Position numbers and translations under genes: made by a program. DNA of 64,000 nucleotides from Anaerolineae bacterium (GTDB lineage: Bacteria > Chloroflexota > Anaerolineae > S140-20), in NCBI GenBank assembly GCA_027021705.1, contig JALUTT010000152.1, positions 1-64,000 on the forward strand, written 5' to 3'. This document shows, in pieces, positions 1-64,000 of the stretch (position 1 is its first letter; each line of letters starts with the position of its first letter). The notes under the pieces are model-generated. The model did no database searches and was not told where the DNA came from. It saw only the letters and a program-made list of their open reading frames with translations.

Positions 1-1235
1 TGCACGGCCTGGTGCGGGACGACCGGGGGCGTAAGATGTCCAAGACAACGGGCAACGTGGTGGACCCCCTCTGGCTCCTGGACGGGGCAGGGCCGGAGCA
101 GCTGCCCGAGTACGTCCGTTCCCAGTACCCCGATGGGCTGCCGGCCATGGGGGCCGATGCCCTGCGCTTCACCCTTCTCACCGGCTCCACGCCGGGCAAC
201 GACATGAACCTCTCCTTGCAACGGGTGGAGGCCAACCGCAACTTCGCCAACAAGATCTGGAACGCCACCCGCTTCGTCGTCAGCAACCTGGACGAAGGGG
301 AGGGGGCTCCTGAGCCCGTTTCCCATCTGACGCTCTCCGAGCGGTGGATCCTCTCCCGCCTCAACAACGTGATCGCGACGGCGACCCACCTCATCGAGTC
401 CTACCAGTTCGGCGAGGCGGGACGCCAGGTCCACGAGTTCTTCTGGGGCGAGTTCGCCGACTGGTACATCGAAGTGAGCAAGATCGCTCTGTACGGCGAC
501 GATGCCGAGGCACGGGAGCGGGTGCGCTCCGTGCTGGTCCACGTCCTGGACCAGAGCCTTCGCCTCCTGCACCCCTACATCCCCTTCGTCACCGAGGAGG
601 CGTGGCAGCACCTCAAGGAGGCCGCCGGCGACCGCTACCCGGCGCTGGCCTCCCTGGTGGGGACGACGCCGCTGCTACCCGCCGGCTTTCAAGGGACGGC
701 ATCGGCCTGGGGACCGGCCCTCATCATCGCCCGCTGGCCGGAGCCGGGGGAGCGCGACGAGGAAGCCGAGGCCGATTTTGGCCTGTTGAAGGAGCTGATT
801 CGGGGCATCCGCAACGTGCGGGCCGAGTATCGGGTGGAGCCCGGTCGGCGCATTCCGGCCCTGCTCGTGGGCAATGCCAAGACGGACCTCCTGGAGGCTC
901 ATCGGGAGGTGCTGGTGCGCCTAGCCCGCCTGGACCCCGAGGCCCTGACGATCACCTCGACCGGCGAGCCCGACGGCCAGGTGGCGACGGTGGTGGTCGG
1001 CGGCGTCACCGGCTACCTGCCCCTGGCCGGCCTGGTGGACCTGGAGGCGGAGCGGAGCCGCCTGAGCAAGGAACTGGACCAGATCGTCCGGCAGATCGCC
1101 CGCAGCGAGCGGCTGCTGGCAGGCCCCTTCGCCGAGCGAGCGCCGGCCGAGGTGGTCCAGCGGGAGCGGAAGAAGCTGGCCGATCTGCAGGCCCGCCGAC
1201 GGCAACTGGAGGAACGGTTGGCCGCCCTGGCCTAG
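1..1235 (+). CDS. valS: Valine--tRNA ligase, C-terminal part (5' end outside window)
   Basis: HGLVRD..GRKMSKT (KMSKS motif), GADALRF, RNFANKIWNA, DWYIE, LHPYIPFVTEE, C-terminal coiled coil. Confidence 0.95.
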   Translation, partial: HGLVRDDRGRKMSKTTGNVVDPLWLLDGAGPEQLPEYVRSQYPDGLPAMGADALRFTLLTGSTPGNDMNLSLQRVEANRNFANKIWNATRFVVSNLDEGEGAPEPVSHLTLSERWILSRLNNVIATATHLIESYQFGEAGRQVHEFFWGEFADWYIEVSKIALYGDDAEARERVRSVLVHVLDQSLRLLHPYIPFVTEEAWQHLKEAAGDRYPALASLVGTTPLLPAGFQGTASAWGPALIIARWPEPGERDEEAEADFGLLKELIRGIRNVRAEYRVEPGRRIPALLVGNAKTDLLEAHREVLVRLARLDPEALTITSTGEPDGQVATVVVGGVTGYLPLAGLVDLEAERSRLSKELDQIVRQIARSERLLAGPFAERAPAEVVQRERKKLADLQARRRQLEERLAALA

Positions 1236-1283
1236 GGGCGGACGACTGCCCACCCAAGCACGCGAAAAGGGGAGAGATAGACC

Positions 1284-2216
1284 TTGATCCTCATCACCGG
1301 TGCAACGGGCTTCATCGGGCGCCACCTAACGCGCCGGCTGGCCCGGGAGGGCTGGCCGGTGCGTTGCATGCTGCGCCCAGGACGTGGTGCCAGCCGGCTC
1401 GCCGGCGGCGTCTCCGTCGAAGTCGTCACGGCAACCGTGGACGACCCGCCGGCCCTCCGAGCGGCCATGCTGGGCGTGGACACCGTCATCCACCTGGTGG
1501 GGACCAAAGTCGAGCGGGGAGACCAGACCTTTGAGGCGATCAACTACCGGGGGACGGTGAACGTGCTCGAAGCGGCCCAGGAGGCCGGCGTCCGCCGCTT
1601 CATCCACCTCAGCTACTTGGGGGCCGACCGCTCCTCGGCCTATCCCTTCCTGCGGAGCAAGGGACAGGCCGACGAGGCCGTCCGCTCCAGCGGGATGGCC
1701 TACACCATCCTGCGCCCCTCCATCGTCTACGGTCCGGGAGACGACTTCACCACCCACCTGGCGATGCTCATCAAGGTGACCCCTTTCGTCTTCCCGGTGT
1801 TGGGGGATGGCCGGAGCCGTCTCCAGCCCATCCACGTGGAGGACCTGGCCCGCTGCATCGAGGCCACCCTGCGCGATCCGACGACGGTGGGCCAGGTGAT
1901 CCCCCTGGGCGGCCCTCAGCACCTGACCTACGAGGAAGCCCTGACCACCATTATGCGGGTGATCGGCTCCCGGCGGGTCCGCCTGCACGTGCGACGTCCG
2001 CTGATGCAGCGTTGGGTGGAGATCACGGGGAGGTTCTTCGCCCGCCCCCTGGTCACGTTGGCCGATCTCGACCTTCTGGCGATGGACAACATCACCGACC
2101 TGGTCAGCGTTCCCCGCCACTTCAAGTTCGAGCCCCGCCGTTTCGCCGACAGCCTGGACTACCTGCGGGGTCAGCCTTGGCGGCGGCTCTTCTGGCGGCT
2201 GCTCCGCGCCGGTTGA
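1284..2216 (+). CDS. NAD(P)-dependent epimerase/SDR, complex I NDUFA9-like
   Basis: N-terminal ILITGATGFIG Rossmann motif, RPSIVYG, QPIHVEDLA. Confidence 0.8.
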   Translation: MILITGATGFIGRHLTRRLAREGWPVRCMLRPGRGASRLAGGVSVEVVTATVDDPPALRAAMLGVDTVIHLVGTKVERGDQTFEAINYRGTVNVLEAAQEAGVRRFIHLSYLGADRSSAYPFLRSKGQADEAVRSSGMAYTILRPSIVYGPGDDFTTHLAMLIKVTPFVFPVLGDGRSRLQPIHVEDLARCIEATLRDPTTVGQVIPLGGPQHLTYEEALTTIMRVIGSRRVRLHVRRPLMQRWVEITGRFFARPLVTLADLDLLAMDNITDLVSVPRHFKFEPRRFADSLDYLRGQPWRRLFWRLLRAG

Positions 2217-2241
2217 CGATCGGCCTGCCCTGTGCTATACT
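2213..2241 (+). promoter_or_regulatory. sigma70-type promoter for the HNH gene
   Basis: TTGACG-17 bp-TATACT with TG extended -10. Confidence 0.6.
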
Positions 2242-2326
2242 GCTTCTTGGCGGGCAGTGTTCAGTGGTTCAAACCTGGCCTGGCGTTCCCCTGCTGGGAA
2301 GTCTGTGGCCATTCCAGGTGGTCTCG

Positions 2327-2836
2327 ATGGAACCTCACCAACCTGTGCTTCTGCTCAATGCCAATTACGAGCCGCTGGGCGTCTGCACCATCCGACGGGC
2401 GATGGGGTTGCTGATCGTCGGGAAGGCGGAGATCGTGCTGGATGGGCGAGGACTGATCCACACCCCGACACGGGCCTTCCCTCGCCCCTCGGTCATTCGC
2501 CTCTCCTATATGGTGCGTCGCCCACGCCCTCGGGTGAAGTTGAGCCGCCGGGAGGTCTTCCGTCGGGACAACTACACCTGCCAGTACTGCGGACGCCGCA
2601 CGGGTCGGCTGACCCTCGACCACGTGATCCCCCGTCACCGGGGAGGGACCCATAGTTGGGAGAACCTGGTGGCTGCCTGCCCCCAGTGCAACCGCCGCAA
2701 GGGGGGGCGCACCCTTCAGGAAGCCCATATGCACCTGCTCCGCCAGCCCTTCGAGCCGGCTCCCACGGCCCTCTACCTCTACGGGCGTTACCTGGAGGAG
2801 AACCAAGAGTGGGAACCCTTCCTCGCCGGCTGGTAG
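2327..2836 (+). CDS. HNH endonuclease (McrA-like, stand-alone)
   Basis: VLLLNANYEPL N-terminus; RDNYTCQYCG, TLDHVIP..GG..SWENLVAACPQCN. Confidence 0.9.
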   Translation: MEPHQPVLLLNANYEPLGVCTIRRAMGLLIVGKAEIVLDGRGLIHTPTRAFPRPSVIRLSYMVRRPRPRVKLSRREVFRRDNYTCQYCGRRTGRLTLDHVIPRHRGGTHSWENLVAACPQCNRRKGGRTLQEAHMHLLRQPFEPAPTALYLYGRYLEENQEWEPFLAGW

Positions 2837-2882
2837 GCCCCTGGCACCGTCGGTTCGCGGCGGTGCTGATCTCAGACTCCCA

Positions 2883-4004
2883 TCACGGCCTCGCCGAGAG
2901 GCCGTTTTTCGTCTTCATCGCCTCCAGCAGGGCCAGCATCCCCCCGGCGACGAGGGAGTGGCCTCCCAGGACCGCCGGCAGGGGGGCCTCGCGAGCTGCT
3001 TGGGTGAAGCGACGCAGGAAGGGGTCCCTCACCTTCTCCACCTCGAAGAGGTCCGAGTAGTAGCGGTCGGGGGCCGAGGGCCAACGTCCGTGGGCAGCCA
3101 TCAACACCCGATCATCCAGGAAGACCGCTTCGGCCATCTCCCCCAGCCGTCGGAAGAACGCCTCCGGTCCCACCAGCTTGAGGAGCTCCGCCAGCAGCGA
3201 CCGGACCTCCCCCCGGGCCAGGCGTCCGCTGGCCCGCATCCCCCGTTCCTCGGCGAAGACCCGTACCCAGCAGCGCGTTTCTCGTTCCAGCGCCGCCCAC
3301 ACTGACGCTGAGACGCGGCCGGCGATGATAACCTGCCCCCCCTCTCGCCGGAGCACGGCGAGCGCCTCTTCCAGGCGGCTCAGGTCCCACTCCAGCCGGC
3401 GGAGGAGGGCGCGGCTGTGAGCGCCGGCCTCTGGGTGCAGGGCCAGGATCATCGCGTCCACGGGCGTGTCCACGTCGAACTGGGTGGCGGCTGAGCGGGG
3501 CAGCGTCTCCACCGGAAATCCGGCCTTTTCGGCCAGCACCCAGGCTAGGGCATTGTCCGTGGACAGCACCTCGGCCAGCGGGGGGATGGCTGAGGCCGGC
3601 GTGAAGGCCACCCAGTCACTGGAGTGGAGGTTGTTGGTCAGCGCGGTGCGTCGCTCAATCGTCAGCCGGGTGACGACCTGGGCCATCTGGGCAGGGGAGA
3701 GGAGGGGAGCACTTCCGGCTCCTATGTAGAAGGCCCGCGCCACACTGTAACGGGTGATCAGGTCGGCCAACCGCCGTCCGAAGTGGAAAGGCTCCCCTTC
3801 CCGATCCAGGTCCACGATGATGGGATGGGAGGTCAGCCCTTCAGTCCAGGCAGGGTCATCGGTGGCCACCACGATCTGAGAGACCTGGGGGATCGTGGCC
3901 GCCTTCTCCAGCGTGTCCAGGGCGATGGCCTGGCGGATTCGGCGGAGGGTCCTTTCGATGGGGCTGTTCCCCCCACCGCCGTCGAACAAGAGCAGGGTGA
4001 CCAT
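2883..4004 (-). CDS. Hypothetical protein, possibly CofC/GT-A-like nucleotidyltransferase fold
   Basis: Long ORF with IVVATDD, FHFG and FDVDTPVD motifs; start placed at MVTLLLF. Confidence 0.5.
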   Translation of the reverse strand: MVTLLLFDGGGGNSPIERTLRRIRQAIALDTLEKAATIPQVSQIVVATDDPAWTEGLTSHPIIVDLDREGEPFHFGRRLADLITRYSVARAFYIGAGSAPLLSPAQMAQVVTRLTIERRTALTNNLHSSDWVAFTPASAIPPLAEVLSTDNALAWVLAEKAGFPVETLPRSAATQFDVDTPVDAMILALHPEAGAHSRALLRRLEWDLSRLEEALAVLRREGGQVIIAGRVSASVWAALERETRCWVRVFAEERGMRASGRLARGEVRSLLAELLKLVGPEAFFRRLGEMAEAVFLDDRVLMAAHGRWPSAPDRYYSDLFEVEKVRDPFLRRFTQAAREAPLPAVLGGHSLVAGGMLALLEAMKTKNGLSARP

Positions 4005-4148
4005 TGTCAAAAGGTATCTATTCAGCCTACCCTCCCGCGAGTCACCGGTCGAGGGCACTTTCAGCCCCGATGAGCTATTGGAAGCACGGTTTCGCGTCGG
4101 AAACACGCCTAACCTGCGGGAGGGTGAACAGTTACGTCAAAACGTCAA

Positions 4149-4174
4149 AAGAAGCGGGGGCCATTGCGGCCCCC
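4149..4174 (-). terminator. Intrinsic terminator after hpf/raiA
   Basis: GGGGCC-GCAAT-GGCCCC hairpin followed by CTTCTTTT on the minus strand. Confidence 0.6.
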
Positions 4175-4198
4175 TAAAGCGGAGTATCGGGTAGGAGA

Positions 4199-4756
4199 TC
4201 AGGGCATCTGTGGTTGCAAGAGCCCGTAGTGACCATCTTTGCGCCGGTAGAGGACGTTGATGCTCTCGGTGTCGGCATTGTAGAAGACGAAGAAGTCGTG
4301 CCCCAGCAGCTCCATTTGTTCGATCGCCTCCTCTTCGTTCATCGGGACCACCTCGAAGCGTTTCACGCGGACAATGCGGGCTTCTTCTTCATCTTCCTCC
4401 ATCTCTTCCAAGTACTCTTCGGGCAGGGGCAGTTCACCACCGGCCCGGAACCGGTCCTGGCGCTTTCCTTTGTAGCGGGCGATCTGGCGGTACATCTTGT
4501 CCATGACGGCGTCAATGGCGGCAAAGATGTCATCGGTCCGCTCCTCGGCCCGCAGGATGCGCCCCCGGGTCCAGACCGTCAACTGGGCGATATGGCGATG
4601 TTGGGCGGAGCGGGTGTTCTCCATCGCCAGGTCCATGCGGGCGCTGGAGATGGTAGGCAGGTAGCGATCCAGCTTGCCGACCTTTCTCTCCACGTATTCC
4701 CGCAGGCGGGGGGTGACCTCGAGGTTTCGCCCGTGGATGGTGATATTGTCCAGCAT
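4199..4756 (-). CDS. hpf: Ribosome hibernation promoting factor (long HPF/RaiA)
   Basis: IHGRNLEVTPRLREYVERK N-terminus; EEAIEQMELLGHDFFVF..VLYRRKDG C-terminal domain. Confidence 0.93.
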   Translation of the reverse strand: MLDNITIHGRNLEVTPRLREYVERKVGKLDRYLPTISSARMDLAMENTRSAQHRHIAQLTVWTRGRILRAEERTDDIFAAIDAVMDKMYRQIARYKGKRQDRFRAGGELPLPEEYLEEMEEDEEEARIVRVKRFEVVPMNEEEAIEQMELLGHDFFVFYNADTESINVLYRRKDGHYGLLQPQMP

Positions 4757-4767
4757 AGTGCCTCCTT

Positions 4768-5601
4768 TCAGTCGCTCCTGGCAGACAGCCGTCTGCCGGC
4801 CGACGGATTGTGGTGTGCTTCCGGCGGATCAACAGAAGGTCTGCCGGAGGCGAAGGTTGGGCTCTCAGCGGCCCGATAGACCGTCGGGGGGCGGGCCAAG
4901 GTGAGCGCCCAAATGGATCCGGCCCCGGCCTGGCGCAGTGCTCTGGCACAGGCCTCCAGGGTTGCCCCGGTGGTGCACACGTCGTCCACCAGCAGGATGG
5001 ATTCTCCTTGCAGAGGAGGGGCCTGCCAGGTAAAAGCGCCCGCCACGTTCCGCCGCCGTTCTGAGGCGGCCAGGGAAACCTGAGGAGCGGTCTCCCGCTG
5101 GCGGATGAGTGCGTCTTCGGTGACAGGGCAGCCGATGGCCCATCCTAGACGGTGAGCCAGCAAGGTCGCCTGGTTGTAACCCCGCTGGCGCTGACGGCGT
5201 TCGTGGAGCGGGACGGGGATCAGCAGGTCTATGGACCATCGGAGTTGGGGCCAGTAGGCGACCATCATCTCACTCAGAGGGGCGGCCAGTTCCGTCCGAC
5301 GCCGGTACTTGAAGTGGTGGATCGCCTGGCGAAGGGGGGCCTCGAAGAAGGCGACAGAGCGGATGCCGTCAATTATCGGTGGAGTCCGGCGACATTGGGA
5401 GCAGAGCCGACCATCGTTCAAAGGACGGCCACAGCGCTGGCAGAGCGGGGGCTGGATAGGGGTCACGGAAGCCCGGCATTGGGGACAGAACCAGGTCCCC
5501 GGATCACCGCAACCGACGCATCGGGGTGGGAAGAGCAGGTCCAGCAGCCGCTGCCAGGCTGGGGCCAAAGCCTGACGCAGCAGCCTGAAGGTCTCCCCCA
5601 T
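4768..5601 (-). CDS. comF: ComF family protein (double zinc ribbon + PRTase-like)
   Basis: LDLLFPPRC..C, CxxC pairs, RGYNQ, LLVDDVCTTGATL. Confidence 0.9.
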   Translation of the reverse strand: MGETFRLLRQALAPAWQRLLDLLFPPRCVGCGDPGTWFCPQCRASVTPIQPPLCQRCGRPLNDGRLCSQCRRTPPIIDGIRSVAFFEAPLRQAIHHFKYRRRTELAAPLSEMMVAYWPQLRWSIDLLIPVPLHERRQRQRGYNQATLLAHRLGWAIGCPVTEDALIRQRETAPQVSLAASERRRNVAGAFTWQAPPLQGESILLVDDVCTTGATLEACARALRQAGAGSIWALTLARPPTVYRAAESPTFASGRPSVDPPEAHHNPSAGRRLSARSD

Positions 5602-6527
5602 CAGAAGTTGCCGAAGACGTTGAGTTCCATAACCTGGAGGACCGCTGGCCCTAGCAGGACGATCCAGATGGTGGGGAAGATGAAGAAGACCAGCGGGAAC
5701 ATCATCTTGACCGGGGCCTGGTGGGCTTTCTCCTCGGCCCGCTGGCGGCGACGCATCCGCATCTGGTCCGACTGAATGCGTAGGACCTGGGCGATGCTGA
5801 CGCCCAACTGATCGGCCTGGATGATAGCGGCCACAAAAGTGGTCACATCGGCGACTTCCGTGCGGTCGGCCATGTTGCGCAGCGCCTCACGTCGGGGCTT
5901 GCCCAGCCGGATCTCCTGGATGACGCGGGCGAACTCCGTCGCCAGCGCGTTGTCCCATTTCTCGACCACCTTGTTCATCGCCGCATCGAAGCCCAGACCG
6001 GCCTCGACGCAGATCGTCAGCAGGTCCAACGCATCGGGCAGCGCCTTGACGATCTCGTCCTGACGCCGACGAATCTTGCTCCCCAGCCAGAGGGCAGGGA
6101 AGAGGTAGCCGGTGCCACCGGCGAGACCGGTGAAGAGGAGCCGGCGGGACATAGGGGCCTTGAGCACGGTGAAGAGGAGGAAGAAGAGGCCGGCCAGAAG
6201 CACTGCAGCGATCAGCCGGAACCCCATAAACTCGGCTGCGGACCAGTTGTAGGGATTGCCCGCCAATTCCAGTTTGTGTCGAGTGGATTCCAGGGTCTTC
6301 TGGGGGGTGAAGCGAGTGATGAAGTCGGCCACGCTGCGGACCATCGGCACGATGATCCGCTGGGTAAAGGGGATGGAAAGCTCGATCTCCTCCAACGTCA
6401 CCGGGGTTTCCCGACCGCTGTACTCCAACAGACGCTCTTGGATGGTGTCGCTGGGGTCGGGGGCTGCCAATCCGATGAAGACCAGGACGATGCCCAATCC
6501 CACCAAAGCCGCTACCAGGAAAATCAT
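5601..6527 (-). CDS. tadC: Tad pilus assembly protein TadC (T2SS F family)
   Basis: LPDALDLLTICVEAGLGF, QADQLG, RQRAEEKA..APVKM. Confidence 0.9.
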   Translation of the reverse strand: MIFLVAALVGLGIVLVFIGLAAPDPSDTIQERLLEYSGRETPVTLEEIELSIPFTQRIIVPMVRSVADFITRFTPQKTLESTRHKLELAGNPYNWSAAEFMGFRLIAAVLLAGLFFLLFTVLKAPMSRRLLFTGLAGGTGYLFPALWLGSKIRRRQDEIVKALPDALDLLTICVEAGLGFDAAMNKVVEKWDNALATEFARVIQEIRLGKPRREALRNMADRTEVADVTTFVAAIIQADQLGVSIAQVLRIQSDQMRMRRRQRAEEKAHQAPVKMMFPLVFFIFPTIWIVLLGPAVLQVMELNVFGNF

Positions 6528-6574
6528 CCTCCACCTCCCTGGAGAGTCCCTACACGCTCTTCCTCGAACACTGA

Positions 6575-7540
6575 TCAGACCTCGATGCTCACGATCTTGC
6601 GGATGACAAAGGTACCGATGCCGAGCAGGATGGCGATGATGCTGAGCATAATCCAACCGCAGGGGTGTCGGAACATCCGCAGGATGTACTCCCGGTTCAG
6701 TACCATTAGCAGGAGCATGATGGCGATGGGGAGTCCACCGATGACGTAGCCGGTGATGCGTCCCTGGGCCGTCATCACCGAGATCTCCCCTTTGATCCGA
6801 ACCCGCTCGCGGATAGTGTAGCTGATCACGTCCAGGATTTCGGCCAGGTTGCCGCCCACCTCTCGCTGGATGTTGATGGCCGTGATCATCAGGTCCAGGT
6901 CCTCGCTGTCAATGCGACGCAGCAGGTTGGCCAGCGCCTGTTCCATTGAGAGACCCAACTGGACCTCCTGGACCACCCGTCCGAACTCTGGTCCGATGGG
7001 TGGGGGCATCTCTTTGGAGATGGCTTCCATAGCTTGGAGGACGCTGTAGCCGGAGCGCAGGCCGTTGACCATCAGGTTGATGGCGTCGCCGAGTTGGTCG
7101 TTGAACTGCTTCAGGCGGCGTCCTTGGCGGTAGCGAACGTAGAATCGGGGGGCGAAGTAGCCACCCAGGGCCGCGACGGCGGGGAGGATGATTCCTCCGA
7201 AGAGGAAGTAGCTGGCCCCTGTGGCCAAAATGACGGTGATGACCTGGAGGGCCAGGAACTCGCCCACCGTGAACTTTAGGTCGGCCCGGGCCAACTGGGT
7301 AGCCATCTTCTCGGCCCAGGTGCGGCCGGCCAGGGCCCGGTTCAACCCTTCGGTCAGAGGCGAGCGACGATCCTCCTTGCGGACAGCCTGTTCCTCGCCT
7401 TTGCCCAACTCATAGCCGGCCTCAGCGTAGCGTCCCAGCCGCTCCTGGACGACCGCCTCTCGATTGCGGAGAGAGGAGACAACCCCTACAGCCACCAGGA
7501 GAAGCCCCAGACCTCCGAGGGCGATGACCATCGTTACCAT
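6575..7540 (-). CDS. tadB: Tad pilus assembly protein TadB
   Basis: F..QLGDAI..LRSGYS, IQREVGGNLAEIL, TAQGR. Confidence 0.9.
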   Translation of the reverse strand: MVTMVIALGGLGLLLVAVGVVSSLRNREAVVQERLGRYAEAGYELGKGEEQAVRKEDRRSPLTEGLNRALAGRTWAEKMATQLARADLKFTVGEFLALQVITVILATGASYFLFGGIILPAVAALGGYFAPRFYVRYRQGRRLKQFNDQLGDAINLMVNGLRSGYSVLQAMEAISKEMPPPIGPEFGRVVQEVQLGLSMEQALANLLRRIDSEDLDLMITAINIQREVGGNLAEILDVISYTIRERVRIKGEISVMTAQGRITGYVIGGLPIAIMLLLMVLNREYILRMFRHPCGWIMLSIIAILLGIGTFVIRKIVSIEV

Positions 7541-7604
7541 CGTCGCCTCCTATCCGTTTCCCTCTCTCCTTCTATTTCTATGGGGGTGGCTACGGTCTCG
7601 CCGT

Positions 7605-8981
7605 CTACCCGAAGCGCAGCCGCTGACCCACACCGAAGACACTGGGAGGCAGGTGGATGTTAGCCGCTTCGATACGGTCCATGAACTTGGGGCGGATGCC
7701 GGTGGGGCGGAGCCTACCGATCACCTTGCCGCCTTCAAAGCCTGTCTGCTCGAAGGCGAAGATGTCCGACATCACAATGACGTCCCCCTCCATTCCCTGG
7801 ACCTCGGTGATGTTGACCACCTTCCGGGTCCCATCGCGCATACGCTCTTGGTGCACGATCAGGTCCACGGCGGAGGCGACCTGCTCCCGGATGGCCCGCA
7901 CAGGCAGGTCCATCCCGGCCATCAGCACCATCGTCTCCAGGCGGGCCAGGGTGTCCCGGGGACTGTTGGAGTGGAGGGTGGTCAGGCTTCCGTCGTGGCC
8001 GGTGTTCATCGCCTGGAGCATATCCAGCGCTTCCGGCCCACGGCACTCCCCCACCACGATGCGGTCGGGGCGCATTCGCAGCGAGTTGATCACCAGGTCC
8101 CGGATGGTGATCTCACCTCGGCCCTCGATGTTTGGGGGGCGGGACTCCAGGGTGACCACGTGTTCCTGGCGGAGCTGCAGCTCCGCAGCGTTCTCGATGG
8201 TCACGATCCGTTCATCATTGGGGATGAAGCCGGAGAGGATGTTGAGCAGCGTGGTCTTCCCGGAGCCGGTACCTCCCGAGATGATGATATTCAGGCGGGC
8301 GACGACGCAAGCCCTCAAGAACTCTACGGCCTCCGGGGTGATGGAGCCGAATTCGATCAGGTTCTCCACCGTCAGCGGGGTCTTGGAGAACTTTCGGATG
8401 GTGATCACCGGCCCCACCAGGGAGATGGGGGGGATGACCGCGTTCACGCGGGAGCCATCGGGCAGGCGGGCGTCCACCATTGGGGAGCTCTCATCAATGC
8501 GCCGTCCCAGCGGGGCGACGATCCGGTCAATGATGCGCATCACGTGCTCATCATCCTCAAAGGTCACGTTGGTCCGTTCGATCTTCCCCGCCCGCTCGAT
8601 GTAGACGTTCTTGGGGCCGTTGACCATGATCTCGGTGATGGTTTCATCTTTCAGTAGGGGTTCCAAGGGGCCGAACCCCAGGATCTCGGCGACGATCTGC
8701 TCGAAGAGCCGTTGCCGCTCCACGCGGCTCAGGATCAAGTTTTCCTCAGCTAGGATGGCGTTGTACAGCTCCTCGATGGTGCTTCGGATCTCGTCGGTCT
8801 TTGAGACATCCATCGTGGGGTCCAGTTCGGCCAGCAGCCGGTTCTGCACCCGGGTTTTCAGGTCCAGGTAGCTATCCCGCGTGGGGGCCGCTGGCTGGCG
8901 ACGTACCCGCAGCTCTGCCAGCTTGGAAGGTTTTTCCGTCGCGGGAGTTTGCCCTCGTTCAATCCGCTTAAGCAGTGACAT
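7605..8981 (-). CDS. cpaF: Tad pilus ATPase CpaF/TadA
   Basis: GGTGSGKTT Walker A, LRMRPDRIVVGECRG, AMNTGHDG. Confidence 0.95.
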   Translation of the reverse strand: MSLLKRIERGQTPATEKPSKLAELRVRRQPAAPTRDSYLDLKTRVQNRLLAELDPTMDVSKTDEIRSTIEELYNAILAEENLILSRVERQRLFEQIVAEILGFGPLEPLLKDETITEIMVNGPKNVYIERAGKIERTNVTFEDDEHVMRIIDRIVAPLGRRIDESSPMVDARLPDGSRVNAVIPPISLVGPVITIRKFSKTPLTVENLIEFGSITPEAVEFLRACVVARLNIIISGGTGSGKTTLLNILSGFIPNDERIVTIENAAELQLRQEHVVTLESRPPNIEGRGEITIRDLVINSLRMRPDRIVVGECRGPEALDMLQAMNTGHDGSLTTLHSNSPRDTLARLETMVLMAGMDLPVRAIREQVASAVDLIVHQERMRDGTRKVVNITEVQGMEGDVIVMSDIFAFEQTGFEGGKVIGRLRPTGIRPKFMDRIEAANIHLPPSVFGVGQRLRFG

Positions 8982-9046
8982 AGCGCTTTGCTCCTCTCAG
9001 GTAACCCTGCTCTGGTTTCCTCACCTTCCCTCCCTCGGATGTGCTT

Positions 9047-10330
9047 TTACCGGAAGAAGCGTCCCAGACCCTTGCGTTCCGTTGGCCGGCCGGGCGTTCG
9101 CTCGACCACCGGTTGGGGCTTCTCGCTCTCGGCGACCGCTTCCAGGTCTTGGATGATCTGGCCGGCCAGGGCCAGGATGCTCTGAGAGATGGGGCGGTTC
9201 CGGTCGCTCAGGATGAAGGGAACACCTCGGTTCACGGCGGCCAGGGCGATCCGCTCGTCCGGGGGGATCTGAGCGGCGACAGGGTGTTTGATGCTCTCCT
9301 CGATGTCGGATGCGGAGATCCCGGAGCGCCGGTCCTGTTTGTTGAGCACGAGCATCGTCTTTTCCGGGGGGTAGTCCAGCACTTCGGTAACTTCGAAGAA
9401 GATGCGGGCGTCTTTGAGGGCTGCGATGTCGGGGGTGGCTGGCAGAACGATGCGGTCGGCGGCGTCCAGCACGACCAACGTCATATCGCTGAGCGCGGAA
9501 CCGGTGTCCACAACCACGTAATCGTACCGCTCTTTAAGAGTTGTCAAGATGCGCTTCATATGTTCGGGCAGCACCAGATCGGCCATCTCAGGACGAGGGG
9601 GGGCCAAGAGCGCCCGAAGGCCTGAAGAGTGGGGCGTCAGGACCGTTTCCAGCATATCGTAGTCCATCTCTTCGATCTGAGGGGCCAGGTCTGCGATGCT
9701 GTGGGTCGCCTGGAGGTTCAGCATCACAGCTACGTCGCCGAATTGGAGGTTGGCGTCCACCAGGGCCACCCTGTCATCCGGGTCCTGAATCAGCCCGATG
9801 GCCAAGTTGACGGCGATGGTCGTGCATCCCACGCCACCCTTGGGGGAGAAGACGGCGATAAGCTTCCCCTGAGGGGGCGGTGGGGCGGCGACGGTCGCTG
9901 TGGGGATGGTCATCGCAGGCTGGGCAGGCGGCAGGATGGCGCGCCGGCTCTTGCCCATCTCGTAAACCCGGCGGATGGTCGTGACCAGTTCGTCGCCCGT
10001 AAAGGGCTTGGTCAGGAAGTCACGGGCACCGGCCAGCATCGAGCGCCGTAGGTAGTCGGCCTCGCTCTGAACGGACATCATAATGATCTGAGCGGTGGGG
10101 ACCTCCTGGACGATCGCCTCGCTGGCCGTGATGCCGTCTATGCCGGGCATATTGATGTCCATCAGGACGATGTCCGGCTGATACTCTTTGGCGAAGGCGA
10201 TGCCCTCCTCTCCGCTGGAGGCTGCCGCGACCACCTCGATGTCGCTCTCGAAGTAGAGTAGCTTGCGCAGATTCTCCCGGGTCTCGGGAATGTCATCCAC
10301 AATCAGGACTCGGATCTTTTCCTCAGCCAT
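9047..10330 (-). CDS. cpaE: CpaE/TadZ: receiver domain + MinD/ParA-like ATPase
   Basis: VLIVDD..PDIVLMD receiver; SPKGGVGCTT deviant Walker A; position in tad locus. Confidence 0.85.
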   Translation of the reverse strand: MAEEKIRVLIVDDIPETRENLRKLLYFESDIEVVAAASSGEEGIAFAKEYQPDIVLMDINMPGIDGITASEAIVQEVPTAQIIMMSVQSEADYLRRSMLAGARDFLTKPFTGDELVTTIRRVYEMGKSRRAILPPAQPAMTIPTATVAAPPPPQGKLIAVFSPKGGVGCTTIAVNLAIGLIQDPDDRVALVDANLQFGDVAVMLNLQATHSIADLAPQIEEMDYDMLETVLTPHSSGLRALLAPPRPEMADLVLPEHMKRILTTLKERYDYVVVDTGSALSDMTLVVLDAADRIVLPATPDIAALKDARIFFEVTEVLDYPPEKTMLVLNKQDRRSGISASDIEESIKHPVAAQIPPDERIALAAVNRGVPFILSDRNRPISQSILALAGQIIQDLEAVAESEKPQPVVERTPGRPTERKGLGRFFR

Positions 10331-10382
10331 GCCGTTCCTCGCTTTTTCTCAGCCATACCATCCTCGTGCCGCTTGTAGAGGA

Positions 10383-11489
10383 TCACTGGGGAGGGACTTC
10401 TTCACCCATAGTCGGGATGTTGCTCTCGGGTACAAAGGGGCGCTCCAGGTTCTGTACGGGAGGCTGGATGCCCACGGGCAGCTTGGGAGGAAGCGCAATG
10501 TTGAAGCGTTCCATCATATATTGGAGGGTCACCGATTCTGTGGTGATCAGGCGTCCGGCATCGGCGTAGGAGCGCAGGACCAGATCAATGGAAGCGCCGG
10601 CTTCCACGGCCCACTTCAACGTCAAGGCGTCCTGGGGGTCTACGATGAGCAGGATGGGTTCGCGGGGACCCAGGAAGCGGGTCATCGTGGGCATAGGTGT
10701 CGGTTCGCCCTCTTGGGGGGGCTGCTCCGGGGGCAGGACCGGCGCCTGCTCTAGCCCTGGTTGTTGGTCGCCCACGGCGAGCACCACCGCATCCTGGACG
10801 GTGAGTTGGCTGACCAGACCCGGTCGTTGTTCCTCTCGAGGGGCCACTACCAGGGGTTGCCCAAAGGCATCTTGCTCGAAGCGGCCAAAGACACCACCGG
10901 AGGGGATCGTCTCCTGTCCCGATACGTAAGGAGCAGCCAGGTTGGGTAGAGCGCTCTGGAAATCTTCGTCCAGGTTCACGAAGAGGAGGGAAATCAGGAC
11001 ATCCACGCGATCGCCGGGTTGCAGAGACCAGGCCACACTGGAGAGCAGGTCGGCCGGGAGAGCGAAGACGACCTTGCCCGGAGGCACCTGGAGGGCTAGA
11101 TCGGAGCCCACAGCACCCAATTCACCGGCCGTCTCCGTCAGCATATCTCGGACGATGGGAGAGCCACGGGGGATGTCCACCCGGGCGATCTTGCCGATGA
11201 CCTCGTCCAGGCGGGTAAAGGCCGACTCGGCCACCCAGTCCTGGGGCCAGTCGGTCACCACGACATAGTTTGTCCCGGTGAGAATGCGCGTGCCTCGAGG
11301 GATGTTATTGGCCGCTACGACGACCTTGGTCATCGAAGGGAGCACAGGAGGCGCTTCGGCTCCTTCTTCGCCTTCCGCCGGCGCCGTTGGAGAGGGAGGT
11401 TGGGGTTTGGGTCGCATAATCAGGACCAGCCCCAAGGCAGCCACGGCTATCAGGATACCCAACAGGATCAGGAACCGACCGCGTTGCAT
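10383..11489 (-). CDS. cpaB: Flp pilus assembly protein CpaB/RcpC (SAF domain)
   Basis: N-terminal TM; VVVAANNIPRG SAF domain; LQPGDRVDVL. Confidence 0.85.
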   Translation of the reverse strand: MQRGRFLILLGILIAVAALGLVLIMRPKPQPPSPTAPAEGEEGAEAPPVLPSMTKVVVAANNIPRGTRILTGTNYVVVTDWPQDWVAESAFTRLDEVIGKIARVDIPRGSPIVRDMLTETAGELGAVGSDLALQVPPGKVVFALPADLLSSVAWSLQPGDRVDVLISLLFVNLDEDFQSALPNLAAPYVSGQETIPSGGVFGRFEQDAFGQPLVVAPREEQRPGLVSQLTVQDAVVLAVGDQQPGLEQAPVLPPEQPPQEGEPTPMPTMTRFLGPREPILLIVDPQDALTLKWAVEAGASIDLVLRSYADAGRLITTESVTLQYMMERFNIALPPKLPVGIQPPVQNLERPFVPESNIPTMGEEVPPQ

Positions 11490-11650
11490 CGCTTATCCTC
11501 CTATGAATCGTGGATCCTGGTCAATGTCATCGTCTCCAAGTTTGGTGGGAGTTGGTTTGCCCTGCGGAGATCTCTCCGCTCGAAAGCTGGTGCACGCTGC
11601 CTCGAGGGCTGTTTATCCCGACCACGCCTAACAGGCTGCCCCTACCGCAT

Positions 11651-11678
11651 AATATACTTACTTCCAGAGAAATGTCAA
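11651..11678 (-). promoter_or_regulatory. sigma70-type promoter of the cpaB-tadC-comF operon
   Basis: TTGACA-16 bp-TATATT on the minus strand. Confidence 0.55.
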
Positions 11679-11690
11679 GGCAGGGAAGCG

Positions 11691-11845
11691 CGGTGATTAC
11701 CCACAAGGGAGCGCGAGAGTGGTCCGTAGCAGGCCGTCCACAAATTTCTCACCAATGCACGAATGAGGCGGTCCTTAATTCGTGTATTCGTGCCCCATTC
11801 GTGGACGGCTCGTCTCCCCATCTCCAAAGATATGGGTAATCACCG
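11691..11845. mobile_element. 155-bp MITE-like element, copy A
   Basis: 13-bp terminal inverted repeats CGGTGATTACCCA/TGGGTAATCACCG; near-identical to 21426-21580. Confidence 0.8.
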
Positions 11846-11915
11846 GGGGAAACGGCACAAGAGCGGAGAGGGGGGATCTCCGCTCTTGTGTGCTCAGCCC
11901 CACAGGCGGGGGGGT

Positions 11916-14195
11916 CTATCGCACCAGCCGCAGGAAGATGCGGTCCAGGATGTCGTCGAAGATCTGGTCCAGTTGCTCAGGTACTTCAGCAGTGTAGTAG
12001 GCACCTCCTGTCCGATCGGCCACAGCGCGGAGGAGTTGAACGTCGGCACCCGCACCCAGACCGATGGTGTAGATGATCACACTACTCGTGGCGGCCTGGT
12101 CGGCGTAGTAGATCACGCAATCCTTGGCCCGGTCTTCGTTGGTGTTTCCTGTGTTGTAGGGCCAGTAGTCCTCGGCGTAGCAGTCGGTCGGGAGGCCGTC
12201 AATCCGATTGGCCACACCATCGGTCATCAAGATCATCACGTGGGCTGCGCCGGGCCGTCCGAAGTGGGGCGGTTGGGTGGAGAGGATCTCTAGTCCTCGC
12301 CGCATGCCGTCGGCCATGTTGGTTGCTCCGCCTGCCACTGTCTCCTCCACCGCGTTCAGCACGCGGGTGTAACTGATGGGCGTTGTGTACGGGGGCACGG
12401 CTTCGTAGCAAGGGCGACCCTCCTGGCGGATACACTGCAGTTCACTGTAGCCACCCTGGCCCCTCCGGCTGGCCCGGGTTGCGTAGGAGACGAAGCCGAC
12501 CTGATCGTAGCGGGGTTCTAGCCGCCGGATGAAGCGCTTGATCGCCTCCTTGGAGGGGCGGATGGGCAACTGATCGGTCAGCCACAGGTCGTCCTGAGCC
12601 GGGCAGAGACGGCGCAGGGGCGGATCGTTGGGGCAGCCGCAGCGGTCGTAGTCCGGGTCTCCGGGGCGGATGTTGAAGCCATAGATCGGGTTGCAGCGAT
12701 CGGCGGCCCGACCGTTGAGCCCACCGGTCTCCCGGGGACCGATGTAGTGGTAGCTCCCACCGGCATAGTAGCGTCTCTGGCGGATGAAGGAAGGAGGGTT
12801 CCCTGTGCTTCCCGAAGGGTCGGTGGTGATGACGATCTTATCAATGGAAAAACCGGGATCGTAGAACCAGAAGTTCAGCGTGTGCGTGGTGCCGCTGTAC
12901 CAGTACCGGTTGCCCAGGCGCACCCACTGCCAGGATCGGCTCCGAACCATCTCGTAGTAGACGCGATTGTCGCGGGAGAGCCTGATGGTGCCGGCGGGAG
13001 CACCATCGGTGCCCCACCGCACCCGACGGTTCCAGCTCCAGGTTCCCCCCTGCATCCGCGCCCAGAGGTAGTACCGTCCGTCCTGAGGAACCGTGAAGGT
13101 GTAGTCCAGGCGGGGAGAGGTCTGGGCATTGAACTCGGCATTGGAGAGGGGGCCTGGGCTGAAGTAGACGTTCCAGGGGCCGGTATACATGTAGGCCCCT
13201 CGGTTGTCGTTGCCCGAGGCGCGGACGGCCTCGCGGGCATCGTAGTTCCAGTCGTTGCGCCCCAGGGCCCAGTAGCGGCAGTCGGGACAACCGCTCACTG
13301 TCTCGCGGTGGTAGTCCCCAACGATGTTAGAGTAGTGCTCCGCTTCGATTACCTTCCAAATGTATCCTCCAGACGTTGTCCAGGAAGGCTCGCTGCCCCC
13401 CTCGCAGAGCCCCAGGTCGCAAGGGTAGGGAAGTGCCCAGTGGGTTCCATCGGGATAGGTGGGGTCCTGCAGGCTGTAGCCTGGAGGGGGACCGTTGGGG
13501 TCTTCGTAGCATCCGTAGCAGATGGTGTCGAACTCCATCGAACCCGATCGGTCGAAGACAACGACCACATCCACCGTGCTGACGTTCTCGGCCTCGGCGT
13601 AAGCGGATACGGGCACGGTACTGAAGCCCACGAACTGGAGGAAGTTCATCCAGACGGGTTTGTAGGCGGTGACGCCGACCCGGGTGGCCGTGTTTAGCCG
13701 TTGCTCTTCCGGCAAGCTCTGATCCCGGGAGGATTCGGTGTCAATGATGACCGTGATCAACCGCTGGTCAATAGGGATCTGACTGACGTCGCCCACCGTT
13801 GCGCCACTGCACTGGTCCACCCGGTTGACCCACAGTTGGGCGCGGTCGCAGGCGATCTGGTTGCAGATGATCCTGCCGCCGGCCACGGTGCAGTTCACCG
13901 TGCCACTGGCGATCGGATAGCCGTTGTCGCTCAGGAACATGATCGCCCGTTCCACGGCGATATCCTCTTTGGGAAGCTCCAGAGCACCGGCCAGGGTGGC
14001 AGCATCCACCGCCCGCGCCAGGCGCACCCGTTCGATGTAGACCAATCCCAGATCAATCCCCAGCCCCACAAAGGCCAGGAGGCCGATGAGGGTGAAGATG
14101 ATAATGATGAGGCTCTGACCGGACTCCCTTTGCAGTGACCAGTACCGAGGTTGTAACCTGTTCCACACGTTCACCAGTCTTCTCAGTCTTCTCAT
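11916..14195 (-). CDS. TadG-like pilin with VWA domain (putative pilus adhesin)
   Basis: ESGQSLIII prepilin motif; DLG..Y...RL..AVDAATLAGA; MIDAS DRSGSM, ILMTDG, IYTIGLG. Confidence 0.8.
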   Translation of the reverse strand: MRRLRRLVNVWNRLQPRYWSLQRESGQSLIIIIFTLIGLLAFVGLGIDLGLVYIERVRLARAVDAATLAGALELPKEDIAVERAIMFLSDNGYPIASGTVNCTVAGGRIICNQIACDRAQLWVNRVDQCSGATVGDVSQIPIDQRLITVIIDTESSRDQSLPEEQRLNTATRVGVTAYKPVWMNFLQFVGFSTVPVSAYAEAENVSTVDVVVVFDRSGSMEFDTICYGCYEDPNGPPPGYSLQDPTYPDGTHWALPYPCDLGLCEGGSEPSWTTSGGYIWKVIEAEHYSNIVGDYHRETVSGCPDCRYWALGRNDWNYDAREAVRASGNDNRGAYMYTGPWNVYFSPGPLSNAEFNAQTSPRLDYTFTVPQDGRYYLWARMQGGTWSWNRRVRWGTDGAPAGTIRLSRDNRVYYEMVRSRSWQWVRLGNRYWYSGTTHTLNFWFYDPGFSIDKIVITTDPSGSTGNPPSFIRQRRYYAGGSYHYIGPRETGGLNGRAADRCNPIYGFNIRPGDPDYDRCGCPNDPPLRRLCPAQDDLWLTDQLPIRPSKEAIKRFIRRLEPRYDQVGFVSYATRASRRGQGGYSELQCIRQEGRPCYEAVPPYTTPISYTRVLNAVEETVAGGATNMADGMRRGLEILSTQPPHFGRPGAAHVMILMTDGVANRIDGLPTDCYAEDYWPYNTGNTNEDRAKDCVIYYADQAATSSVIIYTIGLGAGADVQLLRAVADRTGGAYYTAEVPEQLDQIFDDILDRIFLRLVR

Positions 14196-14207
14196 CGTTC
14201 GCCTCCC

Positions 14208-14924
14208 TTACCGGACCCGGGCGTCGCTGGCGAGGCGCATCAGGGTCTCCGTGTGCATGATGATGGGATCGGGGAGCAGGAAACTGACGAAGGGCAGTTG
14301 GAAGATGGGAACCTTCAGCAGTTGCTCATGGCGGTAGTACAGTTCGACGATGACCAGATCCGATGTCAGAGGAGGATACCCGTCCGCCACCCGTCTGGAG
14401 TTTATGGCCCTTAGATCACGGCAGTACCGGACGTACAAGGCAGCCGCATCAACCTGGGAGGAGACCGGGCGGGCTAGGTTTGTGCCCAGATAGGGGTCTC
14501 CGATGCTCACTGTCGTGGGATTGGCCTGGTTCGCCGCAGGCACGCAGTCCTCATCAATGGGGATGTAGGTCAGGAACCCCGCAGCGTTGGGGTCTCCCTG
14601 GCTGTTGTCGAAACGGATGAAGGGACGTCCTGACATCTCATAGCCTGCTGCTTCTGCGGCCCAGTCAAAGACCTTCAGAGCTGCATCTACGTCTACATCC
14701 GTACCGCTGAGGAACTGACCCCGCGAGGCCAGCCGTGCTCCCTCCCGGTTGGCGTTCATCACGATCAGGTAGGAGCGCAGGGCGGCCCCCACTTCCACAA
14801 TGCTGATGAAGAGCACGACGATAAGGGGCATCACGATGGCCAACTCGACCAGGCTCTGAGCCCGCTCGTCTCCCCATCGCTTCTTCCACCGCTGTGTCCA
14901 GGGGGATAGGAGCTTTCCCATCAC
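14208..14924 (-). CDS. TadE/TadG family minor pilin
   Basis: ERAQSLVELAIVMP...NANREGARLA. Confidence 0.85.
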   Translation of the reverse strand: MMGKLLSPWTQRWKKRWGDERAQSLVELAIVMPLIVVLFISIVEVGAALRSYLIVMNANREGARLASRGQFLSGTDVDVDAALKVFDWAAEAAGYEMSGRPFIRFDNSQGDPNAAGFLTYIPIDEDCVPAANQANPTTVSIGDPYLGTNLARPVSSQVDAAALYVRYCRDLRAINSRRVADGYPPLTSDLVIVELYYRHEQLLKVPIFQLPFVSFLLPDPIIMHTETLMRLASDARVR

Positions 14925-15544
14925 GTCTCACCTCCTGGTGAGGCCAGCATCTCTCCAGTGCCGGCATCCACGTTCAGGATCCACTGCTCGCCTTCCCGTT
15001 GTCCCAACCCGGCGATGGTCCAGACAGGGAGGCGATCTTGCTCCGAGGTTCCCAGGTGCAGGACCAGGGTCACCCAGACCTGTTGACTGCTCTGGCTGCC
15101 GAACCGCTGCCACCATTGGCGGAGAGCCTGCTCGCTATCCACCTTCCATGCCTCGTCGCCAATGGGGGGCGGCTTGACGGGTGAGAGAGACTCTCGCAAG
15201 AGTTGGGCCTTGTCTCCCGCTACGCTGACCACGTAGAGGTGCTGATTGGCCGGGGAGAAGAAGCGGAAGCCCCAGACCCCGGTCCTCACGATCCGCCCCC
15301 GGCTCAGCACCATCTGGCTGCTCACCGAGACCAGGTAGAGGTCGTCGCCCTTCTGAGCCACCGCTTCCCGGGCCAGGGCATAGGCCTCCAGGGCGGTGGG
15401 CTTGATCTCAGGAGCTGCCACTGTCGTTCCTTCGAAGGTCGGCGTGATCTCATAAGGCGTTAGCGACTGGTACAGGAAGAGCCCGAAGATGACCAGGATG
15501 GTCAGGGTCAGGCCACCGATGACAATCCATTGACTGCGAGTCAT
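14921..15544 (-). CDS. Hypothetical membrane-anchored protein (PepSY-like C-terminus possible)
   Basis: N-terminal TM; ends in LNVDAGTGE; overlaps the next gene. Confidence 0.55.
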   Translation of the reverse strand: MTRSQWIVIGGLTLTILVIFGLFLYQSLTPYEITPTFEGTTVAAPEIKPTALEAYALAREAVAQKGDDLYLVSVSSQMVLSRGRIVRTGVWGFRFFSPANQHLYVVSVAGDKAQLLRESLSPVKPPPIGDEAWKVDSEQALRQWWQRFGSQSSQQVWVTLVLHLGTSEQDRLPVWTIAGLGQREGEQWILNVDAGTGEMLASPGGET

Positions 15545-15612
15545 AGGTCAATCCCTCTCTCGGCGTTCCCCAGGGAGCCTGGAGAGCCGGAACAGACAAC
15601 GGCGACCCAAGG

Positions 15613-17427
15613 TCACGGCCCGTTGCGCAGCGTGATGGGCAGGTAGACGTCGTAGACCCGTTCCCACACTTTGAGGGTGAAGACGATCTCCTGAGGGCTA
15701 TCTCGGGTCTCCGTGCCACCATCCACGCGGACCTTGGCCTGGTAGGTGCCTATTGTGGCTGGTCCCTCCAGAGTGTAGTTCAGCCATCCGTTGCTGGAGC
15801 CGCTGGAGGTGACCGTCACGGTCACGGTTGGGGGCCCCTCAATCACCGAGGCTGTCCAGTTGAACCCCGTCTTGCTGTACTGGCCGATAGAAATGGTTCC
15901 CGAGGCGACCGGATTCGTGATGGGCACGGCCCTGTACACGCTCGTCGGGCTGACCTTCAGCCAGGGCTGGGTGGTCTCGTATCCCAGGGTCCACGACGAC
16001 TCGTCCGATGCCTTGTACTGGTAGGCCAGGTCCAAATAAGTACCGGTGAATGCCTTAGGGGACAACCGGTCTCCTGCGCCGGAGCTGGTCACCCCACTGC
16101 CAAACAGGGCGAAGGTTGGTTGCATTGCCGAACCCTCGTCGCTTGCCAGGATTTCCACATCGGTCCAACGCATCGCCCCGCCGCTGTTCCAGCCTGTCGT
16201 GGTGATCCCACGGCTGTAGAAGACCTTGTAAGGCGACCATGAGCCAGGGGCCAGTTGGCTATGCCAGACAATATGGACGACGGTACGGGTCGAAGTCGTG
16301 CTAAGCCGTAAGGAGGGACGCAGGTAGTTTGTATAATCAGGGTCCTCCCCAGAAAGCCCCACTGAATAGTAGACGGATGTCGTCCTGGTGATCCCCTGTA
16401 GAGAGGACCAGTCCAAGCTGGAGTTGCCGCCCGGGATGCCATTGTTGTCACGGATGTCGGTCCATTTCAACAGCAGATTGTAGTTCCCACTGCTGTATAT
16501 ATTTGCCCGCGCCCAGGCGGCGAAGAGCACATACCCACGGGCCACGATGTCAGGTGTGAAGACCTGGTAGAACTGTCCGGCGTCGTATAGTGGGAAATAG
16601 GTGCTCCACCCACTTCCTTCGCGACGGGCATACTGGACCTGGTGATCTACGTCCTTTCCCGTGCTGGGATCGTTCTCGTTCCAAATCCAGATGATGTGGA
16701 TCGTGTCACCCGACGCGGTAATGGCCGGGTGGAAGTTGGTGGTGTAGTTGCCCGGTGAGGGGGAAGGAGCGGGAACAAGTTCCGGCAGAGGCCACTCGGG
16801 GGCCCCAGAAGTCGCCGAGTTGTAGGTGTAGTAGATGTCGCTGCCGGGCTCCTGGACTCGCACCCAAACGACGTGAGCCCGCCCCTGGCTGTCCAGAGCG
16901 ATGTCCGGGTCAACGAGGGGATCGCCGTTCTGATAGGCCACAGTCGTCTTGGTGCCCGCGGAGCAGCCAGTGGAGGAGGCTTCCAAGCGTACTTGACAGT
17001 ACTCGATCCGCTGGGGGGCGATCTGGGCCCCCACCTTCTCTGCCTCGACCCAGACCACGTGGGCGACGGGCGGGTCCGTTGCCTCCAGGACGACGGCGGG
17101 CTTGGAACCGTAGTAGTCGGTGCCCCCGGCGAGGGTTACCGTGCGCCAGATGTTTTCATTCAGCTGCATCCACTTCAGGTAGATGTTACCCTCATAGGTG
17201 TTGGCGGTCTGCCCTTCCGACCAGACGATCACTTCATAGGTGCCACTCCCCACAGTGACGCTGTCCATCGCAGGGAAAGCGGCATCCCCCTCGCTCTGGG
17301 CAGGGAGAAGAGGGGGAGCCACAGGGCGAGAGGCCCAGGCGGTGGCCACTGCCGTCAGCGCCAACCCCAAAGTTGTCACGATGAGAACCCAGGCCACCCG
17401 TTGAGCGGGCAAGGACGGCTTGTGCAT
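15613..17427 (-). CDS. Secreted BNR/beta-propeller-like protein with C-terminal YLPxxLR tail
   Basis: Signal peptide; repeated P.I..D..G.AHVVW units; ends DVYLPITLRNGP. Confidence 0.65.
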   Translation of the reverse strand: MHKPSLPAQRVAWVLIVTTLGLALTAVATAWASRPVAPPLLPAQSEGDAAFPAMDSVTVGSGTYEVIVWSEGQTANTYEGNIYLKWMQLNENIWRTVTLAGGTDYYGSKPAVVLEATDPPVAHVVWVEAEKVGAQIAPQRIEYCQVRLEASSTGCSAGTKTTVAYQNGDPLVDPDIALDSQGRAHVVWVRVQEPGSDIYYTYNSATSGAPEWPLPELVPAPSPSPGNYTTNFHPAITASGDTIHIIWIWNENDPSTGKDVDHQVQYARREGSGWSTYFPLYDAGQFYQVFTPDIVARGYVLFAAWARANIYSSGNYNLLLKWTDIRDNNGIPGGNSSLDWSSLQGITRTTSVYYSVGLSGEDPDYTNYLRPSLRLSTTSTRTVVHIVWHSQLAPGSWSPYKVFYSRGITTTGWNSGGAMRWTDVEILASDEGSAMQPTFALFGSGVTSSGAGDRLSPKAFTGTYLDLAYQYKASDESSWTLGYETTQPWLKVSPTSVYRAVPITNPVASGTISIGQYSKTGFNWTASVIEGPPTVTVTVTSSGSSNGWLNYTLEGPATIGTYQAKVRVDGGTETRDSPQEIVFTLKVWERVYDVYLPITLRNGP

Positions 17428-17442
17428 GCTCGCTCGCCTCCG

Positions 17443-20400
17443 TCAGCTCGGCAGGAGCAGAATGTGATCGTCGTTTATGGAGTGGTCGCCAGCGGTGACC
17501 GTTACCTGGATCATACCGGTGTAGAGACGGCCACCGACTTGCACCTCGGCATAGACCGTGTAGGTCCCCGGCGGCAGGTTGTAGAAGCTGTAGGTACCAT
17601 CCTGGATGGAGTAGGTGTAGTAGAGTTCCCCGCCGGGGGCGTAGGCCCACACGTTCACACCGGACAGGGCGGTGGGGATGCCGGCCAGAAGGACGGTGGT
17701 TTGCCCTCCGATAGACCCTTTGTCCGGCTCGGGCTGAGGGCGCGGTTCCTCCATGCAGACCTCGAAGTAGAGCTCGTCCAGGAAGTACCAGGTGTCGGCA
17801 GTGCCGTCGTTGGGCGCGTAGAACTCGATTTGGAGCGCCTGACCGGCGTAGGCGTAAGAGGGGACCAGGTCGCTGGCGAAGAGGTCCCGCGTGACGACCT
17901 CCCAATCGCGCTGGGTGCCGTCGGCGAGCTGGATCCCTTCTTGGATTACCGTGCCTGCCGTGCGGGCATCGCCGGTACCCTGGCGGATACGCAGGTCCAG
18001 TTCGTCGGGATCGTCCGCGCCCCGGTTATCCACGTAGCGGGCAAAGCTCAGGATCGCTGTGTTGATGGTGTCTGTGGGGATCTCGGCGGGCATCAAGACC
18101 TCTTGCCGCACCCAGGGATGGTAGACGGTGCCATCGAAGATGTTGGTGTCGGCTCGTAAGCGGAGCATATACGCGCCGTCGTAGGGTGCGGGAGGCCCGC
18201 CGCTCTTCACCACGGCACCCGGTTCGTCGCCATGGGCCCAGGGGCCGTTGGGAGGATACCACTCGTCCGATCCCACTTCCAGGCCGTTGACGCTAAAGAT
18301 CTGGTTGCAGACCTGCAGGCCCGGCGGACGCGGTGGCGGCGGCGGCGGCGGATCGCCCATAGGGCAGTCGAAGTCGTCGAAGTTGGCCGAGTAGCGGGGC
18401 CACTGGCTGCTGCTGGTCGTGTAGGGGGAGTAGGCCAGCCCCACCAGGGCGGTGTTGCCCATGTTCACGTTGACGCTACCGGCCTCCGTCCAGTTGTACC
18501 CGTCGGAGGAGTAGTAGGCGGTGAAGGTGTTGGCCCGACGCACCAAGCGGACCCAAACGGGCATGGAGACGGCTGTGTCGTTGGCGAAGCGCTGCGTCGT
18601 CCCACCGTCGCTGGAGCGGTAGGCGAACTGCAGACCGTGGAGGTTGGTCTTCATCACCATCACACGCCGGCTATTGGCCGCCGTGCTCCGGCGCACCATC
18701 AACCCGGCCTTGGCCCACTCGGCCCCACCTGGCCCCCAGTTGATCTTCACCGAGATGTCAAAGTCACCGGTGATCCGCTGGTAGAGGAACCAGAAGCGGT
18801 CGGAGGTTCCCCAGATGCTGCCACCTGGGCCGACGATGGTCAGCGTGCCGTTCTCCTCGATCACCTGGCCCCCGCTGCCGGGGTTGCCGATTCCGGTGAA
18901 AGTCCAGCGGCTGGTGTCCAGGCTTTCGTCCCAGAAGCCATCCCCGTAAGGGAAGAGGGGTGGACCACAGACGGCTGTCACTGTGATCGGGCCTGTGACG
19001 TTGTTGTCCTCCTGGGTCTCTTCGTTCACCTGATTGGAAGTGTCAGCCTGGCCCCACAGTGTGTGGATGCCCTCTTCCACGTAGAGGACGGTGGTGACGA
19101 CCTTGGTCTCGTTGGCCCCAATGCCGTTCAACCATGCCTTGTACACTCCGGGCTGGCTGGGGAACGGAGGCGTCAGGGAAGGATCCAGGTAGAGATCGTT
19201 GTCAAAAGTGGTGCTTGTGATCACCACTGGAGCCAGGTTGCGCACGTAGAGCGGCACGGTGATGTAGGTATTGGGGGTGATGGGGTAGGAGGGGACCCCG
19301 ATCCGCTCGATGATCAGGTCGGGTGGCGGGGGCTGCACGGTGATGATCTCCGACTGGGCGACGTCGGTCGCTCCACCGCACGCCGGACTGGTGGGATCCC
19401 GGCTGACGACTCGGTATCGGCCTTCGGCATCCACCGGGATCTGGTAATCCAGGTTGAGGGCGTTCCCCTCGGTGTCCACGCTGACGTTGGCAGCGATGAC
19501 GGCTACGAGGCGGCCTGCCTCGGTGATAAAGCAGACATCATAGGAGCCGGGGGTAACGTGGTCGTAAAGGCTCACCCGGATGCGTTGCAGGGGGATCGCC
19601 TCGATATGGGAGACGGCGATCCAGGGGGTGCCGGGTGGGTTCCAGACTTTGGTGGAAGGCGCTACATCGGTGATCTCGCCGACCGAGTAGCGGTTGTCCC
19701 CATTAACGTCCACCCAGGCACGAATGGTGGCCGTCGCAGGCTCATTGGCGTAGATGGTCACCGTTGCCCGACCGGTGTTATCCGTGGGCACCTCGATGTA
19801 GCGAGGGGAGACCCCATCGGGGCTGAACCCGCCAGCATCGGTGGAGAAGCTGACGGAGAGCCCCTCGATGGGCTGGTTAAACTCGTCCCACACCTGGGCC
19901 GTAAACTGGTGGGATGGTTCCAGAGGGAGCGTGTTAGTTACCAGGTCGGGCTCCAACACCAGCCGCTGAGGCCGGGGTGGCGGCGTGGGGGTCGGTGTGT
20001 AGGTGGGGGGAGGTCCCGAGGGTGTGTTGGTCGGGCAGGCACCTCCCAGGCAGGGGGTTGGTGTGTTGATGGGCGGGGGCGTGCCAAAGGAGGGCACTGG
20101 CGAGTCCCCCATCCCCACCTGAACACCCTCGTTGATCATCTGGGTCGTGGCCCGGACGGTGATGATGGGGCTGGGCGGTAGGCCGGCCAGGCGGCGGGCT
20201 TCGATAATCACCCTCTGGAAGATGGGGTCTAGGATTGCCACGTTGTGGATGACTTCGACCTGGATGGGCAGTCCCTGAAGCCCTGGATGGTCGGGGATGG
20301 GCGTCGGCGGGGGTTCGCCCTCCTGCTGGAAGCGGTCGAAGCCCCAAATGCGAACGCCGAAGAAGTTGGGAGCACTGTTGACGACGGAGTCCTGAAACTC

Positions 20401-20787
20401 GCGGTTGCTGTTGGGGAAGAGGGAGGGGTCAATGCGCAGCCCTCGGGCGGCCCGGAAAGCTTGCCGTCGGATGATGGCGACCCGGCGGGCGAGGTACTCG
20501 TCCTCGGACTCATTGGGGTCGCAGTCCTCTTCTGGTCCGGGCTCCGCCAGCACGTTGGACTGCCAGAGGAAGGGGGGAGAACCGGTGCACGGTTGCCCAT
20601 CGAGCCGCTGACCCTGAAGGGGCTGGTAGGTCACAGCCCAGCGGGCCGCTTCGCGGGCGGCGTGCTGGACGGCCAAGTGCCCTTGGAAGATCAGGGCCGT
20701 CTCGATGACCGCCAGCATAATCATCAGCAGGATGGGCAGAATCAGAGCGAATTCGACAAGCCCCTGGCCTCTCTCGCGTCTGAACAT
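17443..20787 (-). CDS. Giant TadE-like pilin-adhesin (Ig-like, CARDB, DUF1349-like and carboxypeptidase-regulatory-like domains)
   Basis: ERGQGLVEFALILP..AAREAARWA; TDNTGRA Ig-like; PDLII/ETQEDNN CARDB; WAKAGLMVR..PVWVRLVR; DGTYSFYNLPPGTY. Confidence 0.75.
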   Translation of the reverse strand: MFRRERGQGLVEFALILPILLMIMLAVIETALIFQGHLAVQHAAREAARWAVTYQPLQGQRLDGQPCTGSPPFLWQSNVLAEPGPEEDCDPNESEDEYLARRVAIIRRQAFRAARGLRIDPSLFPNSNREFQDSVVNSAPNFFGVRIWGFDRFQQEGEPPPTPIPDHPGLQGLPIQVEVIHNVAILDPIFQRVIIEARRLAGLPPSPIITVRATTQMINEGVQVGMGDSPVPSFGTPPPINTPTPCLGGACPTNTPSGPPPTYTPTPTPPPRPQRLVLEPDLVTNTLPLEPSHQFTAQVWDEFNQPIEGLSVSFSTDAGGFSPDGVSPRYIEVPTDNTGRATVTIYANEPATATIRAWVDVNGDNRYSVGEITDVAPSTKVWNPPGTPWIAVSHIEAIPLQRIRVSLYDHVTPGSYDVCFITEAGRLVAVIAANVSVDTEGNALNLDYQIPVDAEGRYRVVSRDPTSPACGGATDVAQSEIITVQPPPPDLIIERIGVPSYPITPNTYITVPLYVRNLAPVVITSTTFDNDLYLDPSLTPPFPSQPGVYKAWLNGIGANETKVVTTVLYVEEGIHTLWGQADTSNQVNEETQEDNNVTGPITVTAVCGPPLFPYGDGFWDESLDTSRWTFTGIGNPGSGGQVIEENGTLTIVGPGGSIWGTSDRFWFLYQRITGDFDISVKINWGPGGAEWAKAGLMVRRSTAANSRRVMVMKTNLHGLQFAYRSSDGGTTQRFANDTAVSMPVWVRLVRRANTFTAYYSSDGYNWTEAGSVNVNMGNTALVGLAYSPYTTSSSQWPRYSANFDDFDCPMGDPPPPPPPRPPGLQVCNQIFSVNGLEVGSDEWYPPNGPWAHGDEPGAVVKSGGPPAPYDGAYMLRLRADTNIFDGTVYHPWVRQEVLMPAEIPTDTINTAILSFARYVDNRGADDPDELDLRIRQGTGDARTAGTVIQEGIQLADGTQRDWEVVTRDLFASDLVPSYAYAGQALQIEFYAPNDGTADTWYFLDELYFEVCMEEPRPQPEPDKGSIGGQTTVLLAGIPTALSGVNVWAYAPGGELYYTYSIQDGTYSFYNLPPGTYTVYAEVQVGGRLYTGMIQVTVTAGDHSINDDHILLLPS

Positions 20788-21095
20788 GGGCGCACCTCTT
20801 CGATCCCTTGTCCCCGTGCTGGAACCTCAGCCGTTCCCACCTGTGGCGGTTTGCGGTGGGAGGGTGGGGCGCTGGGGTCCTAACTCACGGGTGGTGTCGG
20901 TCTTTATGCTGCGGTGGGGGACCGGTCCTCTTAGACCGGCTTCCTGGCAGCCCTAGACATTCGAGATTATACAAAGGATGAGAACTGGCGACAACAGGAT
21001 GATGGTACTACCAGGAGTCGGCGGCCAGGAGGGGCAGCATGCTTTGGTGCGCCGTGAGAGACCTACAGGTAGAGTCGTTAAGGGTTGTTAAGGTG

Positions 21096-21119
21096 AAGCC
21101 CCATCCCAAGATGGGGCTT
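21096..21119 (-). terminator. Stem-loop downstream of flp
   Basis: AAGCCCCATC-CCAA-GATGGGGCTT perfect 10-bp stem. Confidence 0.6.
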
Positions 21120-21151
21120 CTGAGGATGATAGGTTGGTTGAAGGCAACGAA

Positions 21152-21298
21152 TTACAGGGCGCTGACGATGTTGCTGAACACGTTGCCGATGGTGGGCCCC
21201 AGGATCGCCAGAATGACAATCACAACGATAGCCACCAACACAAGGATCAACGCATACTCAACCAACCCCTGTCCTTCCTCTCGCGGCAGGTACAACAT
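21152..21298 (-). CDS. flp: Flp family type IVb major pilin
   Basis: EEGQGLVEYALILVLVAIVVI motif; strong RBS AAGGAGGTGA. Confidence 0.92.
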   Translation of the reverse strand: MLYLPREEGQGLVEYALILVLVAIVVIVILAILGPTIGNVFSNIVSAL

Positions 21299-21425
21299 GA
21301 CGTTCACCTCCTTTCTTAGCAAATTTACGAGGTACACAGGGGAGTCCCCTCGTAGCTGCTCTCATTATAGCCCAAAGCGCCAAAAGCACAATAGGACCTG
21401 TTTCCTATTACCTGCGAGGAGAAGG

Positions 21426-21580
21426 CGGTGATTACCCACAGGTGAGCGGGAGAGTGGTCCGTAGCAGGCCGTCCACGAATTTCTCACCAATGCACGAATG
21501 AGGCGGTCCTTAATTCGTGTATTCGTGCCCCATTCGTGGACGGCTCGTCTCCCTATCTCCAAAGATATGGGTAATCACCG
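21426..21580. mobile_element. 155-bp MITE-like element, copy B
   Basis: Same terminal inverted repeats and internal sequence as copy A. Confidence 0.8.
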
Positions 21581-21594
21581 GTGAGGAGAAGCCC

Positions 21595-21623
21595 TTGACG
21601 ATTTTGCGCGGGTATGGTATCAT
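21595..21623 (+). promoter_or_regulatory. sigma70-type promoter of the SAM riboswitch/metB transcript
   Basis: TTGACG-17 bp-TATCAT with TG extended -10. Confidence 0.65.
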
Positions 21624-21651
21624 CCTGCCCCAAACTGAATACAACCGGATG

Positions 21652-21808
21652 CTCATCCAGAGAGGTGGAGGGACCGGCCCTGTGAAGCCTCGGCAACCAG
21701 TCTGGAGGCTGGATGGGAGCGACGACATCTTCGGTACAACGACGGCTCCGCCCAACGTCCAGACCCGGTGCCAATTCCGGCAGAAGGTTTTACCTTCTGA
21801 AAGATGAG
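21652..21808 (+). ncRNA. SAM-I (S-box) riboswitch
   Basis: CTCATCCAGAGAGGTGGAGGGACCGGCCCTGTGAAGCCTCGGCAACC...GGTGCCAATTCC...AAAGATGAG; lies upstream of a methionine-biosynthesis gene. Confidence 0.93.
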
Positions 21809-21831
21809 AGATCACGGTGGAACGTGATGAT

Positions 21832-21858
21832 GCCTCTTCTTTCAGAAGAGGCTTTTTT
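21832..21858 (+). terminator. Riboswitch expression-platform terminator
   Basis: GCCTCTTCT-TTC-AGAAGAGGC followed by T6. Confidence 0.8.
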
Positions 21859-21932
21859 CGTCGGCCAGGCCGCTGCACTCTGGAGGGGGCAGGGGCCTTT
21901 TTCGTTATCCACACGGAGAGAGGAGGCAAGCG

Positions 21933-23192
21933 GTGAACCCAGGAAGTTCGACTTGTGCGGTGCACGCGGGGGAGAGAGGGGAGAGGCCCTACCACGCCCT
22001 GACGACACCCGTGGTCCAGACTTCGACCTTCACCTTTCGAGACACGGAGGACTTGGTGGGGTTTATGCGAGGTCGGATGTGGGGGGAGGTGGAAGGGCGG
22101 GTGGACTACGGGCGCTACGGGAACCCGACGGTGACGGCTGCGGAGCAGAAGCTGGCCGCCCTGGAGGGCGGAGAGGCTGCGTTGCTTCTCTCCAGCGGCA
22201 TGGCGGCAGTGACCCTCGTTTTCCTCTCGTTCCTCTCGACCGGCACCCACCTGATCCTGACTGATGACTGTTACCGGCGCACCCGCCAGTTCGCCCGTCA
22301 GTTTCTCCGGCGCTGGGGCATTGATGTGACTGTGGTGCCGATGGGCGACTATGAAGCGCTGGAGCAGGCCATCCGCCCCAAAACCCGCCTCATCTTCTCC
22401 GAGTCGCCCACCAACCCCTATCTGCGGGTTCTGGACCTGCCGCGTGTGGTCGAGATCGCCCATCGTCACGGCGTTAAGGTGGCAGTGGACGCTACCTTCG
22501 CCACCCCCATCAACCAGCGTCCTCTGGAGTTCGGTGTGGACCTGGTGATCCACAGCGCGACCAAGTACCTGGGTGGTCATAACGATCTGCTGGCCGGCGT
22601 CGTCATTGGCTCGGCTCCGCTGATCAACTTGCTGCGGGAGACCCAGGCCGTGGTGGGGGCTGTGCTGGACCCCCACACTGCCTACCTGCTGATCCGGGGG
22701 CTTAAGACGCTGGCCCTGCGGGTGGCCCACCAGAACGAGAGTGCTCTCCAAGTGGCCCGCTTCCTGGAGCACCATCCCTTGGTCCGTCGGGTCTACTACC
22801 CGGGCCTTCCCAGCCACCCGGACCACGCCATCGCCATCGCCCAGATGGAGGGCTTCGGCGGCGTCGTTAGCTTTGAGTTGGCGACAGACCTGGCGGGCAC
22901 CGTGGCCTTCGTGGACGCTCTCCAGATCCCCCGCATCGGCCCCAGCCTGGGTGGGGTGGAGAGCTTGGTCAACCAGGTGGCCCTTACCTCCTACTACGAC
23001 CTGGGGCCGGAGGGATGGGCGGAGGTGGGTATCAGTGCCGGACTGGTCCGCCTGGCCGTCGGGGTCGAGGATCCTCAGGACCTCATCGCCGACCTGGCCC
23101 AGGCGCTGGAGGCGGCGGCCCGTGCCGATGCGCCTTCGGGGTGGCTGGAGGCGGTCTCTCCGGTCCCGCTGGAGCAGACCTCTACACCCTGA
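21933..23192 (+). CDS. metB: Cystathionine gamma-synthase / trans-sulfuration PLP enzyme
   Basis: YGRYGNPT, ESPTNP, HSATKYLGGHND, RGLKTL, SLGGVESL; under S-box control. Confidence 0.8.
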   Translation: MNPGSSTCAVHAGERGERPYHALTTPVVQTSTFTFRDTEDLVGFMRGRMWGEVEGRVDYGRYGNPTVTAAEQKLAALEGGEAALLLSSGMAAVTLVFLSFLSTGTHLILTDDCYRRTRQFARQFLRRWGIDVTVVPMGDYEALEQAIRPKTRLIFSESPTNPYLRVLDLPRVVEIAHRHGVKVAVDATFATPINQRPLEFGVDLVIHSATKYLGGHNDLLAGVVIGSAPLINLLRETQAVVGAVLDPHTAYLLIRGLKTLALRVAHQNESALQVARFLEHHPLVRRVYYPGLPSHPDHAIAIAQMEGFGGVVSFELATDLAGTVAFVDALQIPRIGPSLGGVESLVNQVALTSYYDLGPEGWAEVGISAGLVRLAVGVEDPQDLIADLAQALEAAARADAPSGWLEAVSPVPLEQTSTP

Positions 23193-23205
23193 GGCAGTCC
23201 GGCGG

Positions 23206-24678
23206 CTATCCCATCATCGGGGTACCCCGCATCTCCATCGGCTGGCCCATCAGCCAGAGGGCCGCCAGCAGCAGGAGCAGCAGCAGGCCGGCCCAAGGCA
23301 GGAAAGCCTGCCAGGTTCGCTGGGGGGCGTCTTGAGCGGCCAGGCGGTAGGCCACCAACAGCGATCCGACCCAACCCAGGACGATGAAGCCCAACTCGAG
23401 AGGGAAGAGCCAGTCCATCGGGATCAGGGGGCCTGGGTAGGGGAGGCCGAAGTTGGCCCCTTGGGAGGGGAGCCCCACGCTTGCTCCCCCCAGCCTCGCC
23501 CACAGCCCATGCAACGCGGGCAGAAAGGTCCAGAAGCCGGTCAGGAAGTGGAAGCTGTAGTGGGCCAGCCAGATGCCGAAGCCCAAGGGTACCAGGGCGT
23601 AGGCGTAGCGGGTCATCAGGGGGAGCAGCCCCCCGCGCAGGCCGGCCCAGCGGCGGGCCAGTCCGCCAGCCAACCCCAGGAGCAGCACCGGTTCGACGAC
23701 GAGGGCGATGATGAAGAGCAGCCCCAGCACCGGAGCCTCGGAGCGGGTCCCCAGCAGGTTTCCCAACCAGGCCTCTACCGTGTAGATGGGACTGACCATT
23801 CCGAAGGCGTTGAGCAAAGCTCCGAAGGTGAAGACGGCGGCCAGAGCGGCCAGGTCGGGACGTCGGGAGAAACGTCCGATGCCGGAGCGCCAGAGGCCGG
23901 ACCAGAGCTCGCTGGCCGGCAGCCGGGGCAGGATGCCCACGTTGTCGTAGGGACAGGCGTGCACGCAGTCCAGGCAGAAGGTGCAGTCCATGTTCCCCAC
24001 CTTTCGGGCCTGGAAGAGCCCTAGTTCACATCCCCGCTGTTTTCCTCTCCCACGGATGCAGTCCTTGGTCCGGCAGTCGGCGCAAACCTGAGGATCGCGC
24101 ACTCGCACCTCCAAGGGGGAGACCAGGGAGGCGACGAAGTTGAACTGGCCGATGGGGCAGAGGTACTTGCAGAAAGGGGCTCCCCGGAAGAGGCCATCTA
24201 CCAGCAAGAGGATGACAAAGTAGGCGACGACGAGCCAGGCCGTCCACCAGGGGGTGGCCCACAGGTCGAAGAGTTCGTAGGCGAAGAGGAGCAGGACCAG
24301 CAGGAGGATGCCCATCCCTTTGTGACGCAGCCGGCGAGGCCAAACCCACGTCGGACGGAGGAAGCGTCGGAGCAGGTTGCGGGGCAGCATAAAGGGGCAG
24401 GCTAGACAGAAGAGATTGCCCGCGACGAGCAGTGCCAGGATGATGAGCCCCCGGTAGTGAACCCAGGCCAAGACCGTGGCCAGGTTCCCAGAGGCCCGTT
24501 GTGGCCCCTGCAGCCCGTCCAGCACCATCAGCAGGGCGATCAGCGTCAAGGGGACTTGCAACGTTGTCCGAGCATGACGCCAGCGCAGGAAACGCCCCAG
24601 GCCCGGCAGGGCTATCAGATCCACGGACGTGGAAGCCGATGAAGGGGTGGAGGGGGAGAGGGTGGTCTGCGTCGTCAT
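23206..24678 (-). CDS. Membrane 4Fe-4S protein (FesM/NosR-NapH-like polyferredoxin)
   Basis: FCLACPF, FCKYLCPIG, CTFCLDCVHACP, many TM helices. Confidence 0.75.
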   Translation of the reverse strand: MTTQTTLSPSTPSSASTSVDLIALPGLGRFLRWRHARTTLQVPLTLIALLMVLDGLQGPQRASGNLATVLAWVHYRGLIILALLVAGNLFCLACPFMLPRNLLRRFLRPTWVWPRRLRHKGMGILLLVLLLFAYELFDLWATPWWTAWLVVAYFVILLLVDGLFRGAPFCKYLCPIGQFNFVASLVSPLEVRVRDPQVCADCRTKDCIRGRGKQRGCELGLFQARKVGNMDCTFCLDCVHACPYDNVGILPRLPASELWSGLWRSGIGRFSRRPDLAALAAVFTFGALLNAFGMVSPIYTVEAWLGNLLGTRSEAPVLGLLFIIALVVEPVLLLGLAGGLARRWAGLRGGLLPLMTRYAYALVPLGFGIWLAHYSFHFLTGFWTFLPALHGLWARLGGASVGLPSQGANFGLPYPGPLIPMDWLFPLELGFIVLGWVGSLLVAYRLAAQDAPQRTWQAFLPWAGLLLLLLLAALWLMGQPMEMRGTPMMG

Positions 24679-24700
24679 AGTGCGGATCCTCTCCTCCTGG

Positions 24701-25315
24701 TCACCGGGACAACAGCTGCCGGATGTCGTAGGTGATGTCCTCAGCGGGGGTGCCGAAGGCGTGGCTCAACACCCAGCGTCCTTCCTGGTCGAGGAGGTAG
24801 GTCCGCGCCGTGTGGTTCACCAGGTAACTCGAGGCAGTCTCCGCAGTCGTCACCTTCTCGCGGTAGACGCCGAAGGCTTTGTAGACCGCCTCCAGTTCCT
24901 CGGGGGTGCCGGTGAGCCCGAAGAAGTCGGGGCTGAAGAGGGTGACGTGCTCTCTCAGCCGCTCCGGCGTGTCTCGCTCGGGGTCTACGGTGATGAAGAC
25001 AAAGCGGACTCGGTCGGCGTCATCTCCCAGCGCCTCACGGACTTGCTTCCAAGTGGACAAGGTCGCCGGGCAGACGTCGGGGCAGTGGGTGTAACCGAAG
25101 AAGAGGAGGACGATACGGCCTCGTTGGTCGCTGAGGCGGAAGGGCTGCCCGTCGTAGTTGGTGAGCACGAAGTCCGACGCCGGTTGGGGGGGCTGGATTA
25201 CCGTCCCCCGGAAGGTGGGGGCCGATGACCCACAAGCGGTGAGCAGGAGTCCTATGACGAGGGTGACGAGGATGAGCCTCAGGTGGCACTGGAGTGAGCG
25301 AGTTGGTTGATGCAT
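24701..25315 (-). CDS. SCO family copper chaperone (lipoprotein)
   Basis: LTAC lipobox; FFGYTHCPDVCP; VDPERDT; H ligand. Confidence 0.92.
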   Translation of the reverse strand: MHQPTRSLQCHLRLILVTLVIGLLLTACGSSAPTFRGTVIQPPQPASDFVLTNYDGQPFRLSDQRGRIVLLFFGYTHCPDVCPATLSTWKQVREALGDDADRVRFVFITVDPERDTPERLREHVTLFSPDFFGLTGTPEELEAVYKAFGVYREKVTTAETASSYLVNHTARTYLLDQEGRWVLSHAFGTPAEDITYDIRQLLSR

Positions 25316-25349
25316 CGGATCGCTACCCTTTCATTTAGCTAGAGATTGG

Positions 25350-25642
25350 TTAGCTGGAGGTTGGTCGGAGAACGTTGCGGGTGCTTCCCAGGATGACTAG
25401 GCCGGCCCAAAAGGTGGCCGCCTCGGTCAGGTGGGGGGCCGGGACCACATCGGCAGCCGAAGGGGTGCGTTGGCAATCCCCAGGCCGAGCTGAAGGGCCG
25501 GCAGAAGCCCTGATCCGAGGGCGAAGTGCTGTAGTGGGCTTTCCCCGGGGCGGCGCACCACCCATCCCACCAGCACCGGGGCCAGGGGGGCGACGCCAAG
25601 GGCCACGTAGTAGAATTGTACTCGCCAGAGCGGAGAAGGCAA
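25350..25642 (-). pseudogene. Frameshifted remnant resembling the C-terminal half of COX15/CtaA heme A synthase
   Basis: LQLGLGIANAPLRLPMWSR then, after a frame change at a C-run, HLTEAATFWAGLVIL; lies next to ctaB. Confidence 0.5.
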
Positions 25643-25810
25643 GTAGCACCGTGGGATCGGGACGGTTTTGGGACGAGGGGCGATCTACCGTTGAGATAGC
25701 CTCAGGCCTCTCCGTGCTGATGGCCTCATCTCAGGAGAGGCTCCCGCGCCGACCGGCCGGCGCGGGAGCCTGGGCCCTTTGTGGGCTTGATAGGATGCGC
25801 GATACCCTCC

Positions 25811-26758
25811 CTACACCAGCGCATCCACGCAGATCATCACCAGCACGAGGGCGAGATAGAGGTTCGAGGCATGGAAGAGTTGGTAAGCCTTCTTGGCCTC
25901 GGGTCTCGCTGCTAACTGGAGGTTGTGTCCTAGCAGGACGACGGTCGCCGCGCTCACAGGCATCAGGTAGATCCAGCCCAGGGTCGGGTGCCCGGTCAAC
26001 AGAAGGGCTGCCAGCGCTGTTGCCACCGTGTGCAGCAGCACCCATCGGGCCGCTGTGCGTCCCTCGACCTTGACCGGCAGCATGGGGATCCCCCCCCGGG
26101 CGTAGTCCTGCCGGTAGACCATCGCCAGGCTCCAGAAGTGGGTTGGCGTCCAGAGGAAGACGAGCAGGGCCAACACCACCGCTCCGGGGTCGTTCCAAGC
26201 CCTGGTCGCTGCGCTCCCGCTGAGGACGGCGGCGCTACCCGCCGCGCCCCCGATGACGATGTTCAGCAGGGTACGGGGTTTCAACCAGAGGGTGTAGATG
26301 CCCACGTAGATGGCAGCCCCCAACAGCAGGAAGAAGCCCAAGGCTGCATTGAAGGGCACCACGCCCAAGGCGGGGAGCAGGATCATCAGTGTGGCGACGT
26401 AGGGCACCCAGTCAGGACGGGTGATGGAGCCGGTCACCAGAGGGCGTTGGCGTGTGCGGACCATCAGCGAGTCGGTCTCCTTCTCCAAGTACTCGTTGAG
26501 AGCCGAGGCCCCGGCTGCCGAGAGCCCTCCGGTGACCAGGAGCAGCAGCAGGGGACCGGTGCCGGGCCACCCCCGTGCTCCCAAGAAGGCCCCACCTACG
26601 GCTGCGAAGAGGAGCAAGGCCACAATGCGCAGCTTGAAGAGCACCACCAGGGTCCGTGCAAGGGTGGCGATGGGTCGGCGAGGGGCGATCACGGTCTCCT
26701 TCAGCGACCCCGTCTCTGGCCTCCCCTCAGCATCCACGGTCGTTACGAAGGTGTTCAT
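25811..26758 (-). CDS. ctaB: Protoheme IX farnesyltransferase (heme O synthase)
   Basis: D..M.RTRQRPL, YT..LKPRT..NIVIGG.AG, WTPTHFWSLA. Confidence 0.93.
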   Translation of the reverse strand: MNTFVTTVDAEGRPETGSLKETVIAPRRPIATLARTLVVLFKLRIVALLLFAAVGGAFLGARGWPGTGPLLLLLVTGGLSAAGASALNEYLEKETDSLMVRTRQRPLVTGSITRPDWVPYVATLMILLPALGVVPFNAALGFFLLLGAAIYVGIYTLWLKPRTLLNIVIGGAAGSAAVLSGSAATRAWNDPGAVVLALLVFLWTPTHFWSLAMVYRQDYARGGIPMLPVKVEGRTAARWVLLHTVATALAALLLTGHPTLGWIYLMPVSAATVVLLGHNLQLAARPEAKKAYQLFHASNLYLALVLVMICVDALV

Positions 26759-26819
26759 CCATCCTCCTTCTCCACGTCACGCGCTTTCAGGTGGGGGCGG
26801 TTGCCGGAGCGCAACGGGC

Positions 26820-27263
26820 CTATTCGCACTTCAGGTTGGCGATGAAAGCGGCCAGCAGGTCAATCTCTTCGTCGGTGAAGATCTGGCCGAAGTTTTGAGG
26901 CATAAGGTTTGCCGGGTAACCAGGCGCGATTTCGGCATTCGGGTCCAGGATGGACTCGCGCAGGAATTCGACATCCTCCTCGCCGGCCTGCACCTCCTCG
27001 GCAGGATCGCACCACGATGGTCCTATTGTGCCGGTTGCACCCTCGATGCCTGGGATGATGTGACACGAGCCGCATCCTCCCTTTTCGATCAGGGGCTGCG
27101 CCTGGTCTACGGAGGGGGCAGGAGGCAGGTTGCCGGTGGTCTCCGCGGGGGTGGGGGCAGGGGTAGACCTTCCACAACCGCTGATCACAAGGGCCAGGAT
27201 GACCAGGATGCCGACCAGGAACGGAACCGCTTGGGCGAACTGGACCTGCTTTTGTCGGAACAT
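26820..27263 (-). CDS. Monoheme cytochrome c lipoprotein
   Basis: ISGC lipobox; CGSCH; ESILDPNA..PGY..NLMP. Confidence 0.85.
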   Translation of the reverse strand: MFRQKQVQFAQAVPFLVGILVILALVISGCGRSTPAPTPAETTGNLPPAPSVDQAQPLIEKGGCGSCHIIPGIEGATGTIGPSWCDPAEEVQAGEEDVEFLRESILDPNAEIAPGYPANLMPQNFGQIFTDEEIDLLAAFIANLKCE

Positions 27264-27276
27264 AGGTCTCCTCCCA

Positions 27277-28107
27277 TCAGCTTTTGGGGACAGGGTTCCC
27301 CGGCGTTCTCTGCTCCTTGCTGCTGATGTAGCGCAGGTAGCCACCGCCCAGGATCAAGGCGAAGATGAACCACTGGATGGCATACCCCAGATGGGGGCCG
27401 TCGGAGAGGTCGAACGAGGGCTCGCTCCGGTAGGGCAGGTGGGTTCCATCGTCGTCCGACGGGGCCTGCAGGATGTAGATGGGCAGCAGATCGTAGGGCA
27501 TCTGGGCTTGCAGGGCCGGGATGTCAATCCGATACCAGGTGCTCTGGAACGAAGGAGAGGCGGCGGCCTTTCCGTCGGTCCTGCCCCGGGGCGGTGGCTG
27601 GGAGAGCTGGAGGAAGCCGGTGATGACGACGGTTCCCGGCTTGTCGAATTGGGACCATCGTTCGGGTGCGGCCTCGGCCTCCGGGATCCAGCCCCGGTCC
27701 ACCAGCACCGCTCGGTTGCTTCCCTCGATGCGCAGGGGAGCGACCAGGTGAATGCCCGGTGTTCCCATCCAGTTCTGGTAGAGCAGCGCGACCTGGCGGG
27801 TGAAGTCGAACTGCCCGCGCACGGTGACCCGGCGGTTTTTCAGGACGTTGGGGTCTGCTGGGAGGGGGGCATCGGTTAGATCCAACGGGGGCAAGGCCAG
27901 TTGCCGGGCGATCTGGCCATTACGGGCCCGGCGCTGTGCCAGCCGGTCCAATTGCCAGAAGCCCAGTCGCACCATAACGGCCATTGCTGCCAGTACCAGC
28001 AGTGTGGTCCACCACCACCGGCGACCGAAGGGGGTGAGCAGCGATCTTCCGAGGGCTCGGAGCTTCGCTGAGCTGGGTGTCCGGTCTTTACCGTTGCCCA
28101 TGGGCAC
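27277..28107 (-). CDS. SURF1 family protein
   Basis: LGFWQLDRL, VLVDRGWIP, HLGYAIQWF. Confidence 0.92.
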   Translation of the reverse strand: MPMGNGKDRTPSSAKLRALGRSLLTPFGRRWWWTTLLVLAAMAVMVRLGFWQLDRLAQRRARNGQIARQLALPPLDLTDAPLPADPNVLKNRRVTVRGQFDFTRQVALLYQNWMGTPGIHLVAPLRIEGSNRAVLVDRGWIPEAEAAPERWSQFDKPGTVVITGFLQLSQPPPRGRTDGKAAASPSFQSTWYRIDIPALQAQMPYDLLPIYILQAPSDDDGTHLPYRSEPSFDLSDGPHLGYAIQWFIFALILGGGYLRYISSKEQRTPGNPVPKS

Positions 28108-28996
28108 GTCCTTCCAGGCCAGGGGCGATCATCGCCTCGTCGGTCGCCCATCGAGATTCGGGTAGCAAGGGCTTCTGGTCCTCTGCCTGGATCAGCCGGG
28201 TGATGAGGATGAGGGCGGCGAGCAGGTACATCATGCTGCCTGGGATCCACATGATCACCCCACCCAGTCGCTGGTCGGCGATGGGGGTCATCCCCCAAGC
28301 CCGAGGGATGGTGGCGTAGTAGGTGTAGATGGGCGTCTGGGCGAAGGCGATGGCAACTCCGGTGAGCATGTTGGGTGGTACGACGCTGAGCAGGTAGGCG
28401 AGGCGGGCCCCCTGCGAGAAGCGGTGCAGCCGTGGACCGGCGGCGGTGGCGTGCCACCAGAAGAGCATCCCTGAACCGAAGAAGCTGAGGTGCTCCAGAT
28501 CATGCACCAGGTCGGAACGGAGGGCGGCGTTGTAAGCGCCGGGGTCGTGCCAGCCCAGAAAGATGGCGATGAAGAGCATCCAAGTCAGCCCCGGCGTGGT
28601 GGCCGTGCGCAGGAACTGTCGGAAGGGGGCCTGTCGGCGGAAGAGTCGGACGACTTCCTCCTGCACACCCGCCGGCAACCCCCACAGGATGAAGGGGAAG
28701 GGGTTGGCCGCCAGCAGGAGGGGCGGGGCCAGCATCATCAGGAGGAGATGCTGGATCATGTGGACGAAGAAGAGGTAGGAGCCCAAAGTATCAATGGGGG
28801 AGAGCAGGGCCAGGGCGAGGGCCGTCAGTCCTCCCATATAGGAGGCCAGCCTCCATCTAGCCGCGAGCCGTCCCCGGCCCTGCTGTCGCAGACGCCACCA
28901 GCCTCGGCCAAAGATCGCGCCGGCCAGGACGAGGACCAAGACGACCTCGGGCCGCCATTCCCAGGATCGCAACGCCAAACTCCAGCGTGGGTCCAC
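28088..28996 (-). CDS. ctaG: Cytochrome c oxidase assembly factor CtaG (caa3 type)
   Basis: HMIQHLLL..APPLL, WH.P..Y, LEH, DQRLGG.IMWIPG. Confidence 0.88.
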   Translation of the reverse strand: MDPRWSLALRSWEWRPEVVLVLVLAGAIFGRGWWRLRQQGRGRLAARWRLASYMGGLTALALALLSPIDTLGSYLFFVHMIQHLLLMMLAPPLLLAANPFPFILWGLPAGVQEEVVRLFRRQAPFRQFLRTATTPGLTWMLFIAIFLGWHDPGAYNAALRSDLVHDLEHLSFFGSGMLFWWHATAAGPRLHRFSQGARLAYLLSVVPPNMLTGVAIAFAQTPIYTYYATIPRAWGMTPIADQRLGGVIMWIPGSMMYLLAALILITRLIQAEDQKPLLPESRWATDEAMIAPGLEGRAHGQR

Positions 28997-29098
28997 GGAC
29001 CTTCCTTTCGTTTCGTTGAACGCCCTCCGGGCACTCCGAGCGGATAATCCCCTTCCTTGGCCTGCCGGTGGGTGTCTTGGCAGGGGGCGACCTGACCG

Positions 29099-29671
29099 TC
29101 AGCGGACCACGGTGCCCATCAGGTAGAGGGCGGGGTAGAAGAAGACCCAGATCACGTCTACGTAGTGCCAGTAGATGGCACAGGCCTCCACGCCCCAATG
29201 GCGCTCGGAGGAGTAGTGGCCTTTACGTCCGTTGTTCCAGACGATGAGGATGAAGATGACGCCGCTCAGGACGTGGAGGGCGTGCATCCCCGTCATCCCG
29301 AAGAGCACCGCTCCGAAAGCTCCGTCCCAAGGCCGGATGTGGCCGCGCCACTCGAAGCCCACGACGCCGATGAGGAAGAGGATGCCCAGAGCGGCTGTGA
29401 TAAGGAGGCTGTTGAGGAAGGTCCTGCGGTCATCGTGGGCGATGGCCATCTCGGCCCGGTTCATGAAGAAGCTGCTGAGCAAGAGGATGGACGTGATGGT
29501 CAGGCCCAGCGTCTGGTCGAGTTCAGGGCGGGTGTTGCCCCACAGGTAGAAGCGGGAGACGAAGAGCCCGCCGAACAAGAAGGCTTCAGAGATGAAGAAG
29601 AGCCACAATCCCAAACGATTGTTGCGGAGCTGGTGTCGGTAGTCGGCCATCGTTGAGGCAATGGTGCTCAT
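29099..29671 (-). CDS. ctaE: Cytochrome c oxidase subunit III
   Basis: GLWLFFISEA.LF, TGMHALHV, YWHYVDVIW. Confidence 0.9.
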   Translation of the reverse strand: MSTIASTMADYRHQLRNNRLGLWLFFISEAFLFGGLFVSRFYLWGNTRPELDQTLGLTITSILLLSSFFMNRAEMAIAHDDRRTFLNSLLITAALGILFLIGVVGFEWRGHIRPWDGAFGAVLFGMTGMHALHVLSGVIFILIVWNNGRKGHYSSERHWGVEACAIYWHYVDVIWVFFYPALYLMGTVVR

Positions 29672-29916
29672 CCGTGTCCTCCCTCGTCAGACCAGAGCAG
29701 CGAGATGTGCATGTAGTACTGCAGGATCAGGCCGGCCTTGAAGAGGCCGATGATGAGTAGGGCGACAATGGCTGTGCCACTGCGTCCAACGGCGAACTCG
29801 ATGGCGGTCAGCACGGCCAGGGCGATTAGCACGATGGTTCCCAAGCGGTAGGCCGCTGCCCGTTTCTGGGCCAAGGCAGGTGTTGAAGGGGTCGTGCGTT
29901 TCTTTTCCAGTTCCAT
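29668..29916 (-). CDS. Cytochrome c oxidase subunit IV family protein
   Basis: LAVLTAIEF...KAGLILQYYMH. Confidence 0.8.
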   Translation of the reverse strand: MELEKKRTTPSTPALAQKRAAAYRLGTIVLIALAVLTAIEFAVGRSGTAIVALLIIGLFKAGLILQYYMHISLLWSDEGGHG

Positions 29917-29932
29917 TGGATCACCTCCAAGC

Positions 29933-31813
29933 TCACTCAGACGCCCCTGAGGGCGCAAACTGGATGTAGGTTGAACCGGGCAAGCCGTAGTCGTAAGGAT
30001 CGCCGACGACGACGAAGGGACGGGCGTAGCTGTGCTCGGGCACGGGCGAAGGGATCTGCCATTCGGGCGAGCGGGATCGCCAGGGGTTGGCCTCGGCCAC
30101 CTCGCCGGTCCGGGCGCTGCGCACCAGGTTGTAGAGCATCACAAGGATGGAGAGGCCGATGACGAAGCCGGCGATGGTGATGAGCAGATGGCCCGTCTCA
30201 ATGCCCAAGGCGGGGTCGTAGTCCACGATGCGGCGGCGCATCCCCTTCAACCCCACGTCCATCTGGACCAACGTCTGCACCCAGAAGGCGGGTGTCATCA
30301 GCCAGAAGTGGAGCTTGCCCAGGGTCTCGTTGTACTTGCGGCCTGTAACCTTGGGGAACCAGTAGTAGATGGCGGCGAAGAAGGGGAAGACGAAGCCTCC
30401 GAACATCGTGGCGTGGAAGTGACCGACGATCCAATAGGTGTCGTGCAGGAAGAGGTCGGTGGTCACGGTGCCATTGGGCGGGCCGCTCAGGCCACCGAGG
30501 AGGAAGACGGAAATGGCCCCTAGGACGAAGAGCATCGGGGTGGGGAAGGAGAGCTTGCCCTGCCATACGGTGGCCACCCAGCTGAAGAATTTGACGCCTG
30601 TAGGGACGGCTACCAGGAGCGTGCTATACATCATCGGCACGCGCAGGCCGGGGTCCATACCGGCGGTGAACATGTGGTGGGCCCAGACCAGGAAGCCGAC
30701 TAGCGCGATGGCCATGCTGGAGAGGGCAACCCATCGGTAGCCGAAGAGGGGCTTGCGGGCGAAGACGGGCAACAACTCGCTGATGATCCCCAGGCCGGGC
30801 AAGACGAAGATGTAGACCGCCGGGTGGGAGTAGAACCAGAAGAGGTGCTGGAAGAGGAGCACGTTGCCCGGCGGTGACCCTAGGGCGATGGCCTCAGGGC
30901 TCAGGTTCGGATTGAAGAAGCCCATCCCCAGCACCCGTTCGACCACCACCATCAGGAAGGAAAGGCCGATGAGCTGGGTGCCAGTCAGTTGGATGATGGA
31001 AGCGGCCAAGGAGGCCCAGACGAAGATGGGCATGCGGAAGAGGGTCATCCCCGGCGTGCGCATCCGCAGGATCGTGACGATGATGTTGATGGCCCCGAGA
31101 ATGGACGAGAGCCCGACGAAGTAGACCCCCAGGAGGAATAGGGGCGTTCCCAGCGGCGACTGAACGCTCAAGGGGGGATAGCCGGTCCAGCCGGTGTTCC
31201 ACCCGCCGACGAACATAGCTGCCACGACCAGGATGGCCCCGGGCACGTTGACCCAGTAGCCCAAGGCGTTCAGGCGGGGGAAGGCCATATCCGATGCTCC
31301 GATCATCAGGGGCACCAGGTAGTTCATCATCCCGCTGACGCCCAGCAGGATGGCGGCGATCATCACGATGCCGTGGGCACTGATCATCGTGTTGAAGGTG
31401 GGGGCGTCCAGGAACTGAAGGCCGGGCTGGGTCAGCTCTGTTCGGAAGATCCAGGCCAGCAGGCCGGCCACCAGCATCAAGGCGATGCCCGTGACCACGT
31501 ATTGGACGCCGATCACCTTGTGGCTGTAGTCCACGCTGAGGTAGCGGGTCCAGGCCGGCCGACCTTCCGGCGGTCCGTGGCGCATCGGCGTTTCCTCGCC
31601 TTTCACCCACTTGAACCAGTCGGTGAAAGCCCCGACGCCCACCAGGAAGCTGATGACTCCAACCAGGGCGCCTGCTACCATCACCGGCTCGGCGTTCCAG
31701 GCTGGCAGTCCCAACAGGACCCGGATGGCCATCGTGAGCGCCATACCGAAGGCGGTTCCGGCGGCCTGAGCGATCAGACCCCGAACCAGTCCTAGGGAGA
31801 GCAGTATCCTCAT
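29933..31813 (-). CDS. ctaD: Cytochrome c oxidase subunit I (A2 type)
   Basis: HG..M, GWTGYPP, FWFYSHPAVY (YS motif), WAHH, HFH. Confidence 0.95.
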   Translation of the reverse strand: MRILLSLGLVRGLIAQAAGTAFGMALTMAIRVLLGLPAWNAEPVMVAGALVGVISFLVGVGAFTDWFKWVKGEETPMRHGPPEGRPAWTRYLSVDYSHKVIGVQYVVTGIALMLVAGLLAWIFRTELTQPGLQFLDAPTFNTMISAHGIVMIAAILLGVSGMMNYLVPLMIGASDMAFPRLNALGYWVNVPGAILVVAAMFVGGWNTGWTGYPPLSVQSPLGTPLFLLGVYFVGLSSILGAINIIVTILRMRTPGMTLFRMPIFVWASLAASIIQLTGTQLIGLSFLMVVVERVLGMGFFNPNLSPEAIALGSPPGNVLLFQHLFWFYSHPAVYIFVLPGLGIISELLPVFARKPLFGYRWVALSSMAIALVGFLVWAHHMFTAGMDPGLRVPMMYSTLLVAVPTGVKFFSWVATVWQGKLSFPTPMLFVLGAISVFLLGGLSGPPNGTVTTDLFLHDTYWIVGHFHATMFGGFVFPFFAAIYYWFPKVTGRKYNETLGKLHFWLMTPAFWVQTLVQMDVGLKGMRRRIVDYDPALGIETGHLLITIAGFVIGLSILVMLYNLVRSARTGEVAEANPWRSRSPEWQIPSPVPEHSYARPFVVVGDPYDYGLPGSTYIQFAPSGASE

Positions 31814-31861
31814 AGTCATCTCCTCCTGCATTGTCTGTGGCGCAGCTTTCGAGGCTGCGTG

Positions 31862-33292
31862 CTACTGTCCCAGGCTCTGGATGTAAGCGATCAGGGCATC
31901 AATCTCTTCGGCAGAGAGCCGGTCCCCGTAGTCGGCAGGCATCACGTTGGCGGGGAAGCCTTGGACCAGGCGGGCGTTGGGGTCCACGATGGCTTCGCGG
32001 AGGTAAGCTTCGTCGGCCACCACCGTCGTCCCGTCGGCCAGGGTGCGTTCAGAGCCGTAGAGTCCCTGCCAAGTGGGGCCCACCAGGGTGGTGCCATCGG
32101 TGGAGTGGCATCCCAGACAGCCCTGGGTCGTGGCAATCTGAGCGCCCTGCTCGACCGGGGAGAGTTCGCCGGCGGGGGCGGTCTGGCCAGCGACCCAGGC
32201 CTCGAAGTCTGTCGGTTCCATCACGTTCACCTGACCCAGCATGTAAGCGTGTCCTGTACCGCACAGTTCTGCACAGCGCAGGACGTACTCGCCATCTTTC
32301 GTTGGCTTGATCCGCAGGGTCTTGACCTGTCCGGGCAGCGTGTCCTGCTTGATCCGAAACTCCGGCACCCAGAAGGAGTGGATGACATCCTGCGAGGTCA
32401 GTTTGAAAAGCACCTGGCGATCTCGGGGGAGGTTGAGTTCGTTAGAAGTGATGCCGTACTCTGGGTAGTCGAAGCGCCACCCGAACTGGAAGGCGGTGAC
32501 TTCGACGACCAGTTCCTGGGACTCCGGAGCGCCCATCTTGTTCAGGTCCTGGGCGGCCCAGGTGGCGAAGAAGAGGACGGTGCCCAGGGGCAGGAGGGTC
32601 CAGATCACCTCCAGCGTGGTGTTGCCCCGGATGTACGTTCCTTCTCCTTCCTCCCCCGGTCGGCGACGGAAGACCACGATGCTGTAGAGGATGAAGACGA
32701 CGATGAGGGAGAAGAGAAAGGCGATGACCAGGATTTGCCAGCGGAACATCCGGTCCACCAGCATCCCTTCTTCGCTGGCCAGAGGCGGCAGGAGAGGCAT
32801 CTGGCTCAACCCTGTGGCCACAATGGCCGTGACCGCTGCGACCAGCACTGCGACCGTGACAAGGTGTTTCATGTTGGCTCTCCTCCATTGACTGTGAGGG
32901 CTTGGCTCCTCCTTGGGCAAAGCCGGCGGTTCCTTCGCAAGTTCACCCTGCACCAAGGCTTCGCTGGCGACTCGAATGGCGTTCATCAAGTCTTCCAGCG
33001 TGGCCCGGTCCACCTGCCGTCGTTCGTAGACCTGCATTGAGCCGTCGGTGGGGCTGATCCGAATGAGGCAGGGTGCGACGTCCTCCAGCAGGCGGAAGGC
33101 GCTTTCCCGCATCTCCCCGGCTTCGGCGATGACCACCACCACGTCGGGAGAGAGGGTCCGCGCCGGCTCAAGGGCGGTTGTCGGATCGGGATACTTCCCC
33201 ACGACCTCCACCCCGGGTTGTTGATCCAGTGCTGTTCGGATCCCCTGGTCGAAGAGGGGGTATTGGGAGATGATGAGAATGCGAGAGCGCAT
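31862..33292 (-). CDS. ctaC: Cytochrome c oxidase subunit II with C-terminal cytochrome c (caa3), in frame with an N-terminal pseudo-receiver domain; probable main start at 32872
   Basis: DVIHSFW, CAELCGTGHAYM CuA motif, CLGCH heme motif; GGAGGA RBS before MKHLV (32872). Confidence 0.88.
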   Translation of the reverse strand: MRSRILIISQYPLFDQGIRTALDQQPGVEVVGKYPDPTTALEPARTLSPDVVVVIAEAGEMRESAFRLLEDVAPCLIRISPTDGSMQVYERRQVDRATLEDLMNAIRVASEALVQGELAKEPPALPKEEPSPHSQWRRANMKHLVTVAVLVAAVTAIVATGLSQMPLLPPLASEEGMLVDRMFRWQILVIAFLFSLIVVFILYSIVVFRRRPGEEGEGTYIRGNTTLEVIWTLLPLGTVLFFATWAAQDLNKMGAPESQELVVEVTAFQFGWRFDYPEYGITSNELNLPRDRQVLFKLTSQDVIHSFWVPEFRIKQDTLPGQVKTLRIKPTKDGEYVLRCAELCGTGHAYMLGQVNVMEPTDFEAWVAGQTAPAGELSPVEQGAQIATTQGCLGCHSTDGTTLVGPTWQGLYGSERTLADGTTVVADEAYLREAIVDPNARLVQGFPANVMPADYGDRLSAEEIDALIAYIQSLGQ

Positions 33293-33673
33293 CGTCAAAG
33301 CCTGGGAAGGCTGAGGAACACAGCGTATGCCGGATGTGAGAATCAGCCCTCTCGCAGGTCACGCGGTGGCCGGCGATAGCAACGGTCTATCAGAGGTTAC
33401 CTATGACGCGCTTGAGGCCGTGGGGAGGACCTGCGGGAGGGTCCAGGTGGTCCCATTATGCATGGAGAGGAGCGGATTGTCCATCCTCCCTCAGAGGGGT
33501 TGGGGGGATGATTCCGACCGGGGGAAGGGTGAGGAAGGGGTGAGGCCGGCTCATCCGAAAGGGTGAGGGGGATGGATGCCTAGGGCCGGCTTCCCAGGAG
33601 CGGGACCTTTTGGCGCAGGGATGTGGTATACTTCTTTCCCTCTACCCTCTCACTATGTACCCGGAGTACACTG

Positions 33674-34969
33674 ATGCACCAAGAACGGACACCGCCTTCG
33701 CGTCTGGCGTCATTGCAATACCGGGACTTTCGACTGCTCTGGTTGGGGCAGTTGGTCTCCACCACCGGCTCGCAGATGCAGCTCATCGCGGTCAACTGGC
33801 ACATCTACGAATTGCTCCGAGGGCAGACCTACATCCTCACGATCCTGGGGCGGGAGGTCAGGCTGGGAGCTGAGGCGCTGGGGTTGGGGACCCTGGGGCT
33901 GGTTCGCATCCTCCCTATCATCCTCTTCGCCCTCCTGGGCGGGATGGTGGCGGACACCCGGGACCGCCGTCGGGTGCTGATGGGAACCCAGAGCACGGCT
34001 GGGCTCTTCGCCCTTCTCCTGGCTGCCGTCACGCTCTCCGGCAACGCCAGCGTCCCTGTCGTCTACCTGCTCACCGCCGCCGGCGCGGCGACGGCTGCCT
34101 TCGACGAACCGGCCCGCCAGTCCCTGGTTCCCAACCTGGTGCCCCGCCGGCATCTGGCGAATGCGATCAGCCTCAACACGCTGCTCTGGTACGCCGCCAC
34201 CATCATCGGCCCGGCGCTGGCGGGGGTGTTGGTGGGCGCTTTCCAGGTGGGCTTGGTCTACGCCCTCAGCGCTCTGGCCTTCGGGGCCGGCCTCGCGGCG
34301 CTGATGCCGATGGGCTACCGGAGTGGGGCGGCTGCCCAGGGGACCCGGCTGGGCTGGCGGGCATTGGTCGAGGGATTGCGTTTTACCTATCGCTCCCGCA
34401 TCATTTGGAGCACGATGATGCTCGACTTCCTGGCGACCTTCTTCTCCTCGGCCCGCACGATGCTCCCCATTGTCGCGGGGGATGTGCTGGGGGTGGGCGC
34501 AGCGGGATACGGCCTGCTGGCTACGGCCCAGCCGGTGGGGGCTGTGCTCACCGGGGTGGTCCTCGCCTTGCGCCGGGAGATCCGCCGCCAGGGCCTGGTC
34601 CTACTCGTCAGCGTTGCCGTCTACGGTCTGGCCACGGCCCTCTTCGGTCTCTCTACAGTCTTTGCCCTTTCCTACCTCTTCTTCGGCATGACCGGCGCTG
34701 CCGACACCGTCTCCACCGTCATCCGGGGCACCATTCGGCAGCTGGTCACGCCGGATCACCTGCGCGGACGGATGACCAGCGTGAACATGATCTTCTTTAT
34801 GGGCGGACCCCAGTTGGGCGAGCTGGAGGCGGGCCTGGTGGCTTCCCTCTTTGGCGCTCCCCTCGCCATCGTCACGGGTGGCCTGGCGACGGTGCTGCTG
34901 ACGGGGTGGATCGCCTGGCGCTATCCCCAGTTGCGGCGCTACGCGGGTGGCCTTGCCGAGCAACCTTGA
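33674..34969 (+). CDS. MFS transporter (EntS/DHA3-like)
   Basis: RDFRLLWLGQLVS, GGMVADTRDRRR, P..LRGRMTS. Confidence 0.85.
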   Translation: MHQERTPPSRLASLQYRDFRLLWLGQLVSTTGSQMQLIAVNWHIYELLRGQTYILTILGREVRLGAEALGLGTLGLVRILPIILFALLGGMVADTRDRRRVLMGTQSTAGLFALLLAAVTLSGNASVPVVYLLTAAGAATAAFDEPARQSLVPNLVPRRHLANAISLNTLLWYAATIIGPALAGVLVGAFQVGLVYALSALAFGAGLAALMPMGYRSGAAAQGTRLGWRALVEGLRFTYRSRIIWSTMMLDFLATFFSSARTMLPIVAGDVLGVGAAGYGLLATAQPVGAVLTGVVLALRREIRRQGLVLLVSVAVYGLATALFGLSTVFALSYLFFGMTGAADTVSTVIRGTIRQLVTPDHLRGRMTSVNMIFFMGGPQLGELEAGLVASLFGAPLAIVTGGLATVLLTGWIAWRYPQLRRYAGGLAEQP

Positions 34970-35032
34970 CTTTTTCCCGTTTTTCGCTAAGCTATGGAGG
35001 CAAGAGGTCCAACCCCTTGGGAGGACAAGGAG

Positions 35033-35332
35033 ATGACCCGGCTCTTCCCCGACACCAGTCCAGAGGCGGAGGCGGTGCTGCTCGAGGGGCTGCGCCGGCT
35101 TCCCCCGTGGCGCAAGCTGGAGATGGTCGGTCAACTGAACCAGGCGATGCGCCAACTGCTGCTCATCGGACTGCGCCAGCGCTACCCTGAAGCCTCTCCC
35201 CAGGAGCTGCGCCGTCGTCTGGCCGACCTGCTGCTGGGTCCTGAGCTGGCCGCCCGCGTCTACGGCCCCTTGGAGGCCGCCGATGCCGACCGAACCCATC
35301 ACCATCACGCTCAAAGTGATCGAGGCGCTTGA
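35033..35332 (+). CDS. Small hypothetical protein, partner of the downstream nucleotidyltransferase
   Basis: DTSPEAE..RRLPP.RKL; RBS AGGAG; overlaps the next ORF. Confidence 0.6.
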   Translation: MTRLFPDTSPEAEAVLLEGLRRLPPWRKLEMVGQLNQAMRQLLLIGLRQRYPEASPQELRRRLADLLLGPELAARVYGPLEAADADRTHHHHAQSDRGA

Positions 35333-35861
35333 TCGGCTGGGCATTCCCTACCTGATCGGCGGTTCCTTGGCCAGCGCCATTTACGGTGTGGCTCGAACCA
35401 CGTTGGATGCCGATCTGGTGGCCGATCTGCGCCCGGAGCATGCCGCTCCTCTGGCCCAGGCCCTGGGGGAGGAGTTCTACGTAGATGGGGAAGCGATCCT
35501 CGACGCGGTCCGTCGCCGGGGCAGTTTCAACGTCATCCACCTGGAGACGATGTTCAAAGTGGACATCTTCGTGCGCAAGGATCGCCCTTTCGACCGGTCT
35601 CAATTTCGCCGGCGTGTCCTTCAGCCGATCTCGACCGATCCCGAACGGATGGCTTACGTTGCGTCCCCCGAAGACACCGTTCTGGCGAAACTGGAGTGGT
35701 ATCGGATGGGGCGGGAGGTCTCCCAACGACAGTGGCAGGACGTGCTGGGCATCCTGAAGGCGCAAGGGAAGCGTTTGGACTTGGCCTACCTACGGGATTG
35801 GGCGGAGACTCTGGGCGTAGCCGATCTTTTAGAAGCCGCTTTGTCCGAAAGGGAGAGGTGA
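35283..35861 (+). CDS. Nucleotidyltransferase-fold protein (putative TA component)
   Basis: IPYLIGGSLA..YG..RTTLDADLV; SPED.VLAKL. Confidence 0.7.
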   Translation: MPTEPITITLKVIEALDRLGIPYLIGGSLASAIYGVARTTLDADLVADLRPEHAAPLAQALGEEFYVDGEAILDAVRRRGSFNVIHLETMFKVDIFVRKDRPFDRSQFRRRVLQPISTDPERMAYVASPEDTVLAKLEWYRMGREVSQRQWQDVLGILKAQGKRLDLAYLRDWAETLGVADLLEAALSERER

Positions 35862-35893
35862 ACTTGGCAACGGGCGTCGCCAACCGGGGGAGG

Positions 35894-36871
35894 GTGACCG
35901 ACAAGGAGATGGGCCGCCGGCTGCTGTTGGGGCTCTTCTTCGGCTTTGTCGTCGTCCTCGGCCTCCTGTTCTACGCCGACCTGAGCGCCGTCCGTCACGC
36001 GCTGGGCCGATTCACCTGGGCCTATCTCCCGCTCATCCTGGGGCTGACGGCGATGAACTACCTGCTCCGTTTCGTCAAGTGGCATTACTACCTGCGGTTG
36101 GTGGGAGTGCGGGCTCTCTCCTGGCGGGAGAGCCTGGCTATCTTCCTGGCCGGCTTCTCGATGACACCCACGCCGGCCAAGGCGGGGGAGGCGGTGAAGG
36201 CCTATTGGCTCAAACAGATGGCCGGCACGCCTGTGGCCCGTACTCTACCGGTGGTGATGGCCGAACGGCTCAGCGATGGGCTGGCGATGTTGCTGTTGGC
36301 CTCCGCCGGCATCCTTGCCTATCCGGCCTATCGTCCCCTCTTCGCCGTCGTCCTGGGGGTGTTGGGGGCGGGCATCCTGCTCGTTCAGGCCCGGCCTCTG
36401 GCCCTGCGCCTGCTGATGCTGTTGGAGCGGCTGCCCCTGGTCGCCCGCTTCGGCCATAGCCTGCGGGCCTTCTACGAGAGCTGCTTCCGCCTGCTCCGCC
36501 TGCGGCCCCTCCTGCTGGCCGTGGGGCTGGGGACGATCTCCTGGGCCGGCGAGGGGGTTGCCTTCTACCTGGTGCTGGTCGGGTTGGGGCTATCGGCCTC
36601 TCCAACGTTGCTCTTTCAGGCCATCTTCATCCTGGCCTTCTCGACCATTATTGGTGCGGTCTCAACGCTGCCCGGTGGGCTGGGAGCGGCCGAGGTGAGC
36701 TTGGGCGCGATGTTGCAGCTTCTGGTTGGGCTGGAGCGAGGGCTGGCTGGCACGGCTACCCTGATGATCCGCCTGGGCACCCTCTGGTTCGGTGTCCTGT
36801 TAGGATTGCTGGTGCTGGCCCGGTACCACCGTCAGCTCTTCGGCGCGAGGGGAGTCCGTGGAGGCCGATGA
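35894..36871 (+). CDS. Lysylphosphatidylglycerol synthase TM / flippase-like membrane protein
   Basis: RFVKWHYYL, TP.KAGE..K, ERLSD, PGGLGAAE. Confidence 0.8.
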   Translation: MTDKEMGRRLLLGLFFGFVVVLGLLFYADLSAVRHALGRFTWAYLPLILGLTAMNYLLRFVKWHYYLRLVGVRALSWRESLAIFLAGFSMTPTPAKAGEAVKAYWLKQMAGTPVARTLPVVMAERLSDGLAMLLLASAGILAYPAYRPLFAVVLGVLGAGILLVQARPLALRLLMLLERLPLVARFGHSLRAFYESCFRLLRLRPLLLAVGLGTISWAGEGVAFYLVLVGLGLSASPTLLFQAIFILAFSTIIGAVSTLPGGLGAAEVSLGAMLQLLVGLERGLAGTATLMIRLGTLWFGVLLGLLVLARYHRQLFGARGVRGGR

Positions 36872-36935
36872 GGCTTCTGCGTCTCACCCTCTTTGGGTTG
36901 AGTGGCTTTGCTATCTGCTGAACGGGAGGTGACTT

Positions 36936-38102
36936 ATGACGACAACGGAACAACCCCAGCATTTCCCCTGTCCCCAATGTGGAGCCGAACTGAACTGGGA
37001 CCCATCTAGCCGAACCCTCTCTTGTGACTTCTGCGGCTACCAGCAGGCGGTCGGAGCCGATGAGCGCCCTGAGGATTTCGCCCGGCCCGCCATCAAGGAG
37101 CGCGACCTCTTTGCCTTCTTGCAGGAGAGCCAGGCGCAAAAGGCCCATGGTTATGGGGTGGAGACGAAGTCGGTCAAGTGCGAGAAGTGCGGGGCGACGG
37201 TGAGTGTGGATCCCAAGGTCACTTCGACGGAGTGCCCTTTCTGCGGTTCCAATCTGGTGCTGGAGCAGGCCCCCGACGAGGCCCTCATCCGGCCGGAATC
37301 CCTCATCCCCTTCCAGGTGGACCGGGAGACGGCGGTGCGCCGCTATCGGGAGTGGCTGGGCAAGGGGTGGTTCCATCCGGGTGACCTGAAGAAGCGGGCC
37401 GGCCAGTCCCGCATCTACGGCGTTTACCTGCCTTTCTGGACCTTCGATGCCCACGCTTCTTCGGATTGGCGGGCGGAGGCGGGCTATTACTACTACGAGA
37501 CGGAGACCTACTGGACGACGGAGGATGGCAAGCAGGTGCAGAAGACGCGCCAGGTGCGCCGGACGCGCTGGGAGCCGGCCTGGGGACGTCATGAGCAGTT
37601 TTACGACGATGTGCTCATCTATGCCACCCAGAGCGTCGAGCCCAAGCTGCTGGAGCGTATCTACCCCTTCGACACCAGCAAGCTGGTCCCCTACGATCCC
37701 CGCTACCTCTCCGGCTGGCAGGCGGAGCAGTACCAGATTGGACTGGAGGAGGGCTGGAAGCTGGCCGAGAAGCGGATCAAGGACAAGGAACGGGATGCTT
37801 GTGCCAAGCAAGTGCCGGGGGATACCTACCGCAACCTGCAGGTCAGCACCCGCCTTTCCAAGGTGACCTTCAAGCACGTGCTGCTGCCGGTTTGGATCGC
37901 GTCTTATCCCTATAAGGGCAAGGTCTACCGCTACTTGGTCAACGGCCAGACGGGGAAGATCTACGGCGAGAAGCCCATCAGTTGGATCCGGGTGGCCATC
38001 GCCGTCGTGGTGGTGCTGATCATCCTGGCCATTGTGGTCTACTTCCTCACACGCGGCGGCGGAGGCGGCAGCATGGGCTGGTTGCTGCTGGGGGCTGTCT
38101 GA
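36936..38102 (+). CDS. Zinc-ribbon membrane-anchored protein
   Basis: CPQCG, CDFCG, CEKCG, CPFCG; YLPFW; VNGQTGKIYG; C-terminal TM. Confidence 0.7.
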   Translation: MTTTEQPQHFPCPQCGAELNWDPSSRTLSCDFCGYQQAVGADERPEDFARPAIKERDLFAFLQESQAQKAHGYGVETKSVKCEKCGATVSVDPKVTSTECPFCGSNLVLEQAPDEALIRPESLIPFQVDRETAVRRYREWLGKGWFHPGDLKKRAGQSRIYGVYLPFWTFDAHASSDWRAEAGYYYYETETYWTTEDGKQVQKTRQVRRTRWEPAWGRHEQFYDDVLIYATQSVEPKLLERIYPFDTSKLVPYDPRYLSGWQAEQYQIGLEEGWKLAEKRIKDKERDACAKQVPGDTYRNLQVSTRLSKVTFKHVLLPVWIASYPYKGKVYRYLVNGQTGKIYGEKPISWIRVAIAVVVVLIILAIVVYFLTRGGGGGSMGWLLLGAV

Positions 38103-38144
38103 GGACGTGATGAGGTGTAGGCTGTCCCGACGGTAACAGCAGCT

Positions 38145-38816
38145 ATGGAGACCTGGCGAGTAGAGCTTCACGCCCACACGATCTACTCCCGGGACTGCCT
38201 GGTGACCCCGGAGCAGATTGTCGCGGCCTGCCGGCGGAAGGGGATCCACCGGATTGTCGTTACCGATCACAACACCATCGCCGGCGCTGTGCGAGCCAGA
38301 GAGCTGGCGCCGGCGATGGTGATCGTGGGCGAGGAGATCATGACGACGCAGGGGGAGTTGCTGGCCTTCTTCGTCGAAGAAGAGGTGCCACCGGGTCTCT
38401 CCCCCCAGGAGACCATCGCCCGGCTTCGGGCCCAGGGGGCGGTCATCAGCGTCTCCCACCCCTACGACCGGCTGCGCAAGGGGGCCTGGCGGGAGGAGGA
38501 CCTGCTGACCATCATCGAGCAGGTGGATGCGCTGGAGGTCTTCAACGCCCGCTGCATCTTCCCCTCAGACAACGCGCGGGCGCTGGCCATAGCCCAGCGC
38601 TATGACCGGCTCCAGACCGTCGGCTCCGATGCCCACACGACGCGGGAGCTGGGCCAGGCGCTGGTGGAGATACCCCCCTTCAACGGGCCGGAGTCCTTCA
38701 AGGCGGCCTTGGCTCAGGCCCGCTTCCATACCCGCCTTAGCTCTCCGTTCATCCACTTCGCCTCTACATACGCCAAGTGGGTCAAGCGGCTTGGAATCGG
38801 GTATGGAATCCGGTAA
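38145..38816 (+). CDS. PHP domain phosphoesterase
   Basis: LHAHT.YS.D, VTDHN, SHPY, GSDAH. Confidence 0.88.
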   Translation: METWRVELHAHTIYSRDCLVTPEQIVAACRRKGIHRIVVTDHNTIAGAVRARELAPAMVIVGEEIMTTQGELLAFFVEEEVPPGLSPQETIARLRAQGAVISVSHPYDRLRKGAWREEDLLTIIEQVDALEVFNARCIFPSDNARALAIAQRYDRLQTVGSDAHTTRELGQALVEIPPFNGPESFKAALAQARFHTRLSSPFIHFASTYAKWVKRLGIGYGIR

Positions 38817-38834
38817 TTCCTCCCTCTGGCGATC

Positions 38835-41441
38835 TCATCCGTGTTGATTGCGCACCCACGCCTCTTCCGGCTGTAGGGCCTCGTGGCCGGCCGGTCGGAT
38901 CTTGCGGTAGACCTGCTCTGGCGCGGCGACCTCCCCCTCCACCGTCAGCAGGCGTTGCAGCGGAATCCCGAAGAGCCGCTCGTTTTCCTCCAGGTAGGGC
39001 CGGATGAGGGCCCAGTCCTCGGCCTCCAGCGGGGCGAAGGCCCCCCCGTTAAGTTGGTCGTCGGTGATCCGGCGGTAGGGGTCCCGGATGTAGATGGCCC
39101 CTCCCGAGGCCAGCGAGAAGAGGTTCCCCCCGGGATAGGGGGTCTCCAGGTCCAGGAGGCGGCCATCCTCGTCGAAGGTGATGCCGTTCAGGATGACGAA
39201 GCCGCCCCCGTGGAGCGGGTCGCCGGCCATAAAGGACTCAGCCAGGTAGTCTAGGCAGGTGCCGTTGATGACGACGCGGGGCCGGCCCACAGCGTTGATC
39301 AGCGGCCGGCCGGCGGCGTTCCCCAGCACGTAGACCTCTCCGCCCTTGGCCGCATACATAAAGGTCTGTCCCACGTCCCCGTGCACAACCAGCTTTCCCC
39401 GCTTCATAATCTGGGCCAACTGGTCCTGAGCCGTCCCGTGCACGATGACCTCGGCCCCGTCAATGCCCGAGGCCAGGTAGTCGCCGGAGAAGCCGTAGAC
39501 GTCCACCCGCACGTCATCGGAGTTGGGCCCCAGCCCGTTGGCGATGAAGCGGTGGCCCCGCGTGTGGACGACGAGGAAGCGGCGGAACCCTCGCCGGTGC
39601 ATCGCCACGATCGTCCGGGCCAGGGACCCCTCCCCCTCCGGTGGGTAGCCCCGGGCATCTATCACCAGCACCTGATCGGGATGGAGGGGTTCCGGCTGGG
39701 GGCCGTCGCAGCCCATCCAGACGTAGCCCTCTGAAGGGGCGCGACGGATCGCCTCCACCACGCTGGCGAAGCTCTCATCCAGCAGCGAGAGCAGGCCGCT
39801 CCGCTTCATCGAGCCCGTCGGGTAGTGGCGGTCCATCAGCAGCGAGAGCAGGCGGATGGTCCAGGCCCGCCCCTCGTCGTCGGTGGCCCGGTGCTCCAAC
39901 GCCTCCAGGAAGCGGAGCAGGTCGGGGTAGTCCCAGGTGGGGATCCGCCGGCAGAGCCGGGTGAAGGCGTCCTCTGGGGAACCATCGAGGTCTGAGAGAG
40001 CTGAGGGGGCCACCGGAGCGCCGGCGATGGCCCCACCGCCGATGGGCCAGGGCGTGGGCGGACGCTTGGCGGGGTCCGGCGCGATGGCCCGTCCGAACTT
40101 GTCGGTGCAGCGGAGCGAGGCTGAAGCGCCGTTGGGCTGCACCGTGAAGATGAAGGCCCCGCCATCGGTGTGGCTGCCCCCCCGCGCGTTCCAGTAGAGG
40201 TCGGCCCGGGACCAGAAGCGGGGGTCCTCGGCCGACAGGCTCTCCAACGCCGCGTCAATGGCCTGCTTCTCCGAGGCGGCGAAACCGATGGCCTCGTGCC
40301 CCTGCTGGAGGGCGAAGACCTGGGGCCGGAGCATCGAGGTGTCGGTGATGCCGATGAGCCGGTAGGCTCGCTCGTTGGGGTCCGACTGCGCAATGAGGAA
40401 GAACCAGGGGCCGTCGGGGGAGCCGTGCATGTGGACGGTCTGGAGCATCCGGTAGACCCGCTGTTTCTCCGGCGGCAGCAGCGTGAAGTCCCGTTCCGTT
40501 GTGGGGGCCATCGCCTCGATGACGTACTCCAGCGGGTAGCCGTAGAGGCGGTGGTGGACGTCGAAGACGAGGACGGCGACCTCCGTGTCGGTCAGGAAGA
40601 GGGGGTAGACCCCACGCTGGGCCAGGTAGGCGGTGATGGAGGCGTAATTGGCGAAGTCCCCGTTGTGGACCAGCGCCTCGTGCATCCCGATGAAGGGGTG
40701 AGCGCCGCCGGGATGCCAGACCCGCCCCTTGGTGGGATAGCGGTGGTGGCCGATCCAGACGTGGGCCCGCAGGTCCTCCAGGCGGTAGTAGCGGATCACG
40801 TCGTCGCCGTAGCCGACCATCTTGAGCACCAGCAGGTTCTTGCCGTGGGAGAGGACGAAGGCCCGCTTCTCACCGGTGGAGGAGTAGAAGGTCCGGTTGA
40901 GCCGGTAGCTATTCTGGTAGACGATCTCGTCCTCGACGGTGGTCCGCTCCCGCTCGCTCAGCCCCTGCTGCTGGAGGAAGCGCTCCCGCACCTGGGGCCG
41001 CACCCGCCCGAAGTAGCAGACGACCTCCGGCGGCGGGACCTCCAGGCCGGGGATGGCTCGGAAGTCGGGCAGGGTAGGGATGGGGAAGATGTGGTCCACG
41101 GCGAAGACGGGCTCCACAAAGGACGATTCCACCTGACCGCGCACCGCAGGGTCCAGGTAGGCGATGGTCAGCAGGTAGTCCTGCTCCAGCACCTCCGGGG
41201 AGATGTCGAAGAAGCGGGGGTCCAGCCCCACGGCGGCGATGCCGCCCCCCTTGCCGTTGCCCCGGTTGCGCATCTGCCGGAGGGATTGCAGCAGGTGCCG
41301 GCCGGGGATGGGGACGCTGGCGGCGATGCCGATCACGCCACACCCGCCCTCGGCGTCCTCTTTGCGCAGTGGGGGAATCTCCGGCCCTGCCAGCGTCCGT
41401 CGTGACCTGATCAACGCCTCAACGATGCTTTGCCTGCTCAC
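38835..41441 (-). CDS. Glutamate synthase subunit: GATase-II domain + C-terminal GXGXG beta-helix
   Basis: GG|CGVIG N-terminal nucleophile Cys after a short leader; RGNGKG; H.RYPT; HNG; GDVGQTFMYAAKGG repeats. Confidence 0.8.
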   Translation of the reverse strand: MSRQSIVEALIRSRRTLAGPEIPPLRKEDAEGGCGVIGIAASVPIPGRHLLQSLRQMRNRGNGKGGGIAAVGLDPRFFDISPEVLEQDYLLTIAYLDPAVRGQVESSFVEPVFAVDHIFPIPTLPDFRAIPGLEVPPPEVVCYFGRVRPQVRERFLQQQGLSERERTTVEDEIVYQNSYRLNRTFYSSTGEKRAFVLSHGKNLLVLKMVGYGDDVIRYYRLEDLRAHVWIGHHRYPTKGRVWHPGGAHPFIGMHEALVHNGDFANYASITAYLAQRGVYPLFLTDTEVAVLVFDVHHRLYGYPLEYVIEAMAPTTERDFTLLPPEKQRVYRMLQTVHMHGSPDGPWFFLIAQSDPNERAYRLIGITDTSMLRPQVFALQQGHEAIGFAASEKQAIDAALESLSAEDPRFWSRADLYWNARGGSHTDGGAFIFTVQPNGASASLRCTDKFGRAIAPDPAKRPPTPWPIGGGAIAGAPVAPSALSDLDGSPEDAFTRLCRRIPTWDYPDLLRFLEALEHRATDDEGRAWTIRLLSLLMDRHYPTGSMKRSGLLSLLDESFASVVEAIRRAPSEGYVWMGCDGPQPEPLHPDQVLVIDARGYPPEGEGSLARTIVAMHRRGFRRFLVVHTRGHRFIANGLGPNSDDVRVDVYGFSGDYLASGIDGAEVIVHGTAQDQLAQIMKRGKLVVHGDVGQTFMYAAKGGEVYVLGNAAGRPLINAVGRPRVVINGTCLDYLAESFMAGDPLHGGGFVILNGITFDEDGRLLDLETPYPGGNLFSLASGGAIYIRDPYRRITDDQLNGGAFAPLEAEDWALIRPYLEENERLFGIPLQRLLTVEGEVAAPEQVYRKIRPAGHEALQPEEAWVRNQHG

Positions 41442-41493
41442 TGCCTCGCTCCTGTTCCGCTTGCATCACGCGACACGCAACGCGCGACACGCT

Positions 41494-42804
41494 TCACGCA
41501 TCCCTTTTCTCGTACCGCAACAGGTCCCGCCGGCCCCGCAGGTCGCGCACGCTGCGCAGCCCCAGCCGGCGCAGGATCCCCTGAAGCTGCTGTTGGAAGG
41601 ACCGGTAGAGGTTGCCGATCCGCTCGGCAGCCCAGTCGGGGTCCACCAACTGGGAGAGCTCCGGGTCCGTCGTCGTCAGCCCGAAGGGGCAGCCCCGCCC
41701 TCGCTCGCAGTTGCTACAGCGGGTGCACCCCAGGGCGATCAGCTCGGTGGTTCCCAGGATGCAGCCGTCGGCCCCCAGGGCGATGGCCTTGGCGACGTCG
41801 TAGGCGGTGCGGATGCCGCCGCTGGCCATCACGACCACCTCGTCCCGGATGCCTTCCTGCTCCAGGAAGCGGTGCACCTTGGGGATGGCCAACTCGATGG
41901 GCATGGCGATGTTCTTTTTGGCGATCTCCGGGGCCGCTCCCGTGCCGCCGTAGCTGCCGTCCAGGTGGATGATGTGGGCGCCGGCGTAGTAGCTCCCCAC
42001 GGCGACCATGTCCACGTCGGTGGGGGTGGAGACCTTGACGGAGACCAGGGCCTCCGGGTTCATCGTCTTCACCCAGTCAATGTGCTTCTTGTGGTCCTCC
42101 ACCGAGTAGACGCTGTGGAAGGGGAAGGGGGAGAAGAGGCTGACCCAGGGAACGCTCTCCCGCATCTTGGCCACGGCGACGGTTGCCTTGTCGCCCAACA
42201 GGTGGCCACCTAGGCCGGGCTTGGCCCCCTGGGCGTACTTGAACTCGACGATGGGGGCCCACTGGACCGTCTCCTCCCGCACGCCGAACATCCCGGTGGC
42301 GATCTGGGTGATGACGTGATCCCGGTAGGGGATCAGGGAGTCGGGATAGCCGCCCTCGCCCGTGCAGGTGAAGATCTGCCACTGCTGGGCGGCCTTGGCC
42401 CGGGCCACCATCACCTGCTCGCTGATGGAGCCGAAGGACATTCCGGCTCCGTACCAGGGCACCGGGATCTCGATCCGGCGGTCATAGGGCCGGCGGTTCA
42501 GGGGGATGGAGGTGTCCACCGGCTCCTCCTCCGGCAGCCACTGCTCCGGGGGCAGGAATTTGAAGTCGAGGCGGTCGAAGCCGCCGCCGGAGCGCCCGAC
42601 CCGGTACTCCAGCCCGTTGTCGGGAGGGCGGCCCGACTCGGCCTGCAGCCAGGTGGCCAGGATCAAGTCGGCCGTCCAGCGGGCATCGCCCAGGGCCGGC
42701 GGTCGGTCGAAGGCCAGCGTGGGCCAGAGGTGGAAGCCCCGTCGTAGCGCCTCCACGTGCTTCTCGATCACCAGTTCCTCAGCCGTCTTGCCGGTCAGGT
42801 CCAT
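41494..42804 (-). CDS. Glutamate synthase FMN-binding subunit (GltB2-like)
   Basis: GMSFGSIS, TGEGG, QGAKPGLGGHL, SGGIR, CTRCSNC..C.FG..T. Confidence 0.85.
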   Translation of the reverse strand: MDLTGKTAEELVIEKHVEALRRGFHLWPTLAFDRPPALGDARWTADLILATWLQAESGRPPDNGLEYRVGRSGGGFDRLDFKFLPPEQWLPEEEPVDTSIPLNRRPYDRRIEIPVPWYGAGMSFGSISEQVMVARAKAAQQWQIFTCTGEGGYPDSLIPYRDHVITQIATGMFGVREETVQWAPIVEFKYAQGAKPGLGGHLLGDKATVAVAKMRESVPWVSLFSPFPFHSVYSVEDHKKHIDWVKTMNPEALVSVKVSTPTDVDMVAVGSYYAGAHIIHLDGSYGGTGAAPEIAKKNIAMPIELAIPKVHRFLEQEGIRDEVVVMASGGIRTAYDVAKAIALGADGCILGTTELIALGCTRCSNCERGRGCPFGLTTTDPELSQLVDPDWAAERIGNLYRSFQQQLQGILRRLGLRSVRDLRGRRDLLRYEKRDA

Positions 42805-42805
42805 C

Positions 42806-44212
42806 TTACGCTCCATAGCCCTCAATCCCTGCAAAGGCTTCGCGCTCCAGGTCCTGCTGGAACATAGCGCGGCCCAGTTCACCGCGCAGCCGTCGCACCT
42901 CCCGCAGCCCCATCGCGCCCAGGATCTCCAGGAGTTGGTCGCGCCAGGAGGCGACCAGGTTCTTCAGCCGCTGCACCCCCCAGGTCCTCTCCAGCCGGGG
43001 GAAGGTGACGCGGGCCGTCTCCCGGTCTACGCATTCCCCCTCGAAGCGGGCCTGGAGGGCTACCCAGAGGGCAGTGTCCAAGGCGACGGCGTCCAGCCCG
43101 CTGATGATCGCCTTGGGGACGTGCTCCGCCATGACGATGCCGCCGCTGCCGATGAGCGTCACCTCCTCGCGCCGGCCCGCCTTCACCAGCCGCCAGTGGG
43201 TCTCCTGGATCAGGTCCATAGCGAAGCGACCATCCACCTGTCCGTGGTAGTTGGCCTCCAGGTGGAAGAGGCGGACGCCTCGCTCCACCAGCGGCATCAA
43301 GTCGCTGCCCAGGGGTAGACGGACGGCGATGAGGCTGTCGGGGAAGCGCCGGCGCAGGGCCTGGTAGCGGGTCTCGTCCCATCCCTGCAGCATCAGCATC
43401 GGCGGCGGGTCGGAGAGCCTTTCCAACCTGTCCAACAGGGAATCGTCCCCTGGGCTGATCCAGGGGACGATGGAGGGGCCGCTCAGGGAGAGGCGGAGGG
43501 CCAAGTCCAGAGGGACGATGGCCAGCGTCTCGACTTGGCAGGCGGCTTCGGCGAGGATGGGGAGCAGTTGGGCCGCCGGAGCCGAGGCGGGTGGGGCGTC
43601 GAAGAGGAAGGGGACCTGAGTGGAGATGACGCGGGGCAGCGGGCCGGTCGGCTCCCCGCCGTTGTGGAACTCCAGGAAGGGGGGCTTCTCGCCCAGGTCC
43701 ACCGCCGTGGAGATGTACTCCCGGCCGTGGATGCCGTCCCGCGTCGGGCGGACGATCTCCGACATATCGGTCCACATCCCGTCCCAGCCAGCGCCGCCGA
43801 AGGGACCCCGGTAGCCGGCGCCGCGCACGGGCACCCGCCCGGTGCGGGCCTCGTAGAGGATGGTGTCCACGTACTCGGGCTTGATGTAGGCGTCGCCCAG
43901 CCGCGCTTGGTCAGGGTGGGGGAGGATCTGGACCACCTCGGGGTGCTCGACGGTGCAGCGGAGGCAGCCTACGCAGAGTTCCTCGCGGGGGGCAAGCCCG
44001 CCCACGGGCCGGGAGTAGACGCCGTAGACGCAGGGTCGGCTCAGGGCCACGCGGAGGTTGCCCCGGTGAGCGAGGACCTCTTTGAGCGCCATCGCCAGGA
44101 GGCGGTGCTTCTTCACCCTTACCCGGAAGCGGGGCGGGTGGGGGACCAGGTCCGGCGTCAGCCGGGTCTCGATGTGGTAGCGGTGGTAGGCAGGCATCAC
44201 AGTCGCAGTCAT
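42806..44212 (-). CDS. Glutamate synthase-related protein (ferredoxin motif + divergent FMN barrel)
   Basis: CVYGV..CVGCLRC; DMSEIVRPTRDGIHGREYIST; SGGI; EILGAMG..EVRRLRGE. Confidence 0.75.
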   Translation of the reverse strand: MTATVMPAYHRYHIETRLTPDLVPHPPRFRVRVKKHRLLAMALKEVLAHRGNLRVALSRPCVYGVYSRPVGGLAPREELCVGCLRCTVEHPEVVQILPHPDQARLGDAYIKPEYVDTILYEARTGRVPVRGAGYRGPFGGAGWDGMWTDMSEIVRPTRDGIHGREYISTAVDLGEKPPFLEFHNGGEPTGPLPRVISTQVPFLFDAPPASAPAAQLLPILAEAACQVETLAIVPLDLALRLSLSGPSIVPWISPGDDSLLDRLERLSDPPPMLMLQGWDETRYQALRRRFPDSLIAVRLPLGSDLMPLVERGVRLFHLEANYHGQVDGRFAMDLIQETHWRLVKAGRREEVTLIGSGGIVMAEHVPKAIISGLDAVALDTALWVALQARFEGECVDRETARVTFPRLERTWGVQRLKNLVASWRDQLLEILGAMGLREVRRLRGELGRAMFQQDLEREAFAGIEGYGA

Positions 44213-44365
44213 TGGCCTCTTCCTGTTCCCGGATGTTCCCCAAAGCAGCGGGCCAGGCCTCTACGCCTGGCCCTCCGGTGGCACGGAAGTAGGGGCAGCG
44301 GTGCAAGGGTTGGTTGATGGGGGAAATATAGACCTTTTTGCGCGGTTTGTCAAGCCTCTTGCGCC

Positions 44366-44428
44366 CGGTGATTACCCATATCTTGGAGATAGGGTGAGAA
44401 ATTCGTGGACGGCCTGCTACGGACCACT
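44366..44428 (-). mobile_element. Internally deleted, inverted copy C of the 155-bp element
   Basis: CGGTGATTACCCATATCTTGGAGATAGGG joined to TGAGAAATTCGTGGACGGCCTGCTACGGACCAC. Confidence 0.7.
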
Positions 44429-44510
44429 TTTCGCACTTTTTTCGATCCTACCCGTATGGTTTTGGCCGTTTCTGCGTTATAAAGGGTGAGAGAGAGGGGC
44501 AGGGAAGCCA

Positions 44511-45050
44511 ATGACGAACGAAGCCGCTTTGCTGGAACGAGCCAAAGCTTACGATCCCGAGGCCCTGGCGGAACTCTACGACCGCTACGCGCCCAGGATC
44601 TACGCCTACATCTACCGGCGTCTGGGCGACGCTGCCCTGGCCGAGGACTTGACGGGCGAACTCTTCCTGCGGGTGTTGCGGGCCATTCGGAACGAGCAGA
44701 CCTGGCGCGGCTCCTTCGTCGCTTGGCTTTACCGCATCGCTCACAACCTGGTGGTGGATCACCTTCGTCGGCAGCCGGCCCTGCCCCCTCTCTCCCTGAG
44801 CGACGCCTTGGTGGCTCCCGAAGGTGATCCCGCCACCGCCGTTGAAGCGATCCTGACCCAGGAGCGGCTTCGGACGGCCCTCAGCCTCCTCACGCCGGAG
44901 CAGCAGGAAGTCTTGGCCTTGCGCTTTGGCGAGGGGCTGACAGCCCGGGAGACCGCCCAGGTAATGCAGAAGACCACCGGGGCCGTCGAGGCCCTTCAGC
45001 GTCGCGCCCTGGCCTCGCTGCGACGCATCCTGGTGGGAGAGGAACGATGA
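44511..45050 (+). CDS. ECF sigma-70 family RNA polymerase sigma factor
   Basis: AEDLTGELF; AWLYRIAHN; LTPEQQEVLALRF..G; regions 2 and 4 only. Confidence 0.92.
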   Translation: MTNEAALLERAKAYDPEALAELYDRYAPRIYAYIYRRLGDAALAEDLTGELFLRVLRAIRNEQTWRGSFVAWLYRIAHNLVVDHLRRQPALPPLSLSDALVAPEGDPATAVEAILTQERLRTALSLLTPEQQEVLALRFGEGLTARETAQVMQKTTGAVEALQRRALASLRRILVGEER

Positions 45051-46450
45051 CCTCAACGAACAACAGCCTGGAACGGGAACTGAAGCAGTTCTACGCACAG
45101 GTGCCCCCGCCGCCGGGAGGACTGGCCGCAGGCCGGGAGCGGCTCCTGGCAGAAGCAGCCCGCCTGAGGGCCCAGACTTCTGCCCTTTCTCTCCCCACTG
45201 CTCACACGACCGAGACACAACGACCCCGAGGGAGGTATAGGATGAAACTCTTTCTGGCTTACAAGCTCATCGCCGCTGTGGTGGCGATCGTTATGGGAGT
45301 CACCGTGGTCGGCGGCGGAATCGCCTTCGCAGCCGCCGACAGCCTGCCGGGGGAACCCCTCTACCCGGTGAAACTGGCGGTAGAGGATCTCCGCCTGGCC
45401 CTGACAACCGATCCGGCAGAACGGGCGGAGCTGATGATGGCCTTCGTCGCCGAGCGGGCTCAGGAGATGCAGCAACTGGTAGCTCAGGGACGGCCGGTGC
45501 CGGACGAAGTGGTTGTCCGGATGGCCAATCAGGCCGAAGAGGCGATGGCCCAGATCGCCAAAGCCCGGCCGGAGCAGGTCACTGCCCTGCTGGAGCAGAT
45601 GGTCGAGCGAACGCGCACTCAGCAGCAGGTGCTGGAGCAGGTGCAGGCTATCGCTCCGGAAGAGGCCCAGCCGGCGCTGGACCATGCCCTGGAGGTGACG
45701 GAGCGGGCCTATCAGACCGCTACAACTGCCCTGACCGACCCTCAGCGCTTCCGGGAGACCCACCGTTACCGTGACGAGGGGACGCCGGGTCCTCGCGGGG
45801 ATGAATCCCCTCTGCCGACCCCAGGGCTGCCCTGTGAAGAGTGTACACCGGAGCCGACGCGGGAGCGGGAGCACGAGGGAGGGCCTATGCCGATTACCTC
45901 TACGGTGACGCCGGGTTATCCCTGCGAGGAGTGCACGCCGGAGCCGACGCGGGAGCGGGAGCACGAGAGGGAGCCTATGCCGATCACCTCTACGGTGACG
46001 CCGGGTTATCCCTGCGAGGAGTGCACGCCGGAGCCGACGCGGGAGCGGGAGCACGAAGGAGGGCCTATGCCGATCACCTCTACGGTGACGCCGGGCTATC
46101 CCTGCGAGGAGTGCACGCCGGAGCCCACCCACGTGCCGAGCTATCCGTGCGAGGAGTGCACGCCGGAACCTACCCATACGCCGTATCCCACGCCTTATCC
46201 TACGGCTGAGCCGGAGCCTACCCATACACCCGATCATCCGTGTGAAGACTGCATGCCGGAGCCTACCAATACGCCCTATCCGACGGCTACCCCCATGCCT
46301 ACGTCTACGCCGTATCCTACGGCCACATCGGCGCCCGCTCACACGCCAGAACCGCCGTGTGAGGACTGCACACCGGAGCCCACCGACACACCCGAACCTG
46401 AGCACACACCACAGCCAACGCATCCTCCGGGGCGCGATGATGGCCACTGA
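45047..46450 (+). CDS. Putative anti-sigma factor (DUF5667-like) with Cys/Pro/Thr-rich repeat tail
   Basis: Translationally coupled to the sigma; TM; SLPGEPLYPVKLAVE; seven CxxC motifs. Confidence 0.7.
   Translation: MTSTNNSLERELKQFYAQVPPPPGGLAAGRERLLAEAARLRAQTSALSLPTAHTTETQRPRGRYRMKLFLAYKLIAAVVAIVMGVTVVGGGIAFAAADSLPGEPLYPVKLAVEDLRLALTTDPAERAELMMAFVAERAQEMQQLVAQGRPVPDEVVVRMANQAEEAMAQIAKARPEQVTALLEQMVERTRTQQQVLEQVQAIAPEEAQPALDHALEVTERAYQTATTALTDPQRFRETHRYRDEGTPGPRGDESPLPTPGLPCEECTPEPTREREHEGGPMPITSTVTPGYPCEECTPEPTREREHEREPMPITSTVTPGYPCEECTPEPTREREHEGGPMPITSTVTPGYPCEECTPEPTHVPSYPCEECTPEPTHTPYPTPYPTAEPEPTHTPDHPCEDCMPEPTNTPYPTATPMPTSTPYPTATSAPAHTPEPPCEDCTPEPTDTPEPEHTPQPTHPPGRDDGH
45830..46130 (+). 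repeat. 90-bp tandem repeat (about 3.3 copies)
   Basis: Units in register at 45841, 45931, 46021, 46111; encodes PCEECTPEPTREREHEGGPMPITSTVTPGY. Confidence 0.9.
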
Positions 46451-46482
46451 GCTCCCATCCAGGTGTCCGGCGGCAGTTTTCC

Positions 46483-46518
46483 AGGCCCTCCTCCCCCTCC
46501 GGGGTAGGGGGGCCTTTT
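46483..46518 (+). terminator. Intrinsic terminator after the anti-sigma gene
   Basis: AGGCCCTCCT.CCCC...GGGGTAGGGGGGCCT stem followed by TTT. Confidence 0.55.
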
Positions 46519-46577
46519 CCGTTGTGGTATACCGTTGTGGTATAATCGTCGCTGGGAAAATCGTAAGGAGGTGGGTC

Positions 46578-47039
46578 GTGCGGTTGTGTGTTGTGGGAAT
46601 CGGCAACCGATGGGCCTCTGATGACGGCGTTGGGCCGGAGGTGGTGCACCGGCTTCAGGCCGAGGTCCCGCCGGGCTGCCCCGTCACCTTCGCCACGCTC
46701 CCCCAGGCCGATCCGGCGCTGCTGGAGCTGATGGAGCGGTGCGACCGGTTGATCCTGGTGGATGCAGTGGTCAGCGGCGCGCCGCCGGGGACGGTGCATC
46801 GGGAGAGGTGGCGCCCCGGCCTCCTGGAGGAGCGGGGGGTAGAGCGGGCTTCCTCCCACGGCCTGGGCCTGCGAGAGGTGCTGGAACTGGCGGCCACGCT
46901 GGGGCGGCTGCCGGTCCAGGTGGAGCTGTGGGGGGTTGAGATCGTCTCTACGGCACCGGGGGAAGGGCTCTCGCCGGCCGTTGCCGCAGCCCTGCCCGCC
47001 ATCGTTGCCCAACTCCGCCAGGAATTGGAAGAGGCGTGA
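46578..47039 (+). CDS. Hydrogenase maturation protease
   Basis: VVGIGNRWASDDGVG, ILVDAV, SSHG; RBS AAGGAGG. Confidence 0.88.
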   Translation: MRLCVVGIGNRWASDDGVGPEVVHRLQAEVPPGCPVTFATLPQADPALLELMERCDRLILVDAVVSGAPPGTVHRERWRPGLLEERGVERASSHGLGLREVLELAATLGRLPVQVELWGVEIVSTAPGEGLSPAVAAALPAIVAQLRQELEEA

Positions 47040-47045
47040 TCGGGG

Positions 47046-48317
47046 TCATCCACCCCCAACCTGGAATTCCGGTGCCCACCGGCGGGGTGTGTCGTCCACG
47101 CCCTGCAGGATCGCGAAGGCGAGGAGGATCAGGACCAGCAGGGTGGCGACGGCGGCGGGCCGGCCCCACCCCATCGTGTCCACGATGAAACCCCACAGGA
47201 AGGGGCCGACGATGCTGGCGAAACGGCCCACCATGCTGTAGAGGCCGTAGAACTCCCCCACGTAGCGGGGAGGCGACAGGCGCAGCATGTAGGGGCGGTC
47301 GGCCGCCCACGTCCCACCCAGGGCAACCCCCGACGTGCAGGCGATGATCCAGAAGAGGAGCTGGGGCAGGTCCAGGAGGGAGACCAGCACCGCCCCGCCC
47401 AGCACCCCCATCCACATCCCCAGGACCAGGTTGAGGGAGCGTTTGGGGCCGATGCGGTCCACGACGACGCCCCAGACGAAGCCCCCCACCACGGCGAAGA
47501 CGATGGCTGCCAGGATCATCACCTGGACCTGCTCCTCGGTGAAGTTGACCTCGTTGGTGGCGTAGATGCCCATGAAGACGATGAGGGTGTTGACGGGGTC
47601 GGTGTAGAAGATGCGTCCGATGAGGAAGCGCAGGAGGCCGGGGAACTGACGGGCGTGTTGCACCGTGCGCATCACCTGGGAGAGGGCTCCGGTGATGACC
47701 TGGGTGGTGATGGGGCGGGCTTCGCGGGGCCGCTCGCGCACGAAGAGGAAGCAGGGCAGGGCGAAGACGAGGAAGAGCAGAGCGCTGAGGCGGAAGAGCC
47801 CGACGTAGCCGATGCGGTCCAGCAAGAGCAGACCGCTGCCCACGCCGATGAAGCTCCCCATGTAGCCCAGGCCGATCCCCAGCCCACCGATCCGCCCCCG
47901 GTTCTCCTCGGTGCTGACCTCGGGGAGCAGGGCGTCGTAGAAGATCAGCCCGGCCTGGAACATGTAGTTGGCGACGACGAAGAAGAGCAGCGACAGGAGC
48001 AGGCCACCGGTGCCCAGCAGGGCGGTGAAGCCGATGCAGAGCAGGCTGGAGGCGATCAGGAAGGGCATGCGCCGCCCCGCCTGGTCCGACAACGCCCCCA
48101 GGATGGGCGCCGACAGGAACATCAGCAGCATCGAGAGGGCGTTGGCGTTGCCGTAATCGGCATCCGTCCCCCCCATCACGTTAACGACCCAGAGGGAGAA
48201 GTAGAGGGAGACGATGTTCATCGAGAAGATGGTGTTGGCCAGGTCGTAGAGCGCCCAGGAGAGGACGCTCAGGCGGGTGGGACGGTGGGGCGGGGCGGCG
48301 CGAACGGTTGGAGCCAT
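47046..48317 (-). CDS. MFS transporter (UMF1/ATG22-like)
   Basis: SWALYDLANT, FYDALLP, G.GLGY.G, EFYGLY. Confidence 0.85.
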   Translation of the reverse strand: MAPTVRAAPPHRPTRLSVLSWALYDLANTIFSMNIVSLYFSLWVVNVMGGTDADYGNANALSMLLMFLSAPILGALSDQAGRRMPFLIASSLLCIGFTALLGTGGLLLSLLFFVVANYMFQAGLIFYDALLPEVSTEENRGRIGGLGIGLGYMGSFIGVGSGLLLLDRIGYVGLFRLSALLFLVFALPCFLFVRERPREARPITTQVITGALSQVMRTVQHARQFPGLLRFLIGRIFYTDPVNTLIVFMGIYATNEVNFTEEQVQVMILAAIVFAVVGGFVWGVVVDRIGPKRSLNLVLGMWMGVLGGAVLVSLLDLPQLLFWIIACTSGVALGGTWAADRPYMLRLSPPRYVGEFYGLYSMVGRFASIVGPFLWGFIVDTMGWGRPAAVATLLVLILLAFAILQGVDDTPRRWAPEFQVGGG

Positions 48318-48458
48318 AGGACCTCCTGGGGAGACGGCGGGTCACGGGCCGGTGTGGAAGCCGTCTGGGGCCGGCATGGGAACCGGCCCCATGGATGGTT
48401 GGTATGAGGCCCGGCCAGGCCGGTACGGACACCGACCTGGCCGGTGTGGGAACCAGCC

Positions 48459-51065
48459 CTACGGGTGGTTGCGCAGGACCAGCGGGAGGAAGGTCTGGTA
48501 GGCGGTGGCCAGGTCTCCCACCTCAGTCCGGTAGAGCCCGTAGTCCGTACCTACGAAGAGGTAGGTGGTGTCGGCTTCGGCAGCAGCCCGGCGGACCTCG
48601 GCGGCGTTGAGCAGGGCGACCTGCCCGGCCCCCTCGGCCTTGGGCAGCATCACCGTGCCGCCCGAGACCACCAGCCGGGCCCCGATCCCGTAGCGCCCGG
48701 CACTGTCGTAGGGGAAGACGGTGAAGTAGTCCACCCCGCCGGAGAGGGAGGCGGTGTAGCTGGTGGAGGCCGCCGTGAGCGTGACCACCGCGTTCCCCTC
48801 CACGGAGGTGCGAGGCGGCGCCGTCGTGCTGTGGCGGATGTGGACGCCTTGGAACCGAGGGCCTGTCGGGTTGGTCCAGCTCAGCACCACCTGTCCTCCC
48901 GTCACCGTCCCCGTCAGGTTCGACACCGGCGCGGGGGGCAGGATGGGCAGGAGGATGCGCTGGATGGGCTCGGCCGCGGCCGCGGGCGGGCTGGTGAGCT
49001 GAACCCAGTGGAGGCCGCCGTCCTTGGAGTAGAAGACGCGGGTGCGGGAGGCGGCGAAGATGATGTTGCGGAGGGCCGGGTGGACGGCGATGGCCTGGAA
49101 GGCCCCGTCACCTCCCGGCGGCGTGCGGTCCTCCCACGAAAGGCCCCCGTCGGTGGAGCGGTAGAGGCGCGGGTTGGGGCCTCCGGTGCCAACCCAGATG
49201 TGCTGGGGATCGTTGGGGTCAACGGCCAGGCCCTCCACGGAGGCGGTGATGGGGTTGGTGATCGTGGCCAGGAGCTGCCAGCTTCCCGTGCTGGTGCGGC
49301 TGACGACCCCGCCGAACATGCCACCGCCGAAGTCGGTGTGGTTGCGGAAGTCTCCCAGGCCGGCGTAGGCCAGGCCGCCCGTGGCGAAGACCACCACCCG
49401 GGCCGGCGTGGTGTAGGGCAGGGTGCCGTAGCTGGCGCTGTAGTCGGTCGTGTGCTGGCTCCACGTCGTGCCGCCATCGGTGGACTCCCACAGCCCGCCG
49501 TAGGGCTGCTCTTGCCCTCCGCCCGGGGGGATGTGGTGGGCGCCCACGGCGGCGTAGACCCGATTGCCGTCGGCGGGGTCCACGGCGATGGTGTTGATGA
49601 AGGCGGCGCACTGACCGCTGCACCCGCTGCTCTCGATGCGGCTGCGGAGGGAGGGATTGCCCAGGTTCTGGGTCGTGTCGCCGTAATCGTCGCTGAAGAG
49701 CTCGCCCAGGAAGACCTTGCGGGTGTTGGCGGCCTCGTAATAGGGAGCCAGGGCCGCTCCGCCGAAGTGGCTCCCCACCGGCTGGGAGGGGGTGCCGGGG
49801 ACGTAGCCCAGGGGGAACTCCCACTGCTGCCCGCCGTTGAAGGAACGGCCTATCCCGCTCTTGGTGTTGACGAAGTAGAGGCCCAGGTCGCGCGGGTTCT
49901 GGGTGAAGTCCTGGACGACGACGCCGTCAATCCCCGTGTTGACGGGGAAGAAGGTGTTGCCGCCGTCGGTGCTGCGGTTGATGCCCTGGTCAATGGCCCC
50001 GAACATCGTGTAGGGCGCGGTGGGGTAGATGGCCAGGTGGCTGTTGCCGGCCCCGAAGCCCAGCGGCGAGAAAGTCAGGCCGTCGTCGGACCGCATCCCG
50101 CCGGCGTAGACGGTCTGGGTGAGGACCGGGTGGAAGACGATGTAGCCCACGCCGGCCGCGTTGCTGTAGAGCTGGGTCCAGGAGACGCCTCCGTCGTCGC
50201 TGCGGTAGAGGGCCTGCTGGCCGGTGTCTCCGGTGCCCGCGTAGACCACGCCGCTGATGTGGGGGCTGACGCCCAGGGCGGTGATGTTCTGCATCTTGTG
50301 GCTGCTGGTGACCCCGCCGCTGCTGGTGATGAAGTTGAGGGGGGCGATGGGGCTGACGTAGACCTCGTTGTCGGTGGCGGCGAAGAGCCTCCCGTTGATC
50401 TTGTCCACGGCCAGCGCGGTGACCTGGCAGCCGTGACAGGGGAGGGTCGTCGTGCTCCACGTCGCACCCCCATCCCGGCTGCGGGCCACCGTCTCGCCCG
50501 CCCCCAGTACCGTCAGGCTGCCGCTGACCACCAGCCGTGCCCAGCCGAAGATGCCGGGCGGGTAGGGGACGTTGTGCCAGGTGGTGCCCCCGTCGGCGCT
50601 GGTGATCACCCCGCGCTCGCTCACCGCCCAGACGATGCGGCCGGTGGTGTTGACGGCCAGGGCCTGGACGCTGGCGGTGTAGATCCCCTCCCAGGTGAGG
50701 CCCCCGTCGGTGCTGCGGTAGAGGCCACGCCCGGAGGTCGTGCCGGCGTAGACCGTGCCCGTCGGCGGGTTGGTGTTGGGGTCAATGGCAATGGCCGAGA
50801 CCACCGCGCCGTAGACCCCCAGGTTCTCCCACGTTCGGGTGATGATGCCCTGGGTGGCCGATGCGGGGGCTGTCGGGGCCGGCAGGGGCTCCGACCGGGC
50901 GATGCCTACGAAGGCGAGCAGGGTCAAGACCAGGGTTCCCAGGCCAAAGGCCCAGGAGAGGCCCAGATGCCCAAGCCGGCGGCCAAAGGGCAGCCCTGCT
51001 CCTCGGTGGATTCGGTTGGCCGATAACTCCTGAGACGAAACCTCCGCTGATCTTACCTCGTCCAT
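48459..51065 (-). CDS. Secreted BNR/Asp-box (VPS10-like) beta-propeller protein with FnIII-like domain and C-terminal FLPLVLR tail
   Basis: Repeated LYRSTDGG.TW Asp-boxes; ends QTFLPLVLRNHP. Confidence 0.75.
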   Translation of the reverse strand: MDEVRSAEVSSQELSANRIHRGAGLPFGRRLGHLGLSWAFGLGTLVLTLLAFVGIARSEPLPAPTAPASATQGIITRTWENLGVYGAVVSAIAIDPNTNPPTGTVYAGTTSGRGLYRSTDGGLTWEGIYTASVQALAVNTTGRIVWAVSERGVITSADGGTTWHNVPYPPGIFGWARLVVSGSLTVLGAGETVARSRDGGATWSTTTLPCHGCQVTALAVDKINGRLFAATDNEVYVSPIAPLNFITSSGGVTSSHKMQNITALGVSPHISGVVYAGTGDTGQQALYRSDDGGVSWTQLYSNAAGVGYIVFHPVLTQTVYAGGMRSDDGLTFSPLGFGAGNSHLAIYPTAPYTMFGAIDQGINRSTDGGNTFFPVNTGIDGVVVQDFTQNPRDLGLYFVNTKSGIGRSFNGGQQWEFPLGYVPGTPSQPVGSHFGGAALAPYYEAANTRKVFLGELFSDDYGDTTQNLGNPSLRSRIESSGCSGQCAAFINTIAVDPADGNRVYAAVGAHHIPPGGGQEQPYGGLWESTDGGTTWSQHTTDYSASYGTLPYTTPARVVVFATGGLAYAGLGDFRNHTDFGGGMFGGVVSRTSTGSWQLLATITNPITASVEGLAVDPNDPQHIWVGTGGPNPRLYRSTDGGLSWEDRTPPGGDGAFQAIAVHPALRNIIFAASRTRVFYSKDGGLHWVQLTSPPAAAAEPIQRILLPILPPAPVSNLTGTVTGGQVVLSWTNPTGPRFQGVHIRHSTTAPPRTSVEGNAVVTLTAASTSYTASLSGGVDYFTVFPYDSAGRYGIGARLVVSGGTVMLPKAEGAGQVALLNAAEVRRAAAEADTTYLFVGTDYGLYRTEVGDLATAYQTFLPLVLRNHP

Positions 51066-51092
51066 GCTGACAACCCTCCTTCTCAGTGATGC

Positions 51093-51253
51093 TGGTCAAC
51101 GAATGTTGAACGAATCAACGGATTGTGCTCGATTTTCCTCACCGACTCGGCTTTCTGAGAGTCCGGGGTGGTGTTGGTCAACGAATGATGAACGAATAAA
51201 CGAATAACGAATGGACCACGGGAATTCGTTTATTCGTTCTTCCATTCGTTGAC
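51093..51253. repeat. AACGAAT/ATTCGTT repeat-palindrome element
   Basis: TGGTCAACGAATG.TGAACGAAT occurs twice; inverted ATTCGTT units end in ATTCGTTGAC. Confidence 0.65.
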
Positions 51254-51355
51254 GATATTGTACCCCAAGAACGGAGGCAGCGCAACGACCGTAGCCAATC
51301 CGCTCAATCCGCTCCCCCAATCTGTTGACAGCCATCCGCTGGTGTGCGCATCTGC

Positions 51356-51407
51356 TTGACGGGATCGGGCTTTTGTGCTAGAATATCCCCCAGGGGGGGA
51401 TGGGGAT
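51356..51407 (+). promoter_or_regulatory. merA promoter with a CsoR/RcnR-type operator
   Basis: TTGACG-17 bp-TAGAAT immediately followed by ATCCCCCAGGGGGGATGGGGATA. Confidence 0.6.
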
Positions 51408-51457
51408 AGGCCGGGATTAGCAAGGGGAACAGAAAACTTGACAAATGAGGAGAGCCA

Positions 51458-53149
51458 ATGAGCTCACAACAGCGTATCGCTCTGCGCGTCGAAGGGATGA
51501 CCTGTGATTCCTGCGCCGCCCACGTCACCCGCGCCCTGCAGGGGGTGCCCGGCGTCGTCACCGTGGAGGTGCCGGGCTGGCAGTCGGCCCAGGCCCAGGT
51601 GGTGGCCGAGGCCGGCGTTCCCGACGAGGTCCTGGTTCGGGCCGTCGAGGCCGCCGGCTATCGGGCCGCCGTCCGAGAACGCCGGCCCCTCGAGCGGGAG
51701 GAGAGCCGGAGGGAGGTCCTGGGAGGCTTTCGGCTCCAGGGCCGCGGCCCCTTCGACCTGATGGTCATCGGGGGTGGGTCGGCCGGCTTCGCCGCGGCCA
51801 TCCGTGGGGCGGAGTTGGGTGCGCGGGTGGGGATGGTGAACGATGGGGCCATCGGCCTCGGCGGCACCTGCGTCAACATCGGCTGTGTCCCCAGCAAGAC
51901 CCTCATCCGCACGGCCGAGGCGTGGCACAAGGCCGGCCATCACCCCTTCACCGGGGTGCACACCCGCCAGGAGCGCCTCGACTGGTCCCAGGTTATCGCT
52001 CAGAAGGACGAGCTGGTGAGGGAGCTCCGCCAGGCCAAGTACAGCGACGTGCTCCGGGCCTATCCCCAGATCACCCTCATCGAAGGGCGGGCCCGCTTCA
52101 ACGATGATGGAACCGTCTCCGTCGGCGACGAGGTCTATCGGGCCGACAAGTACGTGATCACGACCGGGGCTCGCCCCCGCCTGCCCGACCTGCCGGGGGC
52201 CGACGAGGTCGAAGTGCTGACCAGCACCACGGCGATGGCCCTGCCAACCCAGCCCCGATCCCTCATCGTCCTGGGCGGGCGCTTCGTGGCCCTGGAGCTG
52301 GGGCAGACCTTCGCCCGCTTTGGAACCGAGGTGACGATCCTGCAACGGAGCACCCGCATCATCCCCCAGCACGAGCCGGAGATCGGCGAGGCTCTGCGGG
52401 GCTACCTGGAGGATGAAGGGCTCACCGTGGTCACCGGCGTGCGGCTGCTGGCGCTGCGGGCCGAGGGCGATGAGAAGGTGGTCGTCGCAGAGGTGAGGGG
52501 CCGGGTGCGGGAGTTTCGCGCCCAGGAGGTGATGGCCGCCCTGGGGCGCGTTCCGAACACCGACGGCCTGGGGCTCGTGGAGGCCGGCGTTGCGCTGGGG
52601 TCGAAAGGGGAGGTGCTGGTGGATGCGACGATGCAGACCTCCAATCCCGACATCTACGCAGCCGGCGACGTCACGGCCCTGGCCAACTACGTCTACGTGG
52701 CCGCGATGGGGGGGGTGATCGCGGCCGAGAACGCCCTGACCGGCACCCAGCGGCGTCTGGACCTGTCGGTGCTGCCGGAGGTGATGTTCACCGATCCCCA
52801 GGTGGCCACCGTGGGGCTGACCGAAGCCCAGGCCCGCCGGCTGGGCCACCAGGTCAAGACCGTCGTCCTGCCCCTGGAGCACGTGCCCCGGGCGCTGGCG
52901 GCGCGGGATACGCGGGGGCTGATCAAGGTGGTTGCCGACCAGGCGACGGACCGGCTGCTGGGGGTCCACCTGCTGGCCGCCGAGGCCGGCGAGGTGGTCC
53001 AGACGGCCGCGATGGCCCTGCGGTACGGGGCCCGGGTGGCCGACCTGACGCAGATGCTCTTCCCCTACCTGACGATGGTGGAGGGGCTGAAGCTGGCGGC
53101 CCTGGCCTTCGAGAAGGACGTGACCAAGTTGAGTTGCTGCGCGGGGTAG
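51458..53149 (+). CDS. merA: Mercury(II) reductase
   Basis: NmerA GMTCDSC; GGGSAG; GGTCVNIGCVPSK; FPYLTMVEGLKL; C-terminal LSCCAG. Confidence 0.95.
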   Translation: MSSQQRIALRVEGMTCDSCAAHVTRALQGVPGVVTVEVPGWQSAQAQVVAEAGVPDEVLVRAVEAAGYRAAVRERRPLEREESRREVLGGFRLQGRGPFDLMVIGGGSAGFAAAIRGAELGARVGMVNDGAIGLGGTCVNIGCVPSKTLIRTAEAWHKAGHHPFTGVHTRQERLDWSQVIAQKDELVRELRQAKYSDVLRAYPQITLIEGRARFNDDGTVSVGDEVYRADKYVITTGARPRLPDLPGADEVEVLTSTTAMALPTQPRSLIVLGGRFVALELGQTFARFGTEVTILQRSTRIIPQHEPEIGEALRGYLEDEGLTVVTGVRLLALRAEGDEKVVVAEVRGRVREFRAQEVMAALGRVPNTDGLGLVEAGVALGSKGEVLVDATMQTSNPDIYAAGDVTALANYVYVAAMGGVIAAENALTGTQRRLDLSVLPEVMFTDPQVATVGLTEAQARRLGHQVKTVVLPLEHVPRALAARDTRGLIKVVADQATDRLLGVHLLAAEAGEVVQTAAMALRYGARVADLTQMLFPYLTMVEGLKLAALAFEKDVTKLSCCAG

Positions 53150-53152
53150 GGC

Positions 53153-54040
53153 CTACGGAGGGGCATCCAGGCCCAGGTACTCGACGATGGCCTGAAGGAA
53201 GGTCTCCAGCACCTCGATGCGGTGGGGCAGCGTTCGATGCACCTCGCGGGGGTCCACCCGCCAGTAGATGTGGACGAGCAGGTTGCGGAAGCGGGCCATA
53301 TCGGCCATCACGTCGGCCACGTCCGGCGGGAGGATTCCCCCTCGGGCCAGGCTCTGGAAGACGGAAGCGTAGTCCTCGGCGATGGGAAGCCCCAGCGTGG
53401 CGATGAGGTGATTGCCGATGTTCAGGCAGCACTCGGTGGCCGTCTGGAGCCGTCGTTCCACAACGTCCTGGGCGTCGCTATCGGCCAGGTAGGCTGCTTC
53501 GGAGAGCCGGGCTTTCTCCCGGAGCTTGCGCAGGTCGGCGTCGAGCCGGCGGAGCTGTTCCAGGACCTTCTCACGGTTCACGGCCATAGCAGCCCCTTTC
53601 GGTTGTCGGAGCTGGCGGACGAAAGCCGCCAATGCCTCCTGCTTCAGGCGGCGGGCTTCGGGGTAGAGGGCGAGGACCCGCTCACGGAAGGCGGCCTCAC
53701 CCCCGCCATCGGCGGGGGAAAGCCGTCGTCCCTCCGTGAGCACGGTAAAGGCCAGGGTAGGGGGGGCCTGGCGCAAGTTGATCAGCGTGAAGTCATCGCT
53801 CTCCAGAAGGCGGCTCAGCCGGCGATAGAGGGTCTGGTCCAGGACCTCCATCGCTTCCCGGTCCAGGGCTTCCAAGGGAAGGTAGGCCAGGTCCAGGTCA
53901 CTCAGGGGAGTGGCTTCCTCACGGCTGTAGGAGCCGAACAGGAAGAGGACGAGCCGGTCGGCCAGGTCGGCCGCCAGCGCTTCCAGCAGGGGAAGTTTCT
54001 CCCGGTAAAGGGGTCGGGTTCTCTGAAGCTTGTGGACCAT
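53153..54040 (-). CDS. Fused MntA-type nucleotidyltransferase + HepT (HEPN/DUF86) RNase
   Basis: FGSY(x9)DLD MNT motif in frame with RNLLVHIY (RX4HXY); second start possible at 53587. Confidence 0.8.
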   Translation of the reverse strand: MVHKLQRTRPLYREKLPLLEALAADLADRLVLFLFGSYSREEATPLSDLDLAYLPLEALDREAMEVLDQTLYRRLSRLLESDDFTLINLRQAPPTLAFTVLTEGRRLSPADGGGEAAFRERVLALYPEARRLKQEALAAFVRQLRQPKGAAMAVNREKVLEQLRRLDADLRKLREKARLSEAAYLADSDAQDVVERRLQTATECCLNIGNHLIATLGLPIAEDYASVFQSLARGGILPPDVADVMADMARFRNLLVHIYWRVDPREVHRTLPHRIEVLETFLQAIVEYLGLDAPP

Positions 54041-54095
54041 TGGGTAGCCCTCGCTGCCCGTATTGTACCTTCTGTGGGCTTTCCAGTCAACCGGC

Positions 54096-54236
54096 GAGTG
54101 AGCGAGAGAGTGGTCCATAGCAGGCCGTCCACGAATTTCTCACAAATGCACGAATGAGGCGGTCCTTAATTCGTGTATTCGTGCCCCATTCGTGGACGGC
54201 TAGTCTCTCTATCTCCAAAGATATGGGTAATCACCG
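54096..54236. mobile_element. Copy D of the 155-bp element (left terminal repeat missing)
   Basis: Near-identical interior and right terminal repeat TGGGTAATCACCG. Confidence 0.75.
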
Positions 54237-54250
54237 GAACCGGTTAGGAG

Positions 54251-54384
54251 CGGTGATGACCCACGAGTGAGCGAGGGAACGGGCCGTGGTGGGCCGTCCG
54301 CGAATCCTCACGAATGCACGAATGGGTCGGACTCTAGTCCGTGTATTCGTGCCCCATTCGTGGACGGCTATCCCGATAATCACC
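54251..54384. mobile_element. Diverged copy E of the 155-bp element
   Basis: CGGTGATGACCCA...GTGTATTCGTGCCCCATTCGTGGACGGC...TAATCACC. Confidence 0.65.
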
Positions 54385-54407
54385 AAGGTTAGGAGGGAGG
54401 TGTGCGT

Positions 54408-55145
54408 ATGAAGGAGCGAACGGGCTGGAGCTGGAGTCTGGGGGGCTCCGTGATCGCCAGTCTCTGCTGCTTTGGGCCGGCGGTGGCCGCCCTCGTCGGC
54501 GTCGGTGGGGCCTCATTCCTGCTGGGCCTGACGCGCTACCGGCTGCCGCTGCTGATCATCGGCCTGGGCTTCGCCCTCCTGGGGGTGGGCATGGCCCTGC
54601 GCCAGAGCGCCCGGACTTGTGACCGGGAGCAGCACCGGCGCAACCTGTGGCGCTTCCCCACGGTGACGCTGATCACCTTTGTGGCGACCTATGGTCTGCT
54701 GACCTACGTCTTTCCCGTGGCCGTCTACAACGTCCTGGGGGCTACGTCGGGGATCCGGGAAGTACGGTCGGAGCGTCCGGCGGCTCCTGCGCCGGCCTCG
54801 CCATCCCAGCTTCCCGACGATGCCGCGCCGAGCCGCTCCGCCCCGGCGCAGGAGGCCCTGCCGCTGTCGCAGGAAGGGCCGGCGCCGGCAACGCCTACGC
54901 CGGAGGCAGGACTGCGGCGGGTGACCCTGGCCGTCAGCGGGATGACCTGAAGCGGCTGCGTGGCTGCCGTGCGCAGCATCCTCCTGCAGCAGCCGGGCGT
55001 CGTCGAGGCCGGGGCCGACTTGCGGCGACAGCAGGGATGGGCGGTCTACGACCCGGCCCGGATCGCGCCCCAGGATCTGGCCGATGCCCTCTCGCCCTAC
55101 TATCCGAGCCGGGTGGTCGAAGACCGGCCCTACACAGAGCAGTGA
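54408..55145 (+). CDS. MerT-like transporter fused to an HMA/MerP domain with in-frame TGA at 54948-54950 (probable selenocysteine; alternatively a nonsense mutation)
   Basis: ASLCCFGP MerT motif and 3 TMs; VTLAVSGMT-TGA-SGCVAAVRSIL..PGV..A..VYDP continues in frame. Confidence 0.75.
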
Positions 55146-55158
55146 GCGAGGAGGAAAG

Positions 55159-55494
55159 ATGTCCGACGTGACGACCAAGCTGATCGTTCGCGCCCCGGCG
55201 GCGACGGAGACGAAGGTCTACCTGACGCCGGAGGTGGAGAAGAACCTGGATGTCCGGCTGGCCCGCATCGAGGGGCACGTCCGCTCCATCCGCCGGATGC
55301 TGGCGGAACATCAGGACTGCAATAGCCTGCTGATCCAGATGGCGGCGGTCCGGGCGGCGATGACCCAGGCGATGGCCAAGCTGCTGGAAGGGCACATCGA
55401 GACTTGCGTGACCGAGTGCGTGGCGACCGAGGAAGGGGCAGATGCCCTGGCCGGCCTGAAGAAGGCCCTGGCCATCGTGCTCAAGAGCACGTAG
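55159..55494 (+). CDS. CsoR/RcnR family metal-sensing repressor
   Basis: RLARIEGHVRSI..M...C..LL.Q..AV...H...C (x-C-H-C fingerprint); RBS GAGGAG. Confidence 0.9.
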   Translation: MSDVTTKLIVRAPAATETKVYLTPEVEKNLDVRLARIEGHVRSIRRMLAEHQDCNSLLIQMAAVRAAMTQAMAKLLEGHIETCVTECVATEEGADALAGLKKALAIVLKST

Positions 55495-55680
55495 GGCGGT
55501 CGGCGGGCGACGAGGGGCGGGGGTACCGGTGAGCGGATCGGCGGGGCTGATCTATCAGGAGGGGCTTGCTAGGGAAAGACAACCGCGCTGAGGGAGCCGC
55601 GGGGCCGATTCTGGGAACCCGAAGGCCCTCGCTTCTCAGCGCGGAAGGGTCGCATTGGATTGGCCTTTCTGTGGCTTCGG

Positions 55681-56127
55681 TTAGGCGGGAGCCTCCTCGG
55701 TCCCTGCCTTTTCCCCTTCAGCTTTGCTTATCAGTTCCTCGCGCTTGCGGGCGGCTGCCTTCTTGCCCTCCTCGATGGCCTCCTGGACCCGCTCCTTCTG
55801 CTGCTGGACGACGATCTTACCCCGTTCCTGGACCTCCTCGACGCGCTGGCGGGCTTCGGTGGCCAGTTCCTCGGCCTTCTGACGGGCTTCGGCTGCCGCT
55901 TCCTCGGCCCGTTTGCGGGCCTCGGCCGCCGCCTCTTCAGCCCGCTTGCGGGCCTCTTCTTTCAGCGTTTCCGCCCGGGTGCGGAGTTCGATGCTGCGCT
56001 CCCGCAGGCGGGCCCGAGTTTCCTCCCCTGACTGAGGGGCCAGGATCAACGCTGTGGCTGCCCCTACCAGCGCTCCCACCACGAAGCCGGCCAGAAAGGC
56101 TCCGACATCTCCCGTATGCTCACTCAT
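55681..56127 (-). CDS. YtxH domain protein
   Basis: FLAGFVVGALVGAATALILAPQSGEETR; AEEAAAEARK repeats. Confidence 0.88.
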   Translation of the reverse strand: MSEHTGDVGAFLAGFVVGALVGAATALILAPQSGEETRARLRERSIELRTRAETLKEEARKRAEEAAAEARKRAEEAAAEARQKAEELATEARQRVEEVQERGKIVVQQQKERVQEAIEEGKKAAARKREELISKAEGEKAGTEEAPA

Positions 56128-56147
56128 TGTACACCTCCTGTTCGCTC

Positions 56148-56402
56148 TCACGAGTAAGTCCGGTCTCCCACGGTCATCCTGTCCATAGGGCGGAGCAAGG
56201 CGATGGGCACCATCTCCGCCAAAGTAGGCGTATAGAAGGATATGTAAAGGGTGTCGCTTAGTTCGTCATAATCTAGAACAAATGTTTCGTCGTTCATCTC
56301 TGGGTGGTTGGTAGGAGCTGTAATGTGCTCCCACCGTTCATAAGTGAGATAAATTGCATTGCCGTAACGGTCATAAACCGTCCATCGTCGCCCGCCGGTC
56401 AT
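56148..56402 (-). pseudogene. Probable chimeric remnant of a toxin-antitoxin pair
   Basis: Lower GC; IYLTYERWEHI..HPEM joined to YDELSDTLYISF (DUF2283-like). Confidence 0.4.
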
Positions 56403-56439
56403 AGGCTTCCTGCGGTTCTGGGGGTGGGCGGTTGCGATG

Positions 56440-56859
56440 TTACTTGCGGCGAGGGGCGAGGCGGATGAGGACTTGGAGGGCCCGGCGTGCCCCCGCCGCG
56501 TAGCTGGCGGCCGTGATGGCGGGAGAGGTGACCTGCCGGCTGACGAACTCGGTGGTCCCTTTCACCGTGTTCAAGGTCTCATTCGTCGTGCGCAGGATCG
56601 GTCGGACCTCCTCGCGCAGCATCCGAGTCAGCGTCCAGAGCTGGTAGACCAGGATGGCCAGCAGGGTGAGGATAATCAGGCTTTCCACCGCCAGCACGAT
56701 GATGAAGAGGTCGCGGATGGTCGCCGTCGTCTCCGGGTGGCCCAAGAGGAAGATCACCCCCAAGACCAGCAGGATCAAAGCGACGACGACGGCGAGGATG
56801 ATCCAGGTCTTGAGAGGGATGCGCCGTTTTTTGCCTTGGGAGGAATTTCGCTCATTCAT
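56440..56859 (-). CDS. Hypothetical membrane protein
   Basis: Two TMs; IRDLFII; VKGTTEFVS; neighbour of ytxH. Confidence 0.65.
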   Translation of the reverse strand: MNERNSSQGKKRRIPLKTWIILAVVVALILLVLGVIFLLGHPETTATIRDLFIIVLAVESLIILTLLAILVYQLWTLTRMLREEVRPILRTTNETLNTVKGTTEFVSRQVTSPAITAASYAAGARRALQVLIRLAPRRK

Positions 56860-56871
56860 AGTTTCATTATA

Positions 56872-57132
56872 TCACGATTTCGTGAAAATCGCAACCAAAA
56901 ACGCGAGCATTACGGCACCCAATCCTCCTGCCAGCACCTGCAGGGGGCCGATGCGCCCCAGGGAGACCGCCATCGCCTGTCCCAAGAAGTGCCCCAGGGC
57001 GAAGCCGACCCACGCCGCGACGGTGCGGTAGAGCAGGAGGCGACCTCCCCCCCGGCGGAGCAGGTGGATGACCGCCGCCAGGAGGGTGGAGAGCACAAAA
57101 GCCAGAACCAGAGATGGAGGCAGTGGAAGCAT
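56872..57132 (-). CDS. Small hypothetical membrane protein
   Basis: Three hydrophobic segments; operonic spacing. Confidence 0.55.
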   Translation of the reverse strand: MLPLPPSLVLAFVLSTLLAAVIHLLRRGGGRLLLYRTVAAWVGFALGHFLGQAMAVSLGRIGPLQVLAGGLGAVMLAFLVAIFTKS

Positions 57133-57146
57133 AGCTCCGCCGGGAT

Positions 57147-58253
57147 TCAGCGCGTGATGATGCCACCCCCCAGCACCTCATCGTCCTGGTAGAAGACGAT
57201 GCTCTGGCCGGGTGTGACGCCCCGCTGGGGCTCGTCGAACCGGACCTCCACGTCGCCGTCCGGGAGCGGGATGACGGTGACCGGCGTCTCGGGGGCCCGG
57301 TAGCGGATCTGGGCCTGGGCCCGAAAGGGAGCCTCGGGGGCCTGACCGCGGATCCAGTGGACCTGGGTCGCCCGGCAGGTGCGTCGCCGGAGCGCCTCGG
57401 CCGGCCCCACGATGAGGGCGTTCTCCGCCGGGTCCAGGGCCACGACGTAGAGGGGCTGTGGGGCCTCGCCGGGCCGGCCCGGTCGGGCGGTGAGGCCGAG
57501 CCCCTTCCGCTGCCCGACGGTGTAGAAGGGCAGCCCCCGGTGTTCCCCCAGCACCCGGCCGGCCAGGTCACGGATGGGGCCGGGGCGGATCGTCTCCGGG
57601 GCCTGGCGCTGGAGGAAGCGGCGGTAGTCCTCGTCGGCGACGAAGCAGAGGTCCTGACTCTCCGCCCGCTCGGCCACAGGCAGCCCCATCTCGCGGGCCA
57701 TCTGGCGCACCCGGGCTTTGGTGTAGCTCCCCACCGGGAAGAGGGTGTGGGCCAGCGCGTGCTGGTCCAGCCGGTAGAGGGCGTAGGACTGGTCCTTGGG
57801 CCGGTCCACGCCCCGCAGCAGGCGGTAGGTGCCGCCCTCGTGGCGGATGCGGGCGTAGTGGCCGGTGGCCAGGTAGTCGGCCCCCAGGGCCAGGGCTCGG
57901 TTCAGGAGCCAGCCGAAGCGGATCCGCTGGTTGCAGAGGATGCAGGGATTGGGCGTGCGGCCGGCCGCGTACTCGGCGATGAAGTAGGCGACCACCTCCC
58001 GACGGAAGCGCTCGGCGACGTTGACCAGGTGGAAGGGGATCTCCAGGATGTCGGCCACCCGCTGGGCGACGTACTGGGCGTCCAGCGTGCAGCAACGGTT
58101 GGCCGGCCCCTGTCCGTTGTCGGCCTCGCTCCAGAGGCGGAGCATCATCCCGATGACCTGATGCCCCTGCCGGACCAGGAGGGCCGCGGCCACCGAACTG
58201 TCTACGCCGCCGCTCATGGCGACGACGATCCGTCGTCGCTCCTGAGAGGTCAC
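57147..58253 (-). CDS. mnmA: tRNA 2-thiouridylase MnmA
   Basis: AMSGGVDSSVAA, TPNPC..CN, ATGHYA, KDQSY, ESQDLCF, TPGQ. Confidence 0.95.
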   Translation of the reverse strand: MTSQERRRIVVAMSGGVDSSVAAALLVRQGHQVIGMMLRLWSEADNGQGPANRCCTLDAQYVAQRVADILEIPFHLVNVAERFRREVVAYFIAEYAAGRTPNPCILCNQRIRFGWLLNRALALGADYLATGHYARIRHEGGTYRLLRGVDRPKDQSYALYRLDQHALAHTLFPVGSYTKARVRQMAREMGLPVAERAESQDLCFVADEDYRRFLQRQAPETIRPGPIRDLAGRVLGEHRGLPFYTVGQRKGLGLTARPGRPGEAPQPLYVVALDPAENALIVGPAEALRRRTCRATQVHWIRGQAPEAPFRAQAQIRYRAPETPVTVIPLPDGDVEVRFDEPQRGVTPGQSIVFYQDDEVLGGGIITR

Positions 58254-58255
58254 CT

Positions 58256-59446
58256 TCAGCTTCCCCCCGGTGCCCCGATGGGGCTCATCTCCCGCAGCCG
58301 TTCGACCAGGGGGGGCAGGACCTCCAGCACGGCGTCCACATCCTCCTCCCGGTTCTGGTGGCCGAAGGTGAAGCGGAGTCCGCCGACGCCCCACTCGTAG
58401 GGGAGCCCCATCGCCTGCAGGACGGAGGAGGGCTCAGGATCGCCCGTTGTGCAGGCGGAGCCGGTGCTGGCAGCGATCCCCTCCAGGTCCAGTCCCAGCA
58501 GCAGGGCTTCCCCATCCACACCCCGGATGGCGAAGCTGGCGTTGTGGGGCAGCCGCTGGGTGGGGTGGCCGGTCAACTGGATGTCAGGGATGCGCTCCAG
58601 CAGCCCTTCGATGAGCCGGTCGCGCAGGCGGCGCAGCCGGGCGTTCTCCTCCTCCCGGTTGGTCCGGGTGAGGCGCAGGGCGGTGGCCAGGCCGACGATG
58701 CCGGCGACGTTGACGGTGCCGGGCCGGTGCCCCCGCTCGTGGCCGCCGCCGGTCAGGGCCGGGACCAGCTTGGTCCCCCGCCGGACGTAGAGGACGCCGA
58801 CGCCCTTGGGGCCGTAGAATTTGTGGGCAGAGAGGGCCAGCAGGTCCACGTTCAGGGCCTGCACGTCCAGGTCGAGGGTGCCGCCGGCCTGCACCGCGTC
58901 GGTGTGGAAGGGGATCTGGTGCTCGCGGGCGATGCGACCGATCTCGGCGATGGGCTGGATGGTGCCGACCTCGTTGTTGGCGTACATCACGCTGATGAGG
59001 ATGGTCTCCTTGCGCAGGGCGGCCCGCACGTCGTCGGGGTCCACCATCCCGTAGCGGTCCACGGGCAGAAAGGTGACCTCGAAGCCGAAGAGGTCCCGGA
59101 GCTGCTCGGCGGTGTGGCTGACGGCGTGGTGTTCGATGGCGGTGGTGATGATGTGGTGGCCCCGGCCGGCCTTGCGGGCGGCCCAGGCGATCCCCCGCAG
59201 GGCCAGGTTGTCCGACTCGGTGCCGCAACTGGTGAAGACGATCTCGGTGGGGTGGCAGTTCAGCTCGGCGGCCACTTGGGCGCGGGCCTCCTCCAGGGCA
59301 CGGGCGGCCTGCCGGCCGAATTCGTGCAGGGAGGCGCTGTTCCCGTAGATCTCGTTCCAGTAGGGGGCCATCGCTTCGACCACCCGGGGGTCCACCGGTG
59401 TCGTCGCCGCGTGGTCCAGGTAGATCCGTCGTCGGGTCTTCATCAC
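58256..59446 (-). CDS. iscS: Cysteine desulfurase (IscS/NifS type)
   Basis: YLDHAATTP, NNEVG, HTDAVQ, SAHKFYGPKG, GSACT. Confidence 0.92.
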   Translation of the reverse strand: MMKTRRRIYLDHAATTPVDPRVVEAMAPYWNEIYGNSASLHEFGRQAARALEEARAQVAAELNCHPTEIVFTSCGTESDNLALRGIAWAARKAGRGHHIITTAIEHHAVSHTAEQLRDLFGFEVTFLPVDRYGMVDPDDVRAALRKETILISVMYANNEVGTIQPIAEIGRIAREHQIPFHTDAVQAGGTLDLDVQALNVDLLALSAHKFYGPKGVGVLYVRRGTKLVPALTGGGHERGHRPGTVNVAGIVGLATALRLTRTNREEENARLRRLRDRLIEGLLERIPDIQLTGHPTQRLPHNASFAIRGVDGEALLLGLDLEGIAASTGSACTTGDPEPSSVLQAMGLPYEWGVGGLRFTFGHQNREEDVDAVLEVLPPLVERLREMSPIGAPGGS

Positions 59447-59832
59447 GGCTCGTCCTGCTCCTTTGTTTGGAGTTTCTGCCGGGCGAATGCCAGAAACTCC
59501 CGCACGGCTTTCTCCGGCTGCTTGCTAAGATGGCTTTCCGTCACGTGGTCCTCACGGCCGTTGTGAAAGTGATGCGGAAAGGTGCTGACAGACTCCCATC
59601 GCTTATGGGGGGCATTATCGTGGCGGTAGATCGTGCCATCAATGGCTTGTCGTTCCCAGTGATAACTGTATCGTCCAAGCAGTTTCAACGAGAACCAGAT
59701 GTCTATGAAGCTACCATCTACGAGGATGATGCGGAGCTCGTTGACATCAGGTGTGAAGGTTTCCACAACGATGTCGGCGAACTCTAGTTCAGCGATCTCC
59801 CGGAGTCTTTCAATGTCTACTAGGTTCATCAA
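59443..59832 (-). CDS. DUF6516/TumE-like putative toxin
   Basis: YSYHW, RHDNAPH, STFPHHFH. Confidence 0.7.
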   Translation of the reverse strand: MMNLVDIERLREIAELEFADIVVETFTPDVNELRIILVDGSFIDIWFSLKLLGRYSYHWERQAIDGTIYRHDNAPHKRWESVSTFPHHFHNGREDHVTESHLSKQPEKAVREFLAFARQKLQTKEQDEP

Positions 59833-60118
59833 AGGCCTCGAGGAGTTTGAGAAGGCGATCTCGCTTGTACTCTAAGTGGTCTAGGCGTTGCAGGTCTCGC
59901 CAGCTATCGGCTTCCTCGAGAGTGCCATTCCGATAACGGGCTTCCATATCTTCGACGCTTGAAACTCCGTAACGGCCAATGATCTGAAATATCTCAGCCC
60001 TGACTTGCCGAAGTTGGTGCTCCAAGAGAGTTCGCAACCCCTGTCTTAGCGCGTCCTCTTCGGAGATATGGAGCTCTTGGGCTACGGCCTTTAGCATCGT
60101 CTGGGTTTTGGGCGTCAT
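59810..60118 (-). CDS. Putative antitoxin partner
   Basis: RYGVSSVEDM...W.D..LDHLE; overlaps the toxin; lower GC. Confidence 0.6.
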   Translation of the reverse strand: MTPKTQTMLKAVAQELHISEEDALRQGLRTLLEHQLRQVRAEIFQIIGRYGVSSVEDMEARYRNGTLEEADSWRDLQRLDHLEYKRDRLLKLLEAFDEPSRH

Positions 60119-60210
60119 AAGACGTTCCTCGCTAGTTCAAGGAGCTTTTCCTTCGTGGTCCTGGAGTATTCTAGCATGGAGGGCGGAGGGCGTCAACGGA
60201 CGGCAGCACC

Positions 60211-60693
60211 TCACGAAGCGCTGGCCATCTCCCGCAGGGCCTGAAGGGCCAGGCGGACGCTGTCGTCCGGGCGCACCCGCACCCGCCGGTCCACGATGCG
60301 CCCCTCCTCGTCAATGACGAAGTGGCTGCGCAGCACGCCCATATAGGTCCGCCCGAAGCTCTTCTTCTCCCCCCACACGCCGTACTTCTCGGCGATGGCG
60401 TGATCCTCGTCCACCAGCAGGTGGAAGGGGAGGTCGTGCTTTGCCCTGAACTTCTGGTGGCTTGCCTGTCCGTCGGGGCTGACACCCAGGACGACGGCGT
60501 TGAGGGCCGTCAGCTCGTCGTAGTGGTCTCGAAAGCCCACCGCCTGCCGGGTGCAGCCGGGGGTGTTGTCCTTGGGGTAGAAGTAGAGGACGACGCGCTT
60601 GCCTCGGAAATCGCTCAGCCGCACGGTCTCGCCCGTGTCGGTGAGCGCCTCGAAGTCCGGGGCCAGATCGCCGATCTCGGGTTGGGTGGTCAT
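60211..60693 (-). CDS. bcp: Peroxiredoxin Bcp
   Basis: VVLYFYPKDNTPGCT, GVSPD, R..FVID. Confidence 0.9.
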   Translation of the reverse strand: MTTQPEIGDLAPDFEALTDTGETVRLSDFRGKRVVLYFYPKDNTPGCTRQAVGFRDHYDELTALNAVVLGVSPDGQASHQKFRAKHDLPFHLLVDEDHAIAEKYGVWGEKKSFGRTYMGVLRSHFVIDEEGRIVDRRVRVRPDDSVRLALQALREMASAS

Positions 60694-60749
60694 CGCTCCC
60701 TCCTGTGGTCAGGTCTCTCCGGTACGGATGGGTCCGGGGGATGAGGGGC

Positions 60750-61595
60750 TTATGCCCGCAGGCTGCGCAGGACCCGCAGGTTCTCGATGTCCTCGTGCAG
60801 GTCGGCGCTCTTGGGCGTCTCCAGCAGGCCCGGCAGCTCGGCCAGCCGCTCGTCGTTCAGCAGGAGCCGGAAAGCCTCCAGCCCCAGCTTCCCCTGGCCG
60901 ATGTGAGCGTGGCGGTCCTTGCGGGAGCCCAGGTCTCCCTTGCTGTCGTTCAGGTGGACGACTTTCAGCCGCTCCAGGCCGATGATGGCGTCGAAGGCGT
61001 CCATCGTCTCCCGGTAGCCTTCGGGGGTGCGGATCTCGTAGCCGGCGGCGAAGACGTGGCAGGTGTCGTAGCAGACGCCCAACCGCTCCCCCTGGGGCGT
61101 GTTCTCCAACAGCCAGGCCAGGTGCTCGAAGCGGTAGCCCAGGTTCGTCCCCTGGCCGGCCGTCGTCTCCAGGAGGATTTGGGTCTTGTAGCCGGGCGTC
61201 TGCTCGTGGACCCAGCCCAGGGCTTCGGCCACCCGGGCCAGCCCTGCCTCCTCGCCGCTTCCCGTGTGGGAGCCGGGGTGGAGCACCAGGTAGGGCACCC
61301 CCAGCACCTCGCTGCGCTGGACTTCGTCCAGCAGGGCCTCCCGGGATTTCAGCCACAGCTCCTCCTGGGGCGTTCCCAGGTTGATCAGGTAGGCGGCGTG
61401 GGCGACCACCGGGTAGATGTCGCCCCGGGCGGCCTCTTCGTGGAAGCGCTCGACTTCCTTGGCCGTGTAGGGTTTGCCCTTCCACTGGCGGCTGCTCTTG
61501 AGGAAGATCTGAATGGCGTCGCAGCCGGCCTTCCGGCCCAGGGCAAAGGCGCGGTAGACGCCGCCGGCGATGGACATGTGGGCACCAAGGCGCAT
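60750..61595 (-). CDS. nfo: Endonuclease IV
   Basis: LGAHMSIAGG, HAAYLINL, LETTAGQG, DTCH, HLNDSK, DRH, LETP. Confidence 0.95.
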   Translation of the reverse strand: MRLGAHMSIAGGVYRAFALGRKAGCDAIQIFLKSSRQWKGKPYTAKEVERFHEEAARGDIYPVVAHAAYLINLGTPQEELWLKSREALLDEVQRSEVLGVPYLVLHPGSHTGSGEEAGLARVAEALGWVHEQTPGYKTQILLETTAGQGTNLGYRFEHLAWLLENTPQGERLGVCYDTCHVFAAGYEIRTPEGYRETMDAFDAIIGLERLKVVHLNDSKGDLGSRKDRHAHIGQGKLGLEAFRLLLNDERLAELPGLLETPKSADLHEDIENLRVLRSLRA

Positions 61596-61642
61596 AGAAA
61601 CCTCCCGGCGTGTTACGTGTTGCGTGCTGCGGATGGAGCAGG

Positions 61643-62476
61643 TCAGGGGAGGGCGGGGCGGGCCTCCCGCTCCACCAATCGGCGGTAGCGAGCCAGCAGT
61701 TCCTGCGTCACCGGGCCCGGCTTCCCCTCCCCGATGGGGGTGTCGTCAATGCGCACCACGGGCATCACCTCGCGGGAGGAGCTGGTGATGAAGGCTTCGT
61801 CGAGGGTGTCCAGTTCCTCCCGGCGGATGGGGCGCAGGCGCACCGGCAGGAGGGGCCGGGCCAGTTCCAGGACGATGGCCCGGGTGATCCCCTCCAGGAC
61901 CTGGGCGCCGGCCGTGTAGAGCACCCCCTCCCGGAGGGCGAAAAAGTTGCTGGTGAGCCCCTCCAGGAGCTCCCCCGCCGGCCCCACCCTCAGCGCTTCG
62001 TGGATGCCCGGGGGCAGTTGCTCGTAGACCCGGCGGGAGGGGGCGATGAAGGCGGTCGTCTTGGCGCGGGGGTGCTGGCGCTGCAGGGGCACGGTGGTGC
62101 AGGCCACCCCCTCTTCGTATAGCGATGATGGGTATGGCGCGAAAGGTTCGATCGCCACGTAGAGCTGATGGGGCCGGGCGAAGGTCCAGATCAGCCGCAG
62201 GCGGGATTCGGGGAAGCCGGCCCGTGCCACCGCTGCCGCCAATGCCCGCCGGGCCTCCTGGCGATCCAGCGGACCGTTGTAGCCCAGCAGCCGGGCCGAA
62301 CGTTCCAGGCGGTCCAGGTGGGCCTCCAGCCGCAGGAAGCGGTCACCCCCATACGTCCGCATCGTGGTGTAGGCCCCCTGGGGGAGGGCCAGCGTGGCCT
62401 CCCGGAGGGTGCGGGCGGAGGTCGGCAGTTCTACCAGGCCCTGCGGGTCCGCCCGAAACAGGCGCACTTTCGTCAT
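61643..62476 (-). CDS. Aminotransferase class IV
   Basis: YTTMRTY, HLDRL, EGLTSNFF, LEGITR, EAFITSS. Confidence 0.85.
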   Translation of the reverse strand: MTKVRLFRADPQGLVELPTSARTLREATLALPQGAYTTMRTYGGDRFLRLEAHLDRLERSARLLGYNGPLDRQEARRALAAAVARAGFPESRLRLIWTFARPHQLYVAIEPFAPYPSSLYEEGVACTTVPLQRQHPRAKTTAFIAPSRRVYEQLPPGIHEALRVGPAGELLEGLTSNFFALREGVLYTAGAQVLEGITRAIVLELARPLLPVRLRPIRREELDTLDEAFITSSSREVMPVVRIDDTPIGEGKPGPVTQELLARYRRLVEREARPALP

Positions 62477-62613
62477 CGTCACCTCGTTGTGGTCCCAGGC
62501 ACTGCCTGCAAGTATAACACGGAACTCCCCGACTGCCAACGGGAGATTGCCGTTTTTGTAGATACGGAGTATAATTATCCGCCAACCGCCCACGTGATTG
62601 AGGAAAGGGAACG

Positions 62614-63057
62614 ATGATCCTGGAGATACCGACCGAGATTCTGGAGCAGATCCACGCCCACGGCGAGCAAGCCTACCCCGAGGAGGGGGCCGGCCTCCTG
62701 CTGGGGAGGGAGGAGGACGACCGCCGACAGGTGGTGGCCATCCTGACCCTGCCCAACGCCCGCGAGGCCTCCGCTCGCCACCATCGCTACCTGATCACCC
62801 CGGAGGACATGCTGCGGGGCGAGCAGGAGGCGATCCGTCGGGGGCTGGACGTGATCGGTGTGTTTCACTCCCATCCCGATCACCCCAGCCGGCCCTCCGA
62901 CTTCGACCGTACCTGGGCGTTGCCCTGGTTCTCCTACGTCATCACCAGCGTGCAGCAAGGGCGAGCCGTGGAAAGCCGCTCCTGGCGGCTGTCGGATGAC
63001 CGGGCGCGGTTTCTGGAGGAGCAGATCGTGGTGCGCGGGGCGGGGGGTGGGGAGTAA
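62614..63057 (+). CDS. JAB/MPN (M67) metalloprotease, Mec-like
   Basis: YPEEGAG; FHSHPDHPSRPSDFD. Confidence 0.88.
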   Translation: MILEIPTEILEQIHAHGEQAYPEEGAGLLLGREEDDRRQVVAILTLPNAREASARHHRYLITPEDMLRGEQEAIRRGLDVIGVFHSHPDHPSRPSDFDRTWALPWFSYVITSVQQGRAVESRSWRLSDDRARFLEEQIVVRGAGGGE

Positions 63058-63136
63058 GGGGCAAGTTGCAAGTTGCAAGGGGCAAGAAGCAAGAACAAGG
63101 AGTTAGGTGCAATCGCCTTGAAGGGAGCCTTTAGAA

Positions 63137-63655
63137 ATGTTTACTAAAACATCACCTCACAAGTATAAAATTCTTTACACTCTGCTTTTGACAATGCTCT
63201 CCTCTGTTGTGCTGCTTAGTGCGTGTGGTCCACGAGAAATAGAACTGCCTTTTGAAACCATTGAGCGATCCAACTATAGCCCGCGATATGAGAAGAAAAA
63301 ACCAGGGTTGATGATCATCGCCACCGAAGACGAGATAAACCAATTAATTGGCTTTGTCACCCCTAAAGCAATAAGCCGGTTGCAGGAGATTGATTATAAC
63401 AAGTACTTTGTTGTGGTTGCTTTCCTGGGTTGGTATCGCAAAGTCCATGAGGGCATTCGCGTCGAACAAGTTATTTGCCGGAACAATTCAATCTCTATCT
63501 ATGCGCAGGTGGGAGAGCTTACGGGTAAAGATGCCATATCTTCTCCTTACCAGGTAATTAAAGTGCAAAAAGTGGGACGATGGGGTGCGGAGATTGATTT
63601 CGCTTTGGTGATTGATAGAAACACGGTAGCATCACAGTCACACTATATTCCCTAA
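63137..63655 (+). CDS. Lipoprotein (PrcB C-terminal-like)
   Basis: LLSAC lipobox; IDYNKYFVVVAFLG; SSPYQVIKV; low GC. Confidence 0.55.
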   Translation: MFTKTSPHKYKILYTLLLTMLSSVVLLSACGPREIELPFETIERSNYSPRYEKKKPGLMIIATEDEINQLIGFVTPKAISRLQEIDYNKYFVVVAFLGWYRKVHEGIRVEQVICRNNSISIYAQVGELTGKDAISSPYQVIKVQKVGRWGAEIDFALVIDRNTVASQSHYIP

Positions 63656-63696
63656 TGCCACACCAAATATCTCAGTATTCTGTAGGGAAGAAAAGG

Positions 63697-64000
63697 ATGA
63701 ACAGACGAATCGCATCTAATATCTTAACAGCTCTTTTTGTCCTCGGCCTTGCGGTTTTTGCTTTCTTCAACCGCCCATCTGCCCGGACGCAAGTCCTCTC
63801 GGCCTCTTTTGACTCGCCGCTAACGATTCCTGAGACGTTCGATTCACCTTTACCTACCCCTACTCCTTCTCCCACACTCTTACGAGGGCCATCAGAGGCG
63901 GCTCAGAAAGCCTTGCATTATATTGCTCAACGTGGAGGTATCTCACCTCAAGAGTTGGTCGTTGTCACTGACCATCCAGCAGTATATCCAAATCTGGGGC
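63697..64000 (+). CDS. Secreted hypothetical protein (runs off the window)
   Basis: Open frame MNRRIASNILTALFVLGLAVF..FDSPLPTPTP to the window end. Confidence 0.55.
   Translation, partial: MNRRIASNILTALFVLGLAVFAFFNRPSARTQVLSASFDSPLTIPETFDSPLPTPTPSPTLLRGPSEAAQKALHYIAQRGGISPQELVVVTDHPAVYPNLG

Follow-up and report, generated by a model that had tools for sequence, protein, structure and literature searches.

A candidate MerTP-type selenoprotein with a selenocysteine/cysteine metal site near merA in an Anaerolineae bacterium

The locus and the architecture of the interrupted gene

The DNA analysed here, which we refer to as the window, is a stretch of 64,000 nucleotides at the start of contig JALUTT010000152.1 from an Anaerolineae bacterium of the Chloroflexota (assembly GCA_027021705.1). 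It carries a gene for a mercuric reductase, a gene interrupted by an in-frame TGA and a gene for a metal-sensing repressor, with the following features:

51458..53149, + strand: merA, mercuric reductase with an N-terminal HMA domain (GMTCDSC) and a C-terminal CC (TIGR02053, 560.8 bits; cut-off 454.45)
54408..55145, + strand: whole interrupted gene (MerT-like part, linker, HMA domain; 245 residues), including the terminal TGA stop at 55143-55145
54408..54731, + strand: MerT-like membrane part, residues 1-108, with three helices, the CC pair C20/C21 and Cys C71
54732..54914, + strand: linker rich in Pro, Ala and Ser, residues 109-169, predicted to be disordered and hypervariable from one ortholog to the next
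54915..55142, + strand: HMA domain, residues 170-245, beta-alpha-beta-beta-alpha-beta, with the metal loop G-M-T-U181-S-G-C184
54948..54950, + strand: in-frame TGA, proposed to be read as selenocysteine (residue 181), present in orthologs and in the contigs of four DNA runs
54954..54994, + strand: SECIS-like two-tier hairpin with outer stem 54954-54959/54989-54994, inner stem 54963-54967/54973-54977 and apical loop CGUGC at 54968-54972
55159..55494, + strand: CsoR-family metal-sensing repressor (PF02583, 76.3 bits)

Under translation table 11, the frame of the interrupted gene falls into two open reading frames, at 54402-54950 (182 aa) and 54960-55145 (61 aa). The codons at 54933-54962 read gtc agc ggg atg acc TGA agc ggc tgc gtg, and translating this TGA as U yields a single 245-residue protein, ...RRVTLAVSGMT-U-SGCVAAVRSILLQQPGV...RPYTEQ, that ends at a second TGA. 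Its ATG start at 54408 has a Shine-Dalgarno-like GGAGGGAGG run upstream, at 54392-54400. Residue 181, which the internal TGA would encode, occupies the position of the first cysteine of the HMA metal loop (GMT-U-SGC). Sequencing error does not account for the TGA. Contigs from four DNA runs in three studies match positions 54700-55200 with no letter differences and, because one of these runs may be the window's own source, independent support for the TGA rests mainly on the orthologs described below. No RNA runs covering the stretch were found.

Upstream of the TGA, the protein resembles the mercury transporter MerT, which has three membrane helices, with one Cys-Cys pair inside helix 1 and another Cys pair in the loop that joins helices 2 and 3 on the cytoplasmic side. 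Residues 18-24, SLCCFGP, contain the CC-x-x-P signature of MerT, and the CC is nearly invariant among the homologs. The second Cys pair is absent from the loop between helices 2 and 3; the only conserved cysteine in this Arg-rich loop, RQSARTCDREQHRRNLW, is C71. An AlphaFold2 model built from a nine-row alignment places helices at residues 13-38, 42-70 and 73-111, followed by a disordered stretch at 111-165. The linker has 13 Ala and 12 Pro among its 61 residues. NCBIfam models of MerT, MerF and MerTP match the window protein weakly. For MerT itself, the Pfam model PF02411 gave no match in the window protein at E ≤ 0.01 and is listed for just two homologs (P0005 and P0013) in the source's precomputed Pfam column, and the score on the MerT model NF010314 is 18.1 bits against a cut-off of 150.

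The C-terminal part is an HMA domain that the TGA cuts in two, with strand 1 upstream of the codon and the remainder downstream. When C is substituted for U, Pfam PF00403 matches residues 173-228 with 31.2 bits (cut-off 24.8). This match spans the TGA, so that without read-through the domain would be incomplete. In the AlphaFold2 model, the domain (170-241) has pLDDT values of 89-95 and is built of strands 170-176, 198-204, 209-214 and 234-241 and helices 182-193 and 221-228, so that residue 181 immediately precedes the first of these helices. A Foldseek search with the model returned 35 PDB chains at E ≤ 0.001. The matches listed are all HMA domains, among them the MerP structures 1osd_A at rank 2 (TM 0.91, 32% identity) and 1afi at rank 7. 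The initial annotation, made without database searches, had described an open reading frame split at 54950 by a TGA at the first HMA cysteine, a MerT-like N-terminus with three membrane segments, a Pro/Ala linker, a complete HMA domain continuing to 55145 and a GMTCDSC motif in the neighbouring MerA. All of these hold: the codons and table 11 frames agree with the split, the SLCCFGP motif is accompanied by three hydrophobic segments, and the linker composition, the Pfam match across the TGA and the merA product are as given above.

Conservation across the TGA and its probable decoding

The genome holding the window (G000; 94.9% complete) contains the full set of genes for selenocysteine insertion. 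SelA (456 bits), SelB and SelD (375.9 bits) each score above their curated cut-offs, and the tRNA-Sec scores 72.5 bits (gathering score 47) and is called by ARAGORN as tRNA-SeC with anticodon TCA. The selD gene has one in-frame TGA of its own, which on translation falls in SCAG-U-ASK, a site that we take to be the known active-site position of Sec-type SelD. Because its own SelD is of the Sec type, the organism depends on UGA-to-Sec decoding. SelB is also present in all five genomes that hold the ortholog loci L116, L117, L118, L120 and L121. This co-occurrence is uninformative, since SelB is found in 149 of the 201 genomes sampled across the phylum and in both genomes that carry a Cys form of the gene.

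We asked how homologs behave at the position of the TGA. A word-index protein search returned 15 hits (P0002-P0016), including the window's own shortened frame (P0002) and an ATPase fragment (P0016). Twelve of the 14 homologs (P0003-P0014), at 40-59% identity and about 72% query coverage, stop exactly at ...GMT; another, P0015 (36% identity), has GMYCPAC and a full HMA domain with no break at the Sec column. A profile search of 1.84 billion protein representatives gave 11,905 matches at E ≤ 0.001, most of them to HMA domains of whatever kind; 45 reach E ≤ 1e-30. We inspected 47 among the best 150 representatives. Ten proteins among these best 150 end at ...GMT (P0017, P0011, P0019, P0021, P0025, P0026, P0032, P0041, P0056 and P0161), P0105, 58 residues long, aligns solely to the sequence downstream of the TGA, and about 35 are MerT-HMA fusions with an intact CxxC. 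A Cys form, YMGCEGC at the Sec column, is encoded in another genome of the same phylum (G087). At least ten clusters of this MerT-HMA lineage are in public databases, all deposited as shortened hypothetical or "membrane" proteins. Because the internal stop would be a Sec codon, we regard the gene as whole and these entries as too short.

When 401 evenly sampled genomes of the phylum, the unpublished G282 among them, were surveyed with the profile, the full Sec form was found in G000 only; the ortholog DNA came instead from pattern scans and alignment. These yielded eight loci with a MerT-like N-terminus in other Chloroflexota assemblies (L112, L113 and L116-L121; the window is L111), which represent seven distinct sequences, one of them shared by L112 and L117. 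The Sec column is TGA in all eight. Downstream of it, every locus continues in frame with SGC[AVS]AAVR[SG]IL[LF]QQ[PS]GV... until the true stop, which is also a TGA in each case. TGA is therefore a normal stop in these organisms, and the internal one is context-dependent. The sequences fall into about five to six lineages: the window, L112, L113 and L116 are mutually 51-57% identical in protein sequence, and the clade of L118-L121 is 40-46% identical to them. The initial annotation had proposed checking the Sec machinery and whether close homologs have TGA or TGC/TGT at this column, and the outcome speaks for selenocysteine on both counts: selA, selB, selD and the TCA-anticodon tRNA are in the genome, and the column is TGA in the close loci and Cys in the more distant P0015, G087 and the roughly 35 fusions.

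Searches that began from the single protein were less useful. A search of 60 relatives returned HMA-domain matches in ATPases alone and no ortholog, and two TGA-bearing HMA hits were ruled out because they have other architectures. A related-locus search returned 76 loci, all HMA-only or composite matches; among the candidates rejected was L035, an ordinary CxxC HMA domain followed by out-of-frame sequence. Separately, the putatively outward-facing UxxC HMA domain also occurs in free secreted or lipoprotein forms within the same class (G039 and G022).

The simplest account of an internal TGA is that it terminates translation, leaving a MerT-like protein of 180 residues whose tail is disordered, in which case the HMA sequence would be either the untranslated remnant of a decaying fusion or a small open reading frame starting from the GTG at 54960. 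Gene callers and databases annotate the locus in this way. The pattern of conservation argues strongly against it. Between the two clades, identity is 0.53 in the membrane part and 0.14 in the linker, compared to 0.73 in the HMA segment before the Sec column and 0.68 in the segment after it, where 17 alignment columns are invariant; the frame is maintained across lineages that share only 40-46% of their residues overall. An untranslated remnant would not be expected to be the best-conserved part of its gene. Furthermore, neither half of the HMA sequence makes a domain alone, because the TGA cuts between strand 1 and the metal loop, and the codon is kept as TGA throughout the eight loci, not replaced by another stop or a frameshift. 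We therefore consider termination at this codon highly improbable.

If the codon is decoded as selenocysteine, a recruiting element should follow it. Indeed, the 63 nucleotides from the TGA onward are 89% identical across the eight loci, and columns 16-26 (GCUGCCGUGCG) are invariant. RNAalifold, unprompted, predicts a consensus hairpin of two tiers, with an outer stem at columns 7-12/42-47, an inner stem at 16-20/26-30 and the apical loop CGUGC. Its pairing is intact in 77 of 77 cells, compared to 15-58% in controls slid along the alignment, and 15 of 500 shuffles reached the observed hairpin score. One pair, 9:45, shows a compensatory change: four of the distinct sequences have CG there and three have UA. 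It is the sole covarying pair and probably reflects a single event. The apical loop begins 17 nt past the UGA and has a G at its second position. The bSECISearch criteria call for a hairpin close behind the UGA whose apical loop contains a G, and both the distance and the loop G are compatible with a bacterial SECIS.

Other measures of this element are weaker. The window's own sequence at 54948-55010 folds no more stably than shuffles do (z 0.70), a result that fits termination as well. Columns with a single codon make up four of 11 in the SECIS zone against eight of 60 elsewhere, a trend that is not significant (one-sided Fisher p = 0.08). An Rfam scan of 54000-55300 gave nothing above any gathering score, which says nothing either way since, to our knowledge, Rfam has no general bacterial SECIS model. 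Both hairpins that the initial annotation had named are present. CGGCTGC/GCAGCCG corresponds to the outer stem (columns 6-12/42-48), and GCTGCGTG/TGCGCAGC forms an alternative 8-bp hairpin at columns 8-15/23-30, which pairs in 91% of cells and shows no compensatory change. Taken together, the hairpin after the UGA is likely a SECIS, supported mostly by conservation and with thin covariation.

The conserved hairpin also bears on whether the UGA might be read through without selenocysteine, by a near-cognate tRNA-Cys or tRNA-Trp or a lineage-specific suppressor, to place an ordinary residue at position 181. We found nothing specific in support of such read-through. Its distance from the UGA is what one expects of a bacterial SECIS, the selABCD set is complete in an organism whose selD itself needs UGA-to-Sec decoding, and the UGA aligns with a metal-binding Cys in the classical Sec/Cys pattern. 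General suppression is unlikely because the same triplet serves as the true stop in all eight orthologs. We consider read-through of this kind, too, highly improbable. Based on these comparisons, we consider it very likely that the in-frame UGA at the HMA metal-binding position is decoded as selenocysteine.

Genomic context, substrate and proposed mechanism

In the window, merA lies 1.26 kb upstream of the selenoprotein gene on the same strand, and a fused nucleotidyltransferase/HepT gene stands between them on the opposite strand. The CsoR gene starts 13 nt past the selenoprotein stop and, given this spacing, is probably co-transcribed. MerA is encoded directly upstream in L117, L118 and L121, and MerB and MerA are both upstream in L116. 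L120 has a MerA-like gene 4 kb upstream, not directly adjacent, and L119, with no adjacent MerA, carries redoxin, CcmH and MerE-like/thioredoxin genes. Regulators vary as well, with MerR near the gene in L113 and L118 and CsoR-like genes nearby in L116 and L117. Two other readings of the surroundings were discarded. A downstream frame in L116 and L117 was not assigned to CcdA/DsbD (the L117 frame scores 16 bits against 27.1, and the L116 frame has no match), and the inverted repeats upstream of the gene were rejected as a mer operator because they belong to a dispersed element with 49 matches in the genome.

The mer-operon setting supports Hg(II) as the substrate, and we consider a role in mercury uptake probable. 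CsoR-type regulators are usually copper-sensing, and the one downstream makes a role with copper or another soft metal conceivable. It is possible to picture a genuine selenoprotein that handles Cu(I), or Ag, Cd or Au, under a CsoR-type repressor, with its closeness to merA secondary. Beyond the repressor itself, this reading draws on the HMA domain, which the CopZ and MerP models match with similar scores (31.3 and 29.5 bits) and whose top Foldseek matches are mostly copper-handling domains, and on L119 and L120, where MerA is not directly adjacent. Against it stand the MerA genes adjacent or nearby in the window and four ortholog loci, the one about 4 kb off in L120, MerB in L116 and MerR in L113 and L118. 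The membrane part retains the CC-x-x-P of MerT, and its best NCBIfam match is a mercury transporter fusion. Moreover, none of the loci scanned showed a copper-exporting ATPase adjoining the gene. On balance, we judge a metal other than mercury to be an unlikely substrate.

MerT has an N-in topology, and the loop between helices 2 and 3 of the window protein contains six Arg/Lys. By the positive-inside rule, these two points would put the HMA domain and its linker on the far side of the cytoplasmic membrane, and the domain is predicted to face outward, where MerP works.

The model that we infer, which covers selenocysteine insertion, topology, the metal (Hg) and the route of hand-off, begins with SelB and tRNA-Sec. 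Recruited by the hairpin 4-47 nt past the U of the UGA, they would decode 54948-54950 as Sec. The resulting protein would have an HMA domain (Sec181-x-x-Cys184) tethered to the three-helix part by a flexible 60-residue Pro/Ala linker, and the tethered selenolate/thiolate pair would capture Hg(II) outside the cell. The ion might then be passed from Sec181/Cys184 to C20/C21 in helix 1, cross the membrane and travel via the cytoplasmic Cys71 to MerA, where it would be reduced to Hg(0). Mercury binds selenolate very tightly, and this tight binding could hinder the hand-off to thiols. The initial annotation had the transporter feeding MerA: adjacency to merA is indeed conserved, and the delivery itself we infer. 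Overall, we think it likely that the gene encodes a MerTP-type Hg(II) uptake selenoprotein of 245 residues, with an outward-facing HMA domain that carries a Sec/Cys pair.

A more speculative version, which we offer tentatively and hold to be doubtful, is that some Chloroflexota of metal-rich settings use this protein as a mercury "fishing line", a selenolate-bearing HMA domain outside the cell that a long flexible tether joins to a MerT channel, and that the gene doubles as a selenium-gated switch. Such a switch is conceivable because the UGA lies between the transporter and the scavenger domain. If it operates, cells would make the full scavenger-transporter when selenium is present and a bare 180-residue MerT-like channel when it is absent, and mercury uptake capacity would be tied to selenium supply.

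With MerT and MerP, mercury enters what is the best-studied pathway of metal detoxification in bacteria, and the chemistry of Hg with Se lies at the heart of mercury toxicology. If a MerTP occurring in nature captures Hg(II) with a Sec/Cys pair, it could be used to ask directly whether a selenolate improves Hg(II) capture or ligand exchange. No curated model catches this lineage now; with a family model of its own, mer operons in Chloroflexota assemblies would be annotated correctly.

Comparison with known transporters and selenoproteins

The best NCBIfam match of the window protein, and of the four orthologs tested, is MerTP_fusion (NF033556). The proteins share the order of a three-helix MerT-like part followed by a MerP-like HMA domain. 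They differ in that the lineage described here has Sec in place of the first HMA-loop Cys, a Pro/Ala linker of 55-95 residues and one conserved loop Cys, and its scores (window protein 54.8 bits, orthologs 60.9-72.6) lie below the cut-off of 180. A second model, NF045683 (MerT/CopZ fusion-like heavy metal transport selenoprotein), is similar in design, with a MerT part at about 15-119 and an HMA part at about 149-231, as judged from its name and the aligned profile positions. The window protein scores 23.1 bits on this model, and the orthologs and shortened forms score 20-37 bits. Given a cut-off of 375, the lineage differs from NF045683, a family probably introduced by Haft and Tolstoy in mSystems in 2025. 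On the UxxU metal-binding model NF041115, the window protein has 45.6 bits and the orthologs 44.8-60.1 (cut-off 95), and the motif here is UxxC. The MerP model TIGR02052 gives the window protein 29.5 bits against a cut-off of 92.55. In sum, neither the window protein nor the four orthologs nor ten shortened forms reach any of the curated cut-offs for MerT, MerTP or selenoprotein families.

The HMA domain can be compared with MerP (TIGR02052; PDB 1osd, 1afi), with which it shares the HMA fold (TM 0.89-0.91, 30-32% identity) and a predicted capture of Hg(II) outside the cytoplasm. Whereas MerP is free in the periplasm and has CxxC, the domain here is covalently tethered and has UxxC. The UxxC of cation-transporting ATPases is part of an ATP-driven exporter and lies on the cytoplasmic side. 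Unlike those P-type ATPase selenoproteins, the present protein has its UxxC domain tethered to a MerT-type importer and predicted to face outward. What the two have in common is the motif itself, which the accessible parts of two reviews tabulate for the ATPases (PMC9312934, PMC13188914); that Sec occupies the first HMA-loop Cys there is our own reading of those tables.

Selenoproteins of the MerT family provide another comparison. Those described, as far as the available portions of the sources extend, have a CU or C/SxxU motif (10.1101/2022.07.06.499078; PMC13188914), and a "Putative mercuric transport protein" (C/SxxU) is among the selenoproteins tabulated in PMC13188914. Like the protein described here, these are MerT-related membrane proteins of metal-handling loci with Sec as a metal ligand. 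Unlike it, the CU form, by our own reading, replaces the CC of MerT, whereas here CC (C20, C21) is kept and Sec sits in the fused HMA domain. In the accessible parts of the review tables, NF041115 (UxxU) appears, and MerT-HMA fusions, NF045683 and PF00403 are not among the entries (PMC9312934, PMC13188914). More broadly, the literature searched, in the portions available of the main documents, has no entry for a MerT-HMA or MerTP selenoprotein with UxxC (PMC9312934, PMC13188914, PMC13326102, PMC1976440 and 10.1101/2022.07.06.499078 included), and mercury and MerT terms are absent from the accessible main text of the BSepDB paper. The initial annotation had stated that some HMA and mercury-related selenoproteins were reported before, and this holds: NF045683 and Sec at both HMA and MerT metal sites are on record. 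We conclude that the gene belongs to an uncatalogued lineage of modest novelty, one that joins a series of HMA and MerT metal sites at which selenium has already been described.

TGA-bearing HMA genes, selD and fusion ORFs

The TGA at the Sec column of the selenoprotein gene recurs in exported single-domain HMA proteins from two genomes of the same class (G039 and G022), and SelB was found in both. In the window's own genome (G000), selD is itself a selenoprotein gene.

TGA-bearing genes and fusion ORFs at other loci
L016 (G039:C166), minus strand: exported single-domain HMA protein, lipoprotein-like, SGWT-U-NGC
L153 (G022:C14), about 930-1250: exported single-domain HMA protein, signal peptide, GMV-U-PIC
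L011 (G000:C41), about 1441-2580: selD, TGA read within SCAG-U-ASK
L127 (G344:C29), 1468-2175 (-): glutaredoxin-like/MerT-like fusion, 235 residues
L119, 6452-6997: MerE-like/thioredoxin_3 ORF

The L127 protein represents a further MerT fusion architecture within the phylum: its MerT-like membrane part has SFCC, and the glutaredoxin-like domain fused to it has CGDC. At L119, a homologous selenoprotein locus, an ORF with a MerE-like N-terminus (PF05052, 26.6 bits) and a thioredoxin_3 domain adjoins redoxin genes, with the selenoprotein gene close by.

ORFs and regulators near the selenoprotein gene

Homologous Chloroflexota loci with TGA at the same column (L113, L116-L121) were compared with the window.

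Genes near the selenoprotein gene
L118 1917-2333: hydrophobic ORF after the selenoprotein gene
L119 5816-6226: hydrophobic ORF, same position
L120 5834-6250: hydrophobic ORF, same position
L121 1804-2220: hydrophobic ORF, same position
L116 4623-5363: longer ORF after the selenoprotein gene
L117 3157-3915: longer ORF, same position
Window 55159-55494 (+): CsoR-family repressor
L116 5459-5899: CsoR-family repressor
L117 5425-5754: CsoR-family repressor

At four loci the ORF that comes next is conserved and hydrophobic, is 137-139 residues long and had zero Pfam matches; in L116 and L117 the next ORF has 247-253 residues. The L117 protein matches DsbD_TM below threshold (16 bits vs 27.1); the L116 protein has no DsbD_TM match and carries an NPC....LP motif. 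The ORF following the selenoprotein gene may supply reductant to the predicted outward-facing Sec/Cys site.

The regulator beside the selenoprotein gene belongs to the CsoR family, not MerR, in three loci (the window, L116 and L117), and it may be a CsoR-type mercury sensor. MerR is present in L113 and L118.

merA and the interval before the selenoprotein gene

merA and intervening features
L116 1572-2066: merA, HMA part
L116 1916-3214: merA, Pyr_redox_2 part
L116 2595-3248: merA, dimerisation domain
Window 54090-54391: palindromic element, two copies
Window 53153-54118 (-): nucleotidyltransferase-HepT fusion ORF, 321 residues

The domains of L116 merA (1572-3248) are split among three reading frames, which could reflect frameshifts or assembly errors.

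Directly upstream of the selenoprotein gene's ribosome-binding site in the window lies a dispersed MITE/REP-like repeat, its inverted arms 32 nt long and its copies ~168 nt apart. The genome holds 49 matches to it, of which ~40 cover nearly its whole length with identities of 80-92%.

In the interval from merA to the selenoprotein gene, on the strand opposite to both, lies a single ORF that encodes both a nucleotidyltransferase domain (Polbeta/NTP_transf_2) and a HepT-like RNase domain. Nucleotidyltransferase and HepT-like RNase usually form a toxin-antitoxin pair of two genes.
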